DNA from: a virus
Taxonomy: Duplodnaviria > Caudoviricetes
Virus record (IMG/VR): IMGVR_UViG_3300023283_000076
Location: 96,001 to 160,000 of that record
Direction: 5' to 3' (one strand)
Length of the DNA: 64,000 nucleotides
The translations under genes were made by a program, and so were the position numbers. Positions within the stretch are counted from its first letter, which is position 1. Each line of letters begins with the position of its first letter. The notes under the pieces were generated by a model, which was given only the letters and a program-made list of their open reading frames with translations, made no database searches and was not told the origin of the DNA. This document shows positions 1 through 64,000 of this stretch, in pieces.

Positions 1-22
1 TTCACTAATCGGAGAAACTTAC

Positions 23-301
23 ATGTCTGTCGAAATTGTTAACGAACGTTTCATGGTTTGTGTTGATTGCGCTATGTTTATTGCCAACGATGATCTTAGT
101 GGGCTCGATTACCATTTTCTCTCCGATGAATCTGAACAGCGTGAAATCGCTATCCGCAACGGTGTTCAATATCAAAACGATCAAGATAATCATATTGTTA
201 TGGGAAACTCTGATGATGATATTGAATTTTCCAAAAGCCCTTGCAATTGTTGTGGCGATCATTTACATGGATATCGTTATCATGCAGTTTTACTTAAATA
301 A
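23..301 (+). CDS. Early hypothetical protein, Cys-rich (possible Zn-binding)
   Basis: ORF with GGAG RBS; CVDC and PCNCC motifs. Confidence 0.75.
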   Translation: MSVEIVNERFMVCVDCAMFIANDDLSGLDYHFLSDESEQREIAIRNGVQYQNDQDNHIVMGNSDDDIEFSKSPCNCCGDHLHGYRYHAVLLK

Positions 302-318
302 GAAACATTCCTACATAT

Positions 319-456
319 AAATGAAAATCATTTTCATTTGGCAATGAGAATCATTTTCAATATCAAAAATGATAGCCATTCTCATTTGACAATAAAAACC
401 ATTCTCATTTGACAATAAAAACCATTCTCATTTGACAATAAAAACCATTCTCATTT
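319..456. repeat. Six tandem 21-bp Fur-box-like elements at about 23-bp period
   Basis: Boxes at 319, 342, 367, 390, 413, 436; first is a perfect 10-1-10 palindrome AAATGAAAAT-C-ATTTTCATTT; last three are identical CAATAAAAACCATTCTCATTT. Confidence 0.8.
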
Positions 457-648
457 GACCTTATCTCGATTCAACCCTAGATGGTATCATATAACACCTG
501 TAAATACAAAGATTTTTTTTTATCCTATTTTGGTACCTTTATCATATGCTGATACCTTTGTCAATACCCTAAAGAAAATATAATCAAAATCTATCAATCC
601 ATCAGAGTTCATGCACAAATCGGATTTACAATTATTTTCAAAAATCGG

Positions 649-677
649 TTGACGGATTGAGCATGTTGCTGTATGAT
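649..677 (+). promoter_or_regulatory. Sigma70 early promoter
   Basis: TTGACG-N17-TATGAT, followed by leader ACATTCACTGATA and an RBS. Confidence 0.85.
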
Positions 678-710
678 CGGACTCACATTCACTGATAAAG
701 GTAAATTGTT

Positions 711-1019
711 ATGCTAAAGATTGAACAGGAAATGATTAACGCCATTCAAAACAAGCGCAATTGGAGGTTCGGTAATACTTCGGTCGAATACTTGCCCGAG
801 ATTGTTACACCTATGCGGGCACGTATTGAAATGGCAAAAGTTTATCTTTACAGTAACTGTATTGCCACTTATTCTTATCATGATAATACAGCTACTATCG
901 TTCCCAGCACGCTTGTAGAATGGCCTACTGTTACAACCTTTTCTCGCCTTCGTGCTCTTGGACTTGATCCTAAATCGGAACTTAAGAGAATTGCAAATAA
1001 CATACAAGATGCAGCATGA
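711..1019 (+). CDS. Early hypothetical protein
   Basis: ORF behind promoter and AAGG RBS. Confidence 0.75.
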   Translation: MLKIEQEMINAIQNKRNWRFGNTSVEYLPEIVTPMRARIEMAKVYLYSNCIATYSYHDNTATIVPSTLVEWPTVTTFSRLRALGLDPKSELKRIANNIQDAA

Positions 1020-1174
1020 AAAACAATTACCGCAAGTTAACCAAGAAACAATGGTATGACCTTGGCGGCTTCGCCAATCCATCATTGTTTCGTCGTGACC
1101 GTAGCAGGGGCTGGCAATACTATCAAGATATGGACCACCCTGCAAGTAATCATAACTATAGTGAATAAAGAATC

Positions 1175-1197
1175 GGGGCTTCGGCCCCCTTTCTTTT
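1175..1197 (+). terminator. Rho-independent terminator
   Basis: GGGGC-TTCG-GCCCC followed by T-rich tail. Confidence 0.85.
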
Positions 1198-1274
1198 ATC
1201 CTATTCTAGAACCTTTACCATACAATCAAAACAGTGTCAACCGATAAACGAAATAATTTATTTTTAAATAAGTA

Positions 1275-1302
1275 TTGACTCCTCCAAAAATACCAGTATA
1301 AT
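1275..1302 (+). promoter_or_regulatory. Sigma70 early promoter
   Basis: TTGACT-N16-TATAAT. Confidence 0.8.
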
Positions 1303-1333
1303 TGTTTACATCATTTCAACAAGGGAAATAGCT

Positions 1334-1636
1334 ATGGAAAATGTAAAGTTTGCTGGCTTTGATTGTACCGTTGAATTTGCCACGTACTCGAATGGACGTA
1401 CCGCTATTCAGCTTCGTGATGCAAACGATGGCCAGCCAATTGCCACCGCAACAGTCAACCTTCCCGATGAACCGATGGCTGAGGATGAGGTTGCTATCAA
1501 GAACTATAGCGAAAACTCTGGCATGTTAGATATTTTAATAGACACTGGAGTGATTGCCAGCCCGCATCGTGAAATCCCTAGCGGCTTCGTCACCATACCA
1601 GTCTGCGCCCTTCTGGTCAATCCAAATCAATCCTAG
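1334..1636 (+). CDS. Early conserved phage hypothetical protein
   Basis: ORF with own promoter and terminator; NGRTAIQL...ATATVNL...IKNYSEN pattern. Confidence 0.8.
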   Translation: MENVKFAGFDCTVEFATYSNGRTAIQLRDANDGQPIATATVNLPDEPMAEDEVAIKNYSENSGMLDILIDTGVIASPHREIPSGFVTIPVCALLVNPNQS

Positions 1637-1723
1637 TCAGTGAATGGTCTAGGTGGGCACGGGAAACCGTGCCCTTTTTTATCCTATTCTAAAACCTTTA
1701 TCATATCTTCATTCTAATGTCAA
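1629..1723 (+). repeat. 95-bp direct repeat, copy 1 (copy 2 at 2064-2158)
   Basis: 93/95 identical; contains terminator GGGCACGG-GAAA-CCGTGCCC-T6 and the intergenic module. Confidence 0.95.
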
Positions 1724-1746
1724 GAAAAATAATTTAAAATTTATTC

Positions 1747-1774
1747 TTGACACTCTCAAAAATATCTGTATAAT
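1747..1774 (+). promoter_or_regulatory. Sigma70 early promoter
   Basis: TTGACA-N16-TATAAT plus ACATTCACTGATA leader. Confidence 0.85.
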
Positions 1775-1806
1775 AGAATGTACATTCACTGATAGGAATA
1801 ACATAC

Positions 1807-2043
1807 ATGAACACTCTCAAGAACATTTCATTAGATCGAGATACTATTTTAATGGAACACGGATATGATCCGAATGATCCTACCTTGCAGGTGCATGTTA
1901 GTGTATCTGAAATTGAACCTAACCCTGATGGCAATGAAGATTATCTCATCGATGGTTCTAGTGTCACTACATCATCAGAACTTATCGACGGCCGTCAAAA
2001 TGATGTTGATCTGAATATCGAAATTTTCCGAGAACCGCATTAA
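1807..2043 (+). CDS. Early acidic hypothetical protein
   Basis: ORF flanked by the 95-bp direct repeats; AGGA RBS. Confidence 0.75.
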   Translation: MNTLKNISLDRDTILMEHGYDPNDPTLQVHVSVSEIEPNPDGNEDYLIDGSSVTTSSELIDGRQNDVDLNIEIFREPH

Positions 2044-2063
2044 GTATCGGCTCCAATCAGTTT

Positions 2064-2158
2064 AATCCTAGTCAATAAATGGTCTAGGTGGGCACGGGAA
2101 ACCGTGCCCTTTTTTATCCTATTCTAAAACCTTTATCATATCTTCATTCTAATGTCAA
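2064..2158 (+). repeat. 95-bp direct repeat, copy 2
   Basis: Near-identical to 1629-1723. Confidence 0.95.
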
Positions 2159-2202
2159 CCCTTCAACCCAAAAAATTTCTTACAAATAATTATTAAAAAC
2201 CC

Positions 2203-2230
2203 TTGCACTTTCCCGAAAAATCTTTATAAT
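2203..2230 (+). promoter_or_regulatory. Sigma70 early promoter
   Basis: TTGCAC-N16-TATAAT. Confidence 0.75.
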
Positions 2231-2264
2231 AGATTCTAACATCAACTGAAAAAGGATAGTAGGT

Positions 2265-2999
2265 ATGCCAAGTCAAGAAATCGTCGAAATTTTCCGCAAT
2301 CATGGCGTGAACATCACCGCTGATGATTCCAGTATGAAACTGGTCAAAGCGTTGAAAGAAGAAAATCCCGCAACACTATGGCCCATGCTTGAAGAGTTTA
2401 CTAACAACAAGCCTATCGGCCTCGATGGCTGTAACGAAACAATGCATCACTATACATTGCAATATGCCCTCGTAAGAGCATTTGAACAAAATCGTGATAG
2501 CATCACTCAAGACGATTTAGATGCTGCTCGTGAAGATGCTGCCAAATTAGCAGAATCCCTTTCTCATGGTTCGTCTACTCGTGATGATGAAATCGTTCAA
2601 AATGATTCCGAAAATGAAGATAATCAGAGTAACGTTGCTAAGCCTAAGAAAACCAGAAAACGAAATCGTAATCTGTATCCCATGATCCTTTCGTTAGTCG
2701 AAGATAATATGAAAGCAACGCCTAACGAAATTCTCGAAATGGTCAAAGAACGTGATCCCGCTGCAAACGATTCAACCGTCAAGGTATACTACAGCAAGGC
2801 ACGTAATGAACTCAACTTGCCGAAAATCGGAAAACGTGGCCGCAAGGGTTCAGGTATCTATGATAAGATCAAAGCATTGATTGAAGCTAACCCGAACGTT
2901 GAACGTGCTGAAATGATCGAACGCATCGTTAACGAACTTGGAGCCAAAGTCGGTACCGCTCAAGCCTACTACAGCAAGGCAATGAAAGAATTGAGCTAA
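2265..2999 (+). CDS. Early protein with two C-terminal helical (HTH-like) repeats
   Basis: Repeats ending STVKVYYSKARNEL and GTAQAYYSKAMKEL, each preceded by a basic linker. Confidence 0.7.
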   Translation: MPSQEIVEIFRNHGVNITADDSSMKLVKALKEENPATLWPMLEEFTNNKPIGLDGCNETMHHYTLQYALVRAFEQNRDSITQDDLDAAREDAAKLAESLSHGSSTRDDEIVQNDSENEDNQSNVAKPKKTRKRNRNLYPMILSLVEDNMKATPNEILEMVKERDPAANDSTVKVYYSKARNELNLPKIGKRGRKGSGIYDKIKALIEANPNVERAEMIERIVNELGAKVGTAQAYYSKAMKELS

Positions 3000-3021
3000 C
3001 CCCTAGCTTAACATCAAAAAC

Positions 3022-3052
3022 TATTCAGGGACCATAGAACGGTCCCTGAATA
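3022..3052 (+). terminator. Hairpin terminator
   Basis: TATTCAGGGACC-N7-GGTCCCTGAATA. Confidence 0.7.
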
Positions 3053-3184
3053 TTATCCTATCCTAATGCCTTTAACTCATCATCATCATCCATTTGTCAA
3101 TACCCTAAGCAAAATATAATCAAAACATATCAATCTATCCAAATCTATAGACAAATCGGATTTACAATTATTTTCAGAAATCGG

Positions 3185-3213
3185 TTGACGAATTGACCAT
3201 GTTGCTGTATGAT
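3185..3213 (+). promoter_or_regulatory. Sigma70 early promoter
   Basis: TTGACG-N17-TATGAT; surrounding ~140 bp homologous to 559-705. Confidence 0.85.
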
Positions 3214-3245
3214 CGTACTTACATTCACTGATAGGAGAAACACAA

Positions 3246-3515
3246 ATGGAAGATATTCTCAGGGAAGAGCGATTCAACAAAATTATGGAAGCAGGAAACA
3301 ATGGCCATTTCTTTTCTGTTCGCTTCATCAAGCGGTCTAACGGTGCCGAACGCTTCATGACCTGTCGCCTCGGAGTTACAAAACATCTCAAGGGTGGTAA
3401 CAAAGCATACGACGACAAAGTTCACAAACTTGTCACCGTCTACGATGTTCAAGCCAAAGGATACCGTTGCATTCCACTGGAAAGCATCTTTGAACTCAAC
3501 GGCGAACCTATCTGA
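3246..3515 (+). CDS. Early small beta-rich (SH3-like) phage protein
   Basis: FFSVRFIKRSNG...VYDVQAKGYRCI pattern; GGAG RBS. Confidence 0.7.
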   Translation: MEDILREERFNKIMEAGNNGHFFSVRFIKRSNGAERFMTCRLGVTKHLKGGNKAYDDKVHKLVTVYDVQAKGYRCIPLESIFELNGEPI

Positions 3516-3692
3516 TAGGTTCAATCGTATCATCAAGAGGATGCGACTTGTTCGCATCCTTTTTTATCCTATCCTAATGCCTTTAACTCATCATCATTTA
3601 TTTGTCAATACCCTAAAGAAAATATAATCAAAACCTATCAATCAATAAGAATCTATAGACAAATCGGATTTACAATTATTTTCAGATATCAG

Positions 3693-3720
3693 TTGACAAT
3701 CCTGAAAATATCTGTATAAT
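3693..3720 (+). promoter_or_regulatory. Sigma70 early promoter
   Basis: TTGACA-N16-TATAAT plus ACATTCACTGATA leader. Confidence 0.85.
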
Positions 3721-3752
3721 CCTTAATTACATTCACTGATAAGGGTAACACG

Positions 3753-4640
3753 ATGAACGGAAATCAAAAGATTCACAAGATTGTAGCGCAAGCTTTCATC
3801 GACCAGATCGAAGCAGGTATGGCGGATGGTAAATGGACCGCTCCATGGGCGAAGCTTGCCACAGACTTTCCGACCAATGCCGTGACAAAGAAGGCATACC
3901 GTGGTATCAATATCTTTTCATTGTGGGGCGCTGGATTCTCATCCCCGTACTGGGCTACCTTTAAGCAATGGAAGTCAGTCGATGCCACGATCAAGAAAGG
4001 ATCAAAAGGATCATTGATCGTTTTCTGGAAAATTATCGATTCCAAGAATCAATTCGATAGTGACGGCAAGCCAAAAAAGTTTCCCTTCCTACAGAAATCG
4101 AAAGTTTTCAATGCCGATCAAGTTGATGGCTGGACCGCTCCAACACTGGAAGATCGTCCTAAGCTTTCGACAAATGAAATCCATGCCGAATGCGATGCAA
4201 TGATCGCAGCGACGGGTGCTGAAATCCAGCATGGCGGAAATATGGCCTGTTATGTTCCAAGTCATGACCGTATACTTCTTCCTGAATTCAACGCCTTTCG
4301 GGATGCCGATTCATACTATCAGACCGCATTCCATGAACTGGCACATTGGACAGGTCATGCTTCACGACTGGACCGCAACCTTTCCACCCGCTTCGGAAGC
4401 AATGCATATGCATTGGAAGAACTGTTAGCAGAACTTACAGCAGCCATTGTGGGCGTCCGTATGGGCATCGATGCTACTACCCGCATGGACCATGCAAAGT
4501 ATGTAAAGAGTTGGCTTACGGCGCTTCGTGAACAGCCAGAGTGCCTCATGCATATCGCCAGCAAGGCGAGCAAGGTAGCGGATTACCTGATCGAGGGCGA
4601 AGCAGGTGAAACCAAACAAGATCAAGCGGAAGCCGCTTGA
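3753..4640 (+). CDS. ardC: ArdC-family antirestriction / ssDNA-binding protein with zincin-like domain
   Basis: PW...PTNAVT...YRGIN...WATFKQW...VFNADQ N-terminal domain; FHELAHWTGH...RL.R...YALEELLAEL zincin motif. Confidence 0.92.
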   Translation: MNGNQKIHKIVAQAFIDQIEAGMADGKWTAPWAKLATDFPTNAVTKKAYRGINIFSLWGAGFSSPYWATFKQWKSVDATIKKGSKGSLIVFWKIIDSKNQFDSDGKPKKFPFLQKSKVFNADQVDGWTAPTLEDRPKLSTNEIHAECDAMIAATGAEIQHGGNMACYVPSHDRILLPEFNAFRDADSYYQTAFHELAHWTGHASRLDRNLSTRFGSNAYALEELLAELTAAIVGVRMGIDATTRMDHAKYVKSWLTALREQPECLMHIASKASKVADYLIEGEAGETKQDQAEAA

Positions 4641-4660
4641 TCTATCATTGATAGACTAGA

Positions 4661-4692
4661 CGAGGATGCGAATCATTCGCATCCTCTTTTTT
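4661..4692 (+). terminator. Rho-independent terminator
   Basis: GAGGATGCGAA-TCA-TTCGCATCCTC plus T run; related hairpin at about 3538-3565. Confidence 0.85.
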
Positions 4693-5358
4693 ATCCTACT
4701 CTAGAGCCTTTACCATATAACATATCGCTTGTCAATACCCTAATCCAAAAAACTGAAAACAAGTTTGGGAAATTTTGATTACCATATTTTTGAGATCTTG
4801 TCAAGGGGGTACGGGCTGTGCTAAGCAATTGAACAAAAATTAACCACTTTTTTATATAGAAAGTTTTTGAGAATTTTTGATTAGTTCTACAGGGGAATAT
4901 TAGACCCTTTTTTATTTTTTGCTATCATTTTTTATCATTTGCTATTATTTTTCACGATTTATAATAATTTGTGATTGTTTTTCATAAGTTGTGACTGTTT
5001 TTCATGAATATTGATAAACACAATTTGATTGTATAAACACAATACAATACTTTGGCATTGATTCTGCTAAACAGAATACAAGTTTCGGTTTTGTATATAT
5101 GGAAGAGGGGGGTCTTTTATATAAGGGTTTATATTATTGAAAAAATTTTCTCAGAATTTTTTTTATTACTCAGAGATTTTATATTCTGTTAGAGTTTATA
5201 AACTTTAATAAAATATTGTTTTTTAAAAAAGTATGATTTAAAACATCCGATGAATTGAAAGTTAAGTGAAATCTATGATAATGACCACAAGAATCAAGAA
5301 CTGATTCAAATGAACTAAATATTTGAAAGATCATTTCAATAGTCGTTGGAATTAACAT

Positions 5359-5727
5359 TTATTTTTTCCAGACACATTTTTCGTTATACCACTTTGCTAC
5401 TACGGTAGTTACTATAATTTTTGAATTATTTTTTACTTTACAGATAAAGAAACATGGTCCATTATTCACTACAACGAATTTACCGTAGCGTGTAAAGTTT
5501 CTATTCAGCCAGAACGGTGATTGTTCCCATTTGTCACAAATTCTTCCTTCTTTAACTTTTTCTGCAATGATTGAATTCCACATATATTTGGAAGATACTT
5601 TACTACTGTAGAAATATAATCTAAAGCGTTCCAAGAATCTATTATGTGCGTGATGTGTAACACGAATATCTTTTATATTAGCGTTTCGCACACAGTTTTT
5701 AAGAGAGGTGGTGTTTATATGTGTCAT
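5359..5727 (-). CDS. Hypothetical protein
   Basis: ORF; VTHHAHNRFLERF motif. Confidence 0.65.
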   Translation of the reverse strand: MTHINTTSLKNCVRNANIKDIRVTHHAHNRFLERFRLYFYSSKVSSKYMWNSIIAEKVKEGRICDKWEQSPFWLNRNFTRYGKFVVVNNGPCFFICKVKNNSKIIVTTVVAKWYNEKCVWKK

Positions 5728-5881
5728 TGTTATTTTTCGTTATTTTAAAAATTATTAGTTATATAATTTACGATTGGTATTATACCAATTGTTGAAGGGA
5801 TTGTCAAGCTTAAATGTTATTGATTGTAATTTGGTACTTATTGTGATATACTTATTTTAGAAATTTGTTAGGAAAAGATTA

Positions 5882-6274
5882 ATGTATAAGATGGATAACA
5901 ATTTACCTATAATTGGAGATAATTTTTCGGATAATGATTTTGGTAGAATATGTAAAGAATTATATTTATTTTTAGATGAAGAAAGTCGTGCTGTAGCGGA
6001 TGATATCGGAACTGATATTGAAAAATTTAATGTATTTTTGGCACAAATTCATCATTCTTATGGTCGTTTTTTGAGGAATGAATTTCATTTATGGAATTCG
6101 GACAATCCGATTGTATTGTGGAGTAGGGAAAAATACGGAATTGATCATGCTGATGATATTTCCAGTATTATTATTGCTGGGATAATATTTAATAAAGATC
6201 ATGAATTCAGAGATTTGGTAATTGATACATTAGTTAAGCGGTTTCATAAGCATTGGAGGATGTATGGAAACTAA
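5882..6274 (+). CDS. Hypothetical protein
   Basis: ORF behind a promoter-like AT-rich region. Confidence 0.65.
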   Translation: MYKMDNNLPIIGDNFSDNDFGRICKELYLFLDEESRAVADDIGTDIEKFNVFLAQIHHSYGRFLRNEFHLWNSDNPIVLWSREKYGIDHADDISSIIIAGIIFNKDHEFRDLVIDTLVKRFHKHWRMYGN

Positions 6275-6428
6275 AGACTTGAAGACTATAGGCGCTCTTC
6301 AGAAGGCGGTTCAATTAGCTCGTATTGCTAGTGATTGGAATTTTGATGAAGTTGAGATAGACGAAGAGATGGTTAGTATTCATGAACTAATTGAAGAATT
6401 TGAAATGGTTATTAAAGAATTTGATTGA
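6264..6428 (+). CDS. Small acidic hypothetical protein (54 aa, not in ORF track)
   Basis: GGAGG RBS; METKDLKTIGALQKAVQLARIASDWNFDEVEIDEEMVSIHELIEEFEMVIKEFD. Confidence 0.6.
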   Translation: METKDLKTIGALQKAVQLARIASDWNFDEVEIDEEMVSIHELIEEFEMVIKEFD

Positions 6429-6495
6429 AAAGCGGTAGTGAAATCAAAATAGTTATTGGAATAAATAATATTGTCAGAGTGTTCCCGTAAGATAT

Positions 6496-7716
6496 ATGAA
6501 TATATTAAAGATATTAAAAGAGATTGATGGTTTCACTTATAATGAACTATTTAATATTTTAAATGAGAATTACAAGATTGCGTTAGACAAATTTTCATCT
6601 GAAGCAAATACTGATACTATCAAGGATTATTTTTCTAAGTTTAAGGAACTGGGGAAGAAAAATTTGATTAACAAGGACATATCTTATTGGATTCCCAAGG
6701 GTTGGGAAAAATTTAAAGCGGCGGTAGATGATGCAGAAGGATATGGTAAGTCTAGGACTGAGCATAAGCGTAGTAAAAATGCGGGTAAATCTATTACTAT
6801 ACATGAAGATAATAGATGGTTGATTGTTATTCCGTTAGATAAAGATGCAAGTTGTTTTCATGGTCGAAATACTGATTGGTGTACTGCCAAGCCCACTGAA
6901 TTGCATTTTATCAAATATTTTAATGAAAACAATATAATACTAATTTATTTCATAGAAAAATCTTCTAATGAAAAATACGCAATCTCATTTAATGAAGATA
7001 ATAATCAGGTAGAATTGTTTGATAAGAATGACAAGAGCATTAGTAGAGAAGATTTTAAATCAGGCACTGGACGGGATCCTTTAGATATTGTTAATTTGGT
7101 TGAGGATGAGTATTTAGAAAAAATAAAATCTTGGAAACAGAATCAGAAACAAGAGCAAAAAGAAGCTAAAGCGGATATTATTAAATACCGAGATGGTGAT
7201 TATTTTAAAAAGGATGCTCCCAAGAATAAAATTGAACACTATTTGAGAAATTCTCGTGATGTTGATAACTTGTCCGCTTATATACGAACTTTTGGTTCAG
7301 ATAATCCAGAAGAAGACATATTGATGATGGATTCTGGACTATCTACACAAATACTTGGTGATAAGGCACCTGAAAAGGTAAAAAGGGCGGCTATTAATTT
7401 ATCTCCCCTGAATATTATGTATTTGGATAATCCATCTGAAGAGCTTCAATTGATGGGTATAAAAAGTTTATCAGGTATTCGTTCTGTTTTTAGTGATCCC
7501 AAAAAAGAAATTTCTGATAAAGTGGCGTTGGCTGCGATAGATAGATTGCGAGGAGCGTATAATGGAGAATATCTCAAAGATATATTTACTCCTTATCGAA
7601 ATTATTCTGAGGATGTTCAGATTGCAGCAGCGAAGAAATATCCAGAAAAAGCATTAAAGTATATCATAAATCCTACGGATAAAGTTAAAAGGATGCTACA
7701 ACATAAAACACAATAA
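6496..7716 (+). CDS. Probable late/virion-associated protein
   Basis: ATAAATA upstream; N-terminus MNILKILKE; GRNTDWCTA motif. Confidence 0.7.
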   Translation: MNILKILKEIDGFTYNELFNILNENYKIALDKFSSEANTDTIKDYFSKFKELGKKNLINKDISYWIPKGWEKFKAAVDDAEGYGKSRTEHKRSKNAGKSITIHEDNRWLIVIPLDKDASCFHGRNTDWCTAKPTELHFIKYFNENNIILIYFIEKSSNEKYAISFNEDNNQVELFDKNDKSISREDFKSGTGRDPLDIVNLVEDEYLEKIKSWKQNQKQEQKEAKADIIKYRDGDYFKKDAPKNKIEHYLRNSRDVDNLSAYIRTFGSDNPEEDILMMDSGLSTQILGDKAPEKVKRAAINLSPLNIMYLDNPSEELQLMGIKSLSGIRSVFSDPKKEISDKVALAAIDRLRGAYNGEYLKDIFTPYRNYSEDVQIAAAKKYPEKALKYIINPTDKVKRMLQHKTQ

Positions 7717-7836
7717 AAATATTATCTTTTTAAACTAAATAAACATTTTTTAATACAGAAAAAGGTTGATAGGTAACAGATGTCCTGATTTATGGTATTG
7801 TGACGACTATAGCTTTTTTGATTGTCGACCACGATA

Positions 7837-7844
7837 TATAAATA
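7837..7844 (+). promoter_or_regulatory. T4-type late promoter
   Basis: TATAAATA 32 bp before the 7876 ORF. Confidence 0.75.
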
Positions 7845-7875
7845 AGTTTAACATATGTAAGGCATTTTATTAACG

Positions 7876-8334
7876 ATGAAAGTTGGTATTATATTAGAAA
7901 GAGTTAACGCTGAACTAGGCATATTAACCGAAATGCCTGAAAAGGATTTAAAGGTTGTTATAAATGCTCTTGAAAAAGAATTCAAGAAATATGGGTTACG
8001 TATACATTTAACAAAGCATTTTATTAATTATGCATTACATTCGGCTGCTGAAGAGCGTAAAACGGTATCTGCTGCTGATTTATATAGAACCATAATGGAA
8101 TTTTTGAATAAGCATGGCACAAGGTTTGATGAATTTAGAAAGAGCAGAAAAAACTTCAAGATTGCTATAACCAACAAGAGAACTAATTTGACGATAAACT
8201 TAGTTATTGATTATAATAAGCCGCCTAGGGATTCGAATGTTCCATATGATGCGGCGTTACAGTCTATTATAAAGAAAGATGATTATCGTGCAGATAACAA
8301 TCCGGTAGATTTTTGGTCTAAAGTAAATGTTTAA
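7876..8334 (+). CDS. Probable late/virion-associated protein
   Basis: Late promoter; first gene of a four-gene unit. Confidence 0.7.
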   Translation: MKVGIILERVNAELGILTEMPEKDLKVVINALEKEFKKYGLRIHLTKHFINYALHSAAEERKTVSAADLYRTIMEFLNKHGTRFDEFRKSRKNFKIAITNKRTNLTINLVIDYNKPPRDSNVPYDAALQSIIKKDDYRADNNPVDFWSKVNV

Positions 8335-8347
8335 GCGGGATTAATTA

Positions 8348-9265
8348 ATGAAGATATTATTAGAATTACAACAAATAATAAATGAATCTAAAGTTCCATC
8401 TATAACATTACAACAAGCTAAAGACAATAATTTATTTGGTCCGGTATATCATGGGACTGATGAAAGTGGTCGAGATAAAATAGCCAAGGATGGGTTTAGG
8501 GTTATAATGAATCGTAAAGATGCGAGGCATGGGTATCCAGATCAGCCTTATTATGGTAGGTTACCCCCGCCCATTCATCATTTGGGATATGGTGTATATT
8601 TTACTACTGTTAAAGCCATTGGTAAAAAATTTAATGACAATTCTACAAAGGGATTGGAACAATATTATTTAGATATTCCTAATTTAGAGGTCATTAATTT
8701 TGCTGCACCTAGGACGATGATGAAATGGTGGCAAGAAAACGGATATGATTTTGATCCTTCTGTAAAGGATCGTGAAGCTGAGAGAATTCGCGCTACTAAA
8801 AAAATGACAGATAATTTAGCATCGAAATATGATGCTGTATTATTTAAAGGAAAGACAATTCACAAGGTTTTGGATGGTAATCAAATATGTGTATTTGATC
8901 CTTCAAATAAAATATACAGGATAGATAATTCATCTATTCAAGACATAGAGGTTGGTGCTAAAGTAAGATTCTCTATGGATTTGGATGAGGCCAAAAAGTT
9001 AATTTTGAAAAATATAAATACTATCCGTCAAAAAGTTAATCCTTCGGGAATGTTATCCATGGATGATATCACGGTAAGAGAAGAGAAAGATTTCTGGAAT
9101 ATAAGTAACATATTACATGTTCCCAAGGATCCCAAGAATTGGGGAACTATTATAGATTCTAGAAGTAGTCCGAAAGGATTATATAATATATCATTTGATA
9201 TTAAATGGAAGAAGGGCGGTACCAAGTTTGGTTATCTCAAGCCGATGTTAGAATTACATAAATGA
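8348..9265 (+). CDS. ADP-ribosyltransferase-like protein (ART-PolyVal-like)
   Basis: VYHGT...GYGVYFT...YDAVLF...NQICVFDP motif series. Confidence 0.7.
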   Translation: MKILLELQQIINESKVPSITLQQAKDNNLFGPVYHGTDESGRDKIAKDGFRVIMNRKDARHGYPDQPYYGRLPPPIHHLGYGVYFTTVKAIGKKFNDNSTKGLEQYYLDIPNLEVINFAAPRTMMKWWQENGYDFDPSVKDREAERIRATKKMTDNLASKYDAVLFKGKTIHKVLDGNQICVFDPSNKIYRIDNSSIQDIEVGAKVRFSMDLDEAKKLILKNINTIRQKVNPSGMLSMDDITVREEKDFWNISNILHVPKDPKNWGTIIDSRSSPKGLYNISFDIKWKKGGTKFGYLKPMLELHK

Positions 9266-9275
9266 TATATAAGCC

Positions 9276-9992
9276 ATGGATATTAAAAAACTAATTGAAA
9301 TAATTGAACCCAGAGTTAGTGATAAAAACATATCTAAAGATTTTACATCTGACGATGATAAAAAGATACAACAATCATTACAAAAGAGAGAATTAGGTTC
9401 TGGAAATTATTCTTCGGTTGCGCCTGATCGTGGTGATTCACATATGGTAAAGAAAACCTCTTATGGTTATTTAGACTCTGACAGAGAGGATCCATATTGG
9501 TTATATGTTAATCATATTATTAAAAATAAATTATGGGAGAATCCATATTTTCCTAGAATATATAAGCAGCGTAACGTGAAAGACTCTTCTGGTCATGTTG
9601 TCAAGCGTGCTCAAATGGAAAAGCTGGAACCGGTATCCGTATTATCTGATGAAGAATTGAAAGCCTTATTTCATAAAGTTTTAGGGATTTCTGACTATGA
9701 TAAATGGGCAAAAAGAACTGATAATATTGATAAGAATGTTAAAGATGTTGTAATAAATACAATATTGGATATAACGGAAGATGTCATAAAAACGGGTTCA
9801 TATAAAACATTTGCAACGTTTGCTATTGATGAATCTGATATTGATGACAATTTTAAAAGGGCATTAAATATATTATATAACTTATCTAAAACGGATAATA
9901 TATTTATGGGGCTTGATCTTTACGAGGATAATGTTATGGTTCGACGTGGTAAATATGGTTCACAATTAGTATTCACAGATATATTTGCATGA
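9276..9992 (+). CDS. Protein-kinase-like fold protein
   Basis: LGSGNYSSV G-loop, VKK, NPYFPRIY, MEKLE, DLYEDNVM catalytic loop, TD. Confidence 0.75.
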   Translation: MDIKKLIEIIEPRVSDKNISKDFTSDDDKKIQQSLQKRELGSGNYSSVAPDRGDSHMVKKTSYGYLDSDREDPYWLYVNHIIKNKLWENPYFPRIYKQRNVKDSSGHVVKRAQMEKLEPVSVLSDEELKALFHKVLGISDYDKWAKRTDNIDKNVKDVVINTILDITEDVIKTGSYKTFATFAIDESDIDDNFKRALNILYNLSKTDNIFMGLDLYEDNVMVRRGKYGSQLVFTDIFA

Positions 9993-10906
9993 AAATACAA
10001 AATATTTTTTTAACAGAAGCCATTTCTCCGATAGTGTTTCATCACACAAATTTGAGAAATTTATATGATATATTAACCAATAACAGAATAGAACTATCCC
10101 CCGGCGGTTTCACAAAAGATGTAGAAGTTCAGAAAGGTAAGGGAGGATATTTTTTATCTACTTCCAGAACTAGAACTGGAGGGTTCCATGTTACAAAACT
10201 CACCGGTGCATTAATAAAGTTAGATGGTAAAAAGCTATCGAATAATCTTGCTGGTAAAGCCATGGACTATTATCCTGATCATATGCGCCAATATAATCCT
10301 AGAGGTTTTGAACAAGAGGATCGTATATTTTCTCATAAACCTGTAATAGAAAACATTCAAAAATATATATTAAGGATTGACATTCTTATTTCCGATAATG
10401 TTGGGAGTGATATGTTTAAAAAGTATATCAATCAATTAGCATATATGGCGTATTCATTTGGAAAGAAGAATAACATTGATGTAAACATTTATGATAATAA
10501 AAAGAGTTTTATCAGTGGGTCAAATAATACGTTATCTTTTGAAGATATAAAGAAATTAAATACTAAAGACAAGACTGCCACGGAGGATAACAGGCGAAGT
10601 ATTAGTAAAAATGAATTAGATGAATTACGATTCATATATAAAGCACTTGCTTTCGATGATTTTAATAGATTATCTTCTAAAGAACAGGATACTATGAAAA
10701 AATATTTAAGATATTTTGAATCTGAAAAAAACAATCCGGGTGGTTTGATTACCACGCTTCATAACGTCACAAATACTCCCAAGGCTAAAAACATATTACA
10801 TAAAATATATGAAAAGATGAGGGGTTATGGTATAAAAAATATTAATCCTCAAAAAATTACTAAAGCCATTTATATAAAATGGAAACATATATTAGGTCCA
10901 GTTTAA
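9989..10906 (+). CDS. ADP-ribosyltransferase-like protein (tentative)
   Basis: VFHHT...YFLSTSR...EQEDRI, consistent with an H-S-E ART core. Confidence 0.5.
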   Translation: MKIQNIFLTEAISPIVFHHTNLRNLYDILTNNRIELSPGGFTKDVEVQKGKGGYFLSTSRTRTGGFHVTKLTGALIKLDGKKLSNNLAGKAMDYYPDHMRQYNPRGFEQEDRIFSHKPVIENIQKYILRIDILISDNVGSDMFKKYINQLAYMAYSFGKKNNIDVNIYDNKKSFISGSNNTLSFEDIKKLNTKDKTATEDNRRSISKNELDELRFIYKALAFDDFNRLSSKEQDTMKKYLRYFESEKNNPGGLITTLHNVTNTPKAKNILHKIYEKMRGYGIKNINPQKITKAIYIKWKHILGPV

Positions 10907-10976
10907 TTTTTTAACTTGACAATTTTTAGAATAGATACTATTATGTTACTTAATAATTGTAAAGAGGTATATTATT

Positions 10977-11219
10977 ATGGATAGTAAACAATTTAATAGA
11001 ATAAGGTCTAATGCATTAGATGAAGCATCTATGGAACACAGAAACCAAACGTTAAAAATAAATAAAATCACAAAAGAGTTAGATGAAGCGGGAGACATTA
11101 TTAATTCATTGATTGATAATTATGCGTTAAGAGAGAATGGTGTTTTTTTGCCTTATTCGAAGCAGCCAACTGAAATTCAGTCTGCGATAGATTTTGTAAC
11201 TGAGGTTACAAGTAATTAA
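10977..11219 (+). CDS. Hypothetical protein
   Basis: TTGACA/TACTAT promoter and GAGG RBS. Confidence 0.65.
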   Translation: MDSKQFNRIRSNALDEASMEHRNQTLKINKITKELDEAGDIINSLIDNYALRENGVFLPYSKQPTEIQSAIDFVTEVTSN

Positions 11220-11453
11220 GACAGGGTACAATAGTATTACGGCGAATGGAATTGGATAATATTAAAGGATATTTAATATGAAAAGAAAGCATCATGATGA
11301 AATAGTGGAAGAGAGTTATAGAGAAAAAGTTTTGGGGCCTCGGGCTAGAAATGTTGGAAAATCTAGGACTAAAAGTAAAAAGCACAAGAGGCCATCTTGC
11401 TCTATGTTACTTAAAAGTGCAATGAGAAAAGTTATGATAAAATAGTTATTCTT

Positions 11454-12164
11454 TTAGAGTTCAGATAAGTCTTTAACTGAATTTATTTTATTTTCAAACG
11501 CGACACATGCTTCACCACGATCTTTTAATAATTTTTCAAAATCTCTAAAGCGTATATACGCAATACCATGAAAGCCCCATGTAGAACCCCAAGAATTTTT
11601 AATTCTAAATAGTTCTTTATCCATATTTACGCCATTGAGAAGATATGCATGTCCTCCTGCGTTTCTTCCGGAAGGTCGTATTATATGCTGGGCACTGGTG
11701 GGATGATTCATTCCATCCGTCCATTTGGTACCAACAACCATAGGCCCCAGATATAACAAAGAATTAATAACATCATCTATAGTCTGAGCCCACCTATATT
11801 CTTTTACTATTCCCAATTTTTGAAACGTTTTGGCCCCTGCTCTAACTGTAGTTCCCTCATAATTAACGCCTTGTATATCATCATTTTGTTTAAATATTTC
11901 ATATAGTTGTGTAGTATCATATATTGGTTTTTGTCGGCCTACAATAGTATCTTGAATGACTGGACCATCTTCAAACCAATGTGACCAGCTATATGCCACG
12001 CATTCAGAACTTGCGCCCTGATTTCCTGTCCATCCATCAGCCCACCAAAATTTTTCCTTAATACTGGGCATATCAACAGTTTGTATAACTTCATTTACCG
12101 GGAAATTTAAATCCCTACTATCTTCTTTGTAAATTCTACCAAACCATGGCATTTCCTGACTCAT
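11454..12164 (-). CDS. Papain-like cysteine peptidase (C1 family)
   Basis: NQG...CVAYS, GGHAYLLNG, IKNSWGSTWG (Gln/Cys/His/Asn). Confidence 0.9.
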   Translation of the reverse strand: MSQEMPWFGRIYKEDSRDLNFPVNEVIQTVDMPSIKEKFWWADGWTGNQGASSECVAYSWSHWFEDGPVIQDTIVGRQKPIYDTTQLYEIFKQNDDIQGVNYEGTTVRAGAKTFQKLGIVKEYRWAQTIDDVINSLLYLGPMVVGTKWTDGMNHPTSAQHIIRPSGRNAGGHAYLLNGVNMDKELFRIKNSWGSTWGFHGIAYIRFRDFEKLLKDRGEACVAFENKINSVKDLSEL

Positions 12165-12198
12165 AATTCAAATTCCGTTAAGTTATTGTTTGTTGTAT

Positions 12199-12825
12199 TT
12201 ATCTCTTTTTATTTTGAGATGTTTTATATTTTGTTATGGCTTTATCATGGTTTATTTTTAATGTTTCCAACAAAGAAGCATAATCTTGTGGAAGTTCTAA
12301 TGTTTGCATTTTGAAAGTGGTCACAACATTATCTTTTTCGGAGCCGAATAAATATCTTAGATATGATGGGGTAATTTTAGGTTCATACGCTACAAAAACT
12401 ATACTACCATTTTCTAATTTATTTTGATAACTATGTGCAGCACTGAGGCGCGTGAGAACAACTTCTTTTAGATTACTTCCATTTCCGGTTCTAGCGTCAT
12501 ATGACTTTAATTTTGTTATCAAGGGATATATTTTTTTATATACTGGGGCTTTTTCAGATAATGGCTTCCAGTACGGTACGTCCATACAACGCATTAATAA
12601 AGATGTTAATTTAACTCGTGATGCTTCATGTATTCTATCTATTACAGAAGGTGATATGGTGGATAATTTATTGGCAGTAGTAACTACAATATCAACAGCA
12701 TTAACTCGCCGTTTAATTTTTTTCCATTCATTATACATTTGATTTATTATATCAATGGAATATTTAATTTCTTTATTCGCAGTTTTTTCTGCTTCCATTA
12801 AGGAAAATTCTTTAAATAGCTTCAT
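12199..12825 (-). CDS. Probable late/virion-associated protein
   Basis: N-terminus MKLFKEFSLMEA; ATAAATA-type site upstream. Confidence 0.65.
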   Translation of the reverse strand: MKLFKEFSLMEAEKTANKEIKYSIDIINQMYNEWKKIKRRVNAVDIVVTTANKLSTISPSVIDRIHEASRVKLTSLLMRCMDVPYWKPLSEKAPVYKKIYPLITKLKSYDARTGNGSNLKEVVLTRLSAAHSYQNKLENGSIVFVAYEPKITPSYLRYLFGSEKDNVVTTFKMQTLELPQDYASLLETLKINHDKAITKYKTSQNKKR

Positions 12826-12875
12826 TCTATTATAAAATACATAAATATTTTTATCTAACAGGTATTTATAGTACT

Positions 12876-13160
12876 ATGAGCACATTTAAAACACTTACGG
12901 AAGAGGAATCGAAAAAGGTTTCGGCAATTAAGCCAAAAATTTATGAAGCGGTGGCCGCTAAACAAATGAATGAAATGGTTCCTTGTGACAAAAACAACCC
13001 CGCAAACTATGGCGGGGTAAATTTCTTTTTTTATCATGACAGTAATGGATCTTACATAATGTGGGATAAGCATGTAAACGAATGGAATGAAAAAGCCATA
13101 ATGCGTGATATATATGAGCAAGAACACTACATTGCAAAGTTAAAGGGATTAGTTGATTAA
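12876..13160 (+). CDS. Hypothetical protein
   Basis: ORF with phage-like codon use. Confidence 0.6.
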   Translation: MSTFKTLTEEESKKVSAIKPKIYEAVAAKQMNEMVPCDKNNPANYGGVNFFFYHDSNGSYIMWDKHVNEWNEKAIMRDIYEQEHYIAKLKGLVD

Positions 13161-13345
13161 AGTTAAAATAATCCAATATAATCCCACTGGCCACATTATC
13201 CCTGATTGTAATGCTTCTTTAAGATCCTTAGTTTGATACAATACAATGCTAAAAGCTATAATAGTTCCAGCGGTCCATATCGCCAATAATATTAACAGTA
13301 TTGTTATAATTAATTCTAAATTCATTTATATTACCTTATTTTTTA

Positions 13346-13672
13346 TTAACTTACTAAATGTATTCCGCTAACCATTTCTCGATATTGTTTTTGTATATCT
13401 TTAGTAGGTCTAGCAGCGAACAATATATCCCTTTCATGTAAGTTGAGCATTGCATCTTTTGGGTCTCCTTCCATCATTAGACTCAGCGCATGCAAACCTG
13501 TAGCCAATTCTCCATTCTCATCTCTTTGCATTTGAATCAAGAATGGTGATGTAACCGTGAAACTATCAATATTTGATTTTTTTATTAGTTTATCTGCCAC
13601 ATCACCATCAACTTTGCATATAATTTCTGCAAAGCTAGCACTTAACTTTAATAATATTACTTCATCTTTCAT
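13346..13672 (-). CDS. Hypothetical protein (Sm/SH3-like phage family, tentative)
   Basis: ORF directly downstream of guaC with AGGAG RBS. Confidence 0.65.
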   Translation of the reverse strand: MKDEVILLKLSASFAEIICKVDGDVADKLIKKSNIDSFTVTSPFLIQMQRDENGELATGLHALSLMMEGDPKDAMLNLHERDILFAARPTKDIQKQYREMVSGIHLVS

Positions 13673-13683
13673 TTTTTTCTCCT

Positions 13684-14775
13684 TTAGTTTCCTATTGTAT
13701 TTGATTCGTTTATTGTATTATGCGTGTTATTTACTTTAATAAAAGTTGTACGTTTAGGTAGTTCTTTTATTTTATTTGCTCCCACATATGTACAGCAGCT
13801 ACGTATACCACCCAATATATCTTTAATTACAGTTTCAGTTGGTCCAGTTAATGGTATTAAAGCAGTTCTACCCTCACTACTACGATAATCTTTTAACCCA
13901 GTTCCATATTTATCCTGTGCAGTTTTAGATGACATACCATAATATACTCCATAGGTTACTGTTTTTCCATTTTCTGAAACGGTAGTTTTTTTGCAATCAG
14001 CTTCATTAGTACCAGCAAAGAATGAGCCAGACATAATAATATCTGCACCGGCACCAAATGCTTTTGCAAAATCTCCAACGTGAACACACCCACCATCTGA
14101 TATAATATGTCCCCCCAAACCATGGGCAGCGTCAGAACATGCATGTATTGCTGAAAGCTGGGGATACCCAACTCCAGCTTTCAGACGAGTGCTACATACG
14201 GAGCCATTTCCCACGCCTATTTTAACAACATCTGCTCCTGCGAAAATCAATGCTTCAGTCATATCAGGAGTAACTACATTTCCAGCGGTTATGACGGCAT
14301 TCGGAAAATCATCACGTATGCGCTTAATATGATCAACAAACTTTTCAGAATACCCATTGGCAACATCAATCATTATATTGGGTACTTCAGCGCTTAATTC
14401 TTTTCGCAAAAATGCGTTAACATCGTGGAGGATATTATAGGAATCATTATCTATGCCTATAGGAAAAAACATATGATCTAAATAATCATTAATTTTATTT
14501 TCCATTGAACGCAATTTTTTTATCCATTTATCAGTATCATGAAATTTATGTATTGTATATAAACAATTATAATTTTGTAATACATCTGCAACTCCGAATG
14601 TACCACATGTACCCATATTAGAATTCATTATTGGAATAGCGGTTATAGTCTTATTACTATGTTTAAAAGTCAATGATCGTTTAAGTGATACATCCTTTCT
14701 AGATTCTAATGCACTTCTCTTGGGACGTATCAAGACATCTGAAAAATCCAGCTTTACATCTTCTTCTATTCTCAT
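13684..14775 (-). CDS. guaC: GMP reductase
   Basis: KLDFSDVLIRPKRS, IDVANGYS, KIGVGNGSVCSTR..GVGYPQLSA, SDGG, YRSSEGRT. Confidence 0.95.
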   Translation of the reverse strand: MRIEEDVKLDFSDVLIRPKRSALESRKDVSLKRSLTFKHSNKTITAIPIMNSNMGTCGTFGVADVLQNYNCLYTIHKFHDTDKWIKKLRSMENKINDYLDHMFFPIGIDNDSYNILHDVNAFLRKELSAEVPNIMIDVANGYSEKFVDHIKRIRDDFPNAVITAGNVVTPDMTEALIFAGADVVKIGVGNGSVCSTRLKAGVGYPQLSAIHACSDAAHGLGGHIISDGGCVHVGDFAKAFGAGADIIMSGSFFAGTNEADCKKTTVSENGKTVTYGVYYGMSSKTAQDKYGTGLKDYRSSEGRTALIPLTGPTETVIKDILGGIRSCCTYVGANKIKELPKRTTFIKVNNTHNTINESNTIGN

Positions 14776-14848
14776 ATATCTTGTTCCTTTGTTGGAATAG
14801 CAATATTAATATCTTAAGCCTTTATTGTCAACATTTATACACAAATCA

Positions 14849-14856
14849 TATAAATA
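14849..14856 (+). promoter_or_regulatory. T4-type late promoter
   Basis: TATAAATA upstream of 14888. Confidence 0.75.
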
Positions 14857-14887
14857 AAGTGTAAATGAACTACAAAGGTAAGTCGAA

Positions 14888-15451
14888 ATGAGCGAACTTT
14901 ATAATATCATAACTGAATTTGATGTTAGAATGACGGATAATGAAGAAGATGATACCGAGAACACTGGACTAGATTTTGAAAAAGAATTCGGCCCTGATCG
15001 TCATGGTAAGAGTATGACAGGTGATGATGTTAATGGACGAGATGACATCGAGGGTATGGGATCATCTGAAAATGGTGAAATGTCCTTCGACAGTGACGAT
15101 GATTTTGGAATGAATTATGGTAGTAAAGACCCTGACGACAGTGAGGATTATGATAGTGAAGAAAATGATATGTTTGCTGGGGAAAAGAGAACTGATATAA
15201 CTCACAAACTTAAGCAGATGCTTAAAAATCGTGGTATGTACAAAGATCTAGAAAGTGACAACGATGGGGAAGGTAGTGAAGAGCTTCCTGATTTAGATGA
15301 TCTTGATCTAGATTTAAGTGCCGATAGCGATTATGAGGAAGATGATGAAGATCCAGATTTTGACTATAGTGCATTTTCCGATGAAAGAAAGTCAGATCCC
15401 GAATCTGATAAAGAAGATAACGAATTTAACTTCGGTCCGGGAAACAGATAA
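14888..15451 (+). CDS. Highly acidic low-complexity late protein
   Basis: D/E-rich ORF behind a late promoter. Confidence 0.75.
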   Translation: MSELYNIITEFDVRMTDNEEDDTENTGLDFEKEFGPDRHGKSMTGDDVNGRDDIEGMGSSENGEMSFDSDDDFGMNYGSKDPDDSEDYDSEENDMFAGEKRTDITHKLKQMLKNRGMYKDLESDNDGEGSEELPDLDDLDLDLSADSDYEEDDEDPDFDYSAFSDERKSDPESDKEDNEFNFGPGNR

Positions 15452-15478
15452 ATAAACATACAAAAGAGCAAAAATACT

Positions 15479-15880
15479 ATGAAAAATATTAATGTTTACA
15501 GTCTATTAGTTGAAGCTAAGGTTAATGATAATATCAATATAACTAAAAAGCAGTTCAACACTATACTCAAAGATATAAAGGAAGAAAAGGAGCTTTTTGA
15601 AACCCAATTCTCCGTTATAAATGAAGATCACAATATTGATACATCCGATATTAAAAAGGGATTCAGTAGGGCAGCAAAATCTTTGAAAGAAGCAAAAGCG
15701 CTAATTGAAGAGGCTGAAAAAAATAAGAGAAATAGTAATTTAAAGACTGCTAATGATCTTATAAAAAAAGCTCACAAGCACTTGAAATCTACTAAGAAGC
15801 TGTCTGAGAAAAATACAGAATCTTTTCATTCAGTTGTAACTATCGCTGAAAGTCTGGAGTCAGAAAGCAAAAATATATAA
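15479..15880 (+). CDS. Probable late/virion-associated helical protein
   Basis: N-terminus MKNINVYSLLVEA. Confidence 0.7.
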   Translation: MKNINVYSLLVEAKVNDNINITKKQFNTILKDIKEEKELFETQFSVINEDHNIDTSDIKKGFSRAAKSLKEAKALIEEAEKNKRNSNLKTANDLIKKAHKHLKSTKKLSEKNTESFHSVVTIAESLESESKNI

Positions 15881-15899
15881 TTTAACTATATAATTAATA

Positions 15900-15925
15900 A
15901 AAAGGGGGCGATGCCCCCTTTTTAT
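15900..15925. terminator. Bidirectional terminator
   Basis: A-run GGGGGC-GAT-GCCCCC T-run between convergent genes. Confidence 0.85.
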
Positions 15926-15944
15926 TTCCCTTTTTTATCATGCA

Positions 15945-16304
15945 TTAAAATAATTGTGAAGAGATTTCATCTGTACGTATTGATCGTCTAATTCCGTTAC
16001 CAGAGCGAAGATTGTAATATTTGGTCTTATAACTTCCCTTTTTAGCTGTGGGTTTTAAAAATTTATTTCGGCTAATAGACCAAATTTTGTTATTGGGATA
16101 CGCAATATAATTGGAATACCCCGGAATCGCCTTTGGCATAGGAACATCCGAATAACTATCTCCAGATGCTACTCTACGAACGGTGGACGGAGAGGATTTA
16201 TATTTCTTGGCAACCGCTGTAGTGCCAGTATTTTCAATGTTTACGGCGTGACGTATGTTACATACCTGATTAGTATTAAATTTTCTCATATAGTTTAACT
16301 CCAT
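15945..16304 (-). CDS. HTH plus NUMOD4-like DNA-binding protein
   Basis: SSPSTVRRVASG helix motif; IPGYSNY...NNKIWS NUMOD4-like; no HNH motif seen. Confidence 0.55.
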   Translation of the reverse strand: MELNYMRKFNTNQVCNIRHAVNIENTGTTAVAKKYKSSPSTVRRVASGDSYSDVPMPKAIPGYSNYIAYPNNKIWSISRNKFLKPTAKKGSYKTKYYNLRSGNGIRRSIRTDEISSQLF

Positions 16305-16391
16305 TAATTTAATTATATAATTTAATTATAGATCACCTATTGATCTATTTGAACCATTTTATATGTTTGAATACAATATGTCAACCTTGTT

Positions 16392-16694
16392 TTAAGTAGA
16401 TATTACAGTAATTCTATTTCCTACAAATCCACTAAATTTTTCTGCTGCTTGTATAGCAGTCCTAACTATATTCTCTCCATTTGAAACATCAATAGATTTA
16501 GTTGACATATGTTCAGATGCAACATGTAATGCACCAAGTGCGAATGACTGGCCACAACCAACACATGCAAAGGGCTCCTCAAATTCCATGACAGAGAAAT
16601 CATGTGATATGGTAAAAATATTATTTTCAAATGCTACAATGAACTCCCCGCCCGAAATTTCAGAAGCATCAGACTTTTTTATATACAAGTGATC
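16392..16694 (-). pseudogene. HslV/Ntn-hydrolase-like peptidase, 3' part (interrupted by IS)
   Basis: DHLYIKK...CVGCGQSFALGAL; in frame with 18009-18332 once the IS is removed. Confidence 0.8.
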
Positions 16695-18008
16695 TTGACA
16701 ACTCCCCTCGCTAAAGCAAGGGGATTCTTGTTTCACAGTCCTGTGCATTGCTCCATACAGGAGATTCAGTCTTATTTTGGACTCCACAAGCTAACTCCGT
16801 GTGCCCCACGGTTAAAATATTTTTAGCTGCATTAATATCTCGGTCATGTTCAACATGACACGATTCACAGCTAAATTTACGGACTGAAAGAGGCATTTTT
16901 GAATGCAAATGTCCACAACTGGAGCATGTTTTGGAACTAGGATACCATCGATTGACTTGATGGAATGTTCTGCCATACCATTCAGATTTATATTTCAGCA
17001 TGTCTACGAATGTTGACCATGCTGCATCTGAAATGGCTTTGCTCAATTTGCGGTTTTGAATCATGTTTTTAACAGCTAAGTCTTCTAATATGATCACTTG
17101 GTTCTCGTTGACAATATTAGAAGACAGTTTATGCAGAAAATCTTTCCTGCAATCAGCTATTTTAGCATGGACTCGTGCCACTTTCAGTTTTTGTTTCTTG
17201 AAGTTTTCACTTCCTTTTTGTTTCTTGCTTAAACGTCTTTGTTCAATTTTTAATTTCTGTGCATATTTTCTGGTGTTTCTCAGATTAGCAATCTTGTTTC
17301 CATTTGAATCAATCAGAAAATGTGTCAACCCAAGATCAATTCCAATCTTGTTTTGATTGACAGGTTTCAATTTCATGTCCTTCTCACCCTGAATAGAGAC
17401 GAAATATCTGTCAGCACTATCTTTTGAAACTGTGATTGAATTAATTTTTGACAAATCTAAGTCTCTTGACCATTTTATTTCTAATGGTTCTTTAGACTTT
17501 GCGATGTATAGCTTTCCGTCTTTAAAACGGAATCCACTATTGGTTAATCGAAATGATTGCTTTTTATGTCTATTTTTAAATTTTGGATATTTGGCTCTTC
17601 CCTTAAAGAAGTTAGAAAATGCAGTATCTAGATTGCGTAGTCCTTGTTGTAATGCCACATTACTTACATCATACAACCAGTCCAGTTCTTTTTTTAGCTC
17701 TGTGAGTTTTGCGCTCGTTTGATTATAATTAATTGAATTGTTATTTTGGTAATACTCATTGTGTCGGTATTCCAAAATATTGTTGTAGACAAATCGCACA
17801 CAGCCAAATGTCCGAGCGAGAAGTGTTTTCTGCTCATTGGTCGGATACACTCTATATTTGTATGCGATTTGTTGATTCAATTAATTGTTGCATATTTTTG
17901 TATTATACATCTATTTAGTAAATTTGACAAGTAGTAAATACTTTTGTCATATTATATTCTTTTAGAGTTTAACCCCTCCCTTAAGGAAGGGGTCTGTTTG
18001 TTTGGTTG
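16695..18008 (-). mobile_element. IS200/IS605-family TnpB-only element (IS1341-like), 1314 bp
   Basis: Inserted after TTGAT; left-end hairpin CCCCTTCC-TTAA-GGGAGGGG; right-end hairpin TCCCCTTGC-TTTA-GCGAGGGGA ending GTCAA; no target duplication; no tnpA. Confidence 0.93.
16711..17880 (-). CDS. tnpB: RNA-guided endonuclease TnpB
   Basis: AYKYRVYPT...FGCVRFVYN; GIDLG (RuvC-I), LEDL (RuvC-II), SSKTCSSCG/CESC Zn finger, DRDINAA (RuvC-III). Confidence 0.97.
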   Translation of the reverse strand: MNQQIAYKYRVYPTNEQKTLLARTFGCVRFVYNNILEYRHNEYYQNNNSINYNQTSAKLTELKKELDWLYDVSNVALQQGLRNLDTAFSNFFKGRAKYPKFKNRHKKQSFRLTNSGFRFKDGKLYIAKSKEPLEIKWSRDLDLSKINSITVSKDSADRYFVSIQGEKDMKLKPVNQNKIGIDLGLTHFLIDSNGNKIANLRNTRKYAQKLKIEQRRLSKKQKGSENFKKQKLKVARVHAKIADCRKDFLHKLSSNIVNENQVIILEDLAVKNMIQNRKLSKAISDAAWSTFVDMLKYKSEWYGRTFHQVNRWYPSSKTCSSCGHLHSKMPLSVRKFSCESCHVEHDRDINAAKNILTVGHTELACGVQNKTESPVWSNAQDCETRIPLL

Positions 18009-18332
18009 ATCAAATAAATCATATAAAGCTGGAACAAATGATTTCACCATATATTCCATATTATTGGTTATTACCTCAGGATCTAATCTAGGGACATTAA
18101 AATGATATTCTAGAATCTGTCCCATTCTAAATGATGTGGTATATCCAATTAATAAGGGCCTAGGATTAGCGTCAGGGTTTTTAATTGAAGTCTTATTTTT
18201 TAATTCTTTGGTAAAAATCTTTGAATGCGCGTATGATCTTTTTGCATAACTCTCTGAATCAGAATACGCAGCGATATCGTCTCCACCCATATAAATTCTA
18301 TCAATATCTTTATATGCTACTATACAAGTCAT
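18009..18332 (-). pseudogene. HslV/Ntn-hydrolase-like peptidase, 5' part
   Basis: Starts MTCIVAY (Thr2 nucleophile position); IGYTTSFRMGQILEY. Confidence 0.8.
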
Positions 18333-18618
18333 AAGTTTTCCATATTCTTTATAATAACTATATTATAATAGAATGTGAACTATATGTAAAGAACTAATCG
18401 ACTTCTCGGTCTTTAACTTCATCTTCTTCAATTTTATTTTCTATGCCACCGAAATCAGAAGAATATTTTCCTGACATTTTTTTATTAAGAACCGAAGAAT
18501 ATTTTCTTGACATTTTTTTACCGAACCCTAATAAACTTTGTATTATATTCATTTTTTGAAGTACTTTGACATAGAGCTATGTAGGTTGTAAAATATACGA
18601 AATGCTCTAAAATGATGT

Positions 18619-19185
18619 ATGAATAGAAGAATAGTAGTACTTAATTGTCCTCCTCAAAGTGGAAAGGATACTATTGCGGAAGAGTTCATTAACCGAAATG
18701 GATATACGATGATGTCTTTCAAATTTACCCTTATCAATATAGCATTAGTAATATCAAAAATACCTAAGGAAGAATGGGATGAAAGATATGTAGTGCATAA
18801 AGATTTGCCATGGGATAAATTGGGGGGATTGTCTCAACGAAACTATCTTATAAAGATAAGTGAAGAATGGGTTAAACCTGTTCACGGTAAAACTTACTTT
18901 GGTGAGTGTGTAAGAACAGATATAACAAGGCTCTCCAATAATGATAAGTTTATTTTACCGGATGGTGGATTTATAGAAGAAATAGAGCCATTATACGAGG
19001 AATTCGGACCAACATCTTTACTTATATTACAATGGGGTAGAAAAAATTGTAGTTTTGATAACGACAGTCGAGATTGGATTACCGCCTTTCCAGAAATAAC
19101 AAGAAAAGTTGATCGAGATAATGACACTACAATCGAAGATCATTATATAGCCGTAAAAGAGGTAATAGATGAATATTTTAAGTGA
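18619..19185 (+). CDS. Deoxynucleoside monophosphate kinase
   Basis: P-loop-like PPQSGKDT; RNYLIKISEEWVKP.HG..YFG; DGGF..E. Confidence 0.85.
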   Translation: MNRRIVVLNCPPQSGKDTIAEEFINRNGYTMMSFKFTLINIALVISKIPKEEWDERYVVHKDLPWDKLGGLSQRNYLIKISEEWVKPVHGKTYFGECVRTDITRLSNNDKFILPDGGFIEEIEPLYEEFGPTSLLILQWGRKNCSFDNDSRDWITAFPEITRKVDRDNDTTIEDHYIAVKEVIDEYFK

Positions 19186-19759
19186 TAGAGAAATCATAGG
19201 AGTTGATGTAGATTTAACTACGTTAAGGTCTGATATAAATTGGTGGCACTGGCTTAAAAATATGTCAGAAGATAATGACTTGCCTTATAATATTCAGGAT
19301 TATATCGATGCCGGAAACAAAGTTAGGTACAATCTTTCCAGCCATTTTCCGGCAATGAAAAACTCTAATGTACATCCCATGGATTTTTGGAGACAAGAAG
19401 GTGTTTATGATACTATACAACCTGTTGATAACGCTGTAGAGTCTATTAAAAAGTTAATGAATGTTTACAATATAGTTTTTGTAACACACAATAAAGGAAA
19501 CGGAGGGAGATCAAAATTCAATAATTTAGTTAGGCTGTTTGGAAAGGGAAATTTTGGGTATGTTGTAACAAAAGAAAAATATTTAATAAAATTGGATTAT
19601 CTTATAGACGATAGACACAGTTTTTTGAACAAATGTAATGAATTTGGAATATGCCCGATTAAAATATGTACACCGTTTATACAAGAAGAAGATCCTGAAG
19701 AACATATTGTAGAAATAGATGGATGGAAAAACATAACTAAATTATTAATAAATAAATAG
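19169..19759 (+). CDS. 5'(3')-deoxyribonucleotidase (HAD)
   Basis: IGVDVDLT and YLIDD HAD motifs. Confidence 0.8.
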   Translation: MNILSDREIIGVDVDLTTLRSDINWWHWLKNMSEDNDLPYNIQDYIDAGNKVRYNLSSHFPAMKNSNVHPMDFWRQEGVYDTIQPVDNAVESIKKLMNVYNIVFVTHNKGNGGRSKFNNLVRLFGKGNFGYVVTKEKYLIKLDYLIDDRHSFLNKCNEFGICPIKICTPFIQEEDPEEHIVEIDGWKNITKLLINK

Positions 19760-19782
19760 AACAGCATAGAAAATTTAATAAT

Positions 19783-20013
19783 ATGGCACCTATCGGAAAT
19801 TTTAGAACTATGGCATTATCTTTTAATCTTGGGAGATCAATGACTGATTCACAAAAGGAATGGTTGATTAATTGGGTGAAGTCAAATCTTTCCACGCCGA
19901 ATGAATTTGAAAAGGCTGCAACCATTGCATGGCAGTATGAGTTGCCGGAAGACGTGATAGAAAAAATTAAAAATCTTAAACCCGAAGAATCATATGACCA
20001 CGACGAATATTGA
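19783..20013 (+). CDS. Hypothetical protein
   Basis: ORF in operon. Confidence 0.55.
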   Translation: MAPIGNFRTMALSFNLGRSMTDSQKEWLINWVKSNLSTPNEFEKAATIAWQYELPEDVIEKIKNLKPEESYDHDEY

Positions 20014-20057
20014 CGGTTTTAACGTAAAGTAGTATAATACAGAAAAGTAATATTCTT

Positions 20058-21116
20058 ATGGTTAGAAAAAAATTATTATTATTTACCGACGCGTATGAAC
20101 CACAAGTTAATGGCGTTGTTACTACATTAAAGCAAACTAAAAAGCATTTGGAATGTATGGACTATGATGTTACGATAATATCACCAAATGACTTTAAATT
20201 TACTGTACCTCTACCATTTTATAATCAAATACGCTTAGCGTTTCCATCGAAAAGGAAAATATCAAAAATTGTAAAAAGTATAAACCCTGATTATATACAT
20301 ATAGCAACCGAAGGACCTATAGGATATCAAGCTTCTAGAGTTTGTCAAAAAAATAGTTTCTCTTACACAACATCATATCATACGAATTTCCCAGAGTATA
20401 TAAATCAAAAATTTTCGTTTATCTCAGAGAAAATAATAAACAAATATCTTAGAATTATACACTATAATGCCAACTGCGTATTAGTGACTACAAACTCCAT
20501 GAAGAAGAAACTACATGATAATGATATAAGCCATATTATAAGTGTATGGGGTAGAGGAGTTGATACATCTTCTTTTAAGTTCTCAAATAAGATAAAAGAT
20601 AATAATAAAATAAGACTTCTGTATGTGGGAAGGGTATCTGACGAAAAGAATATAGAAAGTTTTTTAGATATTAATCAGAAATTTTTTGTTCCTAAACTGG
20701 AAAAGATTGTTGTAGGTGATGGACCGGCACTTAAAAAATTAAAAGAAAAATATGCTGATGATCAGTCGATACGATTTGTGGGATGTAAAAAAGATAGAGA
20801 GCTAGAAAAAGAATACCAAAACGCTGATATATTTGTATTTCCATCTAAGACCGATACGTTTGGTATTGTCATGTTAGAGTCTATGGCCTGTGGTACTCCT
20901 GTAGCTGGCTATAGAGTCATGGGACCGAAGGATATTATAATACCCGGAATAAATGGTCATATTGATGATGATCTAACTATCGCAGTTTTAAAATGTGTAG
21001 ATATAGATAGGGGGACATGCTCTAATTCAATTTCATTTTTAACATGGGATGAAATAACAAAAAATTTTAAAAATATAATAGAGCATGTTACTGAAAATAA
21101 ATATGACTTATCGTAA
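20058..21116 (+). CDS. GT4 glycosyltransferase, Agt-like (glycolipid synthase)
   Basis: TDAYEPQVNGVVTTL, IHIATEGPIG, YHTNFPEY, YVGRVSDEKN, FPSKTDTFGIVMLESMACGTPV. Confidence 0.88.
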   Translation: MVRKKLLLFTDAYEPQVNGVVTTLKQTKKHLECMDYDVTIISPNDFKFTVPLPFYNQIRLAFPSKRKISKIVKSINPDYIHIATEGPIGYQASRVCQKNSFSYTTSYHTNFPEYINQKFSFISEKIINKYLRIIHYNANCVLVTTNSMKKKLHDNDISHIISVWGRGVDTSSFKFSNKIKDNNKIRLLYVGRVSDEKNIESFLDINQKFFVPKLEKIVVGDGPALKKLKEKYADDQSIRFVGCKKDRELEKEYQNADIFVFPSKTDTFGIVMLESMACGTPVAGYRVMGPKDIIIPGINGHIDDDLTIAVLKCVDIDRGTCSNSISFLTWDEITKNFKNIIEHVTENKYDLS

Positions 21117-21129
21117 TTTTGTATATAGA

Positions 21130-21399
21130 TTAATACTCCGGGAATCCTATTTCATTTAAAATTTCGTTCATTTTAAACAGACTTTCTTCATACATTACGA
21201 TTTTATCATCACTTTGATAATCTGGCAAATCTTTTTGTGTTATTGGGAATCCTGCAAGCCATATATATTCGCGGTCACCATTGTATACTATGAGTTCAGC
21301 TAAATTTCCTGTCATTTTGTCATATGCTTTTTTAACATAGTTCCCGTTGAGAAAACGATATGTTTCTAATGAAATCAAGGTATATAGATTATCGGACAT
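21130..21399 (-). CDS. Hypothetical protein
   Basis: ORF. Confidence 0.6.
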   Translation of the reverse strand: MSDNLYTLISLETYRFLNGNYVKKAYDKMTGNLAELIVYNGDREYIWLAGFPITQKDLPDYQSDDKIVMYEESLFKMNEILNEIGFPEY

Positions 21400-21598
21400 T
21401 ACTTTTAATTAATTCAAACTCTATTAATGCGTCTTCTTCGTCCATGGATTTCCAACGATTTCCTAGTATATTGATTATTTCTTTAATTTGAGCAATACTG
21501 ATTTCTTCCTTACCCGCTTCAGCTTCTGCTATATAAACTGCTAATTCGTTTAAATTTAAGTTTTTCATATGCCACCTCTATGTTTAAGATTATTTATA

Positions 21599-22096
21599 TC
21601 AGGAAAACGGGTTGTGTATTACTTTACTGTTGAACTGGCTTTCTAATTTATCTTTTATGTTTTTAATCCATTCATCCTCTATATGTCTAGCACGTATTTC
21701 AAATTTACCTCGAAGCACTAAATGAGTTTCAACCGGAACGTCTCCAAACTCGTCAAGTATAGAATACATTCTATTCCTGCCTTCGTGCCCTGAAACTTTT
21801 GCATGATCTGAGAAATCCTGTTCAAACCATCCATCTGGAATCTTTACGATAAGAAATGGAGAGCCAATTCCCTTACCAAATCTCAGTTTTTGACGTAGAT
21901 ACTCTACACTTTTTGTATCGGGTTTGAATACTCCAGTATCACTAGTTAATTTTAAAAATATAGAAGGTTTCATTTTCATGCGTTTTCCAAAATAATCTAT
22001 ATCTTGAGAGTATCCCGTAGCACCTATTCCGGTAGAAATGTTATTGTCTATTATAGGGGAATTTTGCTGTTCAAATAATATGTCAAAAATTTTCAT
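21599..22096 (-). CDS. ParB/Srx-like fold late protein
   Basis: IGSPFL and GHEGRNRM motifs; N-terminus MKIFDILFE. Confidence 0.6.
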   Translation of the reverse strand: MKIFDILFEQQNSPIIDNNISTGIGATGYSQDIDYFGKRMKMKPSIFLKLTSDTGVFKPDTKSVEYLRQKLRFGKGIGSPFLIVKIPDGWFEQDFSDHAKVSGHEGRNRMYSILDEFGDVPVETHLVLRGKFEIRARHIEDEWIKNIKDKLESQFNSKVIHNPFS

Positions 22097-22812
22097 AAAA
22101 AGGGATCCGTAAAAACAAGTTGTAAGCCATATGGTGTTCTTCTTACCATAATATTTTCTGAATGGATATCATATATCAATCCTCGTCCTCCTCTAATTGA
22201 CTTCTTTCCGGCTTGTTTTTCTTTTTTTCTAATCATTTGTAATATTTTTATCGCTTTTTTAAAAGAGTCATCAACTATTTTCAGTTTTGTTATCCCCTTA
22301 GAAATTTGCTCTATATCTTTAGCGAATCTATCAATATATGCTTTCTTTAATTCACTACTATCCAATCCAGCAGTATTTTGCATCAACGTAGGCAGCCCGT
22401 CTTGTCCAAATATTCTTTCAAATAAATGTTCAATTTCTTTAAGATTCAACTCTTTTAATGGTTCTAATTTTTCGATTTCACCACGAAACATCAAGTCTCC
22501 TGTAGAATCTTTAATCTTTTTTATACTATATACTCTAGGAAAATGAGGATTTTCCCATAACTTATATTTTATTACATAATCTATAAATGTCCAATACCCG
22601 TCTATTGTATCCATTCCGGGAACTTTAGAAGATTTTTTTACAGTGTGTGGGTCTGAGCCGGGTTTAACTGTAGAAAATCTACCAACACTCCTTCCTTTTT
22701 CTCTTTCATTTTGATCGTCTTCTACCTCCCAATCATCAGATTTAAATTTTCCTGATACCGAACGCTCTTTAGTTGAAGTTGATATTATCTCTAATAAGTT
22801 ATTGATTTTCAT
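22093..22812 (-). CDS. Protein-kinase-like fold protein, paralogue of 9276-9992
   Basis: NPHFPRVY, IEKLE, DIHSENIMVR, QLVFTDP. Confidence 0.78.
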   Translation of the reverse strand: MKINNLLEIISTSTKERSVSGKFKSDDWEVEDDQNEREKGRSVGRFSTVKPGSDPHTVKKSSKVPGMDTIDGYWTFIDYVIKYKLWENPHFPRVYSIKKIKDSTGDLMFRGEIEKLEPLKELNLKEIEHLFERIFGQDGLPTLMQNTAGLDSSELKKAYIDRFAKDIEQISKGITKLKIVDDSFKKAIKILQMIRKKEKQAGKKSIRGGRGLIYDIHSENIMVRRTPYGLQLVFTDPFL

Positions 22813-23204
22813 ATATGTAAGATATAAATTTACACAATATATAAGATATTTATAAAATATTAATTATATAATGGAGGTAGAAATAAATAAAATATATTAA
22901 ATAAAAAATTATAATGGAAGACGGTCCGGATATTTTAAATATTATAAATCTAATTACATTACTAAAAATATCGGGTTTTTTAGTAACAGCAATAGTTGGA
23001 ATTCCACTGTTCATACTTTTAGCATTTCTAATAATTATTAAAGTTGGAATACAAACAATAATTGAAGATTTCTTATCTTAGCAAAAATTATATATTTAAA
23101 TCAGTTACCTGTTATGTAGATAATACCATAATTTTTATCTCCTACGAAGAACAGACAGCGATGTCGTCTCCATCCATGTAAATTCTATCTGCTATTTATA
23201 CAAA

Positions 23205-23618
23205 TCATGATATTCTCTTATTCTCTTGCATAAATTCATCTTTTCCTATGTTTTCTTCTAAAAATATATATTTTTTGGCATATATATCTTTCCTCATGGA
23301 AATAATTATATTCTCATATGCATCCTTTATTTCATCGCCCCCATTGTCTATTTTAAACAAAAAATCATTTATGGCTCTGATGACTTTCGGTGGTGCATAT
23401 AACCAACATGTATCATAATGTAATTTATTACGCGTCTTCGCATTCAAAAACAACGGAGCGGAGCTATTACTTTCTTTACACTCTTGCAAAACCGTTAGTA
23501 TTTTAGCATAGTGATTTTCTTTATTGCGGTCTTGATCCCATAATCGTTGGCGTCGCGTATTAAACAACCACCCAGAAATTATGCCTACTGCAGACAATAT
23601 AATATTGTAATCTTCCAT
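23205..23618 (-). CDS. Hypothetical protein with N-terminal membrane anchor
   Basis: ORF with AGGAG RBS. Confidence 0.65.
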   Translation of the reverse strand: MEDYNIILSAVGIISGWLFNTRRQRLWDQDRNKENHYAKILTVLQECKESNSSAPLFLNAKTRNKLHYDTCWLYAPPKVIRAINDFLFKIDNGGDEIKDAYENIIISMRKDIYAKKYIFLEENIGKDEFMQENKRIS

Positions 23619-23696
23619 ATTAAATACTCCTTATATTTAATGATAAGGGGTATAGTATAATAGGATACAAATTATGTGTAAAGGTTTTTATGGAAG

Positions 23697-23939
23697 TTAC
23701 TTTAAGCTAGGGTACCATTTCCGTGCCATCGCTTCTGATTCAAAAGAGTCAATATGTTCTTTCTTTTCAACCTTTCCGTCGACCTCGGTATTTTTATATA
23801 CCCAAAATTCACCTACAGCTTTTTTAGGCTCCATGGTGTAATATTCTTTTTTGTTTTCCTTTTTAGGTCTGTTCTCTTCTTCAAATATTCCGGACCATTT
23901 CTTTAAAAATGATAAATCATTTTCATCTAAGTGTTTCAT
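23697..23939 (-). CDS. Hypothetical late protein
   Basis: Minus-strand TATAAATA at 23974-23981; AGGAG RBS. Confidence 0.65.
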   Translation of the reverse strand: MKHLDENDLSFLKKWSGIFEEENRPKKENKKEYYTMEPKKAVGEFWVYKNTEVDGKVEKKEHIDSFESEAMARKWYPSLK

Positions 23940-23973
23940 ATAATGTAATCACTCCTTTTAGTTTAATTACATA

Positions 23974-23987
23974 TATTTATATAAATA
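23974..23987. promoter_or_regulatory. Overlapping divergent late promoters
   Basis: TATTTATATAAATA reads TATAAATA on both strands. Confidence 0.7.
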
Positions 23988-24009
23988 TTCTTCAGTAAAA
24001 ATTAAACAT

Positions 24010-24525
24010 GTGATGGATATAGTTAATATATTAGAATCCTTTGATACTTCTCCTGTAAGCTGGAAGTGGATAAATAAAAAAGATAATAAGCATAATAGCC
24101 CATTAGCCCGAATAGCAGCATTTGTAATCGATGGCATAGAATATAAAGTCAATATAACTACAACCAATGACCCGAATGATAGAATATACGAAATAGCATT
24201 TTATATGGGAGACGACGATCAAGGCGACAATGATCGAATGACGAACACCGGAAACCAATATAAGGTTCTTTCTACTGTAATGGACATAATGGAATCGTTT
24301 ATTGTAAAGCACAAAAAGGTGATTAAAGGTATTATATTCGCAGCAAATAAACGTATATCAAAGTATGACTACGAGGAGTCTGATTCCCGTGATAAAGTCT
24401 ATAGGCGTCTAATATATAAAAATATTAAAAAACTCCCGGGTATTTGGTCAGTGACTGAAACGAACAATAAATCAGGAAACTTTATAGTTTTTCATTTACA
24501 TAACCATAATTTTAATGAACAATAG
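24010..24525 (+). CDS. Late protein, paralogue of 26203-26754
   Basis: Shared NILESF.T.PV.W, GNQYKVLSTV, R..VY.RLI. Confidence 0.75.
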   Translation: MMDIVNILESFDTSPVSWKWINKKDNKHNSPLARIAAFVIDGIEYKVNITTTNDPNDRIYEIAFYMGDDDQGDNDRMTNTGNQYKVLSTVMDIMESFIVKHKKVIKGIIFAANKRISKYDYEESDSRDKVYRRLIYKNIKKLPGIWSVTETNNKSGNFIVFHLHNHNFNEQ

Positions 24526-24564
24526 GTAATTGACATTACTATATATTAATGGTATGATATTCTA

Positions 24565-25152
24565 ATGAAAATAAAATTAAATAATAGTAAAATACAATAT
24601 TGGGTGACATCAGATATGCACCTCGGGCATAAAAATGTTATAAGATATTCTAATAGACCATTTTCTTCCGTTGAAGATATGGATAATGCCCTCATTCATA
24701 ATTGGAACAGTACAGTAGGAAAAGATGATATTGTTTTTAATTTAGGAGATTTTGCGTTTCTCAATCAAGATAAAATTATAGAAATTTTGGAATGCTTAAA
24801 TGGGGCACAATATTTTGTATATGGCAATCATGATAGGCAAATGGCATCTGACGCCGTCCAAAATTTTTGTAAGAGAACTAAAAAAATTAAGTTATTCTGT
24901 GATGTTATAGAATGTAATTACAAAAAGATTCCAATATTTATGAGCCATTATGCCCATAGAGTCTGGAATAAGCATCATCATGGTGCTATACATTTGTATG
25001 GACATTCACATGGTTCATTGCCACAAATAGGACGATCAATGGATGTTGGTGTGGATAGTAATGATATGCCTACAAATTATTCCCCTCGATCATTAGATGA
25101 TGTTGTAGAATTTTTAAACACTCAACCCATTAACAAAGCTGACCATCATTGA
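24565..25152 (+). CDS. Calcineurin-like metallophosphoesterase
   Basis: SDMHLGH, LGDF, GNHD, SHY, GHSHG. Confidence 0.9.
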   Translation: MKIKLNNSKIQYWVTSDMHLGHKNVIRYSNRPFSSVEDMDNALIHNWNSTVGKDDIVFNLGDFAFLNQDKIIEILECLNGAQYFVYGNHDRQMASDAVQNFCKRTKKIKLFCDVIECNYKKIPIFMSHYAHRVWNKHHHGAIHLYGHSHGSLPQIGRSMDVGVDSNDMPTNYSPRSLDDVVEFLNTQPINKADHH

Positions 25153-25153
25153 T

Positions 25154-25215
25154 GATTCATGTATGAGTCATTTAGAGGGCTTTTGATTTATGTATGAGTC
25201 ATTTAGAGAGCTTTT
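25154..25215. repeat. 31-bp tandem duplication between convergent genes
   Basis: GATTYATGTATGAGTCATTTAGAGRGCTTTT x2. Confidence 0.85.
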
Positions 25216-25218
25216 AAT

Positions 25219-25599
25219 TTATAATAGATCCAAAAAATTATCATTAATGGCTTTAGCAAAGTTGCTAGGTGTATCCACTATAAGGCTTCTTTTAGGTTTA
25301 TGCTCAGAGTCTATTAATTTCAACGCCTGTTCTGCTCTAAACAATTGATGTTTAAGTATGCGCGCCTGCGCCTTTTTCCGTTGTTCAAAGGATTCTAATG
25401 CTTTCTCAGGAGTGGGACAAGCGAACTTTTTTCTGGTATCAGCACGGACAAATTTTTTCTCTCCTGACTCTAATTTGATCCATGCTCCACAAGGTGTGTG
25501 TTTTATAACAGGATATTTTTTTAGCTTAATATCAAAACCTTGTACAGTCTTGAAATCTTCATATCTATACCAATATTTTCCGTCATCGAATAATCCCAT
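25219..25599 (-). CDS. Hypothetical protein
   Basis: ORF; TPCGAWI...KKFACPT..KALESF. Confidence 0.7.
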   Translation of the reverse strand: MGLFDDGKYWYRYEDFKTVQGFDIKLKKYPVIKHTPCGAWIKLESGEKKFVRADTRKKFACPTPEKALESFEQRKKAQARILKHQLFRAEQALKLIDSEHKPKRSLIVDTPSNFAKAINDNFLDLL

Positions 25600-25805
25600 T
25601 TTTTAACTCTCGTTATTATTTAAACGTTTTATAAACGTAACTATGGTGTAAAGGTCTTTCTCATTAAAATCTTTGTTAGGCTTAGGCCGAAATCTAAGTT
25701 CATTTTCAAATATGTTAATATACCCAACAGTATTTTCAAAATCGCCGTTTACAGATACAACCTCTCATCCGTAATCTCCACCCAATTCATAGAATCCAAT
25801 ATTGC

Positions 25806-26087
25806 TCATTTGTTATCCTGTTTTTGTCGTTCAATTCTATCAATTGAAGCAGCAATTAATGCCCCGGCCTTTTCTAGATTCCGAATTTTATTATCAGAGG
25901 GTTTCCACCATGAATCTGGCCATGGCCATGTGTGACCCTTTCCCGTTCCGTATATTGTGTGTCTTAAATATTCAAATGCAGCAGACTCTAATTCATTATG
26001 TTTATATTGGTTATCGTGTATACTATCAAAACCTTCTTCATTTATTTGACGGTTACGCTCTTGCTCAATTTTTTTAATTCCACTCAT
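25806..26087 (-). CDS. Conserved phage protein (ERxRQ...WPW...WWKP family)
   Basis: ERNRQINEEG...WPWPDSWWKP...RNLEKAGALIAA. Confidence 0.8.
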   Translation of the reverse strand: MSGIKKIEQERNRQINEEGFDSIHDNQYKHNELESAAFEYLRHTIYGTGKGHTWPWPDSWWKPSDNKIRNLEKAGALIAASIDRIERQKQDNK

Positions 26088-26202
26088 ATTTTTTCTCTCC
26101 GGATTATGTTATATTATATTATAAATGATTTAAAATGTAATGTCAATATTTTAAAACTTTGTTTTTTGATCTATAAATATTATAATTAATAATAGTATAT
26201 AA

Positions 26203-26754
26203 ATGTATTTTTTAAATGAACTTAACAAAATTAATATATTAGAATCTTTCAATACTAATCCTGTGAATTGGACATGGACAGAGAAAAATGATTCTAAAGA
26301 CGCTATGGGCACTATCACACCGGAAAAATACACTGCTGATTTTTCTATCGATGACCACAAATATAAAGTACGCATAGACACGGATATGCCAGTTAAGTAT
26401 GTGCCTAGTCCGCATACATATGTAGTGGTTTTTGGTTTACTCACAGGACCCAATAAAATTAATATGGATATGACGCATGCTGGCAACCAATATAAAGTCT
26501 TAAGTACCGTTATAGATATACTTAAAAATTTTATTCAGAATAACCAAAAACATATTGGAGAAATACATTTTTCTGCAGAAAAAAAGGATTTTTTTAGTTC
26601 TGATCCAACTACTGATCCAAATAGTTTTAGTAAAAACAGAGCGAACGTATATGCTAGACTGATTAAAGAAAATTTAAAAAACCTGCCCGGAAATTGGAGC
26701 TTTATACAAAAAGATCATGAAGCAGAAGTTCAATTTAAACTTATACAAAAGTGA
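26203..26754 (+). CDS. Late protein, paralogue of 24010-24525
   Basis: TATAAATA at 26172-26179; shared motifs. Confidence 0.75.
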   Translation: MYFLNELNKINILESFNTNPVNWTWTEKNDSKDAMGTITPEKYTADFSIDDHKYKVRIDTDMPVKYVPSPHTYVVVFGLLTGPNKINMDMTHAGNQYKVLSTVIDILKNFIQNNQKHIGEIHFSAEKKDFFSSDPTTDPNSFSKNRANVYARLIKENLKNLPGNWSFIQKDHEAEVQFKLIQK

Positions 26755-26766
26755 AAATTTTTAAGA

Positions 26767-27072
26767 TTAGTCAAATACTTCATCTTCCATATTTAATTTT
26801 TCTGCTAATTTAGCTAACACATCTCCGTGACATGGTAACGGATGACAAAAACAACCCAATCGTTTCCCATATAACTGTTTTACATTTGTCCTAAAGTCTG
26901 GGTCATTATTAATTCGTTTTATTGCATATTTTTCAAAGTTATTGATTCGGCTAGTTCTAGTCCCAACAGTAAACGGGTTACCAAAATAGCCATCCATACC
27001 ATGACCGGCGCGGCCAATATATACATCAAAGTCTTTATTGGTATTGATATTGACTACTGTTGTTTTTGGCAT
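26767..27072 (-). CDS. DUF4326 protein
   Basis: DVYIGR...GNPF...GKRLGCFCHPLPCHGDVL; start reassigned to MPKTT. Confidence 0.88.
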   Translation of the reverse strand: MPKTTVVNINTNKDFDVYIGRAGHGMDGYFGNPFTVGTRTSRINNFEKYAIKRINNDPDFRTNVKQLYGKRLGCFCHPLPCHGDVLAKLAEKLNMEDEVFD

Positions 27073-27146
27073 TTTATTATTATAGTATCTTAATTGTTTT
27101 TTGTCTACACATAGCATAAATAATAACGTCATCAATTTTTGTATAA

Positions 27147-27359
27147 ATGAAAATTCAAAAACTCATGGAAGTCCCAGAAAAATATATTGATGCCTATAGA
27201 TATTTTAAACGAATGTCGGCCACTCAAACAAATATGACAAGAGATGCTATTATTACTACCGTTGCTAGAATGTTTGCCATCCCAAATATTAAACATTTTC
27301 ATAGCTATGTGTTACGTATGATTGAACGTGAAAAACAGGGTTTTATGACATATAGATGA
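27147..27359 (+). CDS. Small late protein
   Basis: N-terminus MKIQKLME. Confidence 0.6.
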   Translation: MKIQKLMEVPEKYIDAYRYFKRMSATQTNMTRDAIITTVARMFAIPNIKHFHSYVLRMIEREKQGFMTYR

Positions 27360-27367
27360 TATATTAA

Positions 27368-28150
27368 TTAGTAATACTCAAGTTTTATATTTCCATGTTC
27401 ATCTTCATACAAATACGAGCAAAATTCCACCCAGCATCCACAATTTAAATATCTTATATCATCAATTATTTTGTCTTCCGCATAATGTATGTGCCCACAA
27501 ATAACGCCATCCGCATCATGTTCTGCAGCACAATTTACAACCAAATTTTCATAATTATTAATATATTGTACTGATCGTTTAACACTATTTTTCACCCATT
27601 GTGCCAAACTCCATTCCTTTAAATTAAACATTCGTCTAATTTTGTTTAGTAGTCTATTTAAGATTATAATAAGTTTATAGCTACAGTTTCCTAATGTATA
27701 TATAATAGGATACATTCTAACTAATCCATCGAACTCGTCCCCGTGAAGAATAAAAAATCTGTCACCGTTTTTTGTAGTATAAACGTCATTATATTTTATT
27801 GTTATTCCATTAAAAGTTACACCTGCGGGAGACTCTTTTAAAAATTCTTCTGATAAAAAGTAATCATGATTCCCTCTTATATACGTTATTTGCACTCCCT
27901 TGTCTGCCATACGAAAGAACTTTTTAATTATTTTTCTATGTTTAGACCAAAAAACCCTATGATTAAATCCTGTCATATCTATAATGTCACCAACAAGGAA
28001 AATTTTATTAATAATATAACCTCCCTCATTGTTTTCTAAAGATTTGAGAAATTCATATAATTTTTCATGTTGGCAATTAGGATTTCCAAGGTGAATATCA
28101 GATAACCATATAGACTCAATATGTGTATTTTTATTTTTTTCGTTTTTCAT
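27368..28150 (-). CDS. PlcP-like metallophosphoesterase (phospholipase C / UDP-diacylglucosamine hydrolase-like)
   Basis: WLSDIHLG..CQ, LVGDIID, GNHD, HGDEFD, WSLAQWVKNSVK.SV.YI..YE, DGVICGHIH. Confidence 0.85.
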   Translation of the reverse strand: MKNEKNKNTHIESIWLSDIHLGNPNCQHEKLYEFLKSLENNEGGYIINKIFLVGDIIDMTGFNHRVFWSKHRKIIKKFFRMADKGVQITYIRGNHDYFLSEEFLKESPAGVTFNGITIKYNDVYTTKNGDRFFILHGDEFDGLVRMYPIIYTLGNCSYKLIIILNRLLNKIRRMFNLKEWSLAQWVKNSVKRSVQYINNYENLVVNCAAEHDADGVICGHIHYAEDKIIDDIRYLNCGCWVEFCSYLYEDEHGNIKLEYY

Positions 28151-28232
28151 TCGTGGGCGGTCACTTGTCAACTGCTGATTTATTTATCTTCTTGTTATAG
28201 AAGTTACTATATTACAAAACAGTTACAACAAA

Positions 28233-28320
28233 TGGTGCGGATGGTGGGATTCGAACCCACAAGACCCAATCGGGCCATATGTCCCTCAAACATACGTGTC
28301 TGCCATTCCACCACATCCGC
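28233..28320 (-). tRNA. tRNA-Leu(GAG)
   Basis: Cloverleaf with long variable arm; loop TT-GAG-GG; CCA encoded. Confidence 0.95.
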
Positions 28321-28381
28321 TTGACTTTCCCCTTCATTAATGAAGGGGATTTCTAATTCATCGAAACTTACATTGTTTTTG
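28321..28381 (-). mobile_element. 61-bp IS200/IS605-type mini-element abutting the 5' end of tRNA-Leu
   Basis: TTTAT|CAAAAAACAA...AAATCCCCTTCA-TTAA-TGAAGGGGAAAGTCAA|G1 of the tRNA. Confidence 0.65.
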
Positions 28382-28396
28382 ATAAATGGGAGGGGA

Positions 28397-28468
28397 TGCC
28401 GTTGAAAGGATTCGAGCCTTTAACTTTTTCCTATCAAGGAACTGCTCTGCCAATTGAGCTACAACGGC
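28397..28468 (-). pseudogene. Degenerate tRNA-Ile(GAT)
   Basis: 6-nt anticodon loop TTGATA, C54, no encoded CCA. Confidence 0.7.
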
Positions 28469-28483
28469 AATTTATATTATTTA

Positions 28484-29050
28484 TTATCCACCCCAATTGC
28501 GCAGACGATAATCTTCATACTCTGGTTCAAGTCTATGTACCACTACACTATACATGTAAACTTCTGGATTGTCATTCCACTTTTGACCTTCTTCATGATC
28601 TAAATCCCATTCATACGCAAATCTCCATATTTCAAGAGGTTTCTTTTTAAAGTCGTCCGGCATTTCATTATCAATTTTTTGTGGAATAGATTCATTAAAT
28701 ATTCCAGTGTTAATGGCTTCCTTCTTGCCAATATTCTTCAATTTTTTGGTATCTATTGCTACACATTCTAAAGCATATCGGGCATAAGACTTTTTCATTT
28801 TAGATGATTCAATCCATTTTGGGTCTTCTTTTTTATAGAAGTCTGTATAATATTGTATTGTTTTTGTTTTGTTATTCTGAACTATTCTATATTTTTCCGG
28901 AACCCAATAATATGCATCTTTTTCCAAAGAGGGTTTCTTTTTCTTTCCCACCGGTTCTAATATAATTCTAGGTGTATTTCCAAACCTATATCGAATAAAT
29001 TTGAAGAACCTATATGGAATTTCTATAGGAAATTTTTTATTGGGGTCCAT
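28484..29050 (-). CDS. ASCH-like phage protein (tentative)
   Basis: WIESSKM...LKNI..KEAI..GI...FAYEWD...KWNDNPEVY resembles the W.PSIHMPR...W..NPWVW family. Confidence 0.55.
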   Translation of the reverse strand: MDPNKKFPIEIPYRFFKFIRYRFGNTPRIILEPVGKKKKPSLEKDAYYWVPEKYRIVQNNKTKTIQYYTDFYKKEDPKWIESSKMKKSYARYALECVAIDTKKLKNIGKKEAINTGIFNESIPQKIDNEMPDDFKKKPLEIWRFAYEWDLDHEEGQKWNDNPEVYMYSVVVHRLEPEYEDYRLRNWGG

Positions 29051-29261
29051 TAATATGCCTGTATTCTACCTTTTGGATTCTATGAGGTGGATACCACATA
29101 CCAACAGTAGTTTCTACCTTTTCAAAAACTCCTATATTTTTGATTTCATTTAATCTAGTTTCTAAAGTCAATCTACCTTGAATAATTTGCTCTTCGATTA
29201 TGGGTGCAGGTTTCCCTGTTATAAAAATTTTGAATCTTAAATATTCTCTGGTATCTTCCAT
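29037..29261 (-). CDS. Hypothetical protein
   Basis: ORF coupled to downstream gene. Confidence 0.6.
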   Translation of the reverse strand: MEDTREYLRFKIFITGKPAPIIEEQIIQGRLTLETRLNEIKNIGVFEKVETTVGMWYPPHRIQKVEYRHINGPQ

Positions 29262-29280
29262 AATATATCCTTTTTTAAAT

Positions 29281-29373
29281 TGGCGGAGGGGGAGGGATTT
29301 GAACCCTCGTGGCGTTTCGCACGCCGCACTCCTTAGCAGGGAGGCTCAATTAACCAGACTCTGACACCCCTCC
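29281..29373 (-). tRNA. tRNA-Ser(GCT)
   Basis: Long variable arm; loop CT-GCT-AA; CCA. Confidence 0.93.
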
Positions 29374-29412
29374 GATTATCTAATGATACATTATTATCGC
29401 ATAGATGTCAAA

Positions 29413-29910
29413 TTATTTATATTTTTTAAGCTTATTTTTATGCTTAATAACAAATCTACGGGCATGTGGTGCATTACTTTGTAATATTTTTATAATTTGA
29501 TTTTTTTCTTGTTTATTTTCGAGTATTTTAAAAGTAGAATCTACTTCTGCAACTCTTATTTCTTTAATGTTTTCATTATATAACAAAGATCTTGTTTGAG
29601 ATTTTAATTCACAGTCCCACATTTTTAGTGTATTTTTAATACATTTAGTGTTTGATAACATCGAACCTATTATCGGTATCAATAAACAATGCTTAACTTT
29701 CCATTTTATTTTAAATATCTCGGCGGCGATTATGGCTGCAGGGTACTTATTATTTGGATGTACTGTGATTTTAAATAAATTACCATGATATTTTTGCTTA
29801 ATATCTTTTATTTCTATCTTCAACGGACAAAAGTTATATATTAATAAATATATAATAATTACAATACCTATTCCTATTGTTGTACTAGTTACAATTAGCA
29901 TGTATTTCAT
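29413..29910 (-). CDS. Hypothetical membrane-anchored protein
   Basis: N-terminal hydrophobic segment. Confidence 0.55.
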   Translation of the reverse strand: MKYMLIVTSTTIGIGIVIIIYLLIYNFCPLKIEIKDIKQKYHGNLFKITVHPNNKYPAAIIAAEIFKIKWKVKHCLLIPIIGSMLSNTKCIKNTLKMWDCELKSQTRSLLYNENIKEIRVAEVDSTFKILENKQEKNQIIKILQSNAPHARRFVIKHKNKLKKYK

Positions 29911-29978
29911 ATCCCCTTTTTTTATCTAAATATCTTACAGTTATTAATTAATAAGGATTTAATTCATTACATTTTAAA

Positions 29979-30296
29979 ATGATTACTAAAAAAGAATTTA
30001 AACAACTATTAAATAATTTAAAAGCATCTGCTAAAAAACGTAACATCCCCTTTGAATTAACAACGGAAGACATAGATTATATAGGAATACCATTAACATG
30101 TCCAGTATTAAACATACCTATATATTTTAACAAGGGTCAACCGAAAGATAATTCGATATCATTTGACAGAATAGATTCAAGTAAAGGATATACTCGGGAT
30201 AATGTGGTAATAGTATCACACAGAGTTAATAAACTTAAATCCAATGCGGCATTCGAAGAAATGCAGAAAATATTTGAATTTTATAAAGATCTATAA
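29979..30296 (+). CDS. HNH-like endonuclease family protein
   Basis: CPVL...SFDRIDSSKGYTRDNVVIVS..VNKLK. Confidence 0.75.
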   Translation: MITKKEFKQLLNNLKASAKKRNIPFELTTEDIDYIGIPLTCPVLNIPIYFNKGQPKDNSISFDRIDSSKGYTRDNVVIVSHRVNKLKSNAAFEEMQKIFEFYKDL

Positions 30297-30343
30297 AAAA
30301 GCCCCCATCCGGGGGCTCTCGGTCGGTATAACAGAGCTAAAAA

Positions 30344-30685
30344 CTAACTAGCTCCGCATGTCCCCTCACCACATGCTCCTTCTTCATCTTCTGATTCTTC
30401 ACCACAAGATCCCTCACCGCATGATCCTTCTTCATCTGCAGATTCTTCACCACATGCCCCTTCACCACATGCCCCTTCAGAATCTTCACTATCGCCTTCT
30501 TCACCACAGGAGCCTTCACCACAAGAACCTTCCTTGTCATCTTCTGTAGCATTTAGTGGCATGCCAGTAGTCTCCGCCATGAATGGATTAACGCCATTTT
30601 CTAAACCTAGTTCCGAGGCCGATGCTACTCCTGCCATAGTGGTTAGTCCTGCTAGTGTTGCAATTGTTAATTTATTAGACTTCAT
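30344..30685 (-). CDS. HvfA-like secreted EGxCG-repeat protein (putative MNIO/DUF692 RiPP precursor)
   Basis: Signal peptide, NPF motif, eight EG[S/A/T]CG motifs in four tandem pairs; own terminator at 30297-30318. Confidence 0.8.
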   Translation of the reverse strand: MKSNKLTIATLAGLTTMAGVASASELGLENGVNPFMAETTGMPLNATEDDKEGSCGEGSCGEEGDSEDSEGACGEGACGEESADEEGSCGEGSCGEESEDEEGACGEGTCGAS

Positions 30686-30788
30686 ATTATACTTCTCCTT
30701 TTTTGTGTTTTTAACTTATCGTTCTATTAGAATGTTCATATTACTATAAAGTTCAATTAATTACCATACGTAATTATACATATGATGA

Positions 30789-31229
30789 TTAGTGAGCTAA
30801 CTTATATGGCTTTATTATATTATACAATTCCACATCCTTTTCGGTTAAATGTGGGTATGTATACATATTCAAATCCATATTATTATTATATATGGACTCA
30901 GGTAGCACAATCCCAACGGAGGTTAATGCACCATTTAATGCGCCCTTTTCCTCTGTAAAATATGCAACAGGATAATCCGTGCCTTTATTTGTATTGATAT
31001 TCAACATATTGATCAAATCTTGTAAGTTTTTCTGCGGGCCTCCGTTTAAAAGGATCATAGTTTTATCTTCTTCCATCCATCGATTAAATATTTTACTAGC
31101 CACATTACTCGTAACCTGATTATATTTGGTCGCCATCACTTGAATAACATGGGCTGCTTGTATTCCATGTTGTATGGAAGAAAGATACATGTTTCCGAAA
31201 AAATATCCTATGCAATTTTCATTATTCAT
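30789..31229 (-). CDS. Peptidyl-tRNA hydrolase 2-like protein
   Basis: NMYLSSIQHGIQAAHV...W....KTMILLNGG...F.EE..ALNGALTSVGIVL. Confidence 0.75.
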   Translation of the reverse strand: MNNENCIGYFFGNMYLSSIQHGIQAAHVIQVMATKYNQVTSNVASKIFNRWMEEDKTMILLNGGPQKNLQDLINMLNINTNKGTDYPVAYFTEEKGALNGALTSVGIVLPESIYNNNMDLNMYTYPHLTEKDVELYNIIKPYKLAH

Positions 31230-31509
31230 ATTCTAAACCTTTTATTTTAATTTCTCTATCAAGCGGTATGGTTTGACAATTAAATTCTTTTAAGACTGCA
31301 CCTTCAGCGAAAGCTATAGCCCAACAATCTTCTACCGTAAGAACAGGTGAGTTTTTGCAATAGGAATATGCGACTCTTTTATCCAGTGTAGCTCTTATTA
31401 ATGCTTGAATGATTGCTTGTTCCGGTGTTTTCTTTGATGGATCTATAAACGTTTGATATATAAGATAAATATAACCAGATTCTTCAGTATTTAAATTTTC
31501 TTTGGTCAT
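31222..31509 (-). CDS. Hypothetical protein
   Basis: ORF in operon. Confidence 0.55.
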   Translation of the reverse strand: MTKENLNTEESGYIYLIYQTFIDPSKKTPEQAIIQALIRATLDKRVAYSYCKNSPVLTVEDCWAIAFAEGAVLKEFNCQTIPLDREIKIKGLEYE

Positions 31510-31780
31510 TTTTTCTTACCCAATTTACGAATACCATTAGCTTATCATGAGATCTTAATTTTGTCAAGTTATTATATTCTTTAGCTAAATCCTTGTTCGA
31601 TATAAATTTATGGATAGCCCCGTGACAATCATGGCAAATAAAAATTTTGTTATTCTTCATTTCTTCAAGAGTAAATGTTTTTTTACACCATTTTTTGTTG
31701 TGCATTTCCTTTGGTATAAGATGGTGTTCCGTAAGTTCTAAATTACGTTCACATAATTCACATTTTTCCATTGATGGCAA
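31484..31780 (-). CDS. Small HNH protein
   Basis: CELC...TEHHLIPK...ICHDCH.AIH. Confidence 0.8.
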   Translation of the reverse strand: MPSMEKCELCERNLELTEHHLIPKEMHNKKWCKKTFTLEEMKNNKIFICHDCHGAIHKFISNKDLAKEYNNLTKLRSHDKLMVFVNWVRKNDQRKFKY

Positions 31781-31946
31781 CTATCCTTTCCTTTAAAATT
31801 AGTAACTATTGGACCGTGGTAGTCGGTCGATACACTATCCATGGGAAGAATTCATGGGCAGGCTGCATTAAACTATTAAAACTCGTTATCATACAATTTC
31901 TTCAACTTTGTGAAAAGCGGGGGAGGCAGGCCCCCGCTCAGTATTT

Positions 31947-34019
31947 TTATACAATATATTCACTACTAATTTCCGTTATATTCATCGGTGTAATATCACC
32001 TTCGAACAATCCAAATATAGTATCTGCCTTTTCTGGATGGACTAAAGTTCCATTACGAGCCTTAACATGCATCATGAAAAGATCATATAAGCTTACTTTA
32101 TTATTGATAGAAAGCATTGCTTCAACCACATCACGTATTGATGCTGCGTTGCTATTAACATTGTTAGGTAGCTCGCCAAATGCATCTGCATGTGACATGT
32201 CTGTCCATATAATTTCTCTTGTTTTAATATCAAAAATTACCGGCATGGCGCTTGTACTATCAAAATTTAAATCAAGCTTGCATTCGACAGTTTTAGGATC
32301 GTAAACTTCATTACTGTCAGGTTTTGATCTGCTCATCCAACCAATGAAGCAAGTATCGTGTTCTGCAAAAGTATACCCGGAGAATACCATCACATTCATT
32401 GCAACATATCTTATACCAGAGCTACGAGCATTTTCGATATCGATATCAACAAATTCACTAGCACCATGTGGCGCTCTGGTTATATCACCTGAATGATACA
32501 GTCCAGACCTCGGCGATCTAATATTACCATACCAAATCTTGTCAACAACTTTAAAGTTTTTATCAAACAATGTTGCGCTCAAGTCAATATCTAGCCCTAC
32601 CCAATACAAAAACAGGCGTATAGTGTTTGTTTCTTCATCCCCAAAAGGAAAACGAGTTCCTCTCGCTGCCGAATGTGTACCATCACTAGCGCTTCTTTGC
32701 TGAGAAGGGATGGGGCATCTTTCTAATGCTGGATCAACATATACATTACCCAAGTTTTCCAGACTAGAAAATCTGTTGATTAGTGTCTTGGATATTCCAG
32801 TTACAAGAGTATTAACTACTTTTTCGGGGAGAGCATCCTGTCCACTAATTAATTCAGCCCTTTGAATGTTCCCTTTAGGAAACACTACTCTCTTCGTGGT
32901 ACTTTTGCTTCTAGTTGCAAAATGACCTTTCAACTGTAGAAGAACTTTGGTTGAAACACTATCAGCCACAGATATAAATTTGTTTGCAACAATTATCTGA
33001 TTCCTTTCGGCACCAGCCATCCTCAATAGATGATCCAATCTACGCGCAAAGTCGCCGGGACGGGTTACTAATAGCTTAGTAGCCTTAACCGGATGACCAG
33101 ACGCCAATTGCCGCTCAACTTTAGTGCTAAAAGTTTCCACACTTTCGTTTTCACGTAATGGTTTGATGGCATCATATACTTTCTTGGAGTAGTCTCCAAC
33201 ATGCAAAGAGTGCGCCAACTTAATCCACTTTCCACTATGTCTTACAAGATCTTCTCTATTGATGACAGATTCTAATCCTTTAACAAGGATTCGCCTTTCT
33301 GGTCTTTTGAAATTCTTGAATTTAGTGTTGTCTGCTAATGAAACATCACCACCGGACATATGTGTGGCAATACGCAACACATCGTTGGGGTTCTTAACCA
33401 GTTCATTGATTGGAATTCCATTTTCTACCATGTATGCACCAATAATACACAGATTTTCCTTGAACGGAATTGTTTCCGGAAATACGAGATTTCCGTAATG
33501 TTGCAAGAACCATTCAATGATTTCCTTATCTGTACTAGATACAGAATCGTTTGATGCCAATATCTTTGTAAATATTGATGCAAACTCGTCTTCTGTCGCA
33601 AGTCCCAGAGTTCTAAACTTCACATTTTCAAATGCGAATTCTCTAGGAAGTTTTTCATAATCAGGCTTCCAGTAACCGTAACTCCAATAATGCATGATAG
33701 CGTTCAAAAACAATTCCAAATCACTGGCTTCGATAACCTGACGAGGGAAATTCGGATACATTGGTTTATGAACTACATTATCGCCTTTCAACTCTTTCAA
33801 TGTTTTAACTAATACTGCTGAAAGGTCTCCTAGCATATGATCTGGAAGCTCTGAGATCACTTTTAAGAGATCTTCATCCATCATATAACCTAGGCCCATG
33901 ATATTGGCTTGAAGGGTCATGGCCTTTGCTGTAATCTGTCCCGTTGGACTCTCACTGCGCAGGTGCGCAGGTATAACTACTTTTTCTAGCTTTTTGATAG
34001 CTATTTCTGTCTTATTCAT
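31947..34019 (-). CDS. ROT/TROVE-like helical-repeat protein with C-terminal TerD domain (690 aa)
   Basis: PMYPNFPRQV, RPGDFARRLDHLLR; TerD-like DIDLSA...HSGDIT.AP.GASEFVDID; start reassigned to MNKTE after an AGGAG RBS. Confidence 0.75.
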   Translation of the reverse strand: MNKTEIAIKKLEKVVIPAHLRSESPTGQITAKAMTLQANIMGLGYMMDEDLLKVISELPDHMLGDLSAVLVKTLKELKGDNVVHKPMYPNFPRQVIEASDLELFLNAIMHYWSYGYWKPDYEKLPREFAFENVKFRTLGLATEDEFASIFTKILASNDSVSSTDKEIIEWFLQHYGNLVFPETIPFKENLCIIGAYMVENGIPINELVKNPNDVLRIATHMSGGDVSLADNTKFKNFKRPERRILVKGLESVINREDLVRHSGKWIKLAHSLHVGDYSKKVYDAIKPLRENESVETFSTKVERQLASGHPVKATKLLVTRPGDFARRLDHLLRMAGAERNQIIVANKFISVADSVSTKVLLQLKGHFATRSKSTTKRVVFPKGNIQRAELISGQDALPEKVVNTLVTGISKTLINRFSSLENLGNVYVDPALERCPIPSQQRSASDGTHSAARGTRFPFGDEETNTIRLFLYWVGLDIDLSATLFDKNFKVVDKIWYGNIRSPRSGLYHSGDITRAPHGASEFVDIDIENARSSGIRYVAMNVMVFSGYTFAEHDTCFIGWMSRSKPDSNEVYDPKTVECKLDLNFDSTSAMPVIFDIKTREIIWTDMSHADAFGELPNNVNSNAASIRDVVEAMLSINNKVSLYDLFMMHVKARNGTLVHPEKADTIFGLFEGDITPMNITEISSEYIV

Positions 34020-34104
34020 CTTCGTTCTCCTGAAGTAAAGTGGAAGAACCATTTTCTTCCGTAGCCTCAAAGCACCGGCCCATCCGGTCTTTTAGAGTAA
34101 AATT

Positions 34105-34172
34105 GTCGGTAAGTTAAAGAGCTACGTTTTTTCCGAGAGTAAAAATTAGAAGGATGCTCTTTTATAGCCGAC
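34105..34172 (-). ncRNA. Conserved RNA stem element, copy A (leader of the TROVE/TerD gene)
   Basis: GTCGG-CTATA-AAAGAGC-ATCCTTCT...GCTCTTT-AACTTA-CCGAC; homologous to copies B and C. Confidence 0.7.
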
Positions 34173-34181
34173 TAGATGCGT

Positions 34182-34210
34182 ATACTAACACCATTGGTGA
34201 CTGATGTCAA
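34182..34210 (-). promoter_or_regulatory. Sigma70 promoter starting just before element A
   Basis: TTGACA-N17-TAGTAT with TG extension. Confidence 0.75.
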
Positions 34211-34216
34211 CTCTTT

Positions 34217-34534
34217 TTAGAGTTTTTGTTCCATAATAATTTTATCATTATATAAATCATACCATATGTTGTTTTTTAATACTAGGCATATTTCTTCAGG
34301 ATGATATATAAATGTGGATTTCCATACATCATCCTTTTCTGTAAATTTATTAATTTCTTTAGCACATTGCGAGTTTTCTACTAATATTCTATCTTCATTA
34401 TTTTTCGTAATAGTATTCTTAACGGGTATGTTTTTATTATCAGTATTATTGTTGCTGCCCGCACTCTCGGCTATTAGATATAAGAAAATTATGAAAGTTA
34501 TTATTGTTATTATTAAACCGTCTTTTATATTCAT
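34217..34534 (-). CDS. Hypothetical membrane/secreted protein
   Basis: N-terminal hydrophobic helix. Confidence 0.6.
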   Translation of the reverse strand: MNIKDGLIITIITFIIFLYLIAESAGSNNNTDNKNIPVKNTITKNNEDRILVENSQCAKEINKFTEKDDVWKSTFIYHPEEICLVLKNNIWYDLYNDKIIMEQKL

Positions 34535-34571
34535 AGTATTTGTTTTATTATTATTTTATAGTATATTTATT

Positions 34572-35309
34572 TTATGTCCATAATGCATGTCTTACTTTTA
34601 CTAATCTTACTAACATTCTATCATCTTCTTCTTCCCATTGTGTTTCTAATCTAGTCATTTCATCACAATATTTTTCGAATTCTACATACTCTTGTGTGTT
34701 TTTCCATTCTTCTGAAAACATAGAAAAAAATGATTCCCGTTCTGGCATTTCAGGACACTCTGGTTCTATTCTATTAGGGCGTATTTTGGTATACCATAGA
34801 TACAGTTTTAATATTTCTTCTGCATCTTTAGATTGTACTGGGCTTTCATCACCTAAGCTAATTTCCCAGCGAAGGTGCTCCAACCCAAATTCCTTATGCC
34901 TATTTTTATTAAAACGTAAAAAACGTGGTAGGAATCTTTTCCATTTTAAAAATTCTTTCTTTTTTTCTTTTGTGTCAAATACGCAATTCATATGTGCGCA
35001 TTCTTTCTCTACATAATCTACTAATAATGAAAAACATCCATGAAACATTAATTCTGGGGCATCATGATACCTGCGGGGTAAACCTGTTTTAATTATATTA
35101 GGTGCAGAAAAAAAATATTTTATTGAATTTAAAACATCATTCTTGAACCATTTAATACGATTTATGGCGGCAATATGGGGGCCGTTTTCTACTAAAAAGT
35201 ATCTTATGGGGGCATTTTCTTTGAATTCTTTACGAAACTTACCCCATCCCTCCATGGTTTCCGCTTCTGGAGGATAATAATTCATCCATCTATTAATTTT
35301 TTTAAGCAT
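34572..35309 (-). CDS. Conserved phage hypothetical protein
   Basis: 245-aa ORF; DDRMLVRLVKVRHALWT C-terminus. Confidence 0.75.
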   Translation of the reverse strand: MLKKINRWMNYYPPEAETMEGWGKFRKEFKENAPIRYFLVENGPHIAAINRIKWFKNDVLNSIKYFFSAPNIIKTGLPRRYHDAPELMFHGCFSLLVDYVEKECAHMNCVFDTKEKKKEFLKWKRFLPRFLRFNKNRHKEFGLEHLRWEISLGDESPVQSKDAEEILKLYLWYTKIRPNRIEPECPEMPERESFFSMFSEEWKNTQEYVEFEKYCDEMTRLETQWEEEDDRMLVRLVKVRHALWT

Positions 35310-35379
35310 ATTATTTATCTCGTGTGTTTTTTGGGATTATAACACAAAAAAAAGACACCGTCAAGGGTGCCTTTTTTAT

Positions 35380-35456
35380 TGGTCGGACTGACAGGATTTG
35401 AACCTGCGACCACACGGCCCCCGACCGTGGGCTCTACCAAACTGAGCTACAGTCCG
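35380..35456 (-). tRNA. tRNA-Pro(GGG), atypical C33
   Basis: C1:G72; loop TC-GGG-GG; CCA. Confidence 0.9.
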
Positions 35457-36203
35457 TTAACGATGTTCTGGGTTTTCAGCTTTTTTATTTCTTCCCTCAA
35501 ACTCTTCTAAATTATTTCCTTTGTTGGGTATTCCACCGTTTTCTTTTAACATTCTGGCAAAGTGTATAAGATTCCATGCCATAAATTGAGAAGTCTTTTT
35601 AGTGTATTCATTATCCAATCCTGCACCGTCATCTCCGTATGATTTTCCGGGTCCAATTTCTCCTATCCATCCAGTGTCTACTTGTGGTGGAATTGTATAT
35701 CCAATATGACCTAAAGAATATAGTATACTTTTGGCACAGTTTTTAACTCCATCTTCGTTCCCTGTTATAACACATCCAGCAACTTTGCCATAATAAATGT
35801 ATTGACCCTTATCGTTAGTTTGACCACTCATAGAATACAATCTTTCCATGACTCTCCCCCATATAGAGCTAGGCTCTCCTAACCAAATAGGTGAACCTAT
35901 AACTAATATATCTGCTTTATTCACTTTTCCCTCAAAGAATTTGGGCCAATCATCTTTCTTAGCTCCATGTTTTGTCATATCTGGGAAGGTTCCCGGAGCG
36001 AAATCATACTCTACGGCTCTAACTTTTTCAACTTCGATACCCTCGGATTTATATATTTTTTCTTGTTCGTTGAAAAGTCTTTCAGTATGTGATCTTTTAT
36101 TATCCGATTTTAATGAACAGTTTATGAATAATACGTTCATCTTTTCTTTTGATTTGGCTTCAGTTAAATTCTTTATGCCTGTTACTTTAGATAGATCCAT
36201 CAC
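35457..36203 (-). CDS. Flavodoxin-like NAD(P)H-dependent FMN reductase
   Basis: LFINCSLK...SHT, ADILVIGSPIWLGE, GKVAGCVITGNEDG. Confidence 0.88.
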   Translation of the reverse strand: MMDLSKVTGIKNLTEAKSKEKMNVLFINCSLKSDNKRSHTERLFNEQEKIYKSEGIEVEKVRAVEYDFAPGTFPDMTKHGAKKDDWPKFFEGKVNKADILVIGSPIWLGEPSSIWGRVMERLYSMSGQTNDKGQYIYYGKVAGCVITGNEDGVKNCAKSILYSLGHIGYTIPPQVDTGWIGEIGPGKSYGDDGAGLDNEYTKKTSQFMAWNLIHFARMLKENGGIPNKGNNLEEFEGRNKKAENPEHR

Positions 36204-36231
36204 GGCGCATCCTTATTCTAATTTATTTATT

Positions 36232-36759
36232 TTAGCATGTTAAGTTTTTTACAATTTGATCAAGATATTCCCGGTTTTGCAGCTTTTTTTGTTGTTCCAT
36301 TTCATATTTAAATTTTAGTATATAATTATGGAAGTAAACGAGATGGGGTAAATATTTTTCATCATATATTTCTAGGTCATATGTAGGATAATTGCCGCCA
36401 TTATAATCCATATTTATTTTAAGTATTTCTATTTTATCCATAAAAATTTTAAAATTGTAATCATTTGGATACAATTCCACTTTATTAATAGTAAATAGGC
36501 TGAAACCAATGGACCAAACTTTTCTATGGTGGGCTAGCCTAAATTCATTAAAACCGTGTAAATATTCGAATAACGTAGAAATTAAAAATTTTGGATTTCT
36601 TCTATCAAAATAAGTCTGAACAAAAAAGGTAGCTAATGCTCCTTCCCTTCGTATTTTATCTAATTCTTCTTCTTTAAAACAAAAATCGTTAATCATGCGT
36701 GTTACGGTTGGGTCAGTTTTTGGTTCTTCTCTTTTCTTTTTTGTAAATATATTAAACAT
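36232..36759 (-). CDS. Hypothetical protein
   Basis: ORF. Confidence 0.6.
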   Translation of the reverse strand: MFNIFTKKKREEPKTDPTVTRMINDFCFKEEELDKIRREGALATFFVQTYFDRRNPKFLISTLFEYLHGFNEFRLAHHRKVWSIGFSLFTINKVELYPNDYNFKIFMDKIEILKINMDYNGGNYPTYDLEIYDEKYLPHLVYFHNYILKFKYEMEQQKKLQNREYLDQIVKNLTC

Positions 36760-36799
36760 AATTAATTTTCTACGCTTCTTTTGCTCTATCTAGTGCCTT

Positions 36800-37024
36800 T
36801 TAACATTTGTTACAGGTATAATCGATATCAGCTTTATTATCGCAAAAGTCACACAGTGTAATGTTATTGTTATTAGCTCTGTTGAGTCTATCTGCGGCTT
36901 TATATAGACTTTTAGTCGTTACCGCTGTAAAAGGAAATGGGGTGCGTCCCCATACTATATGGTTAACTACTTCATCTGAAGGAGTTTTTTTCATTGCTTT
37001 TCCTACTATTTCTTTAGCGTTCAT
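36800..37024 (-). CDS. Small Cys-containing hypothetical protein
   Basis: WGRTPFPF; CDFC...CNKC; GAGG RBS. Confidence 0.7.
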   Translation of the reverse strand: MNAKEIVGKAMKKTPSDEVVNHIVWGRTPFPFTAVTTKSLYKAADRLNRANNNNITLCDFCDNKADIDYTCNKC

Positions 37025-37187
37025 AATTTAAATACCTCTTTAATAAGTCTCCTGAAATCGTGTTACAAATGCAAGAGATTAATCTTGCTAACTCCACTGG
37101 TCGAAAGTGCTAAAACCCCAGTTTCATTGTCATTACATACCCTCGATTTCCCTGACGCACTTCATCTTCGGTTGGAGACTTGGGAAA

Positions 37188-37547
37188 TTAAATATCTATT
37201 CTTCGCAATAACTCAAGTAAACTATTATTTATAGAATATATCTCATTTTGGATATATCTAAGTTTTAGAGAAACATTAGAGTCATTATGTGTTTCATCAT
37301 TTTTTTGATCTTGTTTCTTTTGTTCTTTATTTATGTCAGGAATCAGTATATCATTCAGACTATTATATAATTCATCTCTAATATCAGCTAGGTGTTCCAC
37401 TTGTTCTGTCAGATGTGTGATATTCACTGTGATAGAACACGCATCTTTATCTTCTGGAGTGTCTCCATAGGATATGGTTCCCTCAAACGCTTCGGCTTGT
37501 GTTGGTTTTTGTCTATAGGTTTTTTTTGTTAAATCATTTTCATTCAT
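37188..37547 (-). CDS. Hypothetical coiled-coil protein
   Basis: ORF with AGGA RBS. Confidence 0.65.
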   Translation of the reverse strand: MNENDLTKKTYRQKPTQAEAFEGTISYGDTPEDKDACSITVNITHLTEQVEHLADIRDELYNSLNDILIPDINKEQKKQDQKNDETHNDSNVSLKLRYIQNEIYSINNSLLELLRRIDI

Positions 37548-37680
37548 ATTAAAATATCCTTAATTTATTTTTCTTGCGAATGTTCTTTCTTTTATGACCT
37601 GCACTAATTAATCTCGATATCGTTCAGAAAGCATATATGTAAAAATTTAGATAGGGTGCATATTAAAACTTTCTTACATT

Positions 37681-37905
37681 TTACTTTAAGCTTCTAGCTA
37701 GAAGCTCACCGTTTTCTTGGTCGCTAAATTTATCCCATCCTGAACCTGTTCTAATTTCCATAGATTCAACTAAATCTATAGATTGAACATGGTTAGCTAA
37801 CTCTTCTCTATAATGCTGCTCAGTTTCATCTTCAAAGGGTTCACGGAATTCATGGACCCTTGCTGCAGATTTTAGTGCCTTCATATTTGGAAAATTCATT
37901 GGCAT
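37681..37905 (-). CDS. Hypothetical protein
   Basis: Own TTGACA-N17-TATTAT promoter and AGGAG RBS. Confidence 0.7.
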   Translation of the reverse strand: MPMNFPNMKALKSAARVHEFREPFEDETEQHYREELANHVQSIDLVESMEIRTGSGWDKFSDQENGELLARSLK

Positions 37906-37971
37906 TTTTATTTCTCCTTTTATTAGCGTGTAAGGGTATAATATAGTAATCGTGGAGAGATGTCAAGGGGG

Positions 37972-38047
37972 TGGTGGCGATAGTAGGACTTAAACCTACG
38001 ACCTCTTCCGTATGAAGGAATTGCTCTGTCAACTGAGCTATATCGCC
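37972..38047 (-). tRNA. tRNA with CAT anticodon (elongator Met, or Ile2)
   Basis: Loop TT-CAT-AC; G1:C72; CCA. Confidence 0.88.
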
Positions 38048-38058
38048 ATTTTAAAAGT

Positions 38059-38134
38059 TGGTGCGCAACCCAAGCCTCGAACTTGGAACCTTTCGATTAT
38101 CGGTCGAATGCTCTGCCAATTGAGCTAGTTGCGC
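38059..38134 (-). tRNA. tRNA-Ile(GAT), atypical C33
   Basis: Loop CC-GAT-AA; CCA. Confidence 0.9.
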
Positions 38135-38159
38135 AGGTTTCGTGTATTTGTTTATTTAT

Positions 38160-38323
38160 CAGACAAAGAGAAGACCTCTTCTTTAACGCAGCTAAAAATA
38201 TATTAACCTTCGGGCAGACGGAGCTAGCTTGTGGAGTCCAAAATAAGACTGAATCTCCTGTATGGGGCAATGCACACGACTGTGAAACAAGAATCCCCTT
38301 GCTTTAGCGAGGGGAGTTGTCAA
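38160..38323 (+). mobile_element. 164-bp internally deleted derivative of the TnpB element, retaining the omegaRNA/right-end region
   Basis: TTTAT|left-end-like CAGACAAAGAGAAGACCTCTTCTTTAA fused to ~136 nt near-identical to the tnpB 3' end and right end, ending GTCAA. Confidence 0.88.
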
Positions 38324-38534
38324 TGCTACTAACAGGCGGGAATATATGCCATACTACACTCCGGGGGCAGCTTCTTTAAAAGCTTTTTCAAAGTTTTTTG
38401 ATAGGGATTCTATAAGTTCTTCTTTTTCTTCTAAAAACTTTTTGTATTTTTCTTTCAGTTGATTATCCATAGTCCAGATTTCTTATTAAGTTGCAACATG
38501 ATACAGTAAAATAAGTATATTGTCAAGGGGGAAT

Positions 38535-38610
38535 TGGAGCGGCTAAGGGGAATCGAGCCCCTGACCTCAACTTTGGCAAAGTTGCGCTCTACCTACTGAG
38601 CTATAGCCGC
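38535..38610 (-). tRNA. tRNA-Gly(GCC)
   Basis: Loop TT-GCC-AA; C54; CCA. Confidence 0.92.
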
Positions 38611-38615
38611 ATATA

Positions 38616-38813
38616 TTAAACATATATCTTATCGTTCTTTTCTTCTTCTTTTAAAATATCATAAACAGAAAGCGGAGATCCTGAATTTTTTAGATTTTGC
38701 TCCATTACGCCAATAAAATCCGTTATATGATCATCCGGTATAGAATGGACAAATTTTCTAACTCTGTTCTCTGCTTCCATACGCTTTTTAGTGCTCGTAT
38801 CTGCTATATGCAT
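38616..38813 (-). CDS. Hypothetical protein
   Basis: ORF. Confidence 0.5.
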   Translation of the reverse strand: MHIADTSTKKRMEAENRVRKFVHSIPDDHITDFIGVMEQNLKNSGSPLSVYDILKEEEKNDKIYV

Positions 38814-38860
38814 AATCGTAAATCCGTTGTTTTTGTATTTTTCATATAATATTTATACAA

Positions 38861-39169
38861 TTATGTGATAGAGTATGAAAAAAATGGAAGGAATACGGGG
38901 AATTGAACTCTTATACTGATATCCCGGAGTTTGAATCCAGTTTCCAGCCATTTTGCGATAACTTCTTCGATAGAACCGCCATGCATTTCAGCATCACACC
39001 CCCCAGCTAAATCAAGACACCGTATAACCCAACAAGTCCCATCAGTATCTAATCGCTCTTTAGGGCCCACATATATTTTACCAATTTCTTTATGCGGACG
39101 CCAGTATGCTCCACTAGGGTGGATTGTATCCCCGTCTTTTACATCTGGAATCTTACCACAAAGGGGCAT
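38861..39169 (-). CDS. Hypothetical protein
   Basis: ORF; overlaps a possible tRNA remnant. Confidence 0.5.
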   Translation of the reverse strand: MPLCGKIPDVKDGDTIHPSGAYWRPHKEIGKIYVGPKERLDTDGTCWVIRCLDLAGGCDAEMHGGSIEEVIAKWLETGFKLRDISIRVQFPVFLPFFSYSIT

Positions 39170-39271
39170 TATTTTAATTTAATATGTTGTTTATTCATTT
39201 AATTCACCTGTTGTTTATTTTCATATTCGAAAAATACGGTCCGCTGAATTTCTGGCCCTTCCGTAAATAAT

Positions 39272-39384
39272 TGTGCGCTCTAACTGCTTTAACCGCTCGC
39301 CACACCCACGAGCTTCTGGTCTTGGCCACACCACTAGCCTCAAGGATTCAGGTTTAGCGCACACTACTACAATCCTTTGTTCGA
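39272..39384 (-). ncRNA. Candidate pseudoknotted ncRNA, copy 1
   Basis: Homologous to 44587-44698 with compensatory changes in three helices. Confidence 0.75.
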
Positions 39385-39427
39385 TAAACTGCAATGGTTA
39401 CTATATCATCTTGTAACAACATTTGCA

Positions 39428-39500
39428 AGTAGTTTGTCAGGATTTGAACCTACGAATGCGGACTCCGAAGGCCCCGCTGCATTTAATTGCCCGAGGTACT
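39428..39500 (-). pseudogene. Degenerate tRNA-Arg(TCG)-like remnant
   Basis: CT-TCG-GA loop and GGTTCAAATCC T-loop; acceptor stem unpaired. Confidence 0.45.
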
Positions 39501-39759
39501 AAATCTTTCCATTCACAATCAATCTGAACATAAATTCACTTACATTCACATGTATATTTACTTTTGGTTGCATTAAAGAAAAATCTAAAAGTTCACAAAA
39601 TTCTTTAATAGATCTTTCTGCGTATTCTGTAAATGTTCCTTCCGTGCCGTCCATTTTTATATAAGTAGCTTCTATATCATCTAAATGTTTTAGACGTTCA
39701 ATAGCCCTTTTTTTAAATTGTAAAATGCTTGATTGCGATGTTAATGTTATACTATTCAT
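39499..39759 (-). CDS. Hypothetical protein
   Basis: ORF with AGGA RBS. Confidence 0.6.
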   Translation of the reverse strand: MNSITLTSQSSILQFKKRAIERLKHLDDIEATYIKMDGTEGTFTEYAERSIKEFCELLDFSLMQPKVNIHVNVSEFMFRLIVNGKI

Positions 39760-39844
39760 TTTGTATATCCTATTTTTAAGGATATTATAACATGAATATA
39801 TTTTATTTGCAATGTTTTACTGTATTGTGCCGTTTATGCTAAAT

Positions 39845-40528
39845 TCAAATCGTTTTCCACCAATCTATTGAATTATATTTTTTTGTTTGGGTTATATGAT
39901 TGTTTTTATATTTTTTATACAGTGTTTCATTAAACGTTTTAATCGGCTTCAAGTAGCCTTTTTTATGTGCTACTACTATTCTTTTTTTGCCTTGTTCTGC
40001 GGCTTGAGCCGATACTAATATGTCGTCCATATAATAATAGCCAAATTTATTTATGTCTATTATTATATTGTTAGTGTTCCAGCAACTAACGCCGTTTCCT
40101 ATAACTTCCACTTCTCTATCTTTACAGTTTTCTGCGTTAAAATGATAATATTCTTTATAATCTCTAAAATAATTTTCTATCTTTCTTTCCTTTGGAAATT
40201 TTCTTCCATGGTATGAAACAATTACGTTATCATTGTACTCGTTTAATTTTTTTATACTATAATTTACGTATCCTGCTGGATAAAGTATATCATCATCTAT
40301 ACAAAAATAATACTCATTTGGACTGGTTGCCCAAAAAACCTTTCCACTAGATTTTAGATCAGCGCCTTGATATGTGTATATTTTGTCTCTTTTGAATTCG
40401 TTTGGTATAGATTTGAAATTATTGAGATATAATCTAATATATGATACTTGATTATATATTGAGTTTAATACTTTGGTGGCACTATATAATCTTTCTGGAA
40501 CAGTTGCCATATTAGCAGATATTTTCAT
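39845..40528 (-). CDS. GT-A fold glycosyltransferase
   Basis: MKISANMATVPER, YFCIDDDILYP, MDD; start reassigned. Confidence 0.78.
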   Translation of the reverse strand: MKISANMATVPERLYSATKVLNSIYNQVSYIRLYLNNFKSIPNEFKRDKIYTYQGADLKSSGKVFWATSPNEYYFCIDDDILYPAGYVNYSIKKLNEYNDNVIVSYHGRKFPKERKIENYFRDYKEYYHFNAENCKDREVEVIGNGVSCWNTNNIIIDINKFGYYYMDDILVSAQAAEQGKKRIVVAHKKGYLKPIKTFNETLYKKYKNNHITQTKKYNSIDWWKTI

Positions 40529-40529
40529 G

Positions 40530-41147
40530 TTATTTGTATAACCCCTTTTTATGTCCAACACCTATTCCGGGTCTACCCGGATACCCCTTAATTCCTATGA
40601 CACCGCCATTATAAGGATATATTTTTTTATTTCCTTTAAATTTTTGCCAAAGCTTATAATCTAGTGATGTAGTTTGGCACAATACTTTTTTAAAATCCTC
40701 TAAAGCCTTTCCTTTCATAGCGGTTGAGCACAGGCTTGCGTGTTTTTTATTTCCCATGCATTTTTCAGATCCATCGAGATGCCTGTATACACTTGGAGCT
40801 TCTCCTACGAGATCATTGATTTGTAACCACTGGTTGCATTGTTTTAACCACCATGAGGCATATTTATCATCATCTTCAACTATGATGACACGTGTTCCTT
40901 CGATATGCTTCAAACCTTCTTTCAGGTTTCTGGCTTGTGTATTTTTGCCGGGGCTCCATAATGGTTTTGGTCTTATATGTAGGATTTCCCAATCTTTTAT
41001 GGTGGGGGTTTCCATCGATTCAGGACCATCATCTACGATAACCCATTTTACGGGACCTGTATATTCTTGAGCTTTCATATACTCTACACAATTAGAAAAT
41101 GCTTCAGGTCTTGCTCCTGTGGGAGTTATAATATTTAATATTTGCAT
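40530..41147 (-). CDS. GT2-like glycosyltransferase
   Basis: IITPTGARP..F, IVEDDDKY. Confidence 0.72.
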   Translation of the reverse strand: MQILNIITPTGARPEAFSNCVEYMKAQEYTGPVKWVIVDDGPESMETPTIKDWEILHIRPKPLWSPGKNTQARNLKEGLKHIEGTRVIIVEDDDKYASWWLKQCNQWLQINDLVGEAPSVYRHLDGSEKCMGNKKHASLCSTAMKGKALEDFKKVLCQTTSLDYKLWQKFKGNKKIYPYNGGVIGIKGYPGRPGIGVGHKKGLYK

Positions 41148-41161
41148 TATTTAAATTTCGA

Positions 41162-41797
41162 TTAGTTTGTGTCACTGTTATTACTTGAAAATAGCTTAAA
41201 TTCTGCGAAACTTGTTTCTTTGGGATTAGAGCCCTTTTCGAATGAAAATGGATTTTTCCAACTGCATATCAAATTAAATTCTTTTGCATTTTCTGAAATC
41301 CAATCAGTATATTTACGATGACGTACATGTACCGGTCCGTCTGATCTGTTATAATCAGATGAATATATTAATACTAAACGTTCCGACGCATCAAAAAGAT
41401 TTCTCATGTATCTATGAAATGTATCATCTTCAACTAAATGAAATATTACATCTAAAGACAATACGAGTGGAGATTTTAGTGTTTTAATAATTGGATCAGA
41501 GTAATGAAAAAACCTCCAGTTTTTTTTACACTCAAACATTTTATTGCAATGAGATACTGCCTCTTGAGAAACATCGATTCCTATATATTTTTTAAATTTA
41601 AATTTTGCGCATTGATTTCCATCACCTGAACCAAATTCGATGGCGTCCGATATTTTATATTTAGATGATAATTTATTTATTGTTTTCGCTTTATATTCAG
41701 CGAGTCTACCATATGACCCGGCTCCAGAATTTCCGCCCGTTTTATATCTGTGTTCCCAGTATGATGCACTTACAAAATTTTTATTTTTATTGTTCAT
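41162..41797 (-). CDS. Class I SAM-dependent methyltransferase
   Basis: YWEHRY..GGNSGAGS; IEFGSGDG; YIGIDVS; SLDVIFHL. Confidence 0.88.
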   Translation of the reverse strand: MNNKNKNFVSASYWEHRYKTGGNSGAGSYGRLAEYKAKTINKLSSKYKISDAIEFGSGDGNQCAKFKFKKYIGIDVSQEAVSHCNKMFECKKNWRFFHYSDPIIKTLKSPLVLSLDVIFHLVEDDTFHRYMRNLFDASERLVLIYSSDYNRSDGPVHVRHRKYTDWISENAKEFNLICSWKNPFSFEKGSNPKETSFAEFKLFSSNNSDTN

Positions 41798-41798
41798 T

Positions 41799-42620
41799 TT
41801 ATATTTCTATAAATTCTCTCGGTTTTATATTAACCTTTTGTGGTTTTTCGTAGTATCCATTTGTTTCTCTGTTTTTAATTTCAGTAGCATATTTAATTCG
41901 CATAGGTGACCGTGGGTTGGTTTCTTTGTTTTGCGTCAATGAATTTGAATGAATTCTTCTATAAAATAGGGGGGTGCTTATTTTACTTATCTTAAATATT
42001 TTTTCACTTCTAAAGCAAAAATCACTATCTGCTCCGCATCTCCATTCTTCAAACCCGCCCAATATATCATGGACTTCTTTTCTATGACAACCTACGCCAT
42101 CGGCGACTTTGGGTTTAATAATCCCCTGATTGGGATATGTTCCATTGTTATAATTATAATATTTTACCTTACATATGTCATAGCCCTCTTTCATCTTACT
42201 ATCGATAACTGACATCATATTTTCTTTCATGTGATCATCACTATCAAAAAATAAAATCAAAGGATAACTTGCCATTTGTAATAGAGTATTGCGTATTATA
42301 TAAGGACCATAATTATTTTTAAAATAATATATTTTTAAGTTTTTATATGAATCTTTTATTTCAGTAGCTTTTTTTAACGTTAAATCACATGCATCAATTC
42401 CCAATAATATTTCATATTTAACGTTATTATTATTATTATTGAATAGTGTTTGATTCTTAATAGAACGTAAACATTCATCTAAAAAGTCTTGCGCCTTGTA
42501 GGCTGGAATTATTATTGTATAGTTGTTGTTTGTGTTACTTTCTAAAGAGGTATTTTTATTTGCTGATTTACGACTTTTTTGATTAATGTGCAGCTTTTTT
42601 TTAAGGTCTTTGGATAACAT
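41799..42620 (-). CDS. GT2 glycosyltransferase
   Basis: IIIPAYKA..FLDECL, FFDSDD, LGGF..WRCGAD. Confidence 0.88.
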   Translation of the reverse strand: MLSKDLKKKLHINQKSRKSANKNTSLESNTNNNYTIIIPAYKAQDFLDECLRSIKNQTLFNNNNNNVKYEILLGIDACDLTLKKATEIKDSYKNLKIYYFKNNYGPYIIRNTLLQMASYPLILFFDSDDHMKENMMSVIDSKMKEGYDICKVKYYNYNNGTYPNQGIIKPKVADGVGCHRKEVHDILGGFEEWRCGADSDFCFRSEKIFKISKISTPLFYRRIHSNSLTQNKETNPRSPMRIKYATEIKNRETNGYYEKPQKVNIKPREFIEI

Positions 42621-42643
42621 TGTTAAAGTAACTTATTATGATA

Positions 42644-43354
42644 CTATTTATGATTTACTATTGAAAAATAACTAGAAAACGGTCTTTTTTCACGAGGGTA
42701 TTTTTTATTTTTTTTACGTTCATATTCTATAACATTTATACCATTTTTTTGGGTATATTTCCACAAGGTATAGTTGAAAGATAGTTGATCTCTTTTACTT
42801 GGGAGTTTCATATAATCTTTATACCATTCAGAAAATAGATTATAACAATTTACGCTTTTTCTGGATATAACCAACACACCTGTTTCATTTAATCCAGCAT
42901 TTCTGGGATAATTAATACTTTTAAGTATATTAATATGTTTATTTACAATCATCGGGGTTTCTTTTTTTAATTTTATTATTTCTCTTGCTTCATCATATAT
43001 ACAATTCCTATCAGGGTGTTGGCCAATCATTAGATCATGTTCTTTTGGATCAAAATTAAATTCTTTTATGAATTTATTTAAATCATCTGTAATTTCCATA
43101 TTACCATCTATACATATACATATATCATAAGTTTCAGGTATATATTTTGAATACTGCATTACTATAGAGTTGGCCTTCCTTTTAGGACATTTTATAAATG
43201 TATCGTCCACATGAATTGGTTTAATGTTCCATGTAGCCGATTCAATATCGCTATCGGTAACACATATGTGATCCCAGCCGGGGCTTATTGTTTTTGGTTC
43301 AATTATGTGATCATAATTTCCAGTTATATAGGTTAATACGCATCTATTGTTCAT
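42644..43354 (-). CDS. DUF616/MUCI70-like glycosyltransferase
   Basis: TYITGNYD, ICIDGN, HPDRNCIYDEA, RDQLSFNY. Confidence 0.8.
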   Translation of the reverse strand: MNNRCVLTYITGNYDHIIEPKTISPGWDHICVTDSDIESATWNIKPIHVDDTFIKCPKRKANSIVMQYSKYIPETYDICICIDGNMEITDDLNKFIKEFNFDPKEHDLMIGQHPDRNCIYDEAREIIKLKKETPMIVNKHINILKSINYPRNAGLNETGVLVISRKSVNCYNLFSEWYKDYMKLPSKRDQLSFNYTLWKYTQKNGINVIEYERKKNKKYPREKRPFSSYFSIVNHK

Positions 43355-43514
43355 TAAATTTTTTTTGTTTTTTATTTATTTCCTCTATTTCTTCTAAACA
43401 TAGACCACAACATGTGGCTGCACCTGTTTGTATTATGACGCTTAAAATATCTCCATGGTGAAGGTGCTGTTTTATTTCATCCTCTGTTATTGCGTTGCAA
43501 ACACATATATACAT
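43344..43514 (-). CDS. bfd: Bacterioferritin-associated ferredoxin-like [2Fe-2S] protein (56 aa, absent from ORF track)
   Basis: MYICVCNAITEDEIK...GAATCCGLC; starts 2 nt after the epimerase stop and overlaps the next gene. Confidence 0.85.
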   Translation of the reverse strand: MYICVCNAITEDEIKQHLHHGDILSVIIQTGAATCCGLCLEEIEEINKKQKKFNEQ

Positions 43515-43515
43515 T

Positions 43516-44478
43516 TTAAGTATAATATCCTTTATACCATTTTATAAAATTATGTATTCCAGCTTCTATATCTACTTTTGGGCTATGGTTTATGATATTT
43601 TTTATTTTTGATAGATTCGCATGAGTTATGCGCATTTCCTCTATATTCTCTGGCAATATTTTTATATTAGCTCGCTTGTTTAGATTTTGTTCTATAAGTT
43701 TAATAACATCCATTAGATAAATTGGAGTTCCATTAGAAATATTATATATTTCATATGGTATGGAACCTTCTGGTATTTTGGTTAATATTTGACATATTAT
43801 ATTAACTGCATCATCAATGTATGTGAAATCTCTATATTGATTTCCATTATTATACACTTTTATTTGTTTATCAGATAGAATACTTTTAGTAAATTTATGC
43901 ATTGCCAAATCCGGGCGCAACCATGGTCCATATATAGAAAATAGGCGTAACCCAGTAGTAGGGATATCATACATATTACTATAAACATGTGCCATCAATT
44001 CATTAGATTTTTTTGTCGCCCCATATATTGATATTTGTTTATCCGTGTTGTCTTCTTCATGGAATGGTGGAGTATTATTGTTGTATACCGCACTGGAAGA
44101 AGCATACACTAAATGTTTTACTTCATATTCTTTCATTACGTCTAATATGTTCATAAATCCTGAAATATTGTTGTCAATTACTTCTTCAGGATGCTTCGTA
44201 GAATATCTAACACCTGCTTGTGCCGCTAAATGTACGATATAGTCTATTGAATTTTTTTCAAATATTTTTTTGAGGTCTTGGGTATTTCTTATATCAATTT
44301 TTTTAAAAATAAAATTTGAATTTAAGCTAATTATATCTTTTACTCTATCGCGTTTAAGATTTTGGTCATAATAAGAATTTAAATTATCTATCCCTATTAC
44401 GTTAATATTTTTACGTAGTAATGCCTTACATAATGAATGCCCGACGAATCCTGCAACACCTGTTATTAACGTATACAT
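43516..44478 (-). CDS. NAD-dependent epimerase (UDP-glucuronate 4-epimerase-like)
   Basis: GVAGFVG, HLAAQAGVRYS, YGATKKSNE, RDFTYIDD. Confidence 0.92.
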   Translation of the reverse strand: MYTLITGVAGFVGHSLCKALLRKNINVIGIDNLNSYYDQNLKRDRVKDIISLNSNFIFKKIDIRNTQDLKKIFEKNSIDYIVHLAAQAGVRYSTKHPEEVIDNNISGFMNILDVMKEYEVKHLVYASSSAVYNNNTPPFHEEDNTDKQISIYGATKKSNELMAHVYSNMYDIPTTGLRLFSIYGPWLRPDLAMHKFTKSILSDKQIKVYNNGNQYRDFTYIDDAVNIICQILTKIPEGSIPYEIYNISNGTPIYLMDVIKLIEQNLNKRANIKILPENIEEMRITHANLSKIKNIINHSPKVDIEAGIHNFIKWYKGYYT

Positions 44479-44586
44479 ATATACCCATACACCTTTTTTA
44501 AAATTATAGCGTATCTACTATACGAGGTTAAAGATATTTATGTCAAGGAAAACATGATATCCTTTTATTATTTGTAACAAAAACAT

Positions 44587-44698
44587 ATGCGTCCTAACTG
44601 CTTTAACCGCTCTCCACACCAAAGAGCTTCGGGTCTTGGCCACACCACTAGCCTCAAGGGTTCAGGTTTGACGCATCCTACTACAACCCTTTGTTCGA
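44587..44698 (-). ncRNA. Candidate pseudoknotted ncRNA, copy 2
   Basis: See copy 1. Confidence 0.75.
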
Positions 44699-44839
44699 AA
44701 AATCTTTTTTATTTATAATAACATCTTTAAAGGTGAAATGCGAACAATATATTATTATATGTCTGATTTATTGGAGATTTATATTTTCAATTTTTAATTT
44801 TTATAAATATATACGAAATACTTACACGGAGTAATAGTT

Positions 44840-45370
44840 ATGAAAAAATATATATTTACAATATTGGCTGGATTATTAATATCATCATCTGTCGTTTCTC
44901 AAGATGTCTCAGATGCGGGAATATGGAGTTCATCTGATGATAGTTTTCAAGGATTTAATTTTGTTCCTGTAGGTGAAACCGTTTTCGCAAATGAATCTCT
45001 TATTGTGTTTTGGTACACATATGATGAAAGCGGTAATCAGGTTTGGTTTATAAGTGATAATGTTGAAGCAAATCCCTCGGGCAACTATCAACGAGTCGAC
45101 ATATTCAACCCTATTTGTTCATTTAGAGTTCTTTCTGATGAATGTTCAGCAGGGGATCCTGTCGGGGTTATTGATATTTCTAAAGAATTAACTGGTACAT
45201 TTGATGTGCGTTTCGCAATAGATGAAAGCGTCGGTGATTTTAGTGCTGAATGTGACCCTAATGTCCTAGATCCTAGAGTAAGCCCAGCACCGCCTGAATT
45301 ACCCGAAGAGTTTGAATGTCAGGGAGAACTTACTTTAGAACGCATAACACCGAAAGCTGTTTTAGATTAA
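44840..45370 (+). CDS. Late secreted protein with signal peptide
   Basis: TATAAATA at 44802; Sec-type signal; G.W...QG...FWYTYD..GNQ.W beta-domain; CxC-type cysteine pairs. Confidence 0.8.
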   Translation: MKKYIFTILAGLLISSSVVSQDVSDAGIWSSSDDSFQGFNFVPVGETVFANESLIVFWYTYDESGNQVWFISDNVEANPSGNYQRVDIFNPICSFRVLSDECSAGDPVGVIDISKELTGTFDVRFAIDESVGDFSAECDPNVLDPRVSPAPPELPEEFECQGELTLERITPKAVLD

Positions 45371-45397
45371 TTAAATAATTCTGCGGTTCTGTGCCAC

Positions 45398-45480
45398 TGG
45401 GGTGCAGGACCGGAGTCGAAGCGGCATTTTCAGAGCCCGCAACCCCACGCTTTACCAATTAAGTTAAGTTAAGCTATCTA
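45398..45480 (-). pseudogene. Degenerate tRNA (GCG at the anticodon position)
   Basis: D-loop and T-loop recognisable, CCA present, 5' acceptor strand replaced by a TAACT duplication. Confidence 0.45.
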
Positions 45481-45543
45481 GACTATAGTTTATACGCCAT
45501 ACCGTATATTTTCATTTTATGCGCTATAACGTATATTTAAAAA

Positions 45544-45619
45544 TGGCAGGTGTGCAAGGATTTGAACCCTGACCAAGAAATTTGGAGTTTCCTATGCTAC
45601 CAGATTACACCACACACCT
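45544..45619 (-). tRNA. tRNA-Trp(CCA)
   Basis: Loop CT-CCA-AA; CCA. Confidence 0.93.
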
Positions 45620-45629
45620 ACAATTAATA

Positions 45630-45704
45630 TTCTTGGAAAGTTGAAAAGCTGTTTAGTTGAGTAAAAGTCAAATGTATAGAAGGATGCTTTTCTATGGCCA
45701 AGAA
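45630..45704 (-). ncRNA. Conserved RNA stem element, copy B
   Basis: TTCTTGG-CCATA-GAAAAGC-ATCCTTCT...TTTTACTC...GCTTTTC-AACTTT-CCAAGAA. Confidence 0.72.
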
Positions 45705-45713
45705 ATTTTAAAA

Positions 45714-45790
45714 TGGTTGCGAGGGTGGGACTTGAACCCACACATAGAAGGTTATGAGCCTTCCAATCTACCAATTGATGTTACCTCGCG
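45714..45790 (-). tRNA. tRNA-Met(CAT), initiator-like
   Basis: C1:A72 mismatch; loop CT-CAT-AA; lacks the three consecutive G:C anticodon-stem pairs. Confidence 0.85.
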
Positions 45791-45821
45791 TCCGTATAAC
45801 TATTTATCATTAAATTAAAAA

Positions 45822-45983
45822 ACAGGTAATTTAAAAAGCTTTTTAAATACCGCTGCTCTACCAATTGAGCTACCAGCGAACCAAAAAATTCATTATACAT
45901 AAACTCTTTGGTTCGCTGGGCAGGACTCGAACCTGCAACCCACGGTTCCCATATTATTAGAAGGATGCCTTTTTATGGCCTGT
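45822..45983 (-). ncRNA. Conserved RNA stem element, copy C, enclosing a circularly permuted tRNA module (YrlA-like)
   Basis: T-arm half precedes D-arm half; acceptor TCGCTGG/CCAGCGA closed by an extended hairpin; anticodon stem continues into the A/B/C stem. Confidence 0.8.
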
Positions 45984-45995
45984 AATTTTTATTTA

Positions 45996-46217
45996 TCATA
46001 TCTTACTATGTTTCTTCCATGTTGTCAAATGACTTTTCGCTGAGAATAATCTGTTATTATATCTTGGTGCCATTATATTAATATGGTGCAATGAATCCCT
46101 AATGTATTTTGTCATAACTTCTGGGGCCTCACATGCACAAAACTCTAAAATCTCACATTGGATTTCATCGATGGCTTCATCGAAATTAAGCGGATTATCT
46201 TCTCCTCTGCTATCCAA
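45996..46217 (-). CDS. Hypothetical protein or fragment
   Basis: ORF; EILEFCACEAPE. Confidence 0.45.
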   Translation of the reverse strand: MDSRGEDNPLNFDEAIDEIQCEILEFCACEAPEVMTKYIRDSLHHINIMAPRYNNRLFSAKSHLTTWKKHSKI

Positions 46218-46288
46218 ATTTTCTACCTGATGATTATATTTTTTAACTTTCCGTAAATTCTTTGGCGGTTTTCATTTTATTAATCTTC

Positions 46289-46528
46289 TTATTTTGTGAT
46301 ATGTTTTACTGCCCACATGACTGCTTCTTCAATTTTGGTTTTAGCTAGTGACAATTCTCTAGAGTCGCCAACGGTATCAATAAGATTATGGAACTCTAAA
46401 CCAGCATCTTTGATACCCTTCATGAGTTGTTTTTCTTTATCAGAAAGAACTCTATATTCATGGCGCATAACGTTATTGGTAGTCCATTCGTCTCGTGTAT
46501 AATCAATTATTTCGTCATCTTTAAACAT
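46289..46528 (-). CDS. Acb2/Tad1-like cyclic-nucleotide sponge candidate (79 aa)
   Basis: YRVLSDKEKQLM..IK...SRELSLAKTKIEEAVMWAVK; start reassigned to MFKDD after a GAGGA RBS. Confidence 0.7.
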   Translation of the reverse strand: MFKDDEIIDYTRDEWTTNNVMRHEYRVLSDKEKQLMKGIKDAGLEFHNLIDTVGDSRELSLAKTKIEEAVMWAVKHITK

Positions 46529-46554
46529 TATCTTATCCTCTTGGTTGTAAAAGT

Positions 46555-46642
46555 TGGCGGAAGGGGAGGGGGTCGAACCCACACCGCTATTTCTAACGGG
46601 ACACCTTTCCAAGGTGCTTGATACACCAGTTTCCGCCCTTCC
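46555..46642 (-). tRNA. tRNA-Ser(GGA)
   Basis: Long variable arm; loop TT-GGA-AA; short D region; CCA. Confidence 0.8.
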
Positions 46643-46884
46643 TTTATTAACTCATTCAATATCAGCATTTGTAATATTTTTTAATTTTGGTACAGCATAT
46701 TCACATTCATCTTTTAATACTGCTATTGTTACATCATCAATATTTCCTTGGCATAGTCTACAGTGAATGGCAGCGATGCTTGCCTTTAATTTTTTATTTT
46801 CTTCAACAGAATCTGACATGTTTATTCCTATAAAGTGTTTATGCGCATAATAGTATAATATTTACGTTGGTTTGTCAAGTTATT

Positions 46885-46957
46885 TGGCGCTCCGAGTAGG
46901 ACTCAAACCTACAAGGCGGGACTTAGGAGGTCCTGCTGCGCTTCTGTCGCCCGGAGC
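46885..46957 (-). tRNA. tRNA-Arg(CCT)
   Basis: Loop CT-CCT-AA; atypical D-arm; CCA. Confidence 0.72.
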
Positions 46958-47039
46958 AAAAGCTTTTATTAAATGGCAAAATAGTTTAGTTGCAGTTCTT
47001 CTATAATGCATCGGCATTCGCCAGTTTTTACTTTTAAAT

Positions 47040-47114
47040 TGGTGGGTCTGGAGAATTTCGAAATCTCGACCTATCCGTTAAGAGCGGATTACTCTGCCTC
47101 TGAGTTACAGACCC
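47040..47114 (-). tRNA. tRNA-Lys(CTT)
   Basis: Loop CT-CTT-AA; CCA. Confidence 0.93.
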
Positions 47115-47116
47115 GT

Positions 47117-47193
47117 TGGTGGAAGTAGTGGGATTTGAACCCACGACCCTCTGCTTGCAAGGCAGATGCTCTCCCGGACTGAGCTATACCCCC
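47117..47193 (-). tRNA. tRNA-Ala(TGC)
   Basis: G3:U70; loop CT-TGC-AA; CCA. Confidence 0.95.
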
Positions 47194-47216
47194 GAAAATT
47201 TTGTAAACCAAAAAAT

Positions 47217-47414
47217 TCATAGAGAATCCTTGATTTTTCTGATGGCTCCTATCATAGAAGTAATTTCATATTTCTTTATACTTCGAGATTCTGTAATAAT
47301 GTCATCTAGAATTTGTTTATCTATATTTTCTTTTATGTTGTTTGCTATTATATATTCTATTTCATCTTCTATTTTTTTTATAGTCGTATTTATGGCCGTA
47401 TTATCTTTATTCAT
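47217..47414 (-). CDS. Hypothetical protein
   Basis: ORF coupled to upstream gene. Confidence 0.55.
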   Translation of the reverse strand: MNKDNTAINTTIKKIEDEIEYIIANNIKENIDKQILDDIITESRSIKKYEITSMIGAIRKIKDSL

Positions 47415-47416
47415 TT

Positions 47417-47698
47417 TTAAATCACATCTTTATAAGCTGGTAGAGGGACTAGTTTACCATTTTCGATAGTGAATTTTAAATCTATATACTCTCCGTCTTC
47501 ATCTGAAGGACCAGTGCGATATGCTCTATCGCTAAATGCTGTATATACAATATTATTGCCTTCTTTATCCTTCCCTCTCACTATAAATACGGGTGGCATA
47601 GAATGGTTGGTAATAGTATCACCAATTTCTAATTCTTGTGGTAGACCATGTTGTATATCATACTTCTGATTTTCTTTTAAGATTTGCGTCAACTTCAT
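47417..47698 (-). CDS. Probable late protein
   Basis: N-terminus MKLTQILKE. Confidence 0.65.
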   Translation of the reverse strand: MKLTQILKENQKYDIQHGLPQELEIGDTITNHSMPPVFIVRGKDKEGNNIVYTAFSDRAYRTGPSDEDGEYIDLKFTIENGKLVPLPAYKDVI

Positions 47699-48136
47699 TT
47701 TATAACCCTCGTAACTTTATTAACTTTCTCAGAGTATTTATCCCAATATGTTATTTGTTCTTTTTTCATGGTGGAGTAGTCTCTTTAACCGTTATTGTTA
47801 TTCCGCTCCAGCATCCACACCCTATAAACTGATCTATATCGACTCCAGATATTTCATAATATGTGTCTTCATCATTTTCATTGTGGATATGAATTGTAGC
47901 TGGGGACTTGATGTGACATCATATATCCCTCTTCATTCCCTTCACGAGTACTACCAATTTCTTTATCTACGTGTTCTAAATATTGTATAAACTCTCTAAA
48001 TGTTGGATGTTTTTGTATCATATAATATTATGTTTTTTAAATAATGGTGTCGGAAATGGGATTGTACCCATATTTCTCCCCTTCGGTGTTTTGCTGCTCT
48101 TGTAGAAAAGTATAACATAACATAACTCTACCTAGA

Positions 48137-49018
48137 TTATTCAACTGGTAACGAAAGATTTAAAAGATGTACATAATTTTCGACCCTAGAAAAATCGGGA
48201 TCATTGTCTTTACGCTCGAAATCGTCCAAGGTAACTATGTTGAAGTGAGCATTTCCATGATCATCCATAATTTTGTCAATACCTACAATAATACTTGAGT
48301 CCGTACTACTACCGACACCATTATAGAGCAGTATTGCATTGCAGTCTTTCGACTCTTGTTCTCTTATAATATTGAAACGGGCGGTTGAAAACACTCGCAG
48401 GTGATTGTTTATAGTAAACTCATATCTAAGAAATACATCAAGCGAATTTATTTCATCCAGATGATTTTCGCGCTCTATCTGTCCAAAATTCTGATCCCGT
48501 AATATATCTACTGTTCTCCAGTCTACAATCAAAACATTACCAGAACCGCGTCTCGACTGCATCCCTATACGAGAACTTGCAGCATTTATAGCGGCCTCAG
48601 TATTGACTTTTGATAGTTGGTAGATGCCGTCCTCCGGTGTATGGGCCATAGTAAATATTGTCCGCAATATTTCATCAACATATACTCTTTTAATTTTAGT
48701 TCTAGTAGAATTCGTTTCCAAATCAAATTGCTCTGCGGTTGATGATGGTAGCAAGTGACTTTTTGGTTTATTGGCTGTCGATACTATTTCTAAATTTAAT
48801 CTGTTTTCATTCTCATTATCGTTTTGATAAGTTAGTGCAAAAGCTGTTTTATGGTTTGCCGACACTTGACACCCTACTAATACGCTAAACATATAAAACA
48901 TTTTAGCATATTCATTTAGAGAAGTTTCTGAAATCTCGGGATGTGTTTTAAGAAACTCTTCTTTTACACTGTTAATATAACTGTCACGATTTTCTTTTGT
49001 ACGATATGAACTATTCAT
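48137..49018 (-). CDS. Divergent T4 gp23/gp24-like capsid protein paralogue
   Basis: AINAASSRIGMQSRRGSGNVLIV resembles the gp23 IA..TRRG.GN.II motif. Confidence 0.55.
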   Translation of the reverse strand: MNSSYRTKENRDSYINSVKEEFLKTHPEISETSLNEYAKMFYMFSVLVGCQVSANHKTAFALTYQNDNENENRLNLEIVSTANKPKSHLLPSSTAEQFDLETNSTRTKIKRVYVDEILRTIFTMAHTPEDGIYQLSKVNTEAAINAASSRIGMQSRRGSGNVLIVDWRTVDILRDQNFGQIERENHLDEINSLDVFLRYEFTINNHLRVFSTARFNIIREQESKDCNAILLYNGVGSSTDSSIIVGIDKIMDDHGNAHFNIVTLDDFERKDNDPDFSRVENYVHLLNLSLPVE

Positions 49019-49080
49019 TATTATATTCCTTATATATAGTAAATACTATAATAGATTGTTGGTGTGTTAATGTCAATGGT

Positions 49081-49192
49081 GGATTGAGTGGCTAGTCAGT
49101 GGGAGCTACTCCACCTTATCTGATTGCTTCCCTTCGGCTCGATCATCCTGAATATTATTCAGGCTATAGCTCTTCCAGACTGAGTTACGTAC
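49081..49192 (-). ncRNA. Candidate structured RNA with tRNA D-arm-like 5' end and Y-RNA-like motifs
   Basis: TAACTCAGTCTGGAAGAGC; CCTGAATA/TATTCAGG hairpin; GCCGAAGG; GACTAGCC. Confidence 0.35.
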
Positions 49193-49201
49193 AATTTAAT
49201 T

Positions 49202-49276
49202 TGGTACCCCCGGAGAGATTCGAACTCCCGCGTTTATGGTTCGTAGCCATATGCTCTTCCGCTGAGCTACGGGGGT
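49202..49276 (-). tRNA. tRNA-Arg(ACG)
   Basis: Loop CT-ACG-AA; CCA. Confidence 0.93.
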
Positions 49277-49284
49277 AAAATTTT

Positions 49285-49716
49285 TTAATATATTTTTCTA
49301 CTATTTCCATTACACAACTCTTTTACACGTTTAGTATCGTTGAGATATGCGTTACAATATTTAATTATCATACGTGCATGTTTTTCATTTACCATGCAAC
49401 AATTCCAATGACCTCTTCGATAATCAAAACCAAATACATATCTAATGGCAACCCATATTCTTTTAAAAAACCCTAGATATGGGGACAATTGCAAATTAAA
49501 TGTAAGTTCTGGTAATGGCGGATACTTGTTAGGATCATCCGCATCTTCTTTAGTAAAAAGTTCTATATCATCATCATAATATGCCACCAGCATTGCATGT
49601 TCTGGGTTGTGACATTCACAATGTACATAAAAACTTTTAAAAGAATCTTGTGGGGAAGTATACAACTTAAGATTGCCTACGTTTTCATTTTCTTCTTCAT
49701 TCATAATCATCTTCAT
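49285..49716 (-). CDS. Hypothetical protein
   Basis: CECHNPEH motif; GAGG RBS. Confidence 0.7.
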   Translation of the reverse strand: MKMIMNEEENENVGNLKLYTSPQDSFKSFYVHCECHNPEHAMLVAYYDDDIELFTKEDADDPNKYPPLPELTFNLQLSPYLGFFKRIWVAIRYVFGFDYRRGHWNCCMVNEKHARMIIKYCNAYLNDTKRVKELCNGNSRKIY

Positions 49717-49876
49717 TCTTAATTTCCTCTAAGTTTATATTTTTATACGACACTATTTTGGCATTGCGTTCTTTATTTGTATTTAACCAGCTACCAAATA
49801 TAAAATATTCTGTTCCCTTCTTAGATGATACTTCTATTATAATAACCCAACCATCTGGTATTATGTTCATTCATTT

Positions 49877-50077
49877 TTATTTTTCATCTCTATTGGCGGC
49901 AATAAGTCCTATAATATAACCAATAATAACTGGACCCCCAAATGATAACAACTGGACCCATTGGGGAATATCAACTCCTATTCCGACTAAGAATAATAAT
50001 ATTGATAATATTAGACCTATTATGGCCCCTCCAGCTATTCCTACTACAATAAAAAATCCTGAAAAAAGTGGTTTCAT
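49877..50077 (-). CDS. Small membrane protein
   Basis: Two hydrophobic segments. Confidence 0.7.
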   Translation of the reverse strand: MKPLFSGFFIVVGIAGGAIIGLILSILLFLVGIGVDIPQWVQLLSFGGPVIIGYIIGLIAANRDEK

Positions 50078-50151
50078 ATTTTTACCCTTTTATGTTTTGT
50101 TATATATTAATATATTTAAGGATATTTGTCAATATATTTCTTGAAATATGG

Positions 50152-50227
50152 TGGAAGGGGTGGTCAGATTCGAACTGACTTCACGAGGGTCAAAGCCTCG
50201 TGGCTCAACCATTTGCTCTTCACCCCC
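50152..50227 (-). tRNA. tRNA-Gln(TTG)
   Basis: Loop CT-TTG-AC; G1:U72; followed by a second encoded CCA. Confidence 0.9.
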
Positions 50228-50238
50228 TGTCGTTAAAT

Positions 50239-50314
50239 TGGCGGGAACTTCAGGTTTCGCGCCTGACCCTCTGAGGCTTCAACTCAGCGCTTCCACTAGG
50301 TTAGCTTAGTTCCC
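50239..50314 (-). tRNA. tRNA-Phe(GAA)
   Basis: Loop TT-GAA-GC; T-loop CGCGAAA; CCA. Confidence 0.9.
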
Positions 50315-50575
50315 ATATTATTTTTTATTTTTCATAAATGGAAGTGTGTGTATCTGTCGAGCTTTATCTTAAACTTCTTTAACCGTTGCACCATTAATAT
50401 TGAATGTATGAAATTTCCCTGCACTATCTTTATGGCTCAGAGTTGCATATACGCTATTCATGTCCGGATTAATATTGATTCTAGGGCGAATGTTCATATT
50501 AACCAGATGTAACTCTTTCATTTCTTCTATCAAATTTTTATTTTCCATTAGTAATCCTAATTTTATGTGTGATTA

Positions 50576-50890
50576 TTATATTATGTTAAATAGTAACGTT
50601 TTTACTTTATTAGTGTTAACGTGAACTCTATATCGAATACTGTCCTGTTCGCACAAATATTTAACAATAACATCTTCCTTATTGAATGCCATCGCGCTGG
50701 GTCCAAGGTTGCCTATAACAGCCGTATAAATTTTCACGGGATCATATTTGCCGTCCTCGATAGCATACGATTGTATTAGGGGACACTCCCTAGAAAATTC
50801 TGTACTGTTGACTGGGACTATTGTAGGATACTTAGCGGTGTCAAATAGAGCTTTACACAAATAATTAACTATTTCTATGATTGTTGTCAA
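50576..50890 (-). CDS. Hypothetical protein
   Basis: ORF. Confidence 0.5.
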   Translation of the reverse strand: MTTIIEIVNYLCKALFDTAKYPTIVPVNSTEFSRECPLIQSYAIEDGKYDPVKIYTAVIGNLGPSAMAFNKEDVIVKYLCEQDSIRYRVHVNTNKVKTLLFNII

Positions 50891-50940
50891 TCATAGTATA
50901 TTATGCTATATTAATTATTTTTTCGTATCAAGTTTAAAAT

Positions 50941-51016
50941 TGGCGGAACCGAACGGCATCGAACCGATATCCCCCGGACTGACAACCCGGTACTTTACCA
51001 ATTAAGCTACGGCTCC
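50941..51016 (-). tRNA. tRNA-Asp(GTC)
   Basis: Loop TT-GTC-AG; CCA. Confidence 0.93.
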
Positions 51017-51434
51017 GTACTTATTCTTTCTCTTGTCACAACAACTTCATATATTATTAGTATAATATTCATTTAAATGTTCTTTCATTTAAATGTTCTT
51101 TGGCCCATACGACTTTTGCCATAGATTGTTTAGTTCCTTCACTGAAAAATCCCAGAACATCCATTTCGCGCTGTGCTTCTTTAATTAACCTTGGCTCTAA
51201 CTCTCCAACTAATTTTTCGACCATTCGCGTTTCGTCATTCATTTAAATATTCCATATATTAAAATTTTTGTATTAAGTTTACAATGATTTTTCTATGTTA
51301 TCATATTATTTCCAATAAGAGGCTGCTCCCCACTACGGCGCATTTAACCTGTATTGTGTCATCATTCTCATTTCTATAGAATGATCTAATCACTATTAGT
51401 GAAGATTACAACAGGCACCTCTTCTTCTTTTAAT

Positions 51435-51505
51435 TGTGGAGCTACGGGGTAACGATCCCCGCCATCGTGATTGCAAATCACAAGTCTGTCCCATACAGCA
51501 ACCCC
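51435..51505 (-). pseudogene. Degenerate tRNA-Ala(TGC)
   Basis: G3:U70 and TGC loop, truncated D region, 3' end ACA. Confidence 0.55.
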
Positions 51506-51562
51506 ATTACTATCTAACAATGATACCCCAACAGATCAATATTGTCAAGGTGTTTTAAAAAA

Positions 51563-51640
51563 TGGTGTCACTGACGCGATTCAAACGCGCATCTCCGAGA
51601 TTGAAAGTCTCGTGTTCTATTTCATTTAAACTACAGTGAC
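51563..51640 (-). tRNA. tRNA-Glu(TTC)
   Basis: Loop CT-TTC-AA; CCA. Confidence 0.92.
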
Positions 51641-51840
51641 AAAAAACTGCATAAGTAAAGCATGCATTTACATACTTTCTTATACAACCTTTCGGGATGG
51701 TGACGCATCCCGAATATCGTCACCATCCCATCTTACATCGTATTTTTCATTCTACAAAAAGAATTCCATCCACGATTCCGCCCATTTATTTTTTATAGTG
51801 CTGATGGGGTCTCGTTCCCTCTTGCACTGTTCTTAAGCAT

Positions 51841-51870
51841 AAAAAAGGCAGCTTCTTAGCTGCCTTTTTG
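51841..51870. terminator. Bidirectional terminator
   Basis: AAAAAAGGCAGC-TTCTTA-GCTGCCTTTTT. Confidence 0.88.
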
Positions 51871-51895
51871 TCTATTTCTTGGGAGGTTATTTCAT

Positions 51896-52078
51896 CTATC
51901 CCTTCCAACCTTCAGACAAAAAGGCACTATTAGACGCTTTCGCATCAAAAAAGCGCTCAGGTTGCTGTTCTTCATGCGTAATTTCTCTTACGCCTTCACT
52001 AATTTTAGTTTTTTCATTAAATGAAGTCATTTTTATTTCTTTTTTATCCTTGTTATATTTATTTATGTTCATTTTCAT
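51896..52078 (-). CDS. Small protein ending SEGWKG (third ORF of a peptide operon)
   Basis: TAATG overlap with upstream ORF; followed by terminator. Confidence 0.6.
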   Translation of the reverse strand: MKMNINKYNKDKKEIKMTSFNEKTKISEGVREITHEEQQPERFFDAKASNSAFLSEGWKG

Positions 52079-52167
52079 TAAATCTGTGTGGGTTTACTAT
52101 TTATGACAACACCCGGTTTTATAATAGAACCAATTGGTCCATCACCTGTTGGATCTATACTAATCAT
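52078..52167 (-). CDS. 29-aa peptide MISIDPTGDGPIGSIIKPGVVINSKPTQI (not in ORF track)
   Basis: ATGA overlap upstream, TAATG overlap downstream. Confidence 0.5.
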   Translation of the reverse strand: MISIDPTGDGPIGSIIKPGVVINSKPTQI

Positions 52168-52301
52168 CCTAACCAGCCCTCTCGGGAGATACCGCCCCAT
52201 CCTTCATTAGTGGCTCCAAGACCTGATCCGTGTTCAATTCCAGCCACGCCGGTGTCATCATTAATGACCTTATGCCCGTCAATAATTATATCTATACTCA
52301 T
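52164..52301 (-). CDS. 45-aa Gly-rich peptide ending REGWLG (not in ORF track)
   Basis: Behind a TTGACA-N17-TAGGAT promoter near 52326-52354. Confidence 0.55.
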   Translation of the reverse strand: MSIDIIIDGHKVINDDTGVAGIEHGSGLGATNEGWGGISREGWLG

Positions 52302-52380
52302 AATTTATCTCTTTTAGTTTCGTATATCCTATCACGTTTATTTATGGTTGTCAATACTTTTTTGACAACTTTTTTGAATT

Positions 52381-52456
52381 TGGAGCGGCTAATCGGGCAC
52401 GATCCGATAACCTGATGCTTGGAAGGCATCTGCTCTACCAATTGAGCTATAGCCGC
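52381..52456 (-). tRNA. tRNA-Gly(TCC)
   Basis: Loop CT-TCC-AA; CCA. Confidence 0.93.
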
Positions 52457-52517
52457 ATTTAAATCTATTTATATATTTTACAATGTTTAAATTGTTTTGT
52501 CAAATATAATATTAATT

Positions 52518-52793
52518 TTAACCAACATAGTCAGCGAATCTTTCGGCAGACAATTTCGCATCATCTAAATTTTTAATGGTTTTGGTGCCATGTTTATTAT
52601 ATGGCGTGCTATCATCTCCATATTTAGGATCAAATATTTTATCACCTACTTTAAAACCCGCGACTGCACGATGGGACCAACCATACCATATTCCCTTATC
52701 TTCGTCAAGGCCAGTAGGCCCTTTTCCTCTTTTAGTAATATTATATTTTTTTAAAATGTCTTTAGTAGATTCAGATAGCTGTCGTAATTTCAT
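52518..52793 (-). CDS. Probable late protein
   Basis: Start reassigned to MKLRQLSE; TATAAATA upstream on the minus strand; WYGWSHRA motif. Confidence 0.7.
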   Translation of the reverse strand: MKLRQLSESTKDILKKYNITKRGKGPTGLDEDKGIWYGWSHRAVAGFKVGDKIFDPKYGDDSTPYNKHGTKTIKNLDDAKLSAERFADYVG

Positions 52794-53020
52794 TAAAATC
52801 AAGTTTTTATTTTTTTTTTTATTTAAGTATTTATAATTTGACATTATCCATTTAACACCAATAAAATTACTAAGCCTTAGATAATCATATATTGAAAATA
52901 TTAATATAATTTCTTGGGGACAAATATGTATCATTATTTAACTTCTTCTTAAAGTGTATACTGCTTCGGGTTTATCTTCAGACAACTTTAATATAGCAGA
53001 TGTTTCCGTATCGTTTACTG

Positions 53021-53536
53021 TTAATCTATACATTTTTTAAGCTCCCTATAATCATTAATATTACTTAGATTCAATACTGGGATATTGTAATCCCACGCTA
53101 TTCTGATCGCTTGGCCAGTTCCACCAGAGTCTTTGCCATCGTGCGTATAGCATATCACAAAATTAGTAGGGTTGTCAAGAGCCTTTCCAAAAATTTGCAT
53201 AACGTTTCGTGCCATCAATCGTTTAACATATCCAGATAGATTTTTATAATTCGGATGATATTTCTCGGCTATATTAAATGCATTGTCTGGTATATTTGAT
53301 ATGATCAAATTAGTTCGATCTTTCCATTTTCCACCATCCTTTTCAGATGCTACATATATCTCGGCAGAGTGTTGCGTTTTAGATTTCATAGCGCCCTGTA
53401 TAAACGCCGAATCCGCGCCTCTTGCCCCACCGCTGCGCAGTATATGATTGTTTTTAGCAAACTCGTGCCCTAACTTATTCATAAAGGATAATATATTAGG
53501 AGGAGTTTCTCTAGAACCTATTCCGGTGTATACCAT
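53021..53536 (-). CDS. DprA/SMF-like (SLOG) protein
   Basis: YTGIGSRETP, LRSGGARGAD, SGGTGQAIRIA. Confidence 0.85.
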   Translation of the reverse strand: MVYTGIGSRETPPNILSFMNKLGHEFAKNNHILRSGGARGADSAFIQGAMKSKTQHSAEIYVASEKDGGKWKDRTNLIISNIPDNAFNIAEKYHPNYKNLSGYVKRLMARNVMQIFGKALDNPTNFVICYTHDGKDSGGTGQAIRIAWDYNIPVLNLSNINDYRELKKCID

Positions 53537-53550
53537 TTAATTGGTTTAGT

Positions 53551-53790
53551 TCAAGAAAAGAATATGGGATGTACTTTTTCATCACATATCATACATTCAA
53601 TTTCATTAATCGGAATAGCTTTTATGTTATATACCGACGGGTTATTTCCTAAAAATAATTGATATCCTTCCAATGTCATATTTGTAACTTCAAACTTTTG
53701 TTTATTTCTTTTGATAGAAAAGTTACCATTTTCAAGTGGAAACGGTTTTAGTGAAAATGCTTGTGGATAAAATTTTGTTTTTTCAGTCAT
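53551..53790 (-). CDS. Hypothetical protein
   Basis: ORF in operon. Confidence 0.55.
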   Translation of the reverse strand: MTEKTKFYPQAFSLKPFPLENGNFSIKRNKQKFEVTNMTLEGYQLFLGNNPSVYNIKAIPINEIECMICDEKVHPIFFS

Positions 53791-53793
53791 ATG

Positions 53794-54078
53794 TTATTTC
53801 CTTTTTTGTTTATGTTTTTCTATTGATATGATATCAGATCCTACTGTCTCTTGCACGATTTTTTCTTTTTTTGGCTTTTTTGTTTTTTTTACTAATCTGG
53901 TGTTTTCTTGATGCTGTTGTATAAAATTTGAAACTTGATCGTCTGGTATTCCCATCATTATAGCGATTGCATACGGTTCTATTGCTTGAGACAATGATAA
54001 TATTTCTTTTTTATCTAAGCATAATTGTATACCATTAAATTTTATTAAATGTTTAATCATAGAGTTTATCCTTTTCAA
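53794..54078 (-). CDS. Hypothetical protein
   Basis: ORF in operon. Confidence 0.5.
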   Translation of the reverse strand: MKRINSMIKHLIKFNGIQLCLDKKEILSLSQAIEPYAIAIMMGIPDDQVSNFIQQHQENTRLVKKTKKPKKEKIVQETVGSDIISIEKHKQKRK

Positions 54079-54883
54079 AGTTTTCCTTTGTTATTGAACT
54101 TGCACGTTCTATTATCTTAGACGTATTCATGCCATACCAACCAGATGTTGCGAACGAGTTTAATTCTATTATTTTTGGTCCGTTATTAGTCATCGCAATA
54201 TCTATTGCATATAAATCATATGGTTGCCATTCAGTATTTTCTATTATGTCTTCTACAAACATAAAAGCGCATTCGTCTGTATTTTGATCAATAGTAATCT
54301 CATCATTTACAATATAGCGTGAATGGTCGATAATTTTACGATTTCCTATAATGAACCTAGATTCCTCGTAAATATGCTTATATGTCGATATCAAAATCAT
54401 AGATTTTTTTGATATATTATATAATTGTTTTATAGCATTTAATTCTTGTACGATATCTTTTTTATGAATTATACATCCTGTGAATGATTTGTTTCCACTG
54501 GCCGGTCTAAAAAACAGCCTATTTTTATTGAAAAGTTCATAATAATATTTTGGTTTAGACATTAAATTTGAAAATGTAGAATATATATGATCTTCGTTTA
54601 AATATTGTTCAAAATCGGTTCCGAATAATGACATGTATACATTAGTATTAAAACTCTGGTTATCAAAATAGCACCCATAAAAATTTTGCATATTATGAAC
54701 CGTATTCAATGAGCCGTATACTATTACTGGTTCTACAATAGATGATAGCTCTTTTTCCATTTTCCCTCGTAAAAATGAAACATAATCAAATTCAAAATAT
54801 TTTATTTTAAGATTTTTAAATTCTTGCGCCGGGATTTTATTGTCTTCAAATATATTTCTATCTACAATCCATTTGGTGCTCAT
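54053..54883 (-). CDS. ATP-grasp protein (R2K/DUF4343-like)
   Basis: FFRPASGNKSFTG, ESRFII, YAIDIA...KIIELNSF..SGWY. Confidence 0.82.
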   Translation of the reverse strand: MSTKWIVDRNIFEDNKIPAQEFKNLKIKYFEFDYVSFLRGKMEKELSSIVEPVIVYGSLNTVHNMQNFYGCYFDNQSFNTNVYMSLFGTDFEQYLNEDHIYSTFSNLMSKPKYYYELFNKNRLFFRPASGNKSFTGCIIHKKDIVQELNAIKQLYNISKKSMILISTYKHIYEESRFIIGNRKIIDHSRYIVNDEITIDQNTDECAFMFVEDIIENTEWQPYDLYAIDIAMTNNGPKIIELNSFATSGWYGMNTSKIIERASSITKENFEKDKLYD

Positions 54884-54949
54884 TTGTTATATGTTCCTTT
54901 ATGTATACCGATAGGCTTATTCTATCGCCATTTAATTTAAATGTCAACC

Positions 54950-55450
54950 CTATTTTGAGGCCATGGCCAGATATTTCCAAAATTTATCAGGTTCAACTTC
55001 TAAATATATGTATTCTCGTTTAACTCTAACCCAAAAGGACCTGCTGCCGTTTTCTCTAAAATCAATATCTAAGTGCATCATAGGCCCGGGCTGGTTTACA
55101 TTTCTTTTAGTATCTAAATATACACCTATCCCACCCCAATTCGTATTTTCAACTGCCTTGACCCAACAGTCTCGCACGTCACCCGTGGGAAATACGTCTA
55201 CGGCTTTTCCTTGTTTCCCAGTTTCTAAATCTACAAAATGTCTGCTAGTTTTAGATCCATCTGTGCGTATTAATCCTCGTGGGTGCTGTGATGGTATGAT
55301 TGCTTTCCCGTGTTCTTCTCTTAAATCATCCAAATTTGATATAACACGATAATTTACGAATTTAAGTTCTTCTGGGTTAAGCCATTCATCCACGCTAAAA
55401 TGTTCAGCGTATCCTTTTTTGATGAAATCGTATGCATTAGTGTAATTCAT
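54950..55450 (-). CDS. Peptidase M15-like (possible endolysin)
   Basis: SRH...AVD...GGIGVY...MHLD Zn-ligand pattern. Confidence 0.75.
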   Translation of the reverse strand: MNYTNAYDFIKKGYAEHFSVDEWLNPEELKFVNYRVISNLDDLREEHGKAIIPSQHPRGLIRTDGSKTSRHFVDLETGKQGKAVDVFPTGDVRDCWVKAVENTNWGGIGVYLDTKRNVNQPGPMMHLDIDFRENGSRSFWVRVKREYIYLEVEPDKFWKYLAMASK

Positions 55451-55862
55451 TCAATGTTTCCCATAATTTTTTATATGTATTTTCAATTATTTGTATACCG
55501 TTTTTGTTATCAACTATATTTCTAAACTCTTCTAATTTTAAGTTGATATCTTTTTTAAGAAGTGTTAGGCCATCATCATCTATATTAAATTGACCGTCTT
55601 GGAAATTCTTTTTTCGATTGTTTATTTTAACCTCAAATTCTACAATACGCTCATTCTCATTATTCTCTATATTATAAGTTACACTAAGAGTTTCATCTTT
55701 TTTAAATAACCAATTTTGTATTTGCAATTCCCCACTAACCACTGTTTTTAAAGAAAGATGTTCTTCATACCCAAATATTATTATATACCCATATTCGCCT
55801 TTGGGGTATACTGTATGAGTGACTGGAGGGTCAAATATTTCTAATATTGAATTTAATTTCAT
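55437..55862 (-). CDS. Probable late protein
   Basis: Start reassigned to MKLNSILE. Confidence 0.6.
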   Translation of the reverse strand: MKLNSILEIFDPPVTHTVYPKGEYGYIIIFGYEEHLSLKTVVSGELQIQNWLFKKDETLSVTYNIENNENERIVEFEVKINNRKKNFQDGQFNIDDDGLTLLKKDINLKLEEFRNIVDNKNGIQIIENTYKKLWETLNELH

Positions 55863-55893
55863 TTTTCTAACACTGTTATTGTGTATATATTTA

Positions 55894-57006
55894 TTATAAA
55901 TCAAAACCTTTAAACGCAGTTGAATCTACACTCTTATCTATTTCTCCGACAACATATGAACTTATCTCAGTTTCTTGTGGGGCAACTTGTCGTTCCTTTC
56001 CCGCAATCCAACTTTGAGTCCACGGTAACGGATTAGCTTGTGAAACTTTATATGGACTCTCTAAGTTTACTGCCCGCATTCTTTTATTTGCTATCCATTC
56101 AATATATTGTTTTAACAGTTCTGCATTTAGCCCTATCATGGAGCCATCTTTGAATAAATATTCTGCCCAATGTTTTTCTTGATTTACCGCATCTTGAAAT
56201 AACTTAATAGACTCTGTATCGGTTTCTTTTTTTATTTTTTCATAATCTGAGTCGTCTTTTGGGAGCGTATTCAATAAAAATTGTGTGAACCCTAAATGTA
56301 AGTTCTCGTCTCGGGCTATAAATTTTATTATTTTAGCGTTTCCTTCCATTTTATTATTCTCTGCAAATGCCCATGAACATGCGAAACTTATATAAAATCG
56401 TATACCCTCAAGAATATTAACGGACATTAATGCCATCCAAAGGGCCTTTTTATGTAAATACTTAGTATATTTTTTATCATATCCATTAACGGCGGTATAA
56501 TTATTAAATTCTATGAGTTTATCATAATATAAGCTTATGTCTTTTGCGCAATCAACTATCTCTTCAATATTATTAATTTCATCGAAAACTTTCGATGGCT
56601 CAGATAATACATTACGTATCAAATGTGTATATGATTTATTATGTATTCCTTCTACAAATGACCATGCTTCTATAAACGTTTCAACTTCAGGTAACGTTGT
56701 TATAGGAAGAAATGCTAAATTAGGAGACCTTCCCTGAACAGAGTCTAATAAAATTTGTCTCTTCAAATTAGACAAGAAAATGTGTTTTTCATGTTCAGAT
56801 AAGTCTTTAAAATCTTTCGCATCCCGTGTCACGTCTACTTCTTCGGGTCTCCAAAAAAAGCTCATCTGTTTTTCATACATTTTAAGAACCCTATCATATT
56901 TCACCTCATCATATCGGGCAATAGTAACCCCATCATTTTCATTGTCAAGGAAAATGTTACATTTTTTATGAGATTTTTTATTTTTTACGTTATATGATTT
57001 GTTCAT
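55894..57006 (-). CDS. nrdB: Ribonucleotide reductase class Ia beta subunit
   Basis: FFWRPEE, LDSVQGR, E.IH..SY, LEGIRFY.SF, RDENLH, VAPQETE. Confidence 0.98.
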   Translation of the reverse strand: MNKSYNVKNKKSHKKCNIFLDNENDGVTIARYDEVKYDRVLKMYEKQMSFFWRPEEVDVTRDAKDFKDLSEHEKHIFLSNLKRQILLDSVQGRSPNLAFLPITTLPEVETFIEAWSFVEGIHNKSYTHLIRNVLSEPSKVFDEINNIEEIVDCAKDISLYYDKLIEFNNYTAVNGYDKKYTKYLHKKALWMALMSVNILEGIRFYISFACSWAFAENNKMEGNAKIIKFIARDENLHLGFTQFLLNTLPKDDSDYEKIKKETDTESIKLFQDAVNQEKHWAEYLFKDGSMIGLNAELLKQYIEWIANKRMRAVNLESPYKVSQANPLPWTQSWIAGKERQVAPQETEISSYVVGEIDKSVDSTAFKGFDL

Positions 57007-57019
57007 TTATTTTTTCTCC

Positions 57020-59344
57020 TTATAATATACAAGAATCACATTCCTCTTCTTCTACTATTTTATTATCATTTTCGTTTATGTTTTCATTATTTTCATTGGT
57101 TTCGTTATCAAAACTATCTGTTGCACCATCATAGGTATTATGATAGTACAGCAATTTTCCACCGTGTTTATAATATATTAATACTTGTTTTATAAGTTCT
57201 TGCATGGGTATTTTGTTATCTGGATAATTTTCTGGATTAATGCTGACATTTGTAGATATAGCTTGGTCTACATATTTTCCTATAATACACATTATATTCA
57301 AATATCCGTCAGGTGATTTTTGGTCCCATAGAAGATCATATTTATTTTTTAATCTATGTATTTCAGGTACAACTTGTTTGAGTACACCATCCTTGGATGA
57401 TTTTTCAGATACTAGTGCTCTTGGCGGTTCTACTCCATTAGTAGCGTTAGCCAATTGACTTGATGATTCACTCGGCATTAATGCCATTAGAGTAGCGTTG
57501 CGTATACCATTAGCTTTTATATCCTTTTTTAAACCTTCCCAATCCATTTTGGGGTTCATTTTAATGAGATTATCTACATCTTTTTTACGGCTCTCCCATG
57601 GAAATATTCCTTGTCCGTATTTTGTTTCTTTCCATAATTTACACGGGCCCTTTTCTTTGGCTAATTCTGCTGACGCCTTTATGAGATAAAAAGACATTGC
57701 TTCCATATACTCATCTATTTTAGAAAAGGCAGAGTCATCATATTTCATATTATTTTTAGCAATAAAATATGCTAAATTTATAATTCCAACACCTAACGTT
57801 CTAAATTCTTGTGTCGAAAGTTCTGCTTGTATCATGGGGTATTGTTGATATGAAAGAAGTTCATCTAATGCCCTGACTGCTAAGTTACATGGTTTCTCAA
57901 AATCTTCTGGTTTCTTTATATTTCCCCAATTAATTGCAGATAATGTACATAACGCAATTCTTCCAGTTTCATCTGATAAGCTATTAAATGGTTTTGTAGG
58001 TAATGTTATTTCACAACATAAATTACTTTGTTCTATCGGATGTTTTGTTTGGTCGAAAGATGATTGATTATTACAATGATCTATATTTTGAATATATATT
58101 CTTCCAGTAGATGTTCTTTCGTCTATGATATTACTAAACACTTCTATTGCAGGTAAACTATATTTCATTTTTATTTTTCGACTACGTTCATATTTCTCAT
58201 AAAGCTTTTCAAAATTATCATTATCTCCAGAGTAAAATGCGTCCATTAAATCAGGAACTTCATGGGGGCTAAAGAATGTTATCTTTTCACCTTCTATTAA
58301 TCTTTTATATGCTAGTCGGTTTAATTGTACTCCATAGTCCATATGGCGAACGCGATTTTCCTCGACGCCCTTATTATTCTTTAAAACTACAAGATTCTCA
58401 AATTCATAATGAAAAAATGGATAGTAGACTGTAGCAGCGCCACCCCTTACGCCACCCTGACTGCAGCTTTTTAATGCTGCATGGAAATATTTTAAAAAGG
58501 GTACTACTCCTGTATGTTTTATTTCTCCATTTCTTATTTTAGAACCTATGGCTCGAATTCGTCCAACATTAATTCCTATTCCCGCCTTTCTCGACACATA
58601 ATTGACTATTGAAGATGCAGTAGCATTTATACTATCTAAACTGTCGTCGCTAGAAATAAGTACGCAACTACTAAATTGTTTTGTAGGTGTTCTCACTCCA
58701 GCCAATATTGGTGTGGGGACAGATATATCCCAATTACTCAATGCATCATAATAATCTTTTATGTAATTCATTCTGGTTTCTTTAGGATAATTATGAAAAA
58801 GTGTTGCGGCTATCAACAGATAAGTCATTTGCGGTGTTTCGTAATATTCACCTGTTACTCTATTTTGGACTAAATATTTTCCTAGCATTTGTTTCATACC
58901 AGCATATGAAAAATTATAATCTCTATCATGTTTAATTATTTTATTCATTCTAGACCATTCTTCATTACTGTACCAATCCATTAATTCATCTGTGTAATAT
59001 CCAACAGCAATATTATGTTCCACCAGCTTTCTAACAGGCCACGGTTCTATTGTTCCATACACCTCTTTTCTTAAATTAAAATTTAATAATTTGGCCGCAA
59101 CATATTGATAATTGGGATATTCTTCAGATATCAAATCTGCAGAGGTTTTTGTAAGAGTTTTATGTATTTCAGTTGTACTTATATCATCAAAAAGTTGTAA
59201 TTCACTTTTAAGCTCTATTTCTGATATTGAAACACCAGAAATTTCTTCACAGGCCCACGTAAGAATTTTATGTATTTTATCTAAATCCAATCTCTCCCGA
59301 GTGCCATCTCTTTTTATCACATTTACATTGCTTTTTTCGTTCAT
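57020..59344 (-). CDS. nrdA: Ribonucleotide reductase class Ia alpha subunit with ATP cone
   Basis: VIKRDG, PTPILAGVRT, QFSSC, SNLCCEI, MPSESSS, C-terminal CDSC. Confidence 0.98.
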   Translation of the reverse strand: MNEKSNVNVIKRDGTRERLDLDKIHKILTWACEEISGVSISEIELKSELQLFDDISTTEIHKTLTKTSADLISEEYPNYQYVAAKLLNFNLRKEVYGTIEPWPVRKLVEHNIAVGYYTDELMDWYSNEEWSRMNKIIKHDRDYNFSYAGMKQMLGKYLVQNRVTGEYYETPQMTYLLIAATLFHNYPKETRMNYIKDYYDALSNWDISVPTPILAGVRTPTKQFSSCVLISSDDSLDSINATASSIVNYVSRKAGIGINVGRIRAIGSKIRNGEIKHTGVVPFLKYFHAALKSCSQGGVRGGAATVYYPFFHYEFENLVVLKNNKGVEENRVRHMDYGVQLNRLAYKRLIEGEKITFFSPHEVPDLMDAFYSGDNDNFEKLYEKYERSRKIKMKYSLPAIEVFSNIIDERTSTGRIYIQNIDHCNNQSSFDQTKHPIEQSNLCCEITLPTKPFNSLSDETGRIALCTLSAINWGNIKKPEDFEKPCNLAVRALDELLSYQQYPMIQAELSTQEFRTLGVGIINLAYFIAKNNMKYDDSAFSKIDEYMEAMSFYLIKASAELAKEKGPCKLWKETKYGQGIFPWESRKKDVDNLIKMNPKMDWEGLKKDIKANGIRNATLMALMPSESSSQLANATNGVEPPRALVSEKSSKDGVLKQVVPEIHRLKNKYDLLWDQKSPDGYLNIMCIIGKYVDQAISTNVSINPENYPDNKIPMQELIKQVLIYYKHGGKLLYYHNTYDGATDSFDNETNENNENINENDNKIVEEEECDSCIL

Positions 59345-59454
59345 TTTTTTCCTTTGTGTTATTATTGTTTATGGGTAATCGCTATTTATTTCAAAAACCG
59401 TAGTAAAACCAAAATGCCTTATTAAACATAATTTTAATCATATATTCCCCTTAT

Positions 59455-60003
59455 CTAACTTGACATAATCATTTTTAATAATGTTGAATAGTCTGGATGC
59501 TTACTCTTCTTGACCGCATAATAATATGGAATATTATAAAATATTATTTCATTTTCCGAGAAAAGCGCATTTTCTAAATTCTGTTCAGTTTGTTTATATG
59601 AATACTCGATCATATCCTTAAACGTATCTTTTACATTAATAGTATCCATGGTTGTTTTTAACCGATCATATATTTTCATGTATTCTTTATGATAATCAAT
59701 ATCTGGATTATATAAAAACTTATATCCATTTATTGGAAATACGTAAAATTTAGGTTTATCTGATATATTCTCTGAAGAATGCGGACCATTACAAAATATT
59801 GATCTTCTATGAATATTTTTATATTCGTCTTCAAAAGCTTCATCGAACAGCGTAGAAAAATTATCTTTTATTTTTTTCTTTCTAACTTTAACCCTCTTTA
59901 CAAAACGACCATCGAAATATAGACTTTTTTGAGCATAATTTCCCTTAGATTCCTCTATGAAGTTTGAACACTCTGTTTTTATTTTATGTAATATATTGCT
60001 CAT
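59455..60003 (-). CDS. Probable late protein
   Basis: Divergent late-promoter site near 60004-60016. Confidence 0.65.
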   Translation of the reverse strand: MSNILHKIKTECSNFIEESKGNYAQKSLYFDGRFVKRVKVRKKKIKDNFSTLFDEAFEDEYKNIHRRSIFCNGPHSSENISDKPKFYVFPINGYKFLYNPDIDYHKEYMKIYDRLKTTMDTINVKDTFKDMIEYSYKQTEQNLENALFSENEIIFYNIPYYYAVKKSKHPDYSTLLKMIMSS

Positions 60004-60049
60004 ATTTTTATAAATAATTTCACTTAAGTTCTGTAATTATTATACATGC

Positions 60050-60682
60050 ATGACAGAAACAATTAAAGACTTTGAAAAAGATGTTTCTGGGAAAGATATT
60101 TATCTTATTGGTGGGGGCACATCTTTTAACCCTGTTAATCATATACCATTGCTCCCTAAATCTCAAGTTATTTGCATAAATTCTGCGTTAGAAGATTTTG
60201 ATACCTGTTTGGCTGCCGTCTGGTTTGATGATTCTTGGATGAAAAAAAACATAAAACTATTAAAGGAAAAACGTCACCAATATGGTATAAAATTTAGTAG
60301 AAAGAATAAAAGATTATACACCAATGAAAGTCATGATTATATAGAACTTTTTAATTCTAGTACTAAAGATTTTAATGTTAAACGAGAAAAATATGACGTG
60401 TGTGGCAACAATACAGGTGCTTGTACTATCCACCTTCTTGATCAGTTAAAGACCAAAACAATATATCTGTTAGGCTTTGATTGCCGAGAAGAAAATGGAA
60501 ACTCTCATTATCATAATAGATATGGAAAATATGTTAAACAAAATTCTTTTAATAGAAGTTTTCTTCCTAATTTCGAACAATTGGCAAAACATATAACACA
60601 TTCTAGAGTGGTTAATTTATCTGAAAATACTAAAATAAAAAGTTTTAAACAGGGCAGAATAGAAAGTATTTTAAAAGTATAA
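60050..60682 (+). CDS. MAF/DUF115-like (GT29-like fold) sugar transferase candidate
   Basis: IYLIGGGTS, VICINSA, NTGA..IHLL, IYLLGFD, HYH; TATAAATA at 60009. Confidence 0.7.
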   Translation: MTETIKDFEKDVSGKDIYLIGGGTSFNPVNHIPLLPKSQVICINSALEDFDTCLAAVWFDDSWMKKNIKLLKEKRHQYGIKFSRKNKRLYTNESHDYIELFNSSTKDFNVKREKYDVCGNNTGACTIHLLDQLKTKTIYLLGFDCREENGNSHYHNRYGKYVKQNSFNRSFLPNFEQLAKHITHSRVVNLSENTKIKSFKQGRIESILKV

Positions 60683-60709
60683 ATAGCTATATCAGGTTAT
60701 TTTATTTTA

Positions 60710-63550
60710 ATGGCAACAATACGATATAAATGCGACTCGTGCCTTCGAGAAATTGAATTATTGGAAAATAAGTCAGGTTTGACAACTCTATCCAATTGTA
60801 TTATAACTGAAAATTGCCGGGGTACATTATTTAGACAGCGAAGAACAAACCGATTACGTGTTGATACTAAGCAGAACATTATTAATCTAGAAGAAAATTT
60901 GCTGGACCGAAGAGAACGAAAAATATTTTTTCCCTTTTCCAAAAGTATCCCCTCCAAGCGTTGGGTAATAAATCATAATTTAGGGTCGTTTCCGGCAGTG
61001 TCAGTATTTGTTGAAATTGACGGCGGGACAAATATACGAGAAGCAGATAAATCTGAGTATATTAGAAAAGATATCAATAAAAATACTTTAGATATTTTAT
61101 TTGATAATAACCAAACAGGTAAAGTACATGCAGTATCTAGAAGTATTTCTGAACAAGATATCCCGCAAACTACATTTTTAGAAGATTCCATAAACATATC
61201 TCCTAATGGAACTCTTACTATTGCAGTTTTATCAAAAGCGTTCGGTAATGTTTCTACTGATATTGAAAACCCAATAAATGTAAAATTTGATGTATCATTA
61301 AAAGAGCCAAATGAAGAAGAGGTTTTTTGTATTGAAGAATTTAACGGCGGTTCACAATCACCATGGGCAGATTATCCAGCAATATCTTTCAGAAAACGTA
61401 GGAACTATATTGTTAAAGTTGCAAACTTGTTAGATCTTAAAGTGATACAAGAAAGATATGATTCTTTAAAAGACATTCCAGAGCTAACGGAATTTAAGTT
61501 TAATGGTATCAGTTATAATGGGTCTTCCTTTATGCCAATAAGATCTAAAAATGCTATATTGTTGCTTTCTTCGCCTCCGTATACCAAATCTGATAAAATA
61601 GTAGATCGAATCATAGATTTAGGGGAGCGTAATGTTCAGGAAAATGGGAAAAAATATATATTTTCAGGGGGTGAATTGTTGGGGTTAAATGATGATATCG
61701 AGACAGTTTATCCACCAATAGAAGAAGATGATATTCTTATACGCACGGATAATACTTTTGGGCCTACTCCTACTCCTCCCCCCACCGTAACGCCAACGCC
61801 ATCAGTATCTGCGAGTGTAACACCCACCCCAACGCCATCGATATCTGAGAGTGTTACTCCTACACCTAGTCCGACGCAGAGCAGTGGTTTCACTCCTACA
61901 CCAACATCTAGTCCGACGCCCAGTCCGACGCAGAGTAGTGGTTTCATTCCTACGCCCACGCCGACGCCGACACCAAGCGCCGAAGGGGTGTTAACCATAG
62001 ATGCTGCTAGTTCCGACGAAAAATCGTTGTCGTTAACATTGACCTCTCAAAGTCCTTTTGGGATCGCGTTCAGCCCTGATACCACTAAATTATTCATGGT
62101 TGGAAGTGACGAGGATGTAATGCAGTACAGTGTGGGTGATATTAACGACATCTCAACATTTAACTTTGACGAGTTAAAATTAAATGTACTTGATACAATG
62201 GTTGATCCGACAGACCTAGTTTTTTCTCCAAACGGGGATAAAGTATTTTTGATGGATCGTGACAATATATACCAATATTCTCCAGTTGATCCTAACAACG
62301 TAACTACATGGACTTACGATGGGTTATCGTTGGGGGTTTCAGCCGGTGCTAGAGGATTGACATTTTCTCCTGATGGGACAAAACTTTTTGTTGTGGGAAT
62401 CGCAACAGATAGTATAGAACAATTTAATATACCTAATGCAAGTGATATAACGACATGGTCAGATGATAATCTTAGCCTTTCGGTTGCGGCTCAAGAAGGC
62501 TCTCCCAATGCGGTGACATTTTCTCCTGACGGAACTAAAGCTTTTGTTTCTGGTTCTTTTTCTGGTTCTGCGTTACAGTATTCATCCTCTAATTTAAACA
62601 ATGTTTCAGAGTGGACTTACGACGGTGTTGCTTTTTCGATGAAATCAGAAATATCTACCCTACAACATATTATGTTCTCTCCGAGTGGTACAAAAATATT
62701 TGGGTTAGGAAATCAAGTAGATACTAATATAGATGGACTATTCCAATATGACGCAACGTTTCCTACTGATGCGTCTACTTGGAGCTATGATAATCTATTT
62801 TTCACCATGGGAGACATAACGTCAACTGCTAAAGGAATAGAATTTTCACCTGATTCATCTAAAATGTTCTTGGTCTCATCAAATAAAAATACTATATTAC
62901 AATTTTCTGTTCCAAATCCCAAGGATGTGGAAACTTGGAAATATGATGGTGTGTTTTTACCATCCGTTGAAGCACGTATGAGAACGATACGCTTTTCACC
63001 AGATAAATCAAAAGTATTTGTTTTAGGGGTAGATGGTGATGCAATTAATCAATATACTCCAATTGACCCAAATGACGTTACGTCATGGATATATGATAAT
63101 GTTAGTTTTTCAGTTTCCGCCCAAACTACTGAGCCACAAGATTTGTTTTTCTCTGCCGATGGTAGTAAGCTTTATGTTCTTGAAAGCAACACCGATTTCG
63201 GCAATGCAAGAAGAATTTTCCAATATTCTTCACCAGATGCAAATGATGTAACAACATGGTCTTATGATGGGAAAACGTTTCCACTTTTCGAACAAGATTC
63301 GTTCCCAACCTCTATCTATATACCAAAAAATGGAAATAAATTATTTATGTTAGGGTTGTCTACCGATGCAATTCATCAATATACTACGTTAGATAATAAT
63401 GATGTAGATACATGGTTTTATGATCAGGTAGTATTTTCTCTGCCATCGGGCAGTCAAAATGGGATGACATTTTCTCTTGATGAAACTAAATTTTTTATAG
63501 TAGATGATTTGAATACTAACGATAATATAACGCAATATTCAACATTCTAA
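60710..63550 (+). CDS. Virion structural protein with Pro/Thr/Ser linker and beta-propeller repeats
   Basis: TATAAATA at 60678; W.INHNLG..P.V motif; PTPT linker; repeated FSPDG.K.F...QY. Confidence 0.85.
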   Translation: MATIRYKCDSCLREIELLENKSGLTTLSNCIITENCRGTLFRQRRTNRLRVDTKQNIINLEENLLDRRERKIFFPFSKSIPSKRWVINHNLGSFPAVSVFVEIDGGTNIREADKSEYIRKDINKNTLDILFDNNQTGKVHAVSRSISEQDIPQTTFLEDSINISPNGTLTIAVLSKAFGNVSTDIENPINVKFDVSLKEPNEEEVFCIEEFNGGSQSPWADYPAISFRKRRNYIVKVANLLDLKVIQERYDSLKDIPELTEFKFNGISYNGSSFMPIRSKNAILLLSSPPYTKSDKIVDRIIDLGERNVQENGKKYIFSGGELLGLNDDIETVYPPIEEDDILIRTDNTFGPTPTPPPTVTPTPSVSASVTPTPTPSISESVTPTPSPTQSSGFTPTPTSSPTPSPTQSSGFIPTPTPTPTPSAEGVLTIDAASSDEKSLSLTLTSQSPFGIAFSPDTTKLFMVGSDEDVMQYSVGDINDISTFNFDELKLNVLDTMVDPTDLVFSPNGDKVFLMDRDNIYQYSPVDPNNVTTWTYDGLSLGVSAGARGLTFSPDGTKLFVVGIATDSIEQFNIPNASDITTWSDDNLSLSVAAQEGSPNAVTFSPDGTKAFVSGSFSGSALQYSSSNLNNVSEWTYDGVAFSMKSEISTLQHIMFSPSGTKIFGLGNQVDTNIDGLFQYDATFPTDASTWSYDNLFFTMGDITSTAKGIEFSPDSSKMFLVSSNKNTILQFSVPNPKDVETWKYDGVFLPSVEARMRTIRFSPDKSKVFVLGVDGDAINQYTPIDPNDVTSWIYDNVSFSVSAQTTEPQDLFFSADGSKLYVLESNTDFGNARRIFQYSSPDANDVTTWSYDGKTFPLFEQDSFPTSIYIPKNGNKLFMLGLSTDAIHQYTTLDNNDVDTWFYDQVVFSLPSGSQNGMTFSLDETKFFIVDDLNTNDNITQYSTF

Positions 63551-64000
63551 ACACTAAATGGATATTTTATAGCTGGATGGGGATCGTAATCCTCTAAGGA
63601 AAAATCATCTACAGTAATATTATTGTTTTCTAATTCTTCTAAAGATTTAACGTCAGGTATTTTTAATATCGGTGATTTTTTGGGTTCTCTAGTTAATTGT
63701 TCCTTGAATAATTCGAATTGATCTTCGTATATATGAATATTGTTCATAAAATGATTAAAGGTTCCAGCTTTTAATCTCGTAATGTTGGCGACCAATTTTA
63801 ATAATAAACAATAACTTGCAATATTAAATGGTATGCCAATGGGAAAGTCACATGACCTTTGATAAAGCGTTAAATCAAGATGCTCGCCTACTATACTAAA
63901 ATTATATAGTAAATGACACGGAGGGAGCGCCATTTTATCTAAATCCGATGGGTTCCAATGGGTGACAATCAATCTTCTATTGTCATTACCTTTTTTAAGC
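63547..64000 (-). CDS. thyA: Thymidylate synthase, C-terminal part (runs off window)
   Basis: RRLIVTHWNP, MALPPCH, YQRSCD..GIPFNIASY, HIY. Confidence 0.97.
   Translation of the reverse strand, partial: LKKGNDNRRLIVTHWNPSDLDKMALPPCHLLYNFSIVGEHLDLTLYQRSCDFPIGIPFNIASYCLLLKLVANITRLKAGTFNHFMNNIHIYEDQFELFKEQLTREPKKSPILKIPDVKSLEELENNNITVDDFSLEDYDPHPAIKYPFSV

Follow-up and report, generated by a model that had tools for sequence, protein, structure and literature searches.

Six tandem Fur-box-like sites behind an early gene of an uncultured XacN1-like jumbo phage as a candidate binding array for host Fur

Six tandem 21-bp dyads located behind a small early gene of an uncultured jumbo phage offer strong sequence evidence for Fur-type operators, and, on balance, the array that they form would be a binding array for host Fur, acting as a sink, as a roadblock, or both. 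The DNA analyzed (the window, 64,000 nucleotides) corresponds to bases 96001-160000 of the 270,653-bp IMG/VR record IMGVR_UViG_3300023283_000076, which has a GC content of 34.5% and is estimated to be ~79% complete. The phage can be placed as an uncultured XacN1-like jumbo phage because its major capsid protein shares 62-65% identity with its counterparts in the Xanthomonas phages XacN1 and Xoo-sp13 and the Stenotrophomonas phages CM1 and RAS14, versus 47% or less for the next group. The array, at 96.3 kb of the record, is one of seven Fur-like loci, all of them within 0.8-96.5 kb, in a promoter-rich early region composed of bacterial-type promoters and small single-gene cassettes, and all the strong sites are situated in gene-free DNA between called ORFs.

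Direct reading of the letters bears out the six 21-bp units that a sequence-only reading of this DNA had placed at window 319-456; they start at 319, 342, 367, 390, 413, and 436, with a start-to-start spacing of 23, 25, 23, 23, and 23 bp. Unit 1 (319-339, AAATGAAAATCATTTTCATTT) is indeed the perfect 10-1-10 palindrome that had been described, its core TGAAAAT-C-ATTTTCA representing the 7-1-7 form, and shows 0 mismatches to the degenerate consensus AATGANAATNATTNTCATT. Units 2 (342-362, CAATGAGAATCATTTTCAATA) and 3 (367-387, AAATGATAGCCATTCTCATTT) had rightly been called near-palindromes, with an arm symmetry of 7/10 in each, and unit 2 is alike in 19/21 positions to box 1 of the P0003-type locus in contig L185, described below. 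Units 4-6 (390-410, 413-433, and 436-456) are three identical copies of CAATAAAAACCATTCTCATTT in a 23-bp period, as had been claimed, and the right half that they were said to keep is a full right arm, accompanied by 6/9 of the left arm. The dyad symmetry (7-1-7 or 9-1-9) that characterizes a Fur box is present in the array units. Tandem Repeats Finder delimits a 23-bp unit in 3.7 copies, 100% identical, at 376-459, and this repeat begins with the right half of unit 3. The hexamer TTGACA directly follows each of units 3-5, and TTGACC follows unit 6; a promoter inside units 3-6 was rejected, as no -10 hexamer is found 16-18 bp past TTGACA/TTGACC. A possible relic of a seventh unit (296-316, AAATAAGAAACATTCCTACAT), which agrees with the phage consensus in 15/21 positions, overlaps the preceding gene at its stop codon; by sequence alone it is at chance level, and it can only be recognized via the paralogous arrays, which have a good box at that position, their first box being AAATGAGAA with the stop codon TGA inside.

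Regarding the identity of the motif, the study by Blanvillain et al. 2007 (PMC1790865) gives the X. campestris Fur box, derived from nine Fur-repressed receptor genes, as AATGAgAATcATTctCATT, and this 19-bp consensus is included exactly, base for base, in the phage's own consensus AAATGAGAATCATTCTCATTT, the dyad being the same in both. The units, which the sequence-only reading had regarded as Fur-box-like, match AATGAGAATCATTCTCATT in 17, 17, 16, 16, 16, and 16 of 19 positions, this consensus being that of X. campestris; the Fur-regulated Xcc sites listed in PMC1790865 score 15-17/19, and the phage units fall at that level. Scoring with a weight matrix, the check proposed together with the original claim, renders 19.1-26.2 bits (25.9, 19.8, and 26.2 for units 1, 2, and 3, and 19.1 for each of units 4-6), with a matrix built from twelve phage sites. 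As identical recent duplicates, units 4-6 do not constitute independent evidence. Outside Xanthomonas, the Fur site TTAAATGAGAATCATTTTCATTTAT of A. baumannii (PMC3055841) is almost identical to units 1 and 2, and the 9-1-9 and 7-1-7 Fur operators of Shewanella, Bacillus, and Acinetobacter (PMC3055841) show an equivalent dyad.

The motif is also far more frequent in the phage genome than composition would predict. Sites matching the Xanthomonas consensus in at least 16/19 positions amount to 20 in the 270-kb record (3 at 18, 6 at 17, and 11 at 16), versus 0.2 per Markov-3 simulated genome, a null that allows for the ease with which AT-rich palindromes arise at 34.5% GC. With the degenerate consensus AATGANAATNATTNTCATT, 7 genome sites are found with up to one mismatch and 20 with up to two, while the reversed pattern, used as a control, gives 0 sites with up to two mismatches in the phage genome; at up to one mismatch, each of five complete bacterial genomes (0.9-5.9 Mb) contains 1-5 sites, versus the 7 in the 270-kb phage. 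The phage-built matrix detects 25 sites of at least 14 bits versus 2.0 expected from Markov-3 simulations, a count that is partly circular since 12 of the 25 are training sites. The exact 21-mer of the phage motif occurs in at least 120 bacterial contigs of many phyla, where a rough calculation from base composition and collection size gives a chance expectation of ~0.5 to 10 contigs, and a scan of ten genes flanking these bacterial 21-mers included one TonB-dependent receptor, one FeoB, and one FbpA-like binding protein. The perfect palindrome was present in only 5 of the 301 genomes of the class survey.

Fur is near-universal in bacteria, and Fur boxes are textbook bacterial operators. The Fur family (PF01475) has no match in the 270-kb record (~79% complete), and, since no Fur gene was found there, the array would be bound by the Fur of the host. 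Xanthomonas and Stenotrophomonas are the hosts of the nearest cultured relatives, and that host clade uses the GAGAAT form of the box, as does the phage; this agreement of the box variant with the clade that the relatives infect is notable. The Fur-like clusters themselves are specific to this lineage because they are absent from the closest cultured relatives XacN1, Xoo-sp13, and RAS14. The near-relative contigs retrieved through the capsid protein (L158-L168) represent other genome parts and contain only single weak motif matches, and window 1-3000 has no DNA match among INPHARED phages, near and distant. In IMG/VR, an exact-pattern search returned no match to the array, searches with the 92-aa protein encoded next to it and with the Kyano_Gp96 neighbor returned no relatives, and a search with the ArdA-like neighbor returned distant loci only, at 35-45% identity.

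The gene in front of the array (P0001, window 23-301, + strand) is an early gene for a Cys/His-rich, acidic protein of 92 aa (pI 4.46; PHROG 8253/3034, with no function there), and the array begins 18 bp past its stop codon. The protein was considered as the binder of the array and is disfavored, because it is acidic and has neither a Pfam match nor informative Atlas neighbors; a DNA-binding signature is likewise lacking. No sigma70-type promoter overlaps 319-456, as had been claimed, and overlap with or close proximity to -35/-10 elements, usual in Fur operators, is not found at this array, nor is a regulated gene for iron uptake, storage, or iron sparing. The placement of the array about 190 bp upstream of the nearest promoter holds for the + strand, with 193 bp to the sigma70-type promoter TTGACG-17-TATGAT at 649-677, which drives the following early cassette, with gene 711-1019 of the Kyano_Gp96 family; it does not fully describe the array, which is in the 3' flank of a gene and lies downstream of an antisense promoter-like element. 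The Fur reading is weighed against by this want of promoter overlap, by the absence of an adjoining iron gene, the neighbors being the 92-aa protein and the Kyano_Gp96-family protein, by the absence of the clusters from XacN1-type relatives, and by a site spacing of 23-25 bp, unlike that of the E. coli Fur clusters compared below.

The antisense element, TTGACA-N17-TAAAGG, is found on the - strand at 564-536, or to 513 when its CTAG..TAGGATAAAAA box is included, and points leftwards into the array, which would be located at ~+70 to +210 of any transcript started there. It occupies the position where other cassettes have a GC-rich terminator hairpin, and the array is probably transcribed, because it stands between the stop codon and that terminator position. 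The 7-kb paralogous module is arranged likewise, with a TAAAGG element at genome 6874-6902 pointing into the array at 6981-7047. The genome has 27 perfect copies of TTGACA-N17/18-TAAAGG, all within 2.7-100.7 kb and each followed by the conserved CTAG..TAGGATAAAAA box; those in the window, all on the - strand, are at 564-536, 1240-1212, 1723-1695, 2158-2130, 3608-3580, and 4735-4707. The element is probably a real promoter class, because it stands directly upstream of co-oriented genes at 20.8, 45.8, 52.5, and 77.8 kb, and these elements may represent a second promoter class with a non-canonical -10. In the left arm they are mostly on the + strand and in the right arm mostly on the - strand, so that they are mostly aimed at ~50 kb, antisense to the early cassettes. 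Both paralogs of the 92-aa gene also carry, upstream of their promoter, an inverted repeat of ~15 nt per arm (genome 7400-7470 and 95870-95945), which is most evident in the 7-kb copy (TAATGTATCTCATTC ... GAATGAGATATATTA) and more irregular at 95.9 kb; its arms resemble shortened Fur half-sites.

The 92-aa gene and its boxes form a module that is found twice in the genome, the paralog P0002 encoding a protein 84% identical, and a third form, P0003 (75% identical), in the independent Logan contig L185, has Fur-like boxes at the same place. The module is also present in related metagenomic contigs, with the boxes directly 3' of the stop codon in every case, and in the P0002 and P0003 forms the stop codon is inside the first box. 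Boxes are absent behind distant homologues of the 92-aa protein (30-42% identity), including those of the enterobacterial phages SSBI34 and FBKp34, and a metagenome scan for the family gave one homologue at 42% identity, also devoid of boxes; the link between gene and array is therefore confined to the close lineage.

The remaining Fur-like loci comprise a single site at genome 855, three tandem units on the other strand at 6981-7047, which belong to the paralog of the gene-plus-array module, and two mirror pairs. In the pair at 20.9 and 77.7 kb, two boxes occupy the leader that separates a sigma70-type promoter from a CxxCxGxG zinc-finger gene, whereas at 45.9 and 52.3 kb boxes stand on both sides of a TTGACA-17-TACGAT promoter, and the -35 (TTATCA) of a weaker promoter is inside a box. 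At these four sister loci, ordinary Fur-type repression of early transcripts would be the likelier role, because the boxes overlap a weak -35 or are placed in leaders downstream of strong promoters. When the mirror paralogs are aligned (45.9 vs 52.3 kb and 20.9 vs 77.7 kb), the boxes are no better conserved than the flanks, and, with ~85% identity throughout, the comparison does not discriminate as a test of selection.

The early region is a large mirror of three inverted paralogous block pairs (7.0/96.3, 20.9/77.7, and 45.9/52.3 kb), ~85% identical, around 49-51 kb, and at its center both the cumulative GC skew and the GC content (0.288) reach their minimum, which makes 49-51 kb a possible origin or center of divergent transcription. 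Terminator hairpins of the form GAGGATGCGAAT(G/C)ATTCGCATCCTC plus a T-run, at window 4660-4690 (genome 100664) and genome 2784 and 3877, have the ATGCGAATCATTCGCAT core in common with the Fur-like motif (16 bits, 15/19), and the leader boxes at 20.9, 45.9, and 77.7 kb likewise contain GCGAAT half-sites. Small His/Asp/Glu-rich ORFs (containing ENDSYSHERDENDNH) cross Fur-like boxes at 45.9 kb (L006:5971-6153, + strand) and at 52.3 kb (L006:12213-12362, - strand); they are probably reading-frame artefacts of the palindrome, since GAGAATGATTCTCAT reads ENDSH.

Among the alternatives, the one that survives best, although fairly unlikely, is that the protein bound by the units is encoded by the phage itself, as a regulator of early or middle transcription or as an initiator of replication acting on iterons, and has a site that resembles or mimics a Fur box. 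Iterons are tandem direct repeats with a length of 17-22 bp and a spacing of about two helical turns, a description that suits 21-bp dyads at 23-25 bp. The iterons of the lambda origin have an anatomy like that of 21-bp dyad-symmetric units at a 23-bp period. A binder of this type would fit the tie of the array to one phage gene family (two paralogs plus one diverged relative), the restriction of the clusters to a lineage apart from XacN1-type relatives, and the position of the strongest clusters (45.9 and 52.3 kb) on both sides of the GC-skew minimum and mirror center near 50 kb, a plausible origin region; its gene could be missing from a record that is ~79% complete. However, the motif is identical to the published Fur consensus and to sequences that precede bacterial iron-uptake genes, and the linked 92-aa protein is, as stated, acidic and without a DNA-binding signature. 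Neither is the repeat specific to one replicon, given its occurrence in the bacterial contigs mentioned above and in phage contigs with almost no genes in common with this one. An IMG/VR scan for two right half-sites 19-31 bp apart recovered three perfect boxes in an exact 30-bp period (L199), four boxes (L194), five boxes (L197), two boxes each (L190 and L223), and, in L206 (IMGVR_UViG_3300042399_001002, a 34-kb contig with a GC of 0.34), 16 sites of at least 14 bits within the 5.3 kb at 2793-8133, 9 of them in a 1.5-kb stretch without any ORF of at least 60 aa. Because the same motif recurs in such unrelated phages, a conserved host protein explains it better than a phage-specific binder. 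The iteron version, which the sequence-only reading had itself named as the competing outcome, comes out weakened, as no replication or initiator gene adjoins the array, the neighbors being small early proteins, and the cumulative GC skew has its extrema near 50, 110, and 212 kb, none of which coincides with the array at 96.3 kb. Iterons such as those of the lambda origin, P1, and R6K are likewise ~20-bp direct repeats with internal dyads; here, in contrast, no initiator gene adjoins, several dispersed loci exist, and the motif is common to bacterial chromosomes and unrelated phages.

In a second alternative, only one or two ancestral boxes behind the 92-aa gene would be functional, whichever protein binds them, and the six-unit array would be a minisatellite expanded by neutral slippage that adds no function, an explanation that is improbable for the array as a whole. 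The comparison of copy number in related phages that had been proposed with the Fur claim reveals 2, 3, 4, or 6 units between close strains, in otherwise near-identical contigs: six in this array and in L186, four in L179, three at genome 6981-7047, and two in L180, L181, L182, L184, and the more divergent L185. The core common to all versions is two boxes, and several assemblies (L182-L184) end inside the repeat; together with the 100% identity of units 4-6, these data are what slippage would produce. Units 1-3, however, are not copies of the 23-bp repeat and yet are independent 16-17/19 matches, and tandem arrays of the motif arose separately in unrelated phages. The differences in copy number between strains are compatible with selection for additional sites and with neutral slippage alike. 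L186, a sister contig of that same sample, shows no difference across the six units but lacks 28 bp right after the array (3430-3445 vs window 457-495; CCTTATCTCGATTCAACCCTAGATGGTATCAT to CCGTATCAT), from which it follows that the flank of the array is also unstable.

A role of the repeats as RNA elements, within the 3' UTR of the 92-aa mRNA or in the antisense TAAAGG transcript, acting through hairpins that the palindromes can form or through A-rich protein-binding repeats in the AAUAAAAAC spacers, is very improbable, since the predicted fold is weak (MFE -22.2 kcal/mol, z = -1.96) with a centroid that keeps the unit 1 hairpin only, Rfam gives no match, changes at box positions 7 and 15 are not compensatory at sister sites, and the motif also occupies untranscribed positions upstream of promoters, such as 855 and 45895.

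Returning to the binding of host Fur, the array would provide six tandem operators for the iron-bound repressor within an early-region network of ~20 sites in seven loci, and in iron-replete cells Fe-Fur dimers would occupy the units. A sink and a roadblock are the likeliest effects, because the array overlaps no promoter and was amplified from 2 to 3, 4, or 6 copies. As a roadblock, it would act locally and in an iron-dependent manner, separating the 92-aa gene from the antisense TAAAGG-type element that fires into the array. As a sink, the array and the other sites, multiplied by phage replication, would lower free Fur and thereby derepress iron uptake and mobilization in the host, and the iron released might serve a di-iron ribonucleotide reductase and a Bfd-like protein of the phage. 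The phage encodes NrdAB, an iron-dependent class Ia (di-iron) ribonucleotide reductase, and the Bfd that had been reported from the sequence was confirmed as a Bfd-like [2Fe-2S] domain (PF04324, 32.2 bits, cut-off 26) in a 56-aa ORF at window 43347-43514 on the - strand, inside a glycosylation operon and with no Fur-like box near it; both proteins provide a motive for iron supply, and no proof of it. A few thousand Fur molecules are reported per cell, and in Fur titration assays multicopy boxes derepress the Fur regulon. The argument for titration is one of rough numbers, in which ~20 sites in at least 100 genome copies approach this amount of Fur. The more ambitious proposition that the ~20 sites per copy act as a DNA decoy that titrates Fur, switches on the iron-starvation regulon, and feeds iron to phage enzymes is nevertheless to be regarded as doubtful.

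Compared with characterized systems, the array may be described, from its letters, as an operator of a known type whose setting and arrangement are new. In bacteria, Fur boxes are usually one or two and stand no more than ~300 bp upstream of iron-uptake genes, whereas the phage has six in tandem behind a gene. The Fur clusters of E. coli (iucA, fhuF, and fepA-fes, among others) likewise have multiple sites over 30-140 bp, along which Fur occupancy can extend; their sites overlap one another, with offsets of 3 or 6 bp, and 83% overlap sigma70 promoters (Chen et al. 2007, PMC2189734), in contrast to the discrete sites every 23-25 bp, without a promoter, in the phage array. Host Fur operators on phage DNA have a precedent in lambdoid coliphages, with a Fur box before the sitABCD cargo (PMC6969025). 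In these coliphages the operators are single and iron-related cargo joins the host regulon, whereas here ~20 sites are distributed in the early region, none of them beside an iron gene. A Fur box also reportedly precedes stx1, a cargo gene of temperate phages, and the same distinction applies to it; moreover, the carriers of sitABCD and stx1 are temperate, unlike the relatives of this jumbo phage, which are lytic. A full-text literature search found Fur boxes on phages only before cargo genes and nothing for jumbo or virulent phages, and in the literature searched no paper describes phage arrays as readers of iron status or as soaks for Fur.

If these sites are true Fur boxes, large phages would read the iron status of the host or manipulate it by soaking up its repressor, and this phage would equal an entire bacterial genome in its number of top-quality Fur boxes, partly in promoter-less arrays that vary between strains. 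Should the decoy proposition be true, the amplification from two to six units would be the trace of selection for titrating capacity, and the arrays in unrelated phages would point to a general phage strategy. The box variant, in turn, matching the host clade of the relatives, suggests that phage-borne operators could help to predict the hosts of uncultured phages.

What the first reader, a model, noticed from the sequence alone, without database searches (positions are those of the whole stretch)
20058..28150. Phage copies of both halves of the phosphate-starvation lipid-remodelling pathway (Agt-like and PlcP-like)
Seen: a GT4 with TDA..PQVNGVV.TL/IATEGP (20058-21116) and a metallophosphoesterase with the WSL..W.K..VK..V.YI..YE segment (27368-28150), about 6 kb apart. 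Known: in marine heterotrophs PlcP removes phospholipid head groups and the usually adjacent glycosyltransferase Agt converts the diacylglycerol to glycolipids under P limitation. Inference: the phage mines host membrane phosphorus for DNA synthesis while keeping the membrane intact, or alters the membrane against superinfection.
Basis: partly seen in the sequence, partly recalled or inferred. Interest (0 to 1): 0.72.

Follow-up and report, generated by a model that had tools for sequence, protein, structure and literature searches.

The report
Phage PlcP and Agt lipid-remodelling genes
This uncultured jumbo phage carries its own copies of the two bacterial enzymes that strip phosphate head groups from membrane lipids and rebuild the lipids with sugar heads, so it can probably draw phosphorus from its host's membrane; databases label the first gene wrongly as the lipid A gene lpxH.

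Summary
Both genes are real, intact and single-copy in a 270,653-bp phage record. The 260-aa metallophosphoesterase (27368-28150, minus strand) is not LpxH. It scores 44.5 bits against the LpxH model (cut-off 134). It groups with the second, non-LpxH paralogue of bacteria, a family that also occurs in bacteria with LpxI or with no lipid A enzyme found.

The GT4 (20058-21116, plus strand) finds as its best hit, in five whole bacterial genomes, the GT4 next to that paralogue (195-244 bits; ordinary GT4 paralogues score 26-60). In about 48 of 80 bacterial species, and in six related phage contigs, the two homologues are adjacent in the order plcP then agt.

In this phage's own subclade a rearrangement has separated them: 6.25 kb apart and convergent here, about 9 kb apart in a close relative. 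Both are under strong purifying selection.

Enzyme identity is well supported. The purpose, phosphorus supply for DNA synthesis, is inferred. No Pho box, pstS or phoH was found in this record.

I found no paper describing phage PlcP or Agt. This scan has noted the same pair in at least 13 other phage genomes.

The parts
27368..28150 (-). PlcP-family metallophosphoesterase, 260 aa (ATG 28150; the ORF could extend to TTG 28171). Predicted phospholipase C that removes phospholipid head groups to give diacylglycerol.
   Evidence: Pfam Metallophos. LpxH models far below cut-off: 44.5 vs 134 and 34.9 vs 190 bits. All metal-binding motif residues are invariant: D18, H20, D55, N94, H95, H136, H220, H222. 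37% identity, 179 bits, E 1e-60 to the Rhizobium lusitanum PlcP-type protein, against 44.7 bits to E. coli LpxH. In the tree it sits in a 37-row phage/metagenome clade (support 97) inside the bacterial PlcP-like family, and LpxH is split off by a 100%-supported branch. AlphaFold model pLDDT 83.6 with a two-helix lid at 147-210; the top 25 PDB matches are all LpxH at 14-19% identity. dN/dS about 0.04-0.05 against relatives.
20058..21116 (+). Agt-like family-4 glycosyltransferase, 352 aa. Predicted diacylglycerol glucosyl/glucuronosyl-transferase that makes glycolipids.
   Evidence: Pfam GT4 domains. The best NCBIfam matches are lipid glycosyltransferases (GlcN-PG synthase, alpha-monoglucosyl-DAG synthase), all far below their cut-offs. 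46% identical to P0167, which JGI names 1,2-diacylglycerol 3-alpha-glucosyltransferase/glucuronosyltransferase and which overlaps a PlcP-like gene on a 1.56-Mb bacterial contig. In 5 whole genomes the best hit is the plcP-adjacent GT4 (195-244 bits); ordinary GT4 paralogues score 26-60, and Bradyrhizobium has a second copy at 235 bits. Nested in the plcP-adjacent GT4 clade. AlphaFold model pLDDT 89.8; the nearest reviewed proteins are DAG- or PI-lipid glycosyltransferases such as MgtA, Mgs, SQD2 and PimB-type enzymes. dN/dS about 0.05.
20010..20038 (+). Sigma-70-like promoter TTGACG-17-TATAAT, ending 20 nt before the GT4 start codon.
   Evidence: 11 of 12 consensus positions. The -35 TTGAC and the GTAGTATAAT -10 region recur at the same place upstream of the 86%-identical GT4 in contig L092. 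This is a consensus match only. Promoter-like sites as a whole are not enriched in the region (76 found, 67.8 expected).
26767..27135 (-). DUF4326 gene, a conserved downstream neighbour of the pair in this phage lineage. Function unknown and not shown to belong to the pathway.
   Evidence: Pfam DUF4326, E 6.7e-19. It follows the MPE here and in L093/L094. It follows MPE-GT4 in L002, L003 and L004.

Best explanation
The phage encodes a working two-step membrane-lipid renovation pathway, taken as an operon from a proteobacterium by an ancestor of this jumbo-phage lineage. Step 1, inferred from family membership: the PlcP-type metallophosphoesterase sits at the inner membrane through its helical lid and cleaves the phosphodiester bond of host glycerophospholipids (PE, PG, PC). 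This releases a soluble phospho-head group and leaves diacylglycerol. Step 2, also inferred: the Agt-like GT4 transfers glucose or glucuronic acid from a UDP-sugar to that diacylglycerol. The bilayer is refilled with phosphorus-free glycolipid and does not accumulate diacylglycerol, which does not form bilayers. Likely benefit, inferred and least certain: the freed phosphate feeds nucleotide synthesis for a genome of more than 270 kb. In relatives the pair lies among replication and nucleotide-metabolism genes. In this phage's subclade the ancestral plcP-agt operon has been broken by rearrangement. The GT4 now has its own host-type promoter, and the esterase lies just downstream of a tRNA cluster on the other strand. 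No Pho box is evident, so expression may not depend on the host's phosphate status.
For: Shown by computation.
(1) The esterase is not LpxH. It scores 44.5 bits against a cut-off of 134. Five gamma- and betaproteobacterial genomes each hold a true LpxH (297-335 bits) plus a second paralogue (37-60 bits), and the phage protein matches the second one. In the tree LpxH and the PlcP-like family are split with 100% support. Bradyrhizobium, Rhizobium and Methylobacterium have LpxI, no true LpxH, and this paralogue. Two Sphingomonadales genomes show neither LpxH nor LpxI; both carry the PlcP-like/Agt-like pair in the loci, and the LpxH model picks up the paralogue in one of them.
(2) The catalytic motifs are intact, and the fold is LpxH-like with a lipid-type lid.
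(3) The GT4 is specific to the plcP-adjacent GT4 family. JGI gives a 46%-identical member the Agt name. Its structural neighbours are lipid glycosyltransferases.
(4) Linkage: about 48 of 80 bacterial species loci have the GT4 homologue directly downstream of the esterase homologue. This is the type 2 plcP-agt arrangement of Sebastian et al. 2016 (PMC4796936). The same adjacency occurs in phage contigs L002, L003/L004, L007, L194 and L195 and in 16 of 80 IMG/VR loci, three of them beside T4-type DNA polymerase and helicase genes.
(5) Both genes are kept through the rearrangements under dN/dS of about 0.04-0.05.
(6) Phosphate link in other phages: pstS lies 1.5 kb downstream of the pair in L195 and is the divergent neighbour of the PlcP-like gene in Pelagibacter phage Mosig.
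Against: No enzyme activity, lipid product or expression was measured. I could not fetch the experimentally characterised reference sequences (MED193_17359, PB7211_983/960, SMc00171, PA3219/3218, Atu2297), so family membership rests on orthologues from the same taxa and on gene order. Identity to bacterial PlcP-type proteins is only 35-41%. In this window the two genes are 6.25 kb apart on opposite strands, so co-regulation is not evident. E. coli-type Pho boxes are not enriched, and none lies upstream of either gene. The 79%-complete record holds no pstS, phoH or UDP-glucose dehydrogenase. pstS lies within 10 kb of the PlcP-like gene in 0 of 80 IMG/VR loci, so the phosphate link is anecdotal. 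Most of those loci (58 of 80) have no strong GT4 hit in the DNA held, up to 10 kb each side. The dS values are saturated, so the dN/dS figures are rough.
Confidence: 0.62

Rival explanations
1. The same two enzymes and the same chemistry, but the pay-off is a changed envelope rather than phosphorus. Replacing phospholipids with glycolipids would alter membrane charge, fluidity or receptor presentation. That could block superinfecting phages, tune lysis timing or stabilise the cell late in infection.
For: No Pho box, pstS or phoH accompanies the genes here, and pstS is near the gene in 0 of 80 IMG/VR loci. The GT4 has a constitutive-looking sigma-70-type promoter. Published work links lipid renovation to altered phage susceptibility in bacteria (titles and abstracts of PMC9804370 and PMC9938194; not read in full).
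Against: In relatives the pair sits among replication and nucleotide-metabolism genes (DNA polymerase, helicase, DHFR, thymidylate synthase, RNR, pyrophosphatase), not among receptor or lysis genes. Two phages place it beside pstS. Many phages carry PlcP alone, which removes phosphate but makes no new surface lipid.
Confidence: 0.22
2. The two genes are functionally unrelected in this phage, that is, unrelated. The esterase would act on another phospho- or pyrophospho-lipid or on a nucleotide (UDP-diacylglucosamine, CDP-diacylglycerol, undecaprenyl-PP sugars). The GT4 would glycosylate LPS, a virion protein or another acceptor.
For: The genes are 6.25 kb apart and convergent here, and about 9 kb apart in L090. 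Sequence identity to bacterial relatives is moderate (35-48%). The closest solved structures of the esterase are all LpxH.
Against: The esterase is clearly outside the LpxH equivalog. Adjacency of the two families is the rule in deeper-branching phage relatives and in bacteria, and both genes persist together after being separated. The GT4's only strong bacterial matches are the plcP-adjacent genes and their second copies.
Confidence: 0.1
3. Decaying passenger genes picked up from a host, with no function in the phage.
For: The region is a rearranged, mobile-element-bearing stretch with many small ORFs. It includes a TnpB/OrfB_IS605 gene at 16711-17880.
Against: Both reading frames are full-length with all catalytic residues. 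dN/dS is about 0.04-0.05. Both genes form deep phage-specific clades of dozens of sequences.
Confidence: 0.03

Closest known systems
Bacterial PlcP-Agt lipid-renovation operon (Sinorhizobium meliloti SMc00171; Phaeobacter sp. MED193 MED193_17359; SAR11 HTCC7211 PB7211_983/PB7211_960; Agrobacterium tumefaciens Agt). Sebastian et al. 2016, PMC4796936.
   Same: The same two protein families. The same gene order (plcP then agt, often overlapping) occurs in related phages and in about 48 of 80 bacterial loci. The metal site is intact, and the GT4 specifically matches the plcP-adjacent gene.
   Different: It is phage-encoded. Identity to bacterial members is only 35-48%. The phage clade carries its own insertions, for example ENNEGGYIINK after the first helix. 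In this phage the operon is split, with the genes 6.25 kb apart and convergent. No Pho box was found. The activities are untested.
LpxH, UDP-2,3-diacylglucosamine diphosphatase of lipid A synthesis (PDB 5B4B, 5K8K, 5WLY)
   Same: Calcineurin-like metallophosphoesterase core with a helical lid inserted at the same place. LpxH entries are the closest solved structures (E about 2e-10, TM about 0.54). This is why databases name the gene lpxH.
   Different: 44.5 bits against a 134-bit cut-off, and only 27% identity over 161 residues to E. coli LpxH. It is a separate paralogue where both exist, and the family is present where LpxH is absent.
PlcP-like genes of cultured phages annotated as LpxH: Pelagibacter phage Mosig EXVC030M Mosig_00120 (MT647606) and Synechococcus phage S-SRM01 QPX48289 (MW015081)
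   Same: The same family (33% and 31% identity), also in large myophages. In Mosig the gene is the divergent neighbour of a pstS-type gene.
   Different: Those phages show no Agt-like gene within 6 kb. The Mosig gene falls outside the window's phage clade, among bacterial sequences, but on a long and unsupported branch. Neither genome paper read or searched discusses the gene.
Phosphate-stress auxiliary metabolic genes of marine phages (pstS, phoH, phoA) and cyanophage lipid desaturases (Roitman et al. 2018, cited in PMC12282109)
   Same: Host-derived metabolic genes carried by aquatic phages that act on phosphorus supply or on membrane lipids.
   Different: Those genes import phosphate or desaturate acyl chains. 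None of them removes phosphorus from existing membrane lipid.

Membership tests
PlcP (LpxH-like phospholipase C of lipid renovation) | Calcineurin-like metallophosphoesterase with all metal-binding motifs (DxH, GD, GNH, H, GHxH) | tested here: met
   Pfam Metallophos E 1.2e-10. D18, H20, D55, N94, H95, H136, H220 and H222 are invariant in the 11-sequence alignment.
PlcP (LpxH-like phospholipase C of lipid renovation) | A paralogue distinct from the lipid A enzyme LpxH | tested here: met
   44.5 bits against the 134-bit cut-off. It groups with the low-scoring second paralogue of 5 genomes that also hold a true LpxH. The family is present in LpxI users and in genomes with neither LpxH nor LpxI found.
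PlcP (LpxH-like phospholipase C of lipid renovation) | BLASTP E < 1e-40 to Phaeobacter MED193 PlcP, the working criterion of Sebastian et al. 2016 | not testable with these tools
   The reference sequence could not be fetched. As a proxy, E is 1e-60 (179 bits, full length) to the Rhizobium lusitanum member, and 1e-52 to 1e-58 to 80 bacterial loci.
PlcP (LpxH-like phospholipase C of lipid renovation) | Genomic linkage to a gene for a phosphorus-free lipid (agt, btaAB, pgt) | tested here: met
   Adjacent to an Agt-like GT4 in 6 related phage contigs and in about 48 of 80 bacterial loci. In this window the partner lies 6.25 kb away on the other strand.
PlcP (LpxH-like phospholipase C of lipid renovation) | Pho-regulon control (Pho box upstream) | tested here: inconclusive
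   E. coli-type Pho boxes are not enriched (6 found, 5.3 expected) and none lies upstream of either gene. The host and its Pho box are unknown. A lone 7+4+7 direct repeat lies upstream of the esterase.
PlcP (LpxH-like phospholipase C of lipid renovation) | Hydrolyses PC, PE or PG to diacylglycerol | not testable with these tools
   Needs an enzyme assay or lipidomics.
Agt (GT4 diacylglycerol glucosyl/glucuronosyl-transferase) | GT4, GT-B fold with the acidic-x7-E sugar-nucleotide motif | tested here: met
   Pfam Glyco_transf_4 plus Glycos_transf_1. AlphaFold model pLDDT 89.8 with two Rossmann-like halves. D266 and E274 are invariant. The motif itself is recalled from general knowledge of GT4.
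Agt (GT4 diacylglycerol glucosyl/glucuronosyl-transferase) | Specific relative of the plcP-adjacent GT4 rather than of other GT4 paralogues | tested here: met
   In 5 whole genomes the top hit is the plcP-adjacent gene (195-244 bits); ordinary paralogues score 26-60 bits, and Bradyrhizobium has a second copy at 235 bits. Nested inside that clade in the tree. 46% identical to a protein that JGI names with the Agt function.
Agt (GT4 diacylglycerol glucosyl/glucuronosyl-transferase) | Lipid acceptor | tested here: inconclusive
   The top 10 reviewed structural neighbours all act on lipid acceptors: glycosylated DAG, DAG or PI (MgtA, Mgs, SQD2, PimB-type enzymes, GPI3). The best NCBIfam matches are lipid glycosyltransferases, all below cut-off. 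This is suggestive, not proof.
Agt (GT4 diacylglycerol glucosyl/glucuronosyl-transferase) | Makes MGDG and GADG when expressed | not testable with these tools
   Needs heterologous expression and mass spectrometry, as was done for PB7211_960 (PMC4796936).
LpxH (lipid A pathway) | Reaches the curated equivalog score | tested here: not met
   NF003743: 44.5 bits against 134. TIGR01854: 34.9 bits against 190.35.

The most novel reading that the evidence does not exclude
Membrane-lipid renovation would be a widespread and so far unrecognised class of phage auxiliary metabolism, hidden under the label 'lpxH'. In this jumbo-phage lineage it would have been uncoupled from the host's Pho regulon, with the operon split, a constitutive host-type promoter on agt, and plcP behind a tRNA cluster. 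The phage would then impose the phosphate-starvation lipid swap on any infected cell, and so turn the membrane into a phosphorus store for replicating a genome of more than 270 kb.
Probability: 0.4. Interest if true: 0.75.

Novelty: new member of a known kind. Interest (0 to 1): 0.6.

Why it matters
Phospholipids are one of a bacterial cell's larger phosphorus pools. Bacterial PlcP-Agt remodelling is an established adaptation to low-phosphate waters. If phages carry and use the same pathway, infection itself would shift membrane lipid composition, adding glycolipids such as glucuronosyl-diacylglycerol. It would also alter the cellular phosphorus budget in low-phosphate waters. Viral 'lpxH' entries in auxiliary-gene surveys would then be misassigned to LPS synthesis, as in the table of PMC9611531. 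A 2025 study of virocells under low phosphate says little is known about how lipid remodelling plays out in infected cells (PMC12282109). These genes offer a concrete handle on that question, and cultured phages such as Pelagibacter phage Mosig carry the first enzyme.

Tried and rejected
- Megablast of 19000-29000 against the phage collection found no match.
- Literature: the combinations PlcP/phage/lipid remodelling, PlcP/Agt/virus, PlcP/viral/phosphorus, Mosig, diacylglucosamine/cyanophage/pelagimyophage/LpxH, and lipid remodel/auxiliary metabolic/phage were searched. The papers opened gave no description of a phage PlcP or Agt. One search term was rejected and one search was too loose to be useful.
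- Named reference sequences of characterised PlcP and Agt could not be obtained, so there is no direct comparison with them.
- RNA evidence: no RNA holder was listed for the region or for the esterase gene.
- Pho box: the E. coli-type consensus is not enriched, and none lies upstream of either gene here or in 11 related upstream regions. A TTGTAAY-N4-TTGTAAY repeat family is not enriched either.
- Other phosphate-stress or sugar-donor genes: no PhoH, PstS or UDP-glucose dehydrogenase in the record. A pstS-like gene lies within the loci of 0 of 80 IMG/VR records.
- Defence-system models (PADLOC) gave no match for either protein or for two neighbours. The sub-threshold Pfam 'GT4-conflict' match covers only 37 residues.
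- No remnant of a GT4 lies between the esterase and DUF4326, and there is no second copy of either gene.
- Environment and host were not determined. The run names are coded.
- Complex prediction was not used, because consecutive enzymes of a pathway need not bind each other.

Full report
**What is there.** The window is bases 96001-160000 of a 270,653-bp IMG/VR virus record, estimated 79% complete. The record encodes a large terminase subunit and class I ribonucleotide reductase. The window holds 17 tRNA genes. It is an uncultured jumbo phage with about 32% G+C.

- The GT4 is 352 aa, at 20058-21116 on the plus strand.
- The metallophosphoesterase is on the minus strand. Its ATG at 28150 gives the 260-aa product on record (P0003).

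The quoted peptide motifs are all there. The genes are convergent, with 6,251 bp between their stop codons. Each is single-copy in the record.

**The esterase is PlcP-type, not LpxH.** Several lines agree.
- Curated models: it reaches 44.5 bits on the LpxH equivalog model, whose cut-off is 134, and 34.9 bits on TIGR01854, whose cut-off is 190.
- Pairwise: against E. coli LpxH it aligns over only 161 residues at 27% identity (44.7 bits). Against the LpxH-like protein of Rhizobium lusitanum it aligns end to end at 37% (179 bits, E 1e-60).
- Bacterial relatives: a scan of one genome per species returned 80 loci at 35-41% identity, E 1e-52 to 1e-58.
- Paralogy: five of those genomes (Pseudomonas, Alteromonas, Pseudoalteromonas, Cupriavidus, Pseudoteredinibacter) each hold a true LpxH scoring 297-335 bits. 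Each also holds a second paralogue scoring 37-60 bits, and that second gene is the phage protein's relative.
- Genomes without LpxH: Bradyrhizobium, Rhizobium and Methylobacterium have LpxI and no true LpxH. Two Sphingomonadales genomes show neither enzyme, yet both carry the PlcP-like/Agt-like pair.
- Tree: in a 130-row tree LpxH is separated from this family by a 100%-supported long branch. The window's protein lies in a 37-row clade of metagenomic, largely phage-borne sequences (support 97), nested among the bacterial members.
- Active site and fold: all metal-binding residues are invariant. The AlphaFold model (pLDDT 83.6) has the phosphoesterase core plus a two-helix lid at residues 147-210. 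Its 25 best PDB matches are all LpxH, at 14-19% identity. Reviewed UniProt entries give the same picture.

So it has an LpxH-like architecture suited to a lipid substrate, in a separate family. By taxon and gene order that family is the one Sebastian et al. (PMC4796936) call PlcP.

**The GT4 is Agt-type.**
- Its best curated matches are lipid glycosyltransferases, all far below their cut-offs.
- Among 7,997 homologues it is 46% identical to P0167. JGI names P0167 1,2-diacylglycerol 3-alpha-glucosyltransferase/glucuronosyltransferase, and the gene overlaps a PlcP-like gene on a 1.56-Mb bacterial contig.
- In five whole bacterial genomes the phage GT4's best hit is always the gene next to the PlcP-like gene (195-244 bits). 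Ordinary GT4 paralogues score 26-60 bits, and Bradyrhizobium has a second copy at 235 bits.
- In a 107-row tree it sits in a phage-rich clade inside the plcP-adjacent GT4 family, nearest to gammaproteobacterial members. Three of the four paralogue GT4s taken as outgroup fall outside; the fourth is on a very long branch and is not resolved.
- Its model (pLDDT 89.8) is closest to MgtA, alpha-monoglucosyl-diacylglycerol synthases, SQD2 and PimB-type mannosyltransferases, all of which glycosylate membrane lipids.

**Linkage.**
- Bacteria: in about 48 of the 80 bacterial loci a strong GT4 homologue (36-44% identity, 195-271 bits) lies directly downstream of the esterase homologue on the same strand. 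This is the published type 2 plcP-agt arrangement.
- Related phage contigs: the order esterase then GT4, often overlapping, occurs in L002, L003/L004, L007 (187 kb), L194 (178 kb) and L195 (149 kb). L003 is syntenic with the window.
- IMG/VR: at least 415 stretches encode the esterase family. Among the best 80 loci, 16 have the GT4 immediately downstream and 22 have it within the DNA held. Three of these loci lie beside T4-type DNA polymerase and helicase genes.
- The window's own subclade: here the operon has been broken. In L090 the genes are about 9 kb apart. In L093/L094 the esterase is followed by DUF4326 with no GT4 between them. In the window the GT4 lies 6.25 kb away and inverted.

Adjacency is found in deeper-branching phage relatives and in bacteria, so separation looks derived (inference). 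Both genes are nevertheless kept. dN/dS is about 0.04-0.05 against relatives, although dS is saturated.

**Regulation and context.**
- The GT4 has an 11-of-12 sigma-70-like promoter 20 nt upstream of its start. The promoter is conserved in L092.
- The esterase follows a tRNA-Leu gene by 82 nt. It also sits just after a tRNA gene in L090 and L002.
- E. coli-type Pho boxes are not enriched, and none is upstream of either gene.
- The record has no pstS, phoH or UDP-glucose dehydrogenase.
- Elsewhere the phosphate link is only occasional. pstS lies 1.5 kb downstream of the pair in L195 and is the divergent neighbour in Pelagibacter phage Mosig. It is absent from all 80 IMG/VR loci.
- The usual neighbours in relatives are replication and nucleotide-metabolism genes. 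The window holds an IMPDH/GMP-reductase-like gene and an NT5C-like gene nearby.

**Most likely mechanism.**
- Shown: family membership, intact active sites, conserved linkage and purifying selection.
- Inferred: the esterase cleaves phospholipid head groups to give diacylglycerol, and the GT4 glycosylates that diacylglycerol. Phosphorus leaves the membrane while a bilayer is kept.
- Inferred with less confidence: the freed phosphate supports synthesis of a large genome. At 270 kb or more, each genome copy needs at least 5.4e5 phosphorus atoms (my own arithmetic).

The main rival keeps the chemistry but puts the benefit in a changed envelope. A weaker rival treats the two genes as unrelated in this phage.

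**Novelty.** The enzymes belong to known families, so this is a new member of a known kind. I found no paper that describes phage-encoded PlcP or Agt. Cultured-phage records and virome tables list the gene as lpxH. Earlier notes of this scan report the same pair in at least 13 other phage genomes, often with Pho boxes or pstS. This window differs in having the pair split and showing no Pho box.

Noticed in passing
window 16711-17880 (-): A full-length TnpB/OrfB_IS605-type gene (HTH_OrfB_IS605, OrfB_IS605 and Cas12f1-like TNB domains; phrog_506, E 5e-138). It sits inside the rearranged block between the IMPDH-like gene and the GT4. The related contigs L090 and L092 have no gene of that size at the corresponding place.
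   Followed up: partly
window 26767-27135 (-): A DUF4326 gene is a conserved downstream neighbour of the esterase or of the pair in this phage lineage (window, L002, L003, L004, L093, L094). It is not seen next to the pair in L007, L194 or L195. Function unknown.
   Followed up: partly
window 24565-25152 (+): A second, small metallophosphoesterase (Metallophos_2, 24.2 bits, just below the cut-off) lies between the two genes. It is 61% identical to a gene in the syntenic contig L003, which carries a further Metallophos gene as well.
   Followed up: no
window 24010-24525 (+) and 26203-26754 (+): Two ORFs match DUF6934, one above the cut-off and one weakly. They may be paralogues, and they lie in the stretch that separates the GT4 from the esterase.
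   Followed up: no
window 18619-20013 (+): Three genes (188 aa, a 196-aa NT5C-like 5'-nucleotidase, 76 aa) precede the GT4 in the same order in the window, L090 and L092. An NT5C gene also lies near the PlcP-like gene in L193.
   Followed up: no
window 28211-28228 (-): An exact direct repeat, TTGTAAC-TGTT-TTGTAAT (7+4+7, the spacing of a Pho box), lies between tRNA-Leu and the esterase start. It is the only exact copy in the window. A similar repeat lies upstream of the esterase in L002, on the other strand. The motif family is not statistically enriched (9 found, 6.8 expected).
   Followed up: partly
window 28394-28469 (-): ARAGORN reports a tRNA-like gene with an undetermined anticodon ('ga' at position 35), just upstream of tRNA-Leu and the esterase.
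   Followed up: no
L095 about 5839-5988 (Pelagibacter phage Mosig, MT647606): The divergent intergenic region between the pstS-type gene and the PlcP-like gene holds TTAACA-type repeats at 11-bp spacing (TTAACAA-AAAC-TTAACAT). This could be a Pho-box-like operator shared by both genes.
   Followed up: no
G007 and G009 (Sphingomonas sp. HT-1, Polymorphobacter sp.); loci L014, L064: In these Sphingomonadales genomes neither LpxH nor LpxI was found, yet both carry the PlcP-like/Agt-like pair. This is a natural control showing that the family is not a lipid A enzyme.
   Followed up: partly
G006:C1:1364444-1365415 (Bradyrhizobium betae), locus L112: A second Agt-like gene, as similar to the phage GT4 (235 bits) as the plcP-adjacent copy, lies elsewhere on the chromosome.
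   Followed up: no
window 43516-44478 (-): A nucleotide-sugar epimerase homologue (phrog_540, E 3.5e-73). It could bear on sugar-donor supply or on the virion glycosylation genes that another report notes in this genome.
   Followed up: no

Follow-up and report, generated by a model that had tools for sequence, protein, structure and literature searches.

A jumbo phage gene for an HvfA-family precursor without maturase genes in the same record, and its possible dependence on host enzymes

We have identified in a salt-pan jumbo phage a solitary gene for a precursor of the HvfA family, and found no gene for either of the enzymes that modify such peptides in the same record. The peptide family itself is known, and the orphan state of the gene is not new in itself because stand-alone precursor genes are known in bacteria; the novelty is the viral location of an orphan substrate gene. 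The explanation we consider best, to which we give slightly more belief than doubt on sequence grounds, is that the phage captured a substrate gene of the Wenzhouxiangellaceae type, whose product would be matured by the HvfBC enzymes of the host and would boost periplasmic buffering of copper or oxidative stress.

The window that we analysed (64000 nt) comprises bases 96001–160000 of a jumbo phage record of 270653 bp with 34.5% GC, which is linear, has no end repeats and is approximately 79% complete according to CheckV. It contains 17 tRNA genes, HNH endonucleases and members of PHROG families, and a helicase/A1-like/TerL/SSB/UvsX/helicase module lies elsewhere in the phage genome. These data show that the precursor gene lies in a phage, as the original prediction had assumed. 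TerL is 49–51% identical over 94–99% of its length to the proteins of Xoo-sp13, XacN1, CM1 and RAS14, and the gene order of the TerL module is common to our record, XacN1 and Xoo-sp13. By TerL the phage groups with the jumbo phages of Xanthomonas and Stenotrophomonas, which indicates distant kinship and not genus-level membership. The cultured relatives measure 309–385 kb compared with 270 kb for this record, and stretches of approximately 42 kb from three of them have 40–49% GC, 15–25 points lower than their Xanthomonas and Stenotrophomonas hosts (approximately 65% GC). DNA of the window was present in two runs of a single 2023 study. We also noted a tRNA-like gene at 28394–28469 (minus strand), reported by ARAGORN with undetermined identity and a two-base ‘anticodon’ (ga), which is placed between tRNA-Leu(GAG) and a 188-amino-acid ORF.

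The precursor gene, its parts and its neighbours are arranged as follows.

29979–30296, plus strand: HNH-type endonuclease gene, convergent neighbour (phrog_3322, E 4e-31), at the same position in the sister contig L006
30295–30320, minus strand: intrinsic-terminator-like hairpin with a GCCCCC/GGGGGC core, followed by U6 (from folding)
30344–30685, minus strand: hvfA-like gene, a 113-amino-acid precursor plus TAG stop (ORF and translation)
30347–30532, minus strand: core, residues 52–113, four double repeats EGxCGEGxCG (motif positions, charge and NF050137)
30533–30616, minus strand: post-signal N-terminal region, residues 24–51, including NPF at 30581–30589 (alignments A2 and A3)
30617–30685, minus strand: Sec-type signal peptide MKSNKLTIATLAGLTTMAGVASA, residues 1–23 (inspection, hydropathy and alignment)
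30695–30700, minus strand: ribosome-binding site AAGGAG (read from the sequence)
30789–31229, minus strand: 146-amino-acid phage protein, PHROG 3668 ‘hydrolase’, upstream neighbour (phrog_3668, E 4.7e-31)

All the details first read from the DNA, i.e. a stand-alone gene of 113 codons with a signal peptide, an NPF motif, eight EG[S/A/T]CG motifs in four pairs and a terminator, were confirmed. The signal peptide has n, h and c regions, with Lys2, Lys5 and a hydrophobic stretch, and aligns with those of bacterial homologues; inspection together with a Kyte–Doolittle profile predicts cleavage at ASA|S (residues 21–24), after Ala23. The NPF motif occupies residues 33–35, and in alignments A2 and A3 Phe35 is invariant and Pro34 is present in at least 90% of the sequences. 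The eight motifs start at residues 52, 57, 70, 75, 86, 91, 102 and 107, so that the double repeats begin at residues 52, 70, 86 and 102 with periods of 18, 16 and 16 residues. Position 3 of the motif is Ser four times, Ala three times and Thr once, and the linkers are composed only of Glu, Asp, Gly, Ser and Ala. The core contains eight cysteine residues and no lysine or arginine, and the predicted mature peptide of 90 residues, with these eight cysteines and a single lysine, has a computed charge of approximately −28. When the sequence was shuffled with its composition preserved, none of 100000 shuffles contained three or more motifs, the maximum being two.

The ribosome-binding site is spaced 9 nt from the ATG. 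The terminator hairpin has a GC-rich stem and a fold energy of −19.1 kcal/mol; a simple terminator scanner did not flag it. A promoter scan of the precursor gene returned only weak σ70-like matches at chance level. Two overlapping ORFs (30337–30552, minus strand, and 30358–30549, plus strand) are by-products of the repeats of the precursor. An AlphaFold2 model of the precursor, built from an alignment of 33 sequences, had a mean pLDDT of 48 and no secondary structure, and the β-helix described for longer members of the family did not appear in it.

The assignment to the HvfA family, also originally predicted, was upheld by profile searches. The NCBIfam model NF050137 (KCGExKCG_twice, HvfA family) matched four stretches of the phage precursor with 49 bits (E 3.3e-13), compared with a cut-off of 19.5 bits. 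The equivalog model NF050188 for Haemophilus HvfA gave 37.6 bits, under its cut-off of 95, and the phage protein is therefore no orthologue of HvfA proper (NTHI1441). No match to Pfam or the PHROGs was found. A search of 5.8 billion proteins with the precursor yielded 293 matches, the best named ones being ‘HvfA family’ proteins from Wenzhouxiangella, Wenzhouxiangellaceae and Xanthomonadales MAGs, followed by Thioalkalivibrio. The phage protein is thus a member of the HvfA family, or Buf_EGKCG type 1, the precursors of captophorins. Members of the Buf_EGKCG type have a variable count of repeats of approximately 17 residues, each with two EGxCG motifs (PMC12452194), and the number of double repeats is four in the phage precursor and three in that of its sister phage. 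By inspection, the phage precursor has the N-terminal Sec signal that family members carry instead of a classical RiPP leader. It lacks the lysine before the cysteine (EGKCG) of the ‘Lys-Cys group’; this lysine marks the commonest subgroup and does not define the family, because Wenzhouxiangellaceae members encoded in hvfABC operons are also without it. Linkage to genes for an MNIO enzyme and a DUF2063/HvfC partner is likewise absent, in a record that is only partly complete.

In the bacterial systems, HvfB is an MNIO iron enzyme that acts with its partner HvfC; the EGxCG cysteine residues are modified in the cytoplasm and the peptide is then exported by Sec. That HvfB and HvfC make a heterocycle on cysteine, as the original prediction stated, still stands, whereas the oxazolone/thioamide chemistry does not: the heterocycle has been revised to a 5-thiooxazole and the class named captophorins (PMC13097082). 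A captophorin is recognized by the conversion of cysteine residues into 5-thiooxazoles, with a loss of 4 Da each and absorbance at approximately 305 nm, and by Cu(I) binding.

The closest known relatives are the HvfA precursors of Wenzhouxiangella and Wenzhouxiangellaceae (P0006 and the metagenomic P0004 and P0005), which are of similar size (111–113 amino acids) and likewise have a Sec signal and NPF. P0006 is annotated at NCBI as an ‘HvfA family oxazolone/thioamide-modified RiPP metallophore’. These precursors and the phage protein are collinear and 50–60% identical, share the same core start DDKEGSCGEGSCGE, and have four double repeats in which position 3 is Ser, Ala or Thr instead of Lys, acidic linkers, and a C-terminal EG[AS]CGEG[TS]CG followed by two residues. 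However, the Wenzhouxiangellaceae genes belong to rnf-nth-hvfA-MNIO-hvfC(-doxX) loci with 65–68% GC, whereas the phage gene is solitary with a GC3 of 0.24; the signal peptide and post-signal region of the phage protein show no sequence relationship to theirs and include a five-residue insertion; and the phage core, unlike their precursors, is entirely free of lysine. HvfA/oxazolin of nontypeable Haemophilus influenzae is similarly an exported peptide of approximately 95–113 amino acids with EGxCGEGxCG repeats (PMC11252979), but it differs in having three repeats with Lys at position 3, two additional disulfide cysteines and an hvfX-A-B-C operon. FonA/fontiphorin and NgoA/gonophorin, captophorins of the ‘Lys-Cys group’ (PMC13097082), have the repeat grammar of the phage core in common with it, but are encoded in chromosomal three-gene clusters and have Lys-rich cores, in contrast with the Lys-free, strongly negative phage peptide. 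A parallel in gene arrangement is provided by the stand-alone bufferin/Buf_EGKCG genes, which lack MNIO linkage and in some cases form single-gene transcription units (PMC12452194); these lie on bacterial chromosomes, whereas the phage gene lies in a virus, and substrate and enzyme would therefore sit in two different genomes.

The Lys-free, very acidic repeats had been regarded as unusual, a view that did not survive comparison with bacterial operons, since such repeats are the norm in Wenzhouxiangellaceae precursors within complete hvfABC operons. The genes for the closest bacterial homologues (loci L004, L005, L024 and L105) immediately precede those for MNIO and HvfC, which are followed by doxX in the L004 operon, and the bacterial precursors of 111–112 amino acids are collinear with the phage protein and also have four double repeats. 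The L004 MNIO is 81–83% identical to those of Wenzhouxiangellaceae MAGs. Among 64 precursors encoded beside 80 related MNIOs in GTDB species, nearly all were Lys-rich EGKCG proteins; only four had no Lys at motif position 3, all of them from Wenzhouxiangella or Wenzhouxiangellaceae MAGs. One of these four ends in EGACGAS, close to the EGTCGAS of the phage. Lys-free acidic repeats are therefore the mark of one halophilic lineage, the Wenzhouxiangellaceae, and in a halophilic setting such acidity of a periplasmic peptide is understandable. In the Wenzhouxiangellaceae-type loci L004 (2024–9978), L005 and L024, the hvfA-MNIO-hvfC genes always follow an rnf cluster and nth (endonuclease III), a neighbourhood that ties copper-peptide genes to a redox complex. 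A separate observation concerns locus L051 (CAVYIJ010000003.1, labelled ‘uncultured Halobacteria archaeon’), in which an EGKCG/EF-hand precursor is accompanied by an MNIO that shares 66% identity with the Wenzhouxiangellaceae enzyme; this is probably a mis-binned bacterial contig and would otherwise be an archaeal captophorin cluster.

A second phage copy of the gene was found on L006, a 3.4-kb phage contig from run SRR23862438 (Namib salt pans). Both the window and L006 have, in the same order, genes for a TerD-like 707-amino-acid protein, a small HNH-like protein, the PHROG-3668 protein, the precursor and the convergent HNH endonuclease. The two precursors are 88% identical at the amino acid level over aligned codons, with a dN/dS of 0.14 over 97 codons, although the adjacent PHROG-3668 proteins have diverged to 57% identity. 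Their sole length difference is the in-frame loss from L006 of one 16-residue double repeat, leaving six motifs compared with eight. Substitutions within the core are confined to Ser/Ala exchanges at position 3 and to the linkers, and the signal peptides are identical at 22 of 23 residues. NPF is replaced by NLF in L006, so that the motif is present in the window precursor as originally described but is not strictly conserved. Pairing of the terminator stem has been kept by changes on both sides (GCCCCC/GGGGGC compared with TCCCCT/AGGGGA in L006), and GGAG also precedes the corresponding ATG. The GC3 of the phage precursor falls within that of the phage ORFs (0.264±0.062), compared with 0.69–0.75 for bacterial homologues, and its codon use is fully phage-like. 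Because of the low dN/dS, the clean repeat loss, the compensated terminator and the phage-level GC3, we regard the precursor as a working, long-resident gene that is under purifying selection, and no fresh passenger. A recently acquired passenger without a role for the phage might be expected in an accessory region with many tRNA and homing-endonuclease genes, but the constraint on the sequence, a synteny kept in the second phage despite the divergence of the neighbour, and a GC3 at the phage mean and approximately 45–50 points under any bacterial homologue make this hardly credible.

The intergenic region upstream of the precursor has otherwise diverged between the two phages, apart from two short blocks (30716–30726 and 30764–30777, minus strand) that read xATAATTAyGTrTG and TAATAGAACGA and may be promoter or regulatory elements. 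A TATAAT/CATAAT box approximately 90 nt upstream of the precursor is conserved in L006, although we do not claim it as a promoter. A 95-amino-acid ORF (31222–31509, minus strand) that separates the small HNH-like gene from the PHROG-3668 gene is missing from L006, and represents a gene-sized indel between close relatives adjoining the precursor region.

The near-invariant signal peptide also bears on the proposal that the phage peptide is a decoy or competitor, which would saturate or mislead the HvfBC enzymes, the DoxX partner or a copper-stress sensor of the host and so blunt or re-time its stress response. A substrate look-alike without enzymes, with a leader unlike the host type, would suit such a role; however, a Sec signal is needless for a cytoplasmic decoy, and a weaker metal defence of the host in the latent period offers no obvious gain for a lytic phage. 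We consider a decoy very improbable, and the decoy role raised in the original prediction, if purely cytoplasmic, fits the conserved export signal poorly.

No other phage copy was detected by tblastn and blastn against 50697 phage genomes, a protein result that is weakened by the low-complexity filter of BLAST, and no match was found in plasmids, or in IMG/VR and GTDB genomes by peptide-pattern scans with the phage protein. The three nearest cultured jumbo phages, XacN1, Xoo-sp13 and RAS14, are without an HvfA-family gene, and a literature search returned no paper linking bufferin, MNIO and phage. When 2.9 million IMG/VR contigs were scanned with a degenerate DNA pattern for E-G-x-C-G-E-G-x-C-G, 13 loci emerged, of which only L020 encodes a true family member; the others were chance matches, short fragments and L017. 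The L020 gene (11399–11845 of IMGVR_UViG_3300042010_000252; 27445 bp, 57% GC) encodes a chimaera of EGKCG repeats and EF-hands, a fusion that corresponds to the ‘second type’ of Leprevost et al. (PMC12452194). An SRAP gene is located approximately 1.1 kb upstream, in the opposite orientation, and a Pfam scan of seven neighbouring ORFs revealed no MNIO. The L020 gene may be the flank of a prophage rather than a phage gene. L017 (2245–7920, minus strand, of IMGVR_UViG_3300046171_000243; 323 kb) was rejected, the motif being antisense to a 1891-amino-acid APSPQ/ASSPQ-repeat protein; this antisense reads ACGEGACGEG and mimics the HvfA motif, a trap for motif-based precursor mining. In two bacterial loci (L106, 1623–3345, and L107, 268–1990), the gene for an EG[S/A]CG-type precursor, P0018, comes directly after those for an ECF sigma factor and a DUF3379 protein, and the flanks hold no MNIO gene, an apparently maturase-less, sigma-controlled arrangement.

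The original prediction had noted that no DUF692 or DUF2063 gene is recognizable in the window, and this remained so when the search was extended to the whole record: profile searches of all 270653 bp found no PF05114 (MNIO), PF09836 (DUF2063/HvfC) or PF07681 (DoxX), and two bacterial query proteins gave no match. As a positive control, the family model recovered the precursor in the same genome search with three matches over cut-off. As the record is only approximately 79% complete, a maturase could sit in the missing part. A maturase pair of the phage's own within the missing 21% or so of the genome, which would make the product host-independent, is compatible with a linear record that has no end repeats and is shorter than its cultured relatives. 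We nevertheless consider this quite improbable: in every bacterial locus with a nearby MNIO the precursor gene abuts the genes for MNIO and its partner, whereas the precursor genes of the phage and its sister are solitary, with their own terminator, between phage genes, and the nearest cultured relatives have no gene of this family at all. Since the phage has the substrate gene but, in this record, neither modifying enzyme, it most likely relies on enzymes of the host.

Could a host maturase modify the phage peptide? The substrate requirements of FonBC have been defined in vitro (PMC13097082): it modifies only double-repeat constructs, with an obligatory Cys at position 4 and either Gly or Ala at position 5; position 3 may be Ala, Thr or Arg but not Glu or Phe, Pro is rejected throughout, and no individual residue ahead of the core is indispensable. 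Similarly, a truncated HvfA without its signal peptide and the 20 residues that follow still received all six modifications (PMC11252979). All eight motifs of the phage precursor and all six of the sister phage obey the in vitro rules of FonBC. Modification of the phage peptide by a host enzyme is plausible, because Ala and Thr are tolerated at position 3, double repeats are what the enzyme requires and the leader is dispensable. Near the two ends of the L004 MNIO are an Arg-Arg pair (N-terminal) and an Asp-Phe pair (C-terminal), which resemble, by description, the specificity and catalytic residues of FonB, a resemblance only. A predicted complex of the L004 MNIO, HvfC and the mature phage peptide received a score that was inseparable from that of a control in which the MNIO was replaced, and thus weighs neither way on binding.

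The peptide might instead act unmodified, as an exported, acidic, eight-thiol chelator of Cu(I), Zn or other soft metals resembling metallothionein, or as a scavenger of oxidants, in which case the host maturase would be irrelevant. The absence of a maturase from the record and the free divergence of the phage leader are in keeping with this, as is the existence of stand-alone precursor genes in bacteria, such as those of L106 and L107. Sizeable proportions of the Buf1 and Buf2 precursor genes have no MNIO linkage, and stand-alone precursor genes occur in all three precursor families (Leprevost et al. 2025, PMC12452194). However, the bacterial stand-alone precursors are usually accompanied by an MNIO elsewhere in the genome, and the grammar that the enzyme requires, E-G-small-C-G twice with Gly at position 5, has been kept in the 8+6 motifs of the two phages. 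Moreover, free thiols would tend towards disulfides in the oxidizing periplasm; unmodified HvfA was isolated with about −8 Da (PMC11252979). Action without modification is therefore, in our judgement, unlikely, although it deserves some weight. We infer that borrowing of the host maturase is the best reading, from the published substrate tolerance, the purifying selection and the presence of an MNIO in 52 of the 61 Wenzhouxiangellaceae genomes sampled.

A host and donor of the Wenzhouxiangellaceae type is our best guess, one that we would back slightly sooner than not; it is in line with cultured relatives of the phage that infect Xanthomonadales. Run SRR23862438, the source of the sister contig, belongs to a metagenomic study of mats and halites from Namib Desert salt pans, in which Wenzhouxiangellaceae were 40-fold enriched in halites; the same paper lists IMG 3300022719 and 3300023214, the sources of L004 and L005 (bioRxiv 10.1101/2022.02.18.481119). 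The GC content of the phage differs from that of the candidate hosts (approximately 60–68%) by some 30 points, a wider gap than in the cultured relatives. Some Lys-type precursors of Microbulbifer come close behind the top Wenzhouxiangella-like one in a Smith–Waterman ranking, so that the choice of donor depends on motif composition together with the HMMER ranking. Two further sources of host information were set aside. Leader residues 1–51 match only the sister phage, no bacterial leader being alike, and were dropped as an indicator of host or donor. A metallophosphoesterase encoded at 27368–28171 has full-length Wenzhouxiangellaceae matches with 32–40% identity, but identities reach 43% across the Gammaproteobacteria and are no higher in the Wenzhouxiangellaceae, so that it is uninformative; no claim here draws on the one unpublished genome in that comparison.

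We therefore propose, conditionally, the following sequence of events. The precursor gene would have been captured in the distant past, its donor being a halophilic gammaproteobacterium of the Wenzhouxiangellaceae type, the lineage to which the host probably belongs too. The peptide made during infection would be the stoichiometric, consumable part of the system, whereas the enzymes, being catalytic, would outlast the shut-off of host transcription. Pre-existing host HvfBC would modify the peptide in the cytoplasm, and Sec would export the modified peptide, with cleavage after Ala23. The acidic 8.8 kDa product would then add to the periplasmic buffering of copper or oxidants during the prolonged latent period of a jumbo phage. 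We put at about even the chance that this is a RiPP pathway split between virus and host, in which a phage precursor and a host MNIO/HvfC pair give a periplasmic copper-binding 5-thiooxazole peptide. Cyanophage psbA, a phage auxiliary gene that supplies a fast-turnover component of the host, offers an analogy only: there too the virus supplies the consumable part and the host the rest, but the proteins and the process differ and there is no homology.

The captophorins (oxazolin, bufferins and fontiphorin) are among the most numerous RiPP classes and are tied to copper and oxidative stress. A virus gene for the substrate alone that is under purifying selection implies that the peptide, and not the enzymes, is limiting in vivo, that a foreign precursor can enlist the enzymes despite its unrelated leader, and that buffering of copper or oxidants matters for phage infection within metal-rich hypersaline habitats. 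The phage precursor also provides a simple test case for leader-independent recognition by an MNIO and its partner. If our proposal is true, the phage gene would serve metal or oxidative-stress homoeostasis as a viral auxiliary gene and offer a natural instance of a RiPP enzyme that works on the substrate of another genome, and metal-chelating RiPPs would join the list of phage auxiliary functions.

What the first reader, a model, noticed from the sequence alone, without database searches (positions are those of the whole stretch)
31947..34172. Candidate new ribonucleoprotein system: TROVE-like/TerD protein with its own Y-like RNA family
Seen: the gene's transcript is predicted to start just before a 68-nt stem (copy A). 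The same architecture recurs at 45630-45704 (B) and 45822-45983 (C): outer helix, internal loop C(C/T)ATA opposite AA(C/A)TT(A/T), inner helix, invariant GCATCCTTCTA. Both helices covary: GTCGG/CCGAC, TTCTTGG/CCAAGAA, ACAGG/CCTGT; AAAGAGC/GCTCTTT, GAAAAGC/GCTTTTC, AAAAGGC/GCTTTTT. A and B also share TTTTACTC in the loop. Known: proteins with ROT/TROVE-like repeats plus TerD are described (the Prok-RING_4 architecture) and proposed to act in RNA processing; Ro60/Rsr binds a bulged stem in Y RNAs encoded next to its gene. Inference: this stem is the binding site of a non-canonical Ro-like protein; A is an autoregulatory or co-transcribed RNA, and B and C are trans partners. I know of no described RNA partner for this family.
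Basis: partly seen in the sequence, partly recalled or inferred. Interest (0 to 1): 0.92.

Follow-up and report, generated by a model that had tools for sequence, protein, structure and literature searches.

The report
Y-like RNAs with TerD-domain partner protein
A jumbo phage carries three copies of a small folded RNA "handle", one of them a tRNA mimic like bacterial Y RNA, and the same handle sits beside the same uncharacterised 691-residue protein in every related phage locus searched and in 77 of 80 bacterial loci, pointing to an apparently undescribed RNA-protein particle built on the plan of Ro60/Y RNA.

Summary
Three minus-strand elements (A 34104-34173, B 45631-45703, C 45821-45984) share an outer helix, a CYAUA / AAMUUW internal loop, a 7-8 bp inner helix and the invariant GCAUCCUUCUA. 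That 11-mer occurs nowhere else in the 270-kb phage genome.

The motif defines a large RNA family. A covariance model finds it on the gene's strand, next to homologues of the 691-aa protein, in all 78 phage loci searched and in 77 of 80 bacterial loci from many phyla. An alignment made without any structure information still shows 93% pairing, against 60% when partners are swapped.

Copy C carries a permuted tRNA-like domain and matches Rfam YrlA at 43.6 bits. That is the range scored by YrlA-like matches directly upstream of canonical rsr genes in my control loci.

The protein has a confirmed TerD fold. Its helical domain is not detectably TROVE by sequence and only weakly resembles Rsr by structure. 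It is clearly homologous to the body of the MXAN_6230/SCO0854 RING family, but has no RING.

Canonical rsr loci lack this handle. I found no Rfam family and no paper covering it.

Binding and expression remain untested.

This scan has met the same system before on other DNA.

The parts
34182..34210 (-). Sigma-70-type promoter (TTGACA-17-TAGTAT with TG) about 9 nt upstream of RNA copy A
   Evidence: This is a consensus match only; the region as a whole has no more promoter-like sites than its shuffles.
34104..34173 (-). RNA copy A: a short-class handle RNA at the 5' end of the protein gene's leader
   Evidence: 66.0 bits, E 5e-14 with structure model R1. 45.7 bits with the sequence-only model R2. 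Fold.
34023..34103 (-). Rest of the 5' leader: two hairpins, then the AGGAG ribosome-binding site
   Evidence: The second hairpin (34042-34060) is flagged as weakly terminator-like. The fold of the whole leader is not better than its shuffles (z -0.67).
31947..34022 (-). Gene for the 691-aa partner protein: helical-repeat domain (about aa 1-445), TerD fold (about aa 457-633) and C-terminal helices
31916..31938 (.). GC-rich hairpin with T runs just after the stop codon: a likely terminator of the gene. It was detected on the + strand and its arms are palindromic.
46000..46028 (-). Promoter-like site (TTGACA-17-TAAGAT) directly upstream of copy C
45821..45984 (-). RNA copy C: the handle carrying a YrlA-like module
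   Evidence: Rfam YrlA 43.6 bits, E 1.9e-8. The 5' half is found by R2 (21.6 bits). Fold z -5.3.
45849..45946 (-). Permuted tRNA-like domain inside C. In order: anticodon-stem 3' strand, T arm (GGUUCGAGUCC), an acceptor stem closed into a hairpin of about 21 bp, D arm, anticodon-stem 5' strand. There is no anticodon loop.
45714..45790 (-). tRNA-Met(CAU) between C and B, presumably on the same transcript
45631..45703 (-). RNA copy B: a short-class handle RNA between tRNA-Met and tRNA-Trp
   Evidence: 55.4 bits, E 4e-11 with R1. Fold z -2.9.
45544..45619 (-). tRNA-Trp(CCA) directly downstream of B

Best explanation
The 691-aa protein and the three RNAs are the parts of a ribonucleoprotein that works like Ro60 with Y RNAs.

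**The handle (inferred protein-binding site).** The protein recognises a conserved RNA handle made of:
- an outer helix closed by two invariant G-C pairs;
- an asymmetric internal loop (5' C-Y-A-U, 3' R-M-U-U-U);
- a covarying inner helix of 7-8 bp closed by C-G;
- an invariant single strand (U/A)UCCUUCUA.

The apical part of each RNA is a swappable module. In C it is a permuted tRNA mimic, as in YrlA. In A and B it is an A/U-rich loop. By analogy with Y RNAs, I infer that this module recruits or decoys other factors, such as tRNA-handling enzymes or nucleases.

**How the copies are made (inferred).** A is made as the 5' end of the protein's own mRNA. It is therefore co-expressed with the protein, and either is cut off or feeds back on translation. 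C and B are made from their own promoter together with tRNA-Met and tRNA-Trp, and are released by tRNA processing.

**What is shown.** The conserved structure; the strict linkage of RNA and gene in position and strand across phages and bacteria; the tRNA-like module; the TerD fold.

**What is inferred.** Binding, processing, and a role in RNA quality control, RNA repair or counter-defence.
For: **Real structure.**
- In the seed alignment, 13 of 14 pairs show compensatory changes.
- A profile built from sequence alone aligned 49 distinct copies that were not in the seed. They are 93.3% paired, against 60.0 +/- 1.7% when partners are swapped among copies.

**Linkage to the gene.**
- Model R1 gives 240 hits at E <= 0.01 in 1.6 Mb. 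All are on the gene's strand, and every one of the 78 phage loci has at least one.
- 130 of 138 sequence-defined 5' cores lie on the gene's strand, within 1.5 kb upstream or 2 kb downstream.
- The same holds in named phages whose protein is only 24-31% identical: XacN1, Weasels2, RcXuper, WXIN and, weakly, LpeD.
- In 80 bacterial loci, 126 hits were found, 125 on the gene's strand, in 77 loci. One further relative in the same phylum as the Gaiellales locus L112 also has it.

**Specificity.** Canonical rsr loci carry YrlA-like RNAs but not this handle.

**Y-like module.**
- C matches YrlA.
- In the family, 13 copies have a T loop followed by a D loop, and none has the reverse order.

**Protein.**
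- The family has many invariant Arg, Lys and His residues in the helical domain.
- The TerD fold scores Z 14.5.
- Rsr is the only solved structure that aligns over more than 200 residues of the helical domain.

**Promoters.** Promoter-like sites sit directly before A and C.
Against: - There is no binding or expression evidence for this phage. No RNA run holds the sequence.
- RNA-library contigs from relatives of Priestia megaterium span a homologous locus, but contigs cannot show RNA ends.
- The protein is not demonstrably a Ro60 homologue: no Pfam TROVE hit, profile-profile probability 0.3%, and Rsr Z 7.0-7.3 lies within the noise for helical repeats.
- A lies in a 5' leader, so a purely cis-regulatory role for that copy cannot be excluded.
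- Links to RNA-repair genes are sporadic. This phage has no RtcB or RlaP.
Confidence: 0.8

Rival explanations
1. The handle is only a cis-acting leader of the protein's mRNA: an autoregulatory operator or attenuator. It is not a free RNA partner, and the extra copies are decoys or leftovers.
For: A lies in the 5' leader. In bacterial loci most cores lie 0-1.5 kb upstream: 75 of the 89 cores on the gene's strand. In many loci the nearest copy ends 10-60 nt before the ribosome-binding site. CCUUCU can pair with an AGGAGG-type ribosome-binding site (my own pairing check).
Against: In phage loci, 50 of 130 gene-linked cores lie downstream of the gene. The Weasels2 copies and the one in locus L175 also lie downstream. 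B and C lie 11.5 kb away, behind their own promoter in a tRNA cluster. Arrays reach 8-9 copies with different apical modules, including tRNA mimics. None of this is expected of a leader alone.
Confidence: 0.1
2. The elements are processing or spacer signals of tRNA operons, or degenerate tRNA-derived repeats. They would be linked to the gene only because both sit in tRNA clusters.
For: B and C flank tRNA genes. Related phage loci lie in tRNA and tmRNA clusters. Many copies contain T-arm-like hairpins.
Against: In the bacterial loci (3-kb flanks at most) the hits cluster directly upstream of the gene. The model's hits follow the gene, not the tRNAs: nearly all lie within about 1.5 kb of the gene although tRNAs are spread over the 20-kb loci. 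The own genome has 17 tRNAs in this window but only three handles.
Confidence: 0.04
3. The handle is bound by some other factor, from the host or the phage, and the neighbouring protein is functionally unrelated, for example a TerD-type stress or nucleotide sensor.
For: There is no direct binding evidence. TerD domains are proposed to sense ligands (PMC7159879).
Against: Linkage on the same strand persists down to 24% protein identity and across many phyla, while no other neighbouring gene is conserved.
Confidence: 0.06

Closest known systems
Ro60/Rsr with Y RNAs, especially bacterial and phage YrlA/YrlB (Rfam RF02553; Chen et al. 2014, PMC4201824; Thermus phage phiLo Ro60 with Yrl1 and Yrl2, PMC12135203)
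   Same: - One or more small RNAs are encoded beside the protein gene on the same strand.
- Each RNA has a stem made of two helices around an asymmetric internal loop, plus a variable module.
- At least one RNA carries a permuted tRNA-like domain (T arm, closed acceptor stem, D arm).
- The 3' strand of the internal loop (AACUU...) resembles the AaAcUuG of the YrlA consensus.
- The protein is a helical-repeat domain followed by a globular domain.
   Different: - The protein has no detectable TROVE domain, and it has a TerD fold where Ro60 has vWA/MIDAS.
- The handle has its own invariants (GGCYAU and UCCUUCUA). It lacks the CGA(A) motif of canonical Y RNAs.
- Canonical rsr loci do not match the handle model.
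- Chen et al. searched only genomes annotated with TROVE proteins, so they could not have found this family.
MXAN_6230/SCO0854 family RING domain proteins (NCBIfam NF041916; Pfam Prok-RING_4 architecture)
   Same: Clear sequence homology over the helical and TerD body: E 2.5e-107, 360 bits, with the best stretch covering profile positions 383-758. Fold neighbours include Prok-RING_4 clusters (TM 0.53) and RING finger family proteins.
   Different: The score is below the family's 600-bit cut-off. No RING domain is detected here. I found no described RNA partner for that family, and I could not test whether RING-bearing members carry the handle.
TerD/TerZ/TerE tellurite-resistance and stress proteins
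   Same: The fold of residues about 457-633 matches: 3ibz Z 14.5, rmsd 2.6 A over 149 residues; TerZ E 7e-8.
   Different: Here TerD is a C-terminal domain of a large helical protein and is linked to RNAs. The Pfam score is below threshold (15.5 against 25.3 bits).

Membership tests
Ro60/Rsr (TROVE) proteins | TROVE domain detectable by sequence | tested here: not met
   No Pfam TROVE hit at E <= 0.1. None anywhere in the phage genome. None in 5 bacterial genomes that carry the family. Profile-profile comparison of the family against canonical Rsr gives probability 0.3%.
Ro60/Rsr (TROVE) proteins | Ring of HEAT-like repeats | tested here: inconclusive
   2nvo (Deinococcus Rsr) scores Z 7.0 over 312 aligned residues and Z 7.3 over 269 aligned residues. 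It is the only match longer than 200 residues. However, unrelated 100-residue repeat segments reach Z 8.7. Foldseek gives E 0.06-0.3. An AlphaFold DB TROVE cluster appears only at rank 26, E 0.13.
Ro60/Rsr (TROVE) proteins | C-terminal vWA domain with a MIDAS site | tested here: not met
   The C-terminal globular domain has a TerD fold.
Ro60/Rsr (TROVE) proteins | Binds adjacent Y RNAs | not testable with these tools
   Only genomic linkage is shown.
YrlA RNA (Rfam RF02553) | Score at or above the gathering threshold of 69 bits | tested here: not met
   Copy C scores 43.6 bits. YrlA-like matches directly upstream of canonical rsr genes score only 34-40 bits, so a score below threshold is not decisive.
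YrlA RNA (Rfam RF02553) | Permuted tRNA-like domain on a basal stem | tested here: met
   The T-loop-then-D-loop order is seen in 13 family members and the reverse order in none.
YrlA RNA (Rfam RF02553) | Encoded next to a TROVE protein, with the canonical Rsr-binding stem | tested here: not met
   There is no TROVE gene. The stem columns of the YrlA alignment are marked as non-pairing for copy C.
TerD domain | TerD beta-sandwich fold | tested here: met
   3ibz Z 14.5, 2qng Z 13.2, 2kxt Z 12.1. The Pfam sequence score is below threshold.
NF041916 MXAN_6230/SCO0854 RING family | Whole-protein score of at least 600 bits, and an N-terminal RING | tested here: not met
   360 bits, and the best-scoring stretch covers profile positions 383-758. 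No RING family appears in Pfam. The protein is a homologue of the family's body, not a member.
Handle RNA family defined here (model R1) | Two covarying helices, GGCYAU, UCCUUCUA and a ...UUUCC 3' strand, on the strand of a homologous gene | tested here: met
   A scores 66.0 bits and B 55.4 bits. The 5' half of C scores 21.6 bits with R2; its 98-nt insert keeps it below the R1 cut.

The most novel reading that the evidence does not exclude
This is a second lineage of Y-RNA-type particles, independent of Ro60.

- A helical protein of the SCO0854 type, capped by a ligand-sensing TerD domain, grips a universal RNA handle.
- The handle's invariant single strand CCUUCU mimics the anti-Shine-Dalgarno tail of 16S rRNA.
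- The handle displays interchangeable modules: tRNA mimics, T-arm hairpins and whole tRNAs.
- Phages expand these RNAs into arrays, using them as decoys or adaptors against host nucleases that cut tRNA or rRNA.
- The TerD domain switches the particle in response to a nucleotide or Ca2+ signal.
Probability: 0.2. Interest if true: 0.92.

Novelty: new variant of a known kind. Interest (0 to 1): 0.8.

Why it matters
Ro60/Y RNA is the only known particle in which a ring-shaped protein uses tRNA-mimicking small RNAs as adaptors. In bacteria it is tied to RNA decay and repair.

Here the same RNA logic is attached to a different protein, or to one diverged beyond recognition. That protein occurs in at least 581 bacterial species genomes and in many large phages. 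It is unannotated or merely labelled 'TerD family protein', and no RNA family is on record for it.

The finding gives a testable function to a large family of unknown proteins. It adds hundreds of small RNA genes to genome annotation. It also offers cultured systems in which to ask what Y-like RNAs do during phage infection: Priestia, Paenibacillus, Brevibacillus, and the phages XacN1 and Weasels2.

Tried and rejected
- **Megablast against the phage collection.** The gene region and the B/C region gave no match.
- **Rfam at its curated thresholds.** Only tRNAs were found in the window. Nothing relevant was found for copy A even at E <= 10. None of the tRNA-like copies in 7 related loci reached the YrlA threshold.
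- **TROVE homology.** Pfam, a profile search of PDB sequences, profile-profile comparison, Swiss-Prot AlphaFold models and the Atlas feature search were all negative.
- **My first script for finding 3' partners was too loose.** 68% of shuffled sequences passed it, so its counts are not used as evidence.
- **A fixed-offset test anchored on sequence alone worked poorly**. I replaced it with the sequence-only profile test.
- **Expression.** No RNA run holds this phage. Contigs from RNA libraries of Priestia relatives span a homologous locus but cannot show transcript ends.
- **RNA-repair neighbours.** The links are only sporadic.
- **RING-bearing relatives.** The one extra long relative found has no RING, so whether RING members carry the handle remains open.
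- **Literature.** One search with 'anywhere' matching was wasted. I could not check the wording of Pfam's Prok-RING_4 description.
- **Complex prediction** was not used, because it cannot take RNA.
Full report
**Setting**

The window is part of a 270,653-bp phage record with 34.5% G+C, rated about 79% complete. It has 17 tRNA genes, all on the minus strand. The flagged gene is on the minus strand. Its real start is the ATG at 34022, which has AGGAG upstream and from which homologues align at residue 1. The product is 691 aa.

Copies A (34104-34173), B (45631-45703) and C (45821-45984) all read on the minus strand as follows: outer helix, CYAUA, inner helix of 7 bp, (G)CAUCCUUCUA, variable part, inner-helix partner, AAMUUW, outer-helix partner.

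- Energy minimisation returns these helices for A and B.
- For C it returns them around a cloverleaf-like insert, with z -5.3.
- The 11-mer GCATCCTTCTA occurs exactly three times in the whole genome, only at these sites.
- A promoter-like site, TTGACA-17-TAGTAT with TG, ends about 9 nt before A.
- A similar site, TTGACA-17-TAAGAT, ends about 15 nt before C.

The likely transcripts are therefore A-leader-gene-terminator (31916-31938) and C-tRNA-Met-B-tRNA-Trp.

**Copy C is a Y-RNA-like tRNA mimic**

Its insert (45849-45946) has a T arm, an acceptor stem closed into a long hairpin, a D arm, and an 'anticodon' stem that opens into the handle. That is the YrlA plan. Rfam YrlA matches it at 43.6 bits, E 1.9e-8 in the local search, below the 69-bit threshold.

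As a control I fetched canonical TROVE genes from Bacillota. The YrlA-like matches lying directly upstream of two of them (L167, L169) score 39.8-39.9 bits, and a third match beside a broken TROVE frame (L170) scores 33.8 bits. A score in this range is therefore what canonical rsr loci give in divergent taxa.

**The motif is a large RNA family tied to this protein**

Homologues of the protein were found in 80 viral contigs at 31-49% identity. Their upstream regions visibly carry one to several copies of the same motif.

I aligned 35 short copies (A3) and built two models: a covariance model R1 and a sequence-only model R2.

- **R1 on phage loci.** It found 240 matches at E <= 0.01 in 1.6 Mb. 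Every match in a locus was on the strand of the gene, and all 78 loci searched had at least one. Two of those (L073, L075) were weak.
- **Position.** By sequence-defined 5' cores, 130 of 138 lie on the gene's strand within 1.5 kb upstream or 2 kb downstream.
- **Named phages.** Distant named phages show the same thing: XacN1 (three copies just upstream, best 50 bits), Weasels2 (copies just downstream), RcXuper, WXIN and, weakly, LpeD.
- **Bacteria.** At least 581 species genomes encode a relative. In 80 of these loci R1 found 126 matches, 125 on the gene's strand, in 77 loci. One more relative, in the same phylum as the Gaiellales locus L112, has a copy just downstream.
- **Specificity.** Canonical rsr loci have no match to R1.

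**The structure is real and not an artefact of my selection**

The seed copies were chosen by a script that demanded pairing. That script proved too permissive: 68% of shuffles passed it. I therefore used the sequence-only model to align new copies.

Among 49 distinct full-length copies that were not in the seed, 93.3% of helix cells are paired. When 3' strands are swapped among copies the figure is 60.0 +/- 1.7%, with a maximum of 66% in 500 trials. Most helix positions show four or more pair types.

Positions that are invariant or nearly so among the 138 rows of the sequence-only alignment:

| Element | Conservation |
|---|---|
| G-G-C | 100% each |
| Y-A-U | A 100%, U 92% |
| closing C-G pair | 93% and 94% |
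| UCCUUC | 100% |
| following U | 99% |
| following A | 88% |
| 3' U-A-G | U 75%, A 98%, G 94% |
| 3' U-U-U-C-C | first U 100%, C-C 100% |

The window's copies belong to the minority (11%) that has A before UCCUUCU.

About 30 of 182 distinct copies carry T-arm or full tRNA-like modules. Where both loops are present, the T loop always precedes the D loop, 13 to 0.

**The protein**

AlphaFold gives a confident model, with pLDDT 85 and pTM 0.82.

- Residues about 457-633 have a TerD fold: 3ibz Z 14.5, TerZ E 7e-8.
- The helical domain has no Pfam TROVE match.
- A profile-profile comparison with canonical Rsr finds nothing, probability 0.3%.
- Deinococcus Rsr (2nvo) is the only solved structure that aligns over most of the helical domain: Z 7.0 with 312 residues, and Z 7.3 with 269 residues. 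These values are within the range that helical repeats reach by chance.

The protein does have clear homologues elsewhere. NCBIfam NF041916, the MXAN_6230/SCO0854 RING family, matches at E 2.5e-107 and 360 bits, with its best stretch on profile positions 383-758 and no RING. phrog_33734, of unknown function, also matches. Fold neighbours include TerD-family, RING-finger and DUF4132 proteins. No defence-system model matches.

**Context**

RNA-repair genes appear near some relatives. Weasels2 has RtcB. One bacterial locus has RtcA and two RlaP genes. One phage locus has an RNA ligase. Five or six phage loci have RlaP-like nucleotidyltransferases. This is sporadic.

This phage has no RtcB or RlaP, and one RNA-ligase-family gene lies far from the window. 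Related phage loci sit in tRNA and tmRNA clusters.

**Mechanism proposed**

The protein binds the handle. The apical modules act as adaptors or decoys, as in Ro60/Y RNA. A couples RNA and protein expression, and may feed back on it.

The internal-loop 3' strand AACUU resembles the AaAcUuG of the YrlA consensus. This hints that the two handles are related; I treat it as an inference.

CCUUCU can pair with AGGAGG with one G-U pair, as the 16S anti-Shine-Dalgarno sequence does. I record this as a lead only.

**Novelty**

- No Rfam family covers the handle.
- Chen et al. 2014 searched only genomes annotated with TROVE proteins.
- The jumbo-phage survey mentions ROT/TROVE proteins and TerD separately.
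- My literature searches found no paper that pairs this protein with an RNA.
- Earlier notes of this scan describe the same system on other DNA. I re-tested its spread myself.

**Limits**

There are no expression or binding data. Promoter matches are consensus hits only.

Noticed in passing
window 28394-28469 (-): ARAGORN calls a tRNA of undetermined identity with a two-base anticodon reading ('ga'). Rfam scores the same place as a tRNA at 58.2 bits.
   Followed up: no
L003:3397-3500 (+): A handle 5' half is followed directly by a tRNA in normal order, not permuted (Rfam tRNA 47.1 bits at 3424-3494). Some family members may therefore carry a whole tRNA as their module.
   Followed up: no
L006:15179-15524, L058:19005-19385, L017:17097-17410: Related phage contigs encode tmRNA a few kb from the protein gene on the same strand. 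In L017 it is a permuted tmRNA.
   Followed up: no
L172:176-7424: In one bacterial genome assembly the gene lies next to RtcA, two RlaP nucleotidyltransferases and a divergently oriented 830-aa DUF4132 protein. DUF4132 proteins are also fold neighbours of the helical domain.
   Followed up: partly
window 34097-34104 and the loops of A and B: UUUUACUC occurs three times: in the loop of A, just 3' of stem A, and in the loop of B. It is not part of the family consensus. Its meaning is unknown.
   Followed up: no
window 34042-34060 (-): A 7-bp hairpin with a weak U-rich tail lies between copy A and the ribosome-binding site. It could be an attenuator. It is not better than chance in the scan.
   Followed up: no
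L134:2788-2811: In one oligo-dT RNA library of a relative of Priestia megaterium, two contigs of different depth (125 and 62) break inside the handle RNA upstream of the homologous gene. This may reflect an RNA end, but contigs cannot show that.
   Followed up: partly
window 35457-36203 (-): A phage-encoded NADPH-dependent FMN reductase family protein (Pfam E 4e-11) lies 1.3 kb upstream of the gene. It is conserved at the same relative place in the closest relative (L171).
   Followed up: no
own genome C1:48375-48989 (-): The only RNA-ligase-family gene (PF09414, 70.8 bits, 410-aa frame) lies about 47 kb before the window's start.
   Followed up: no
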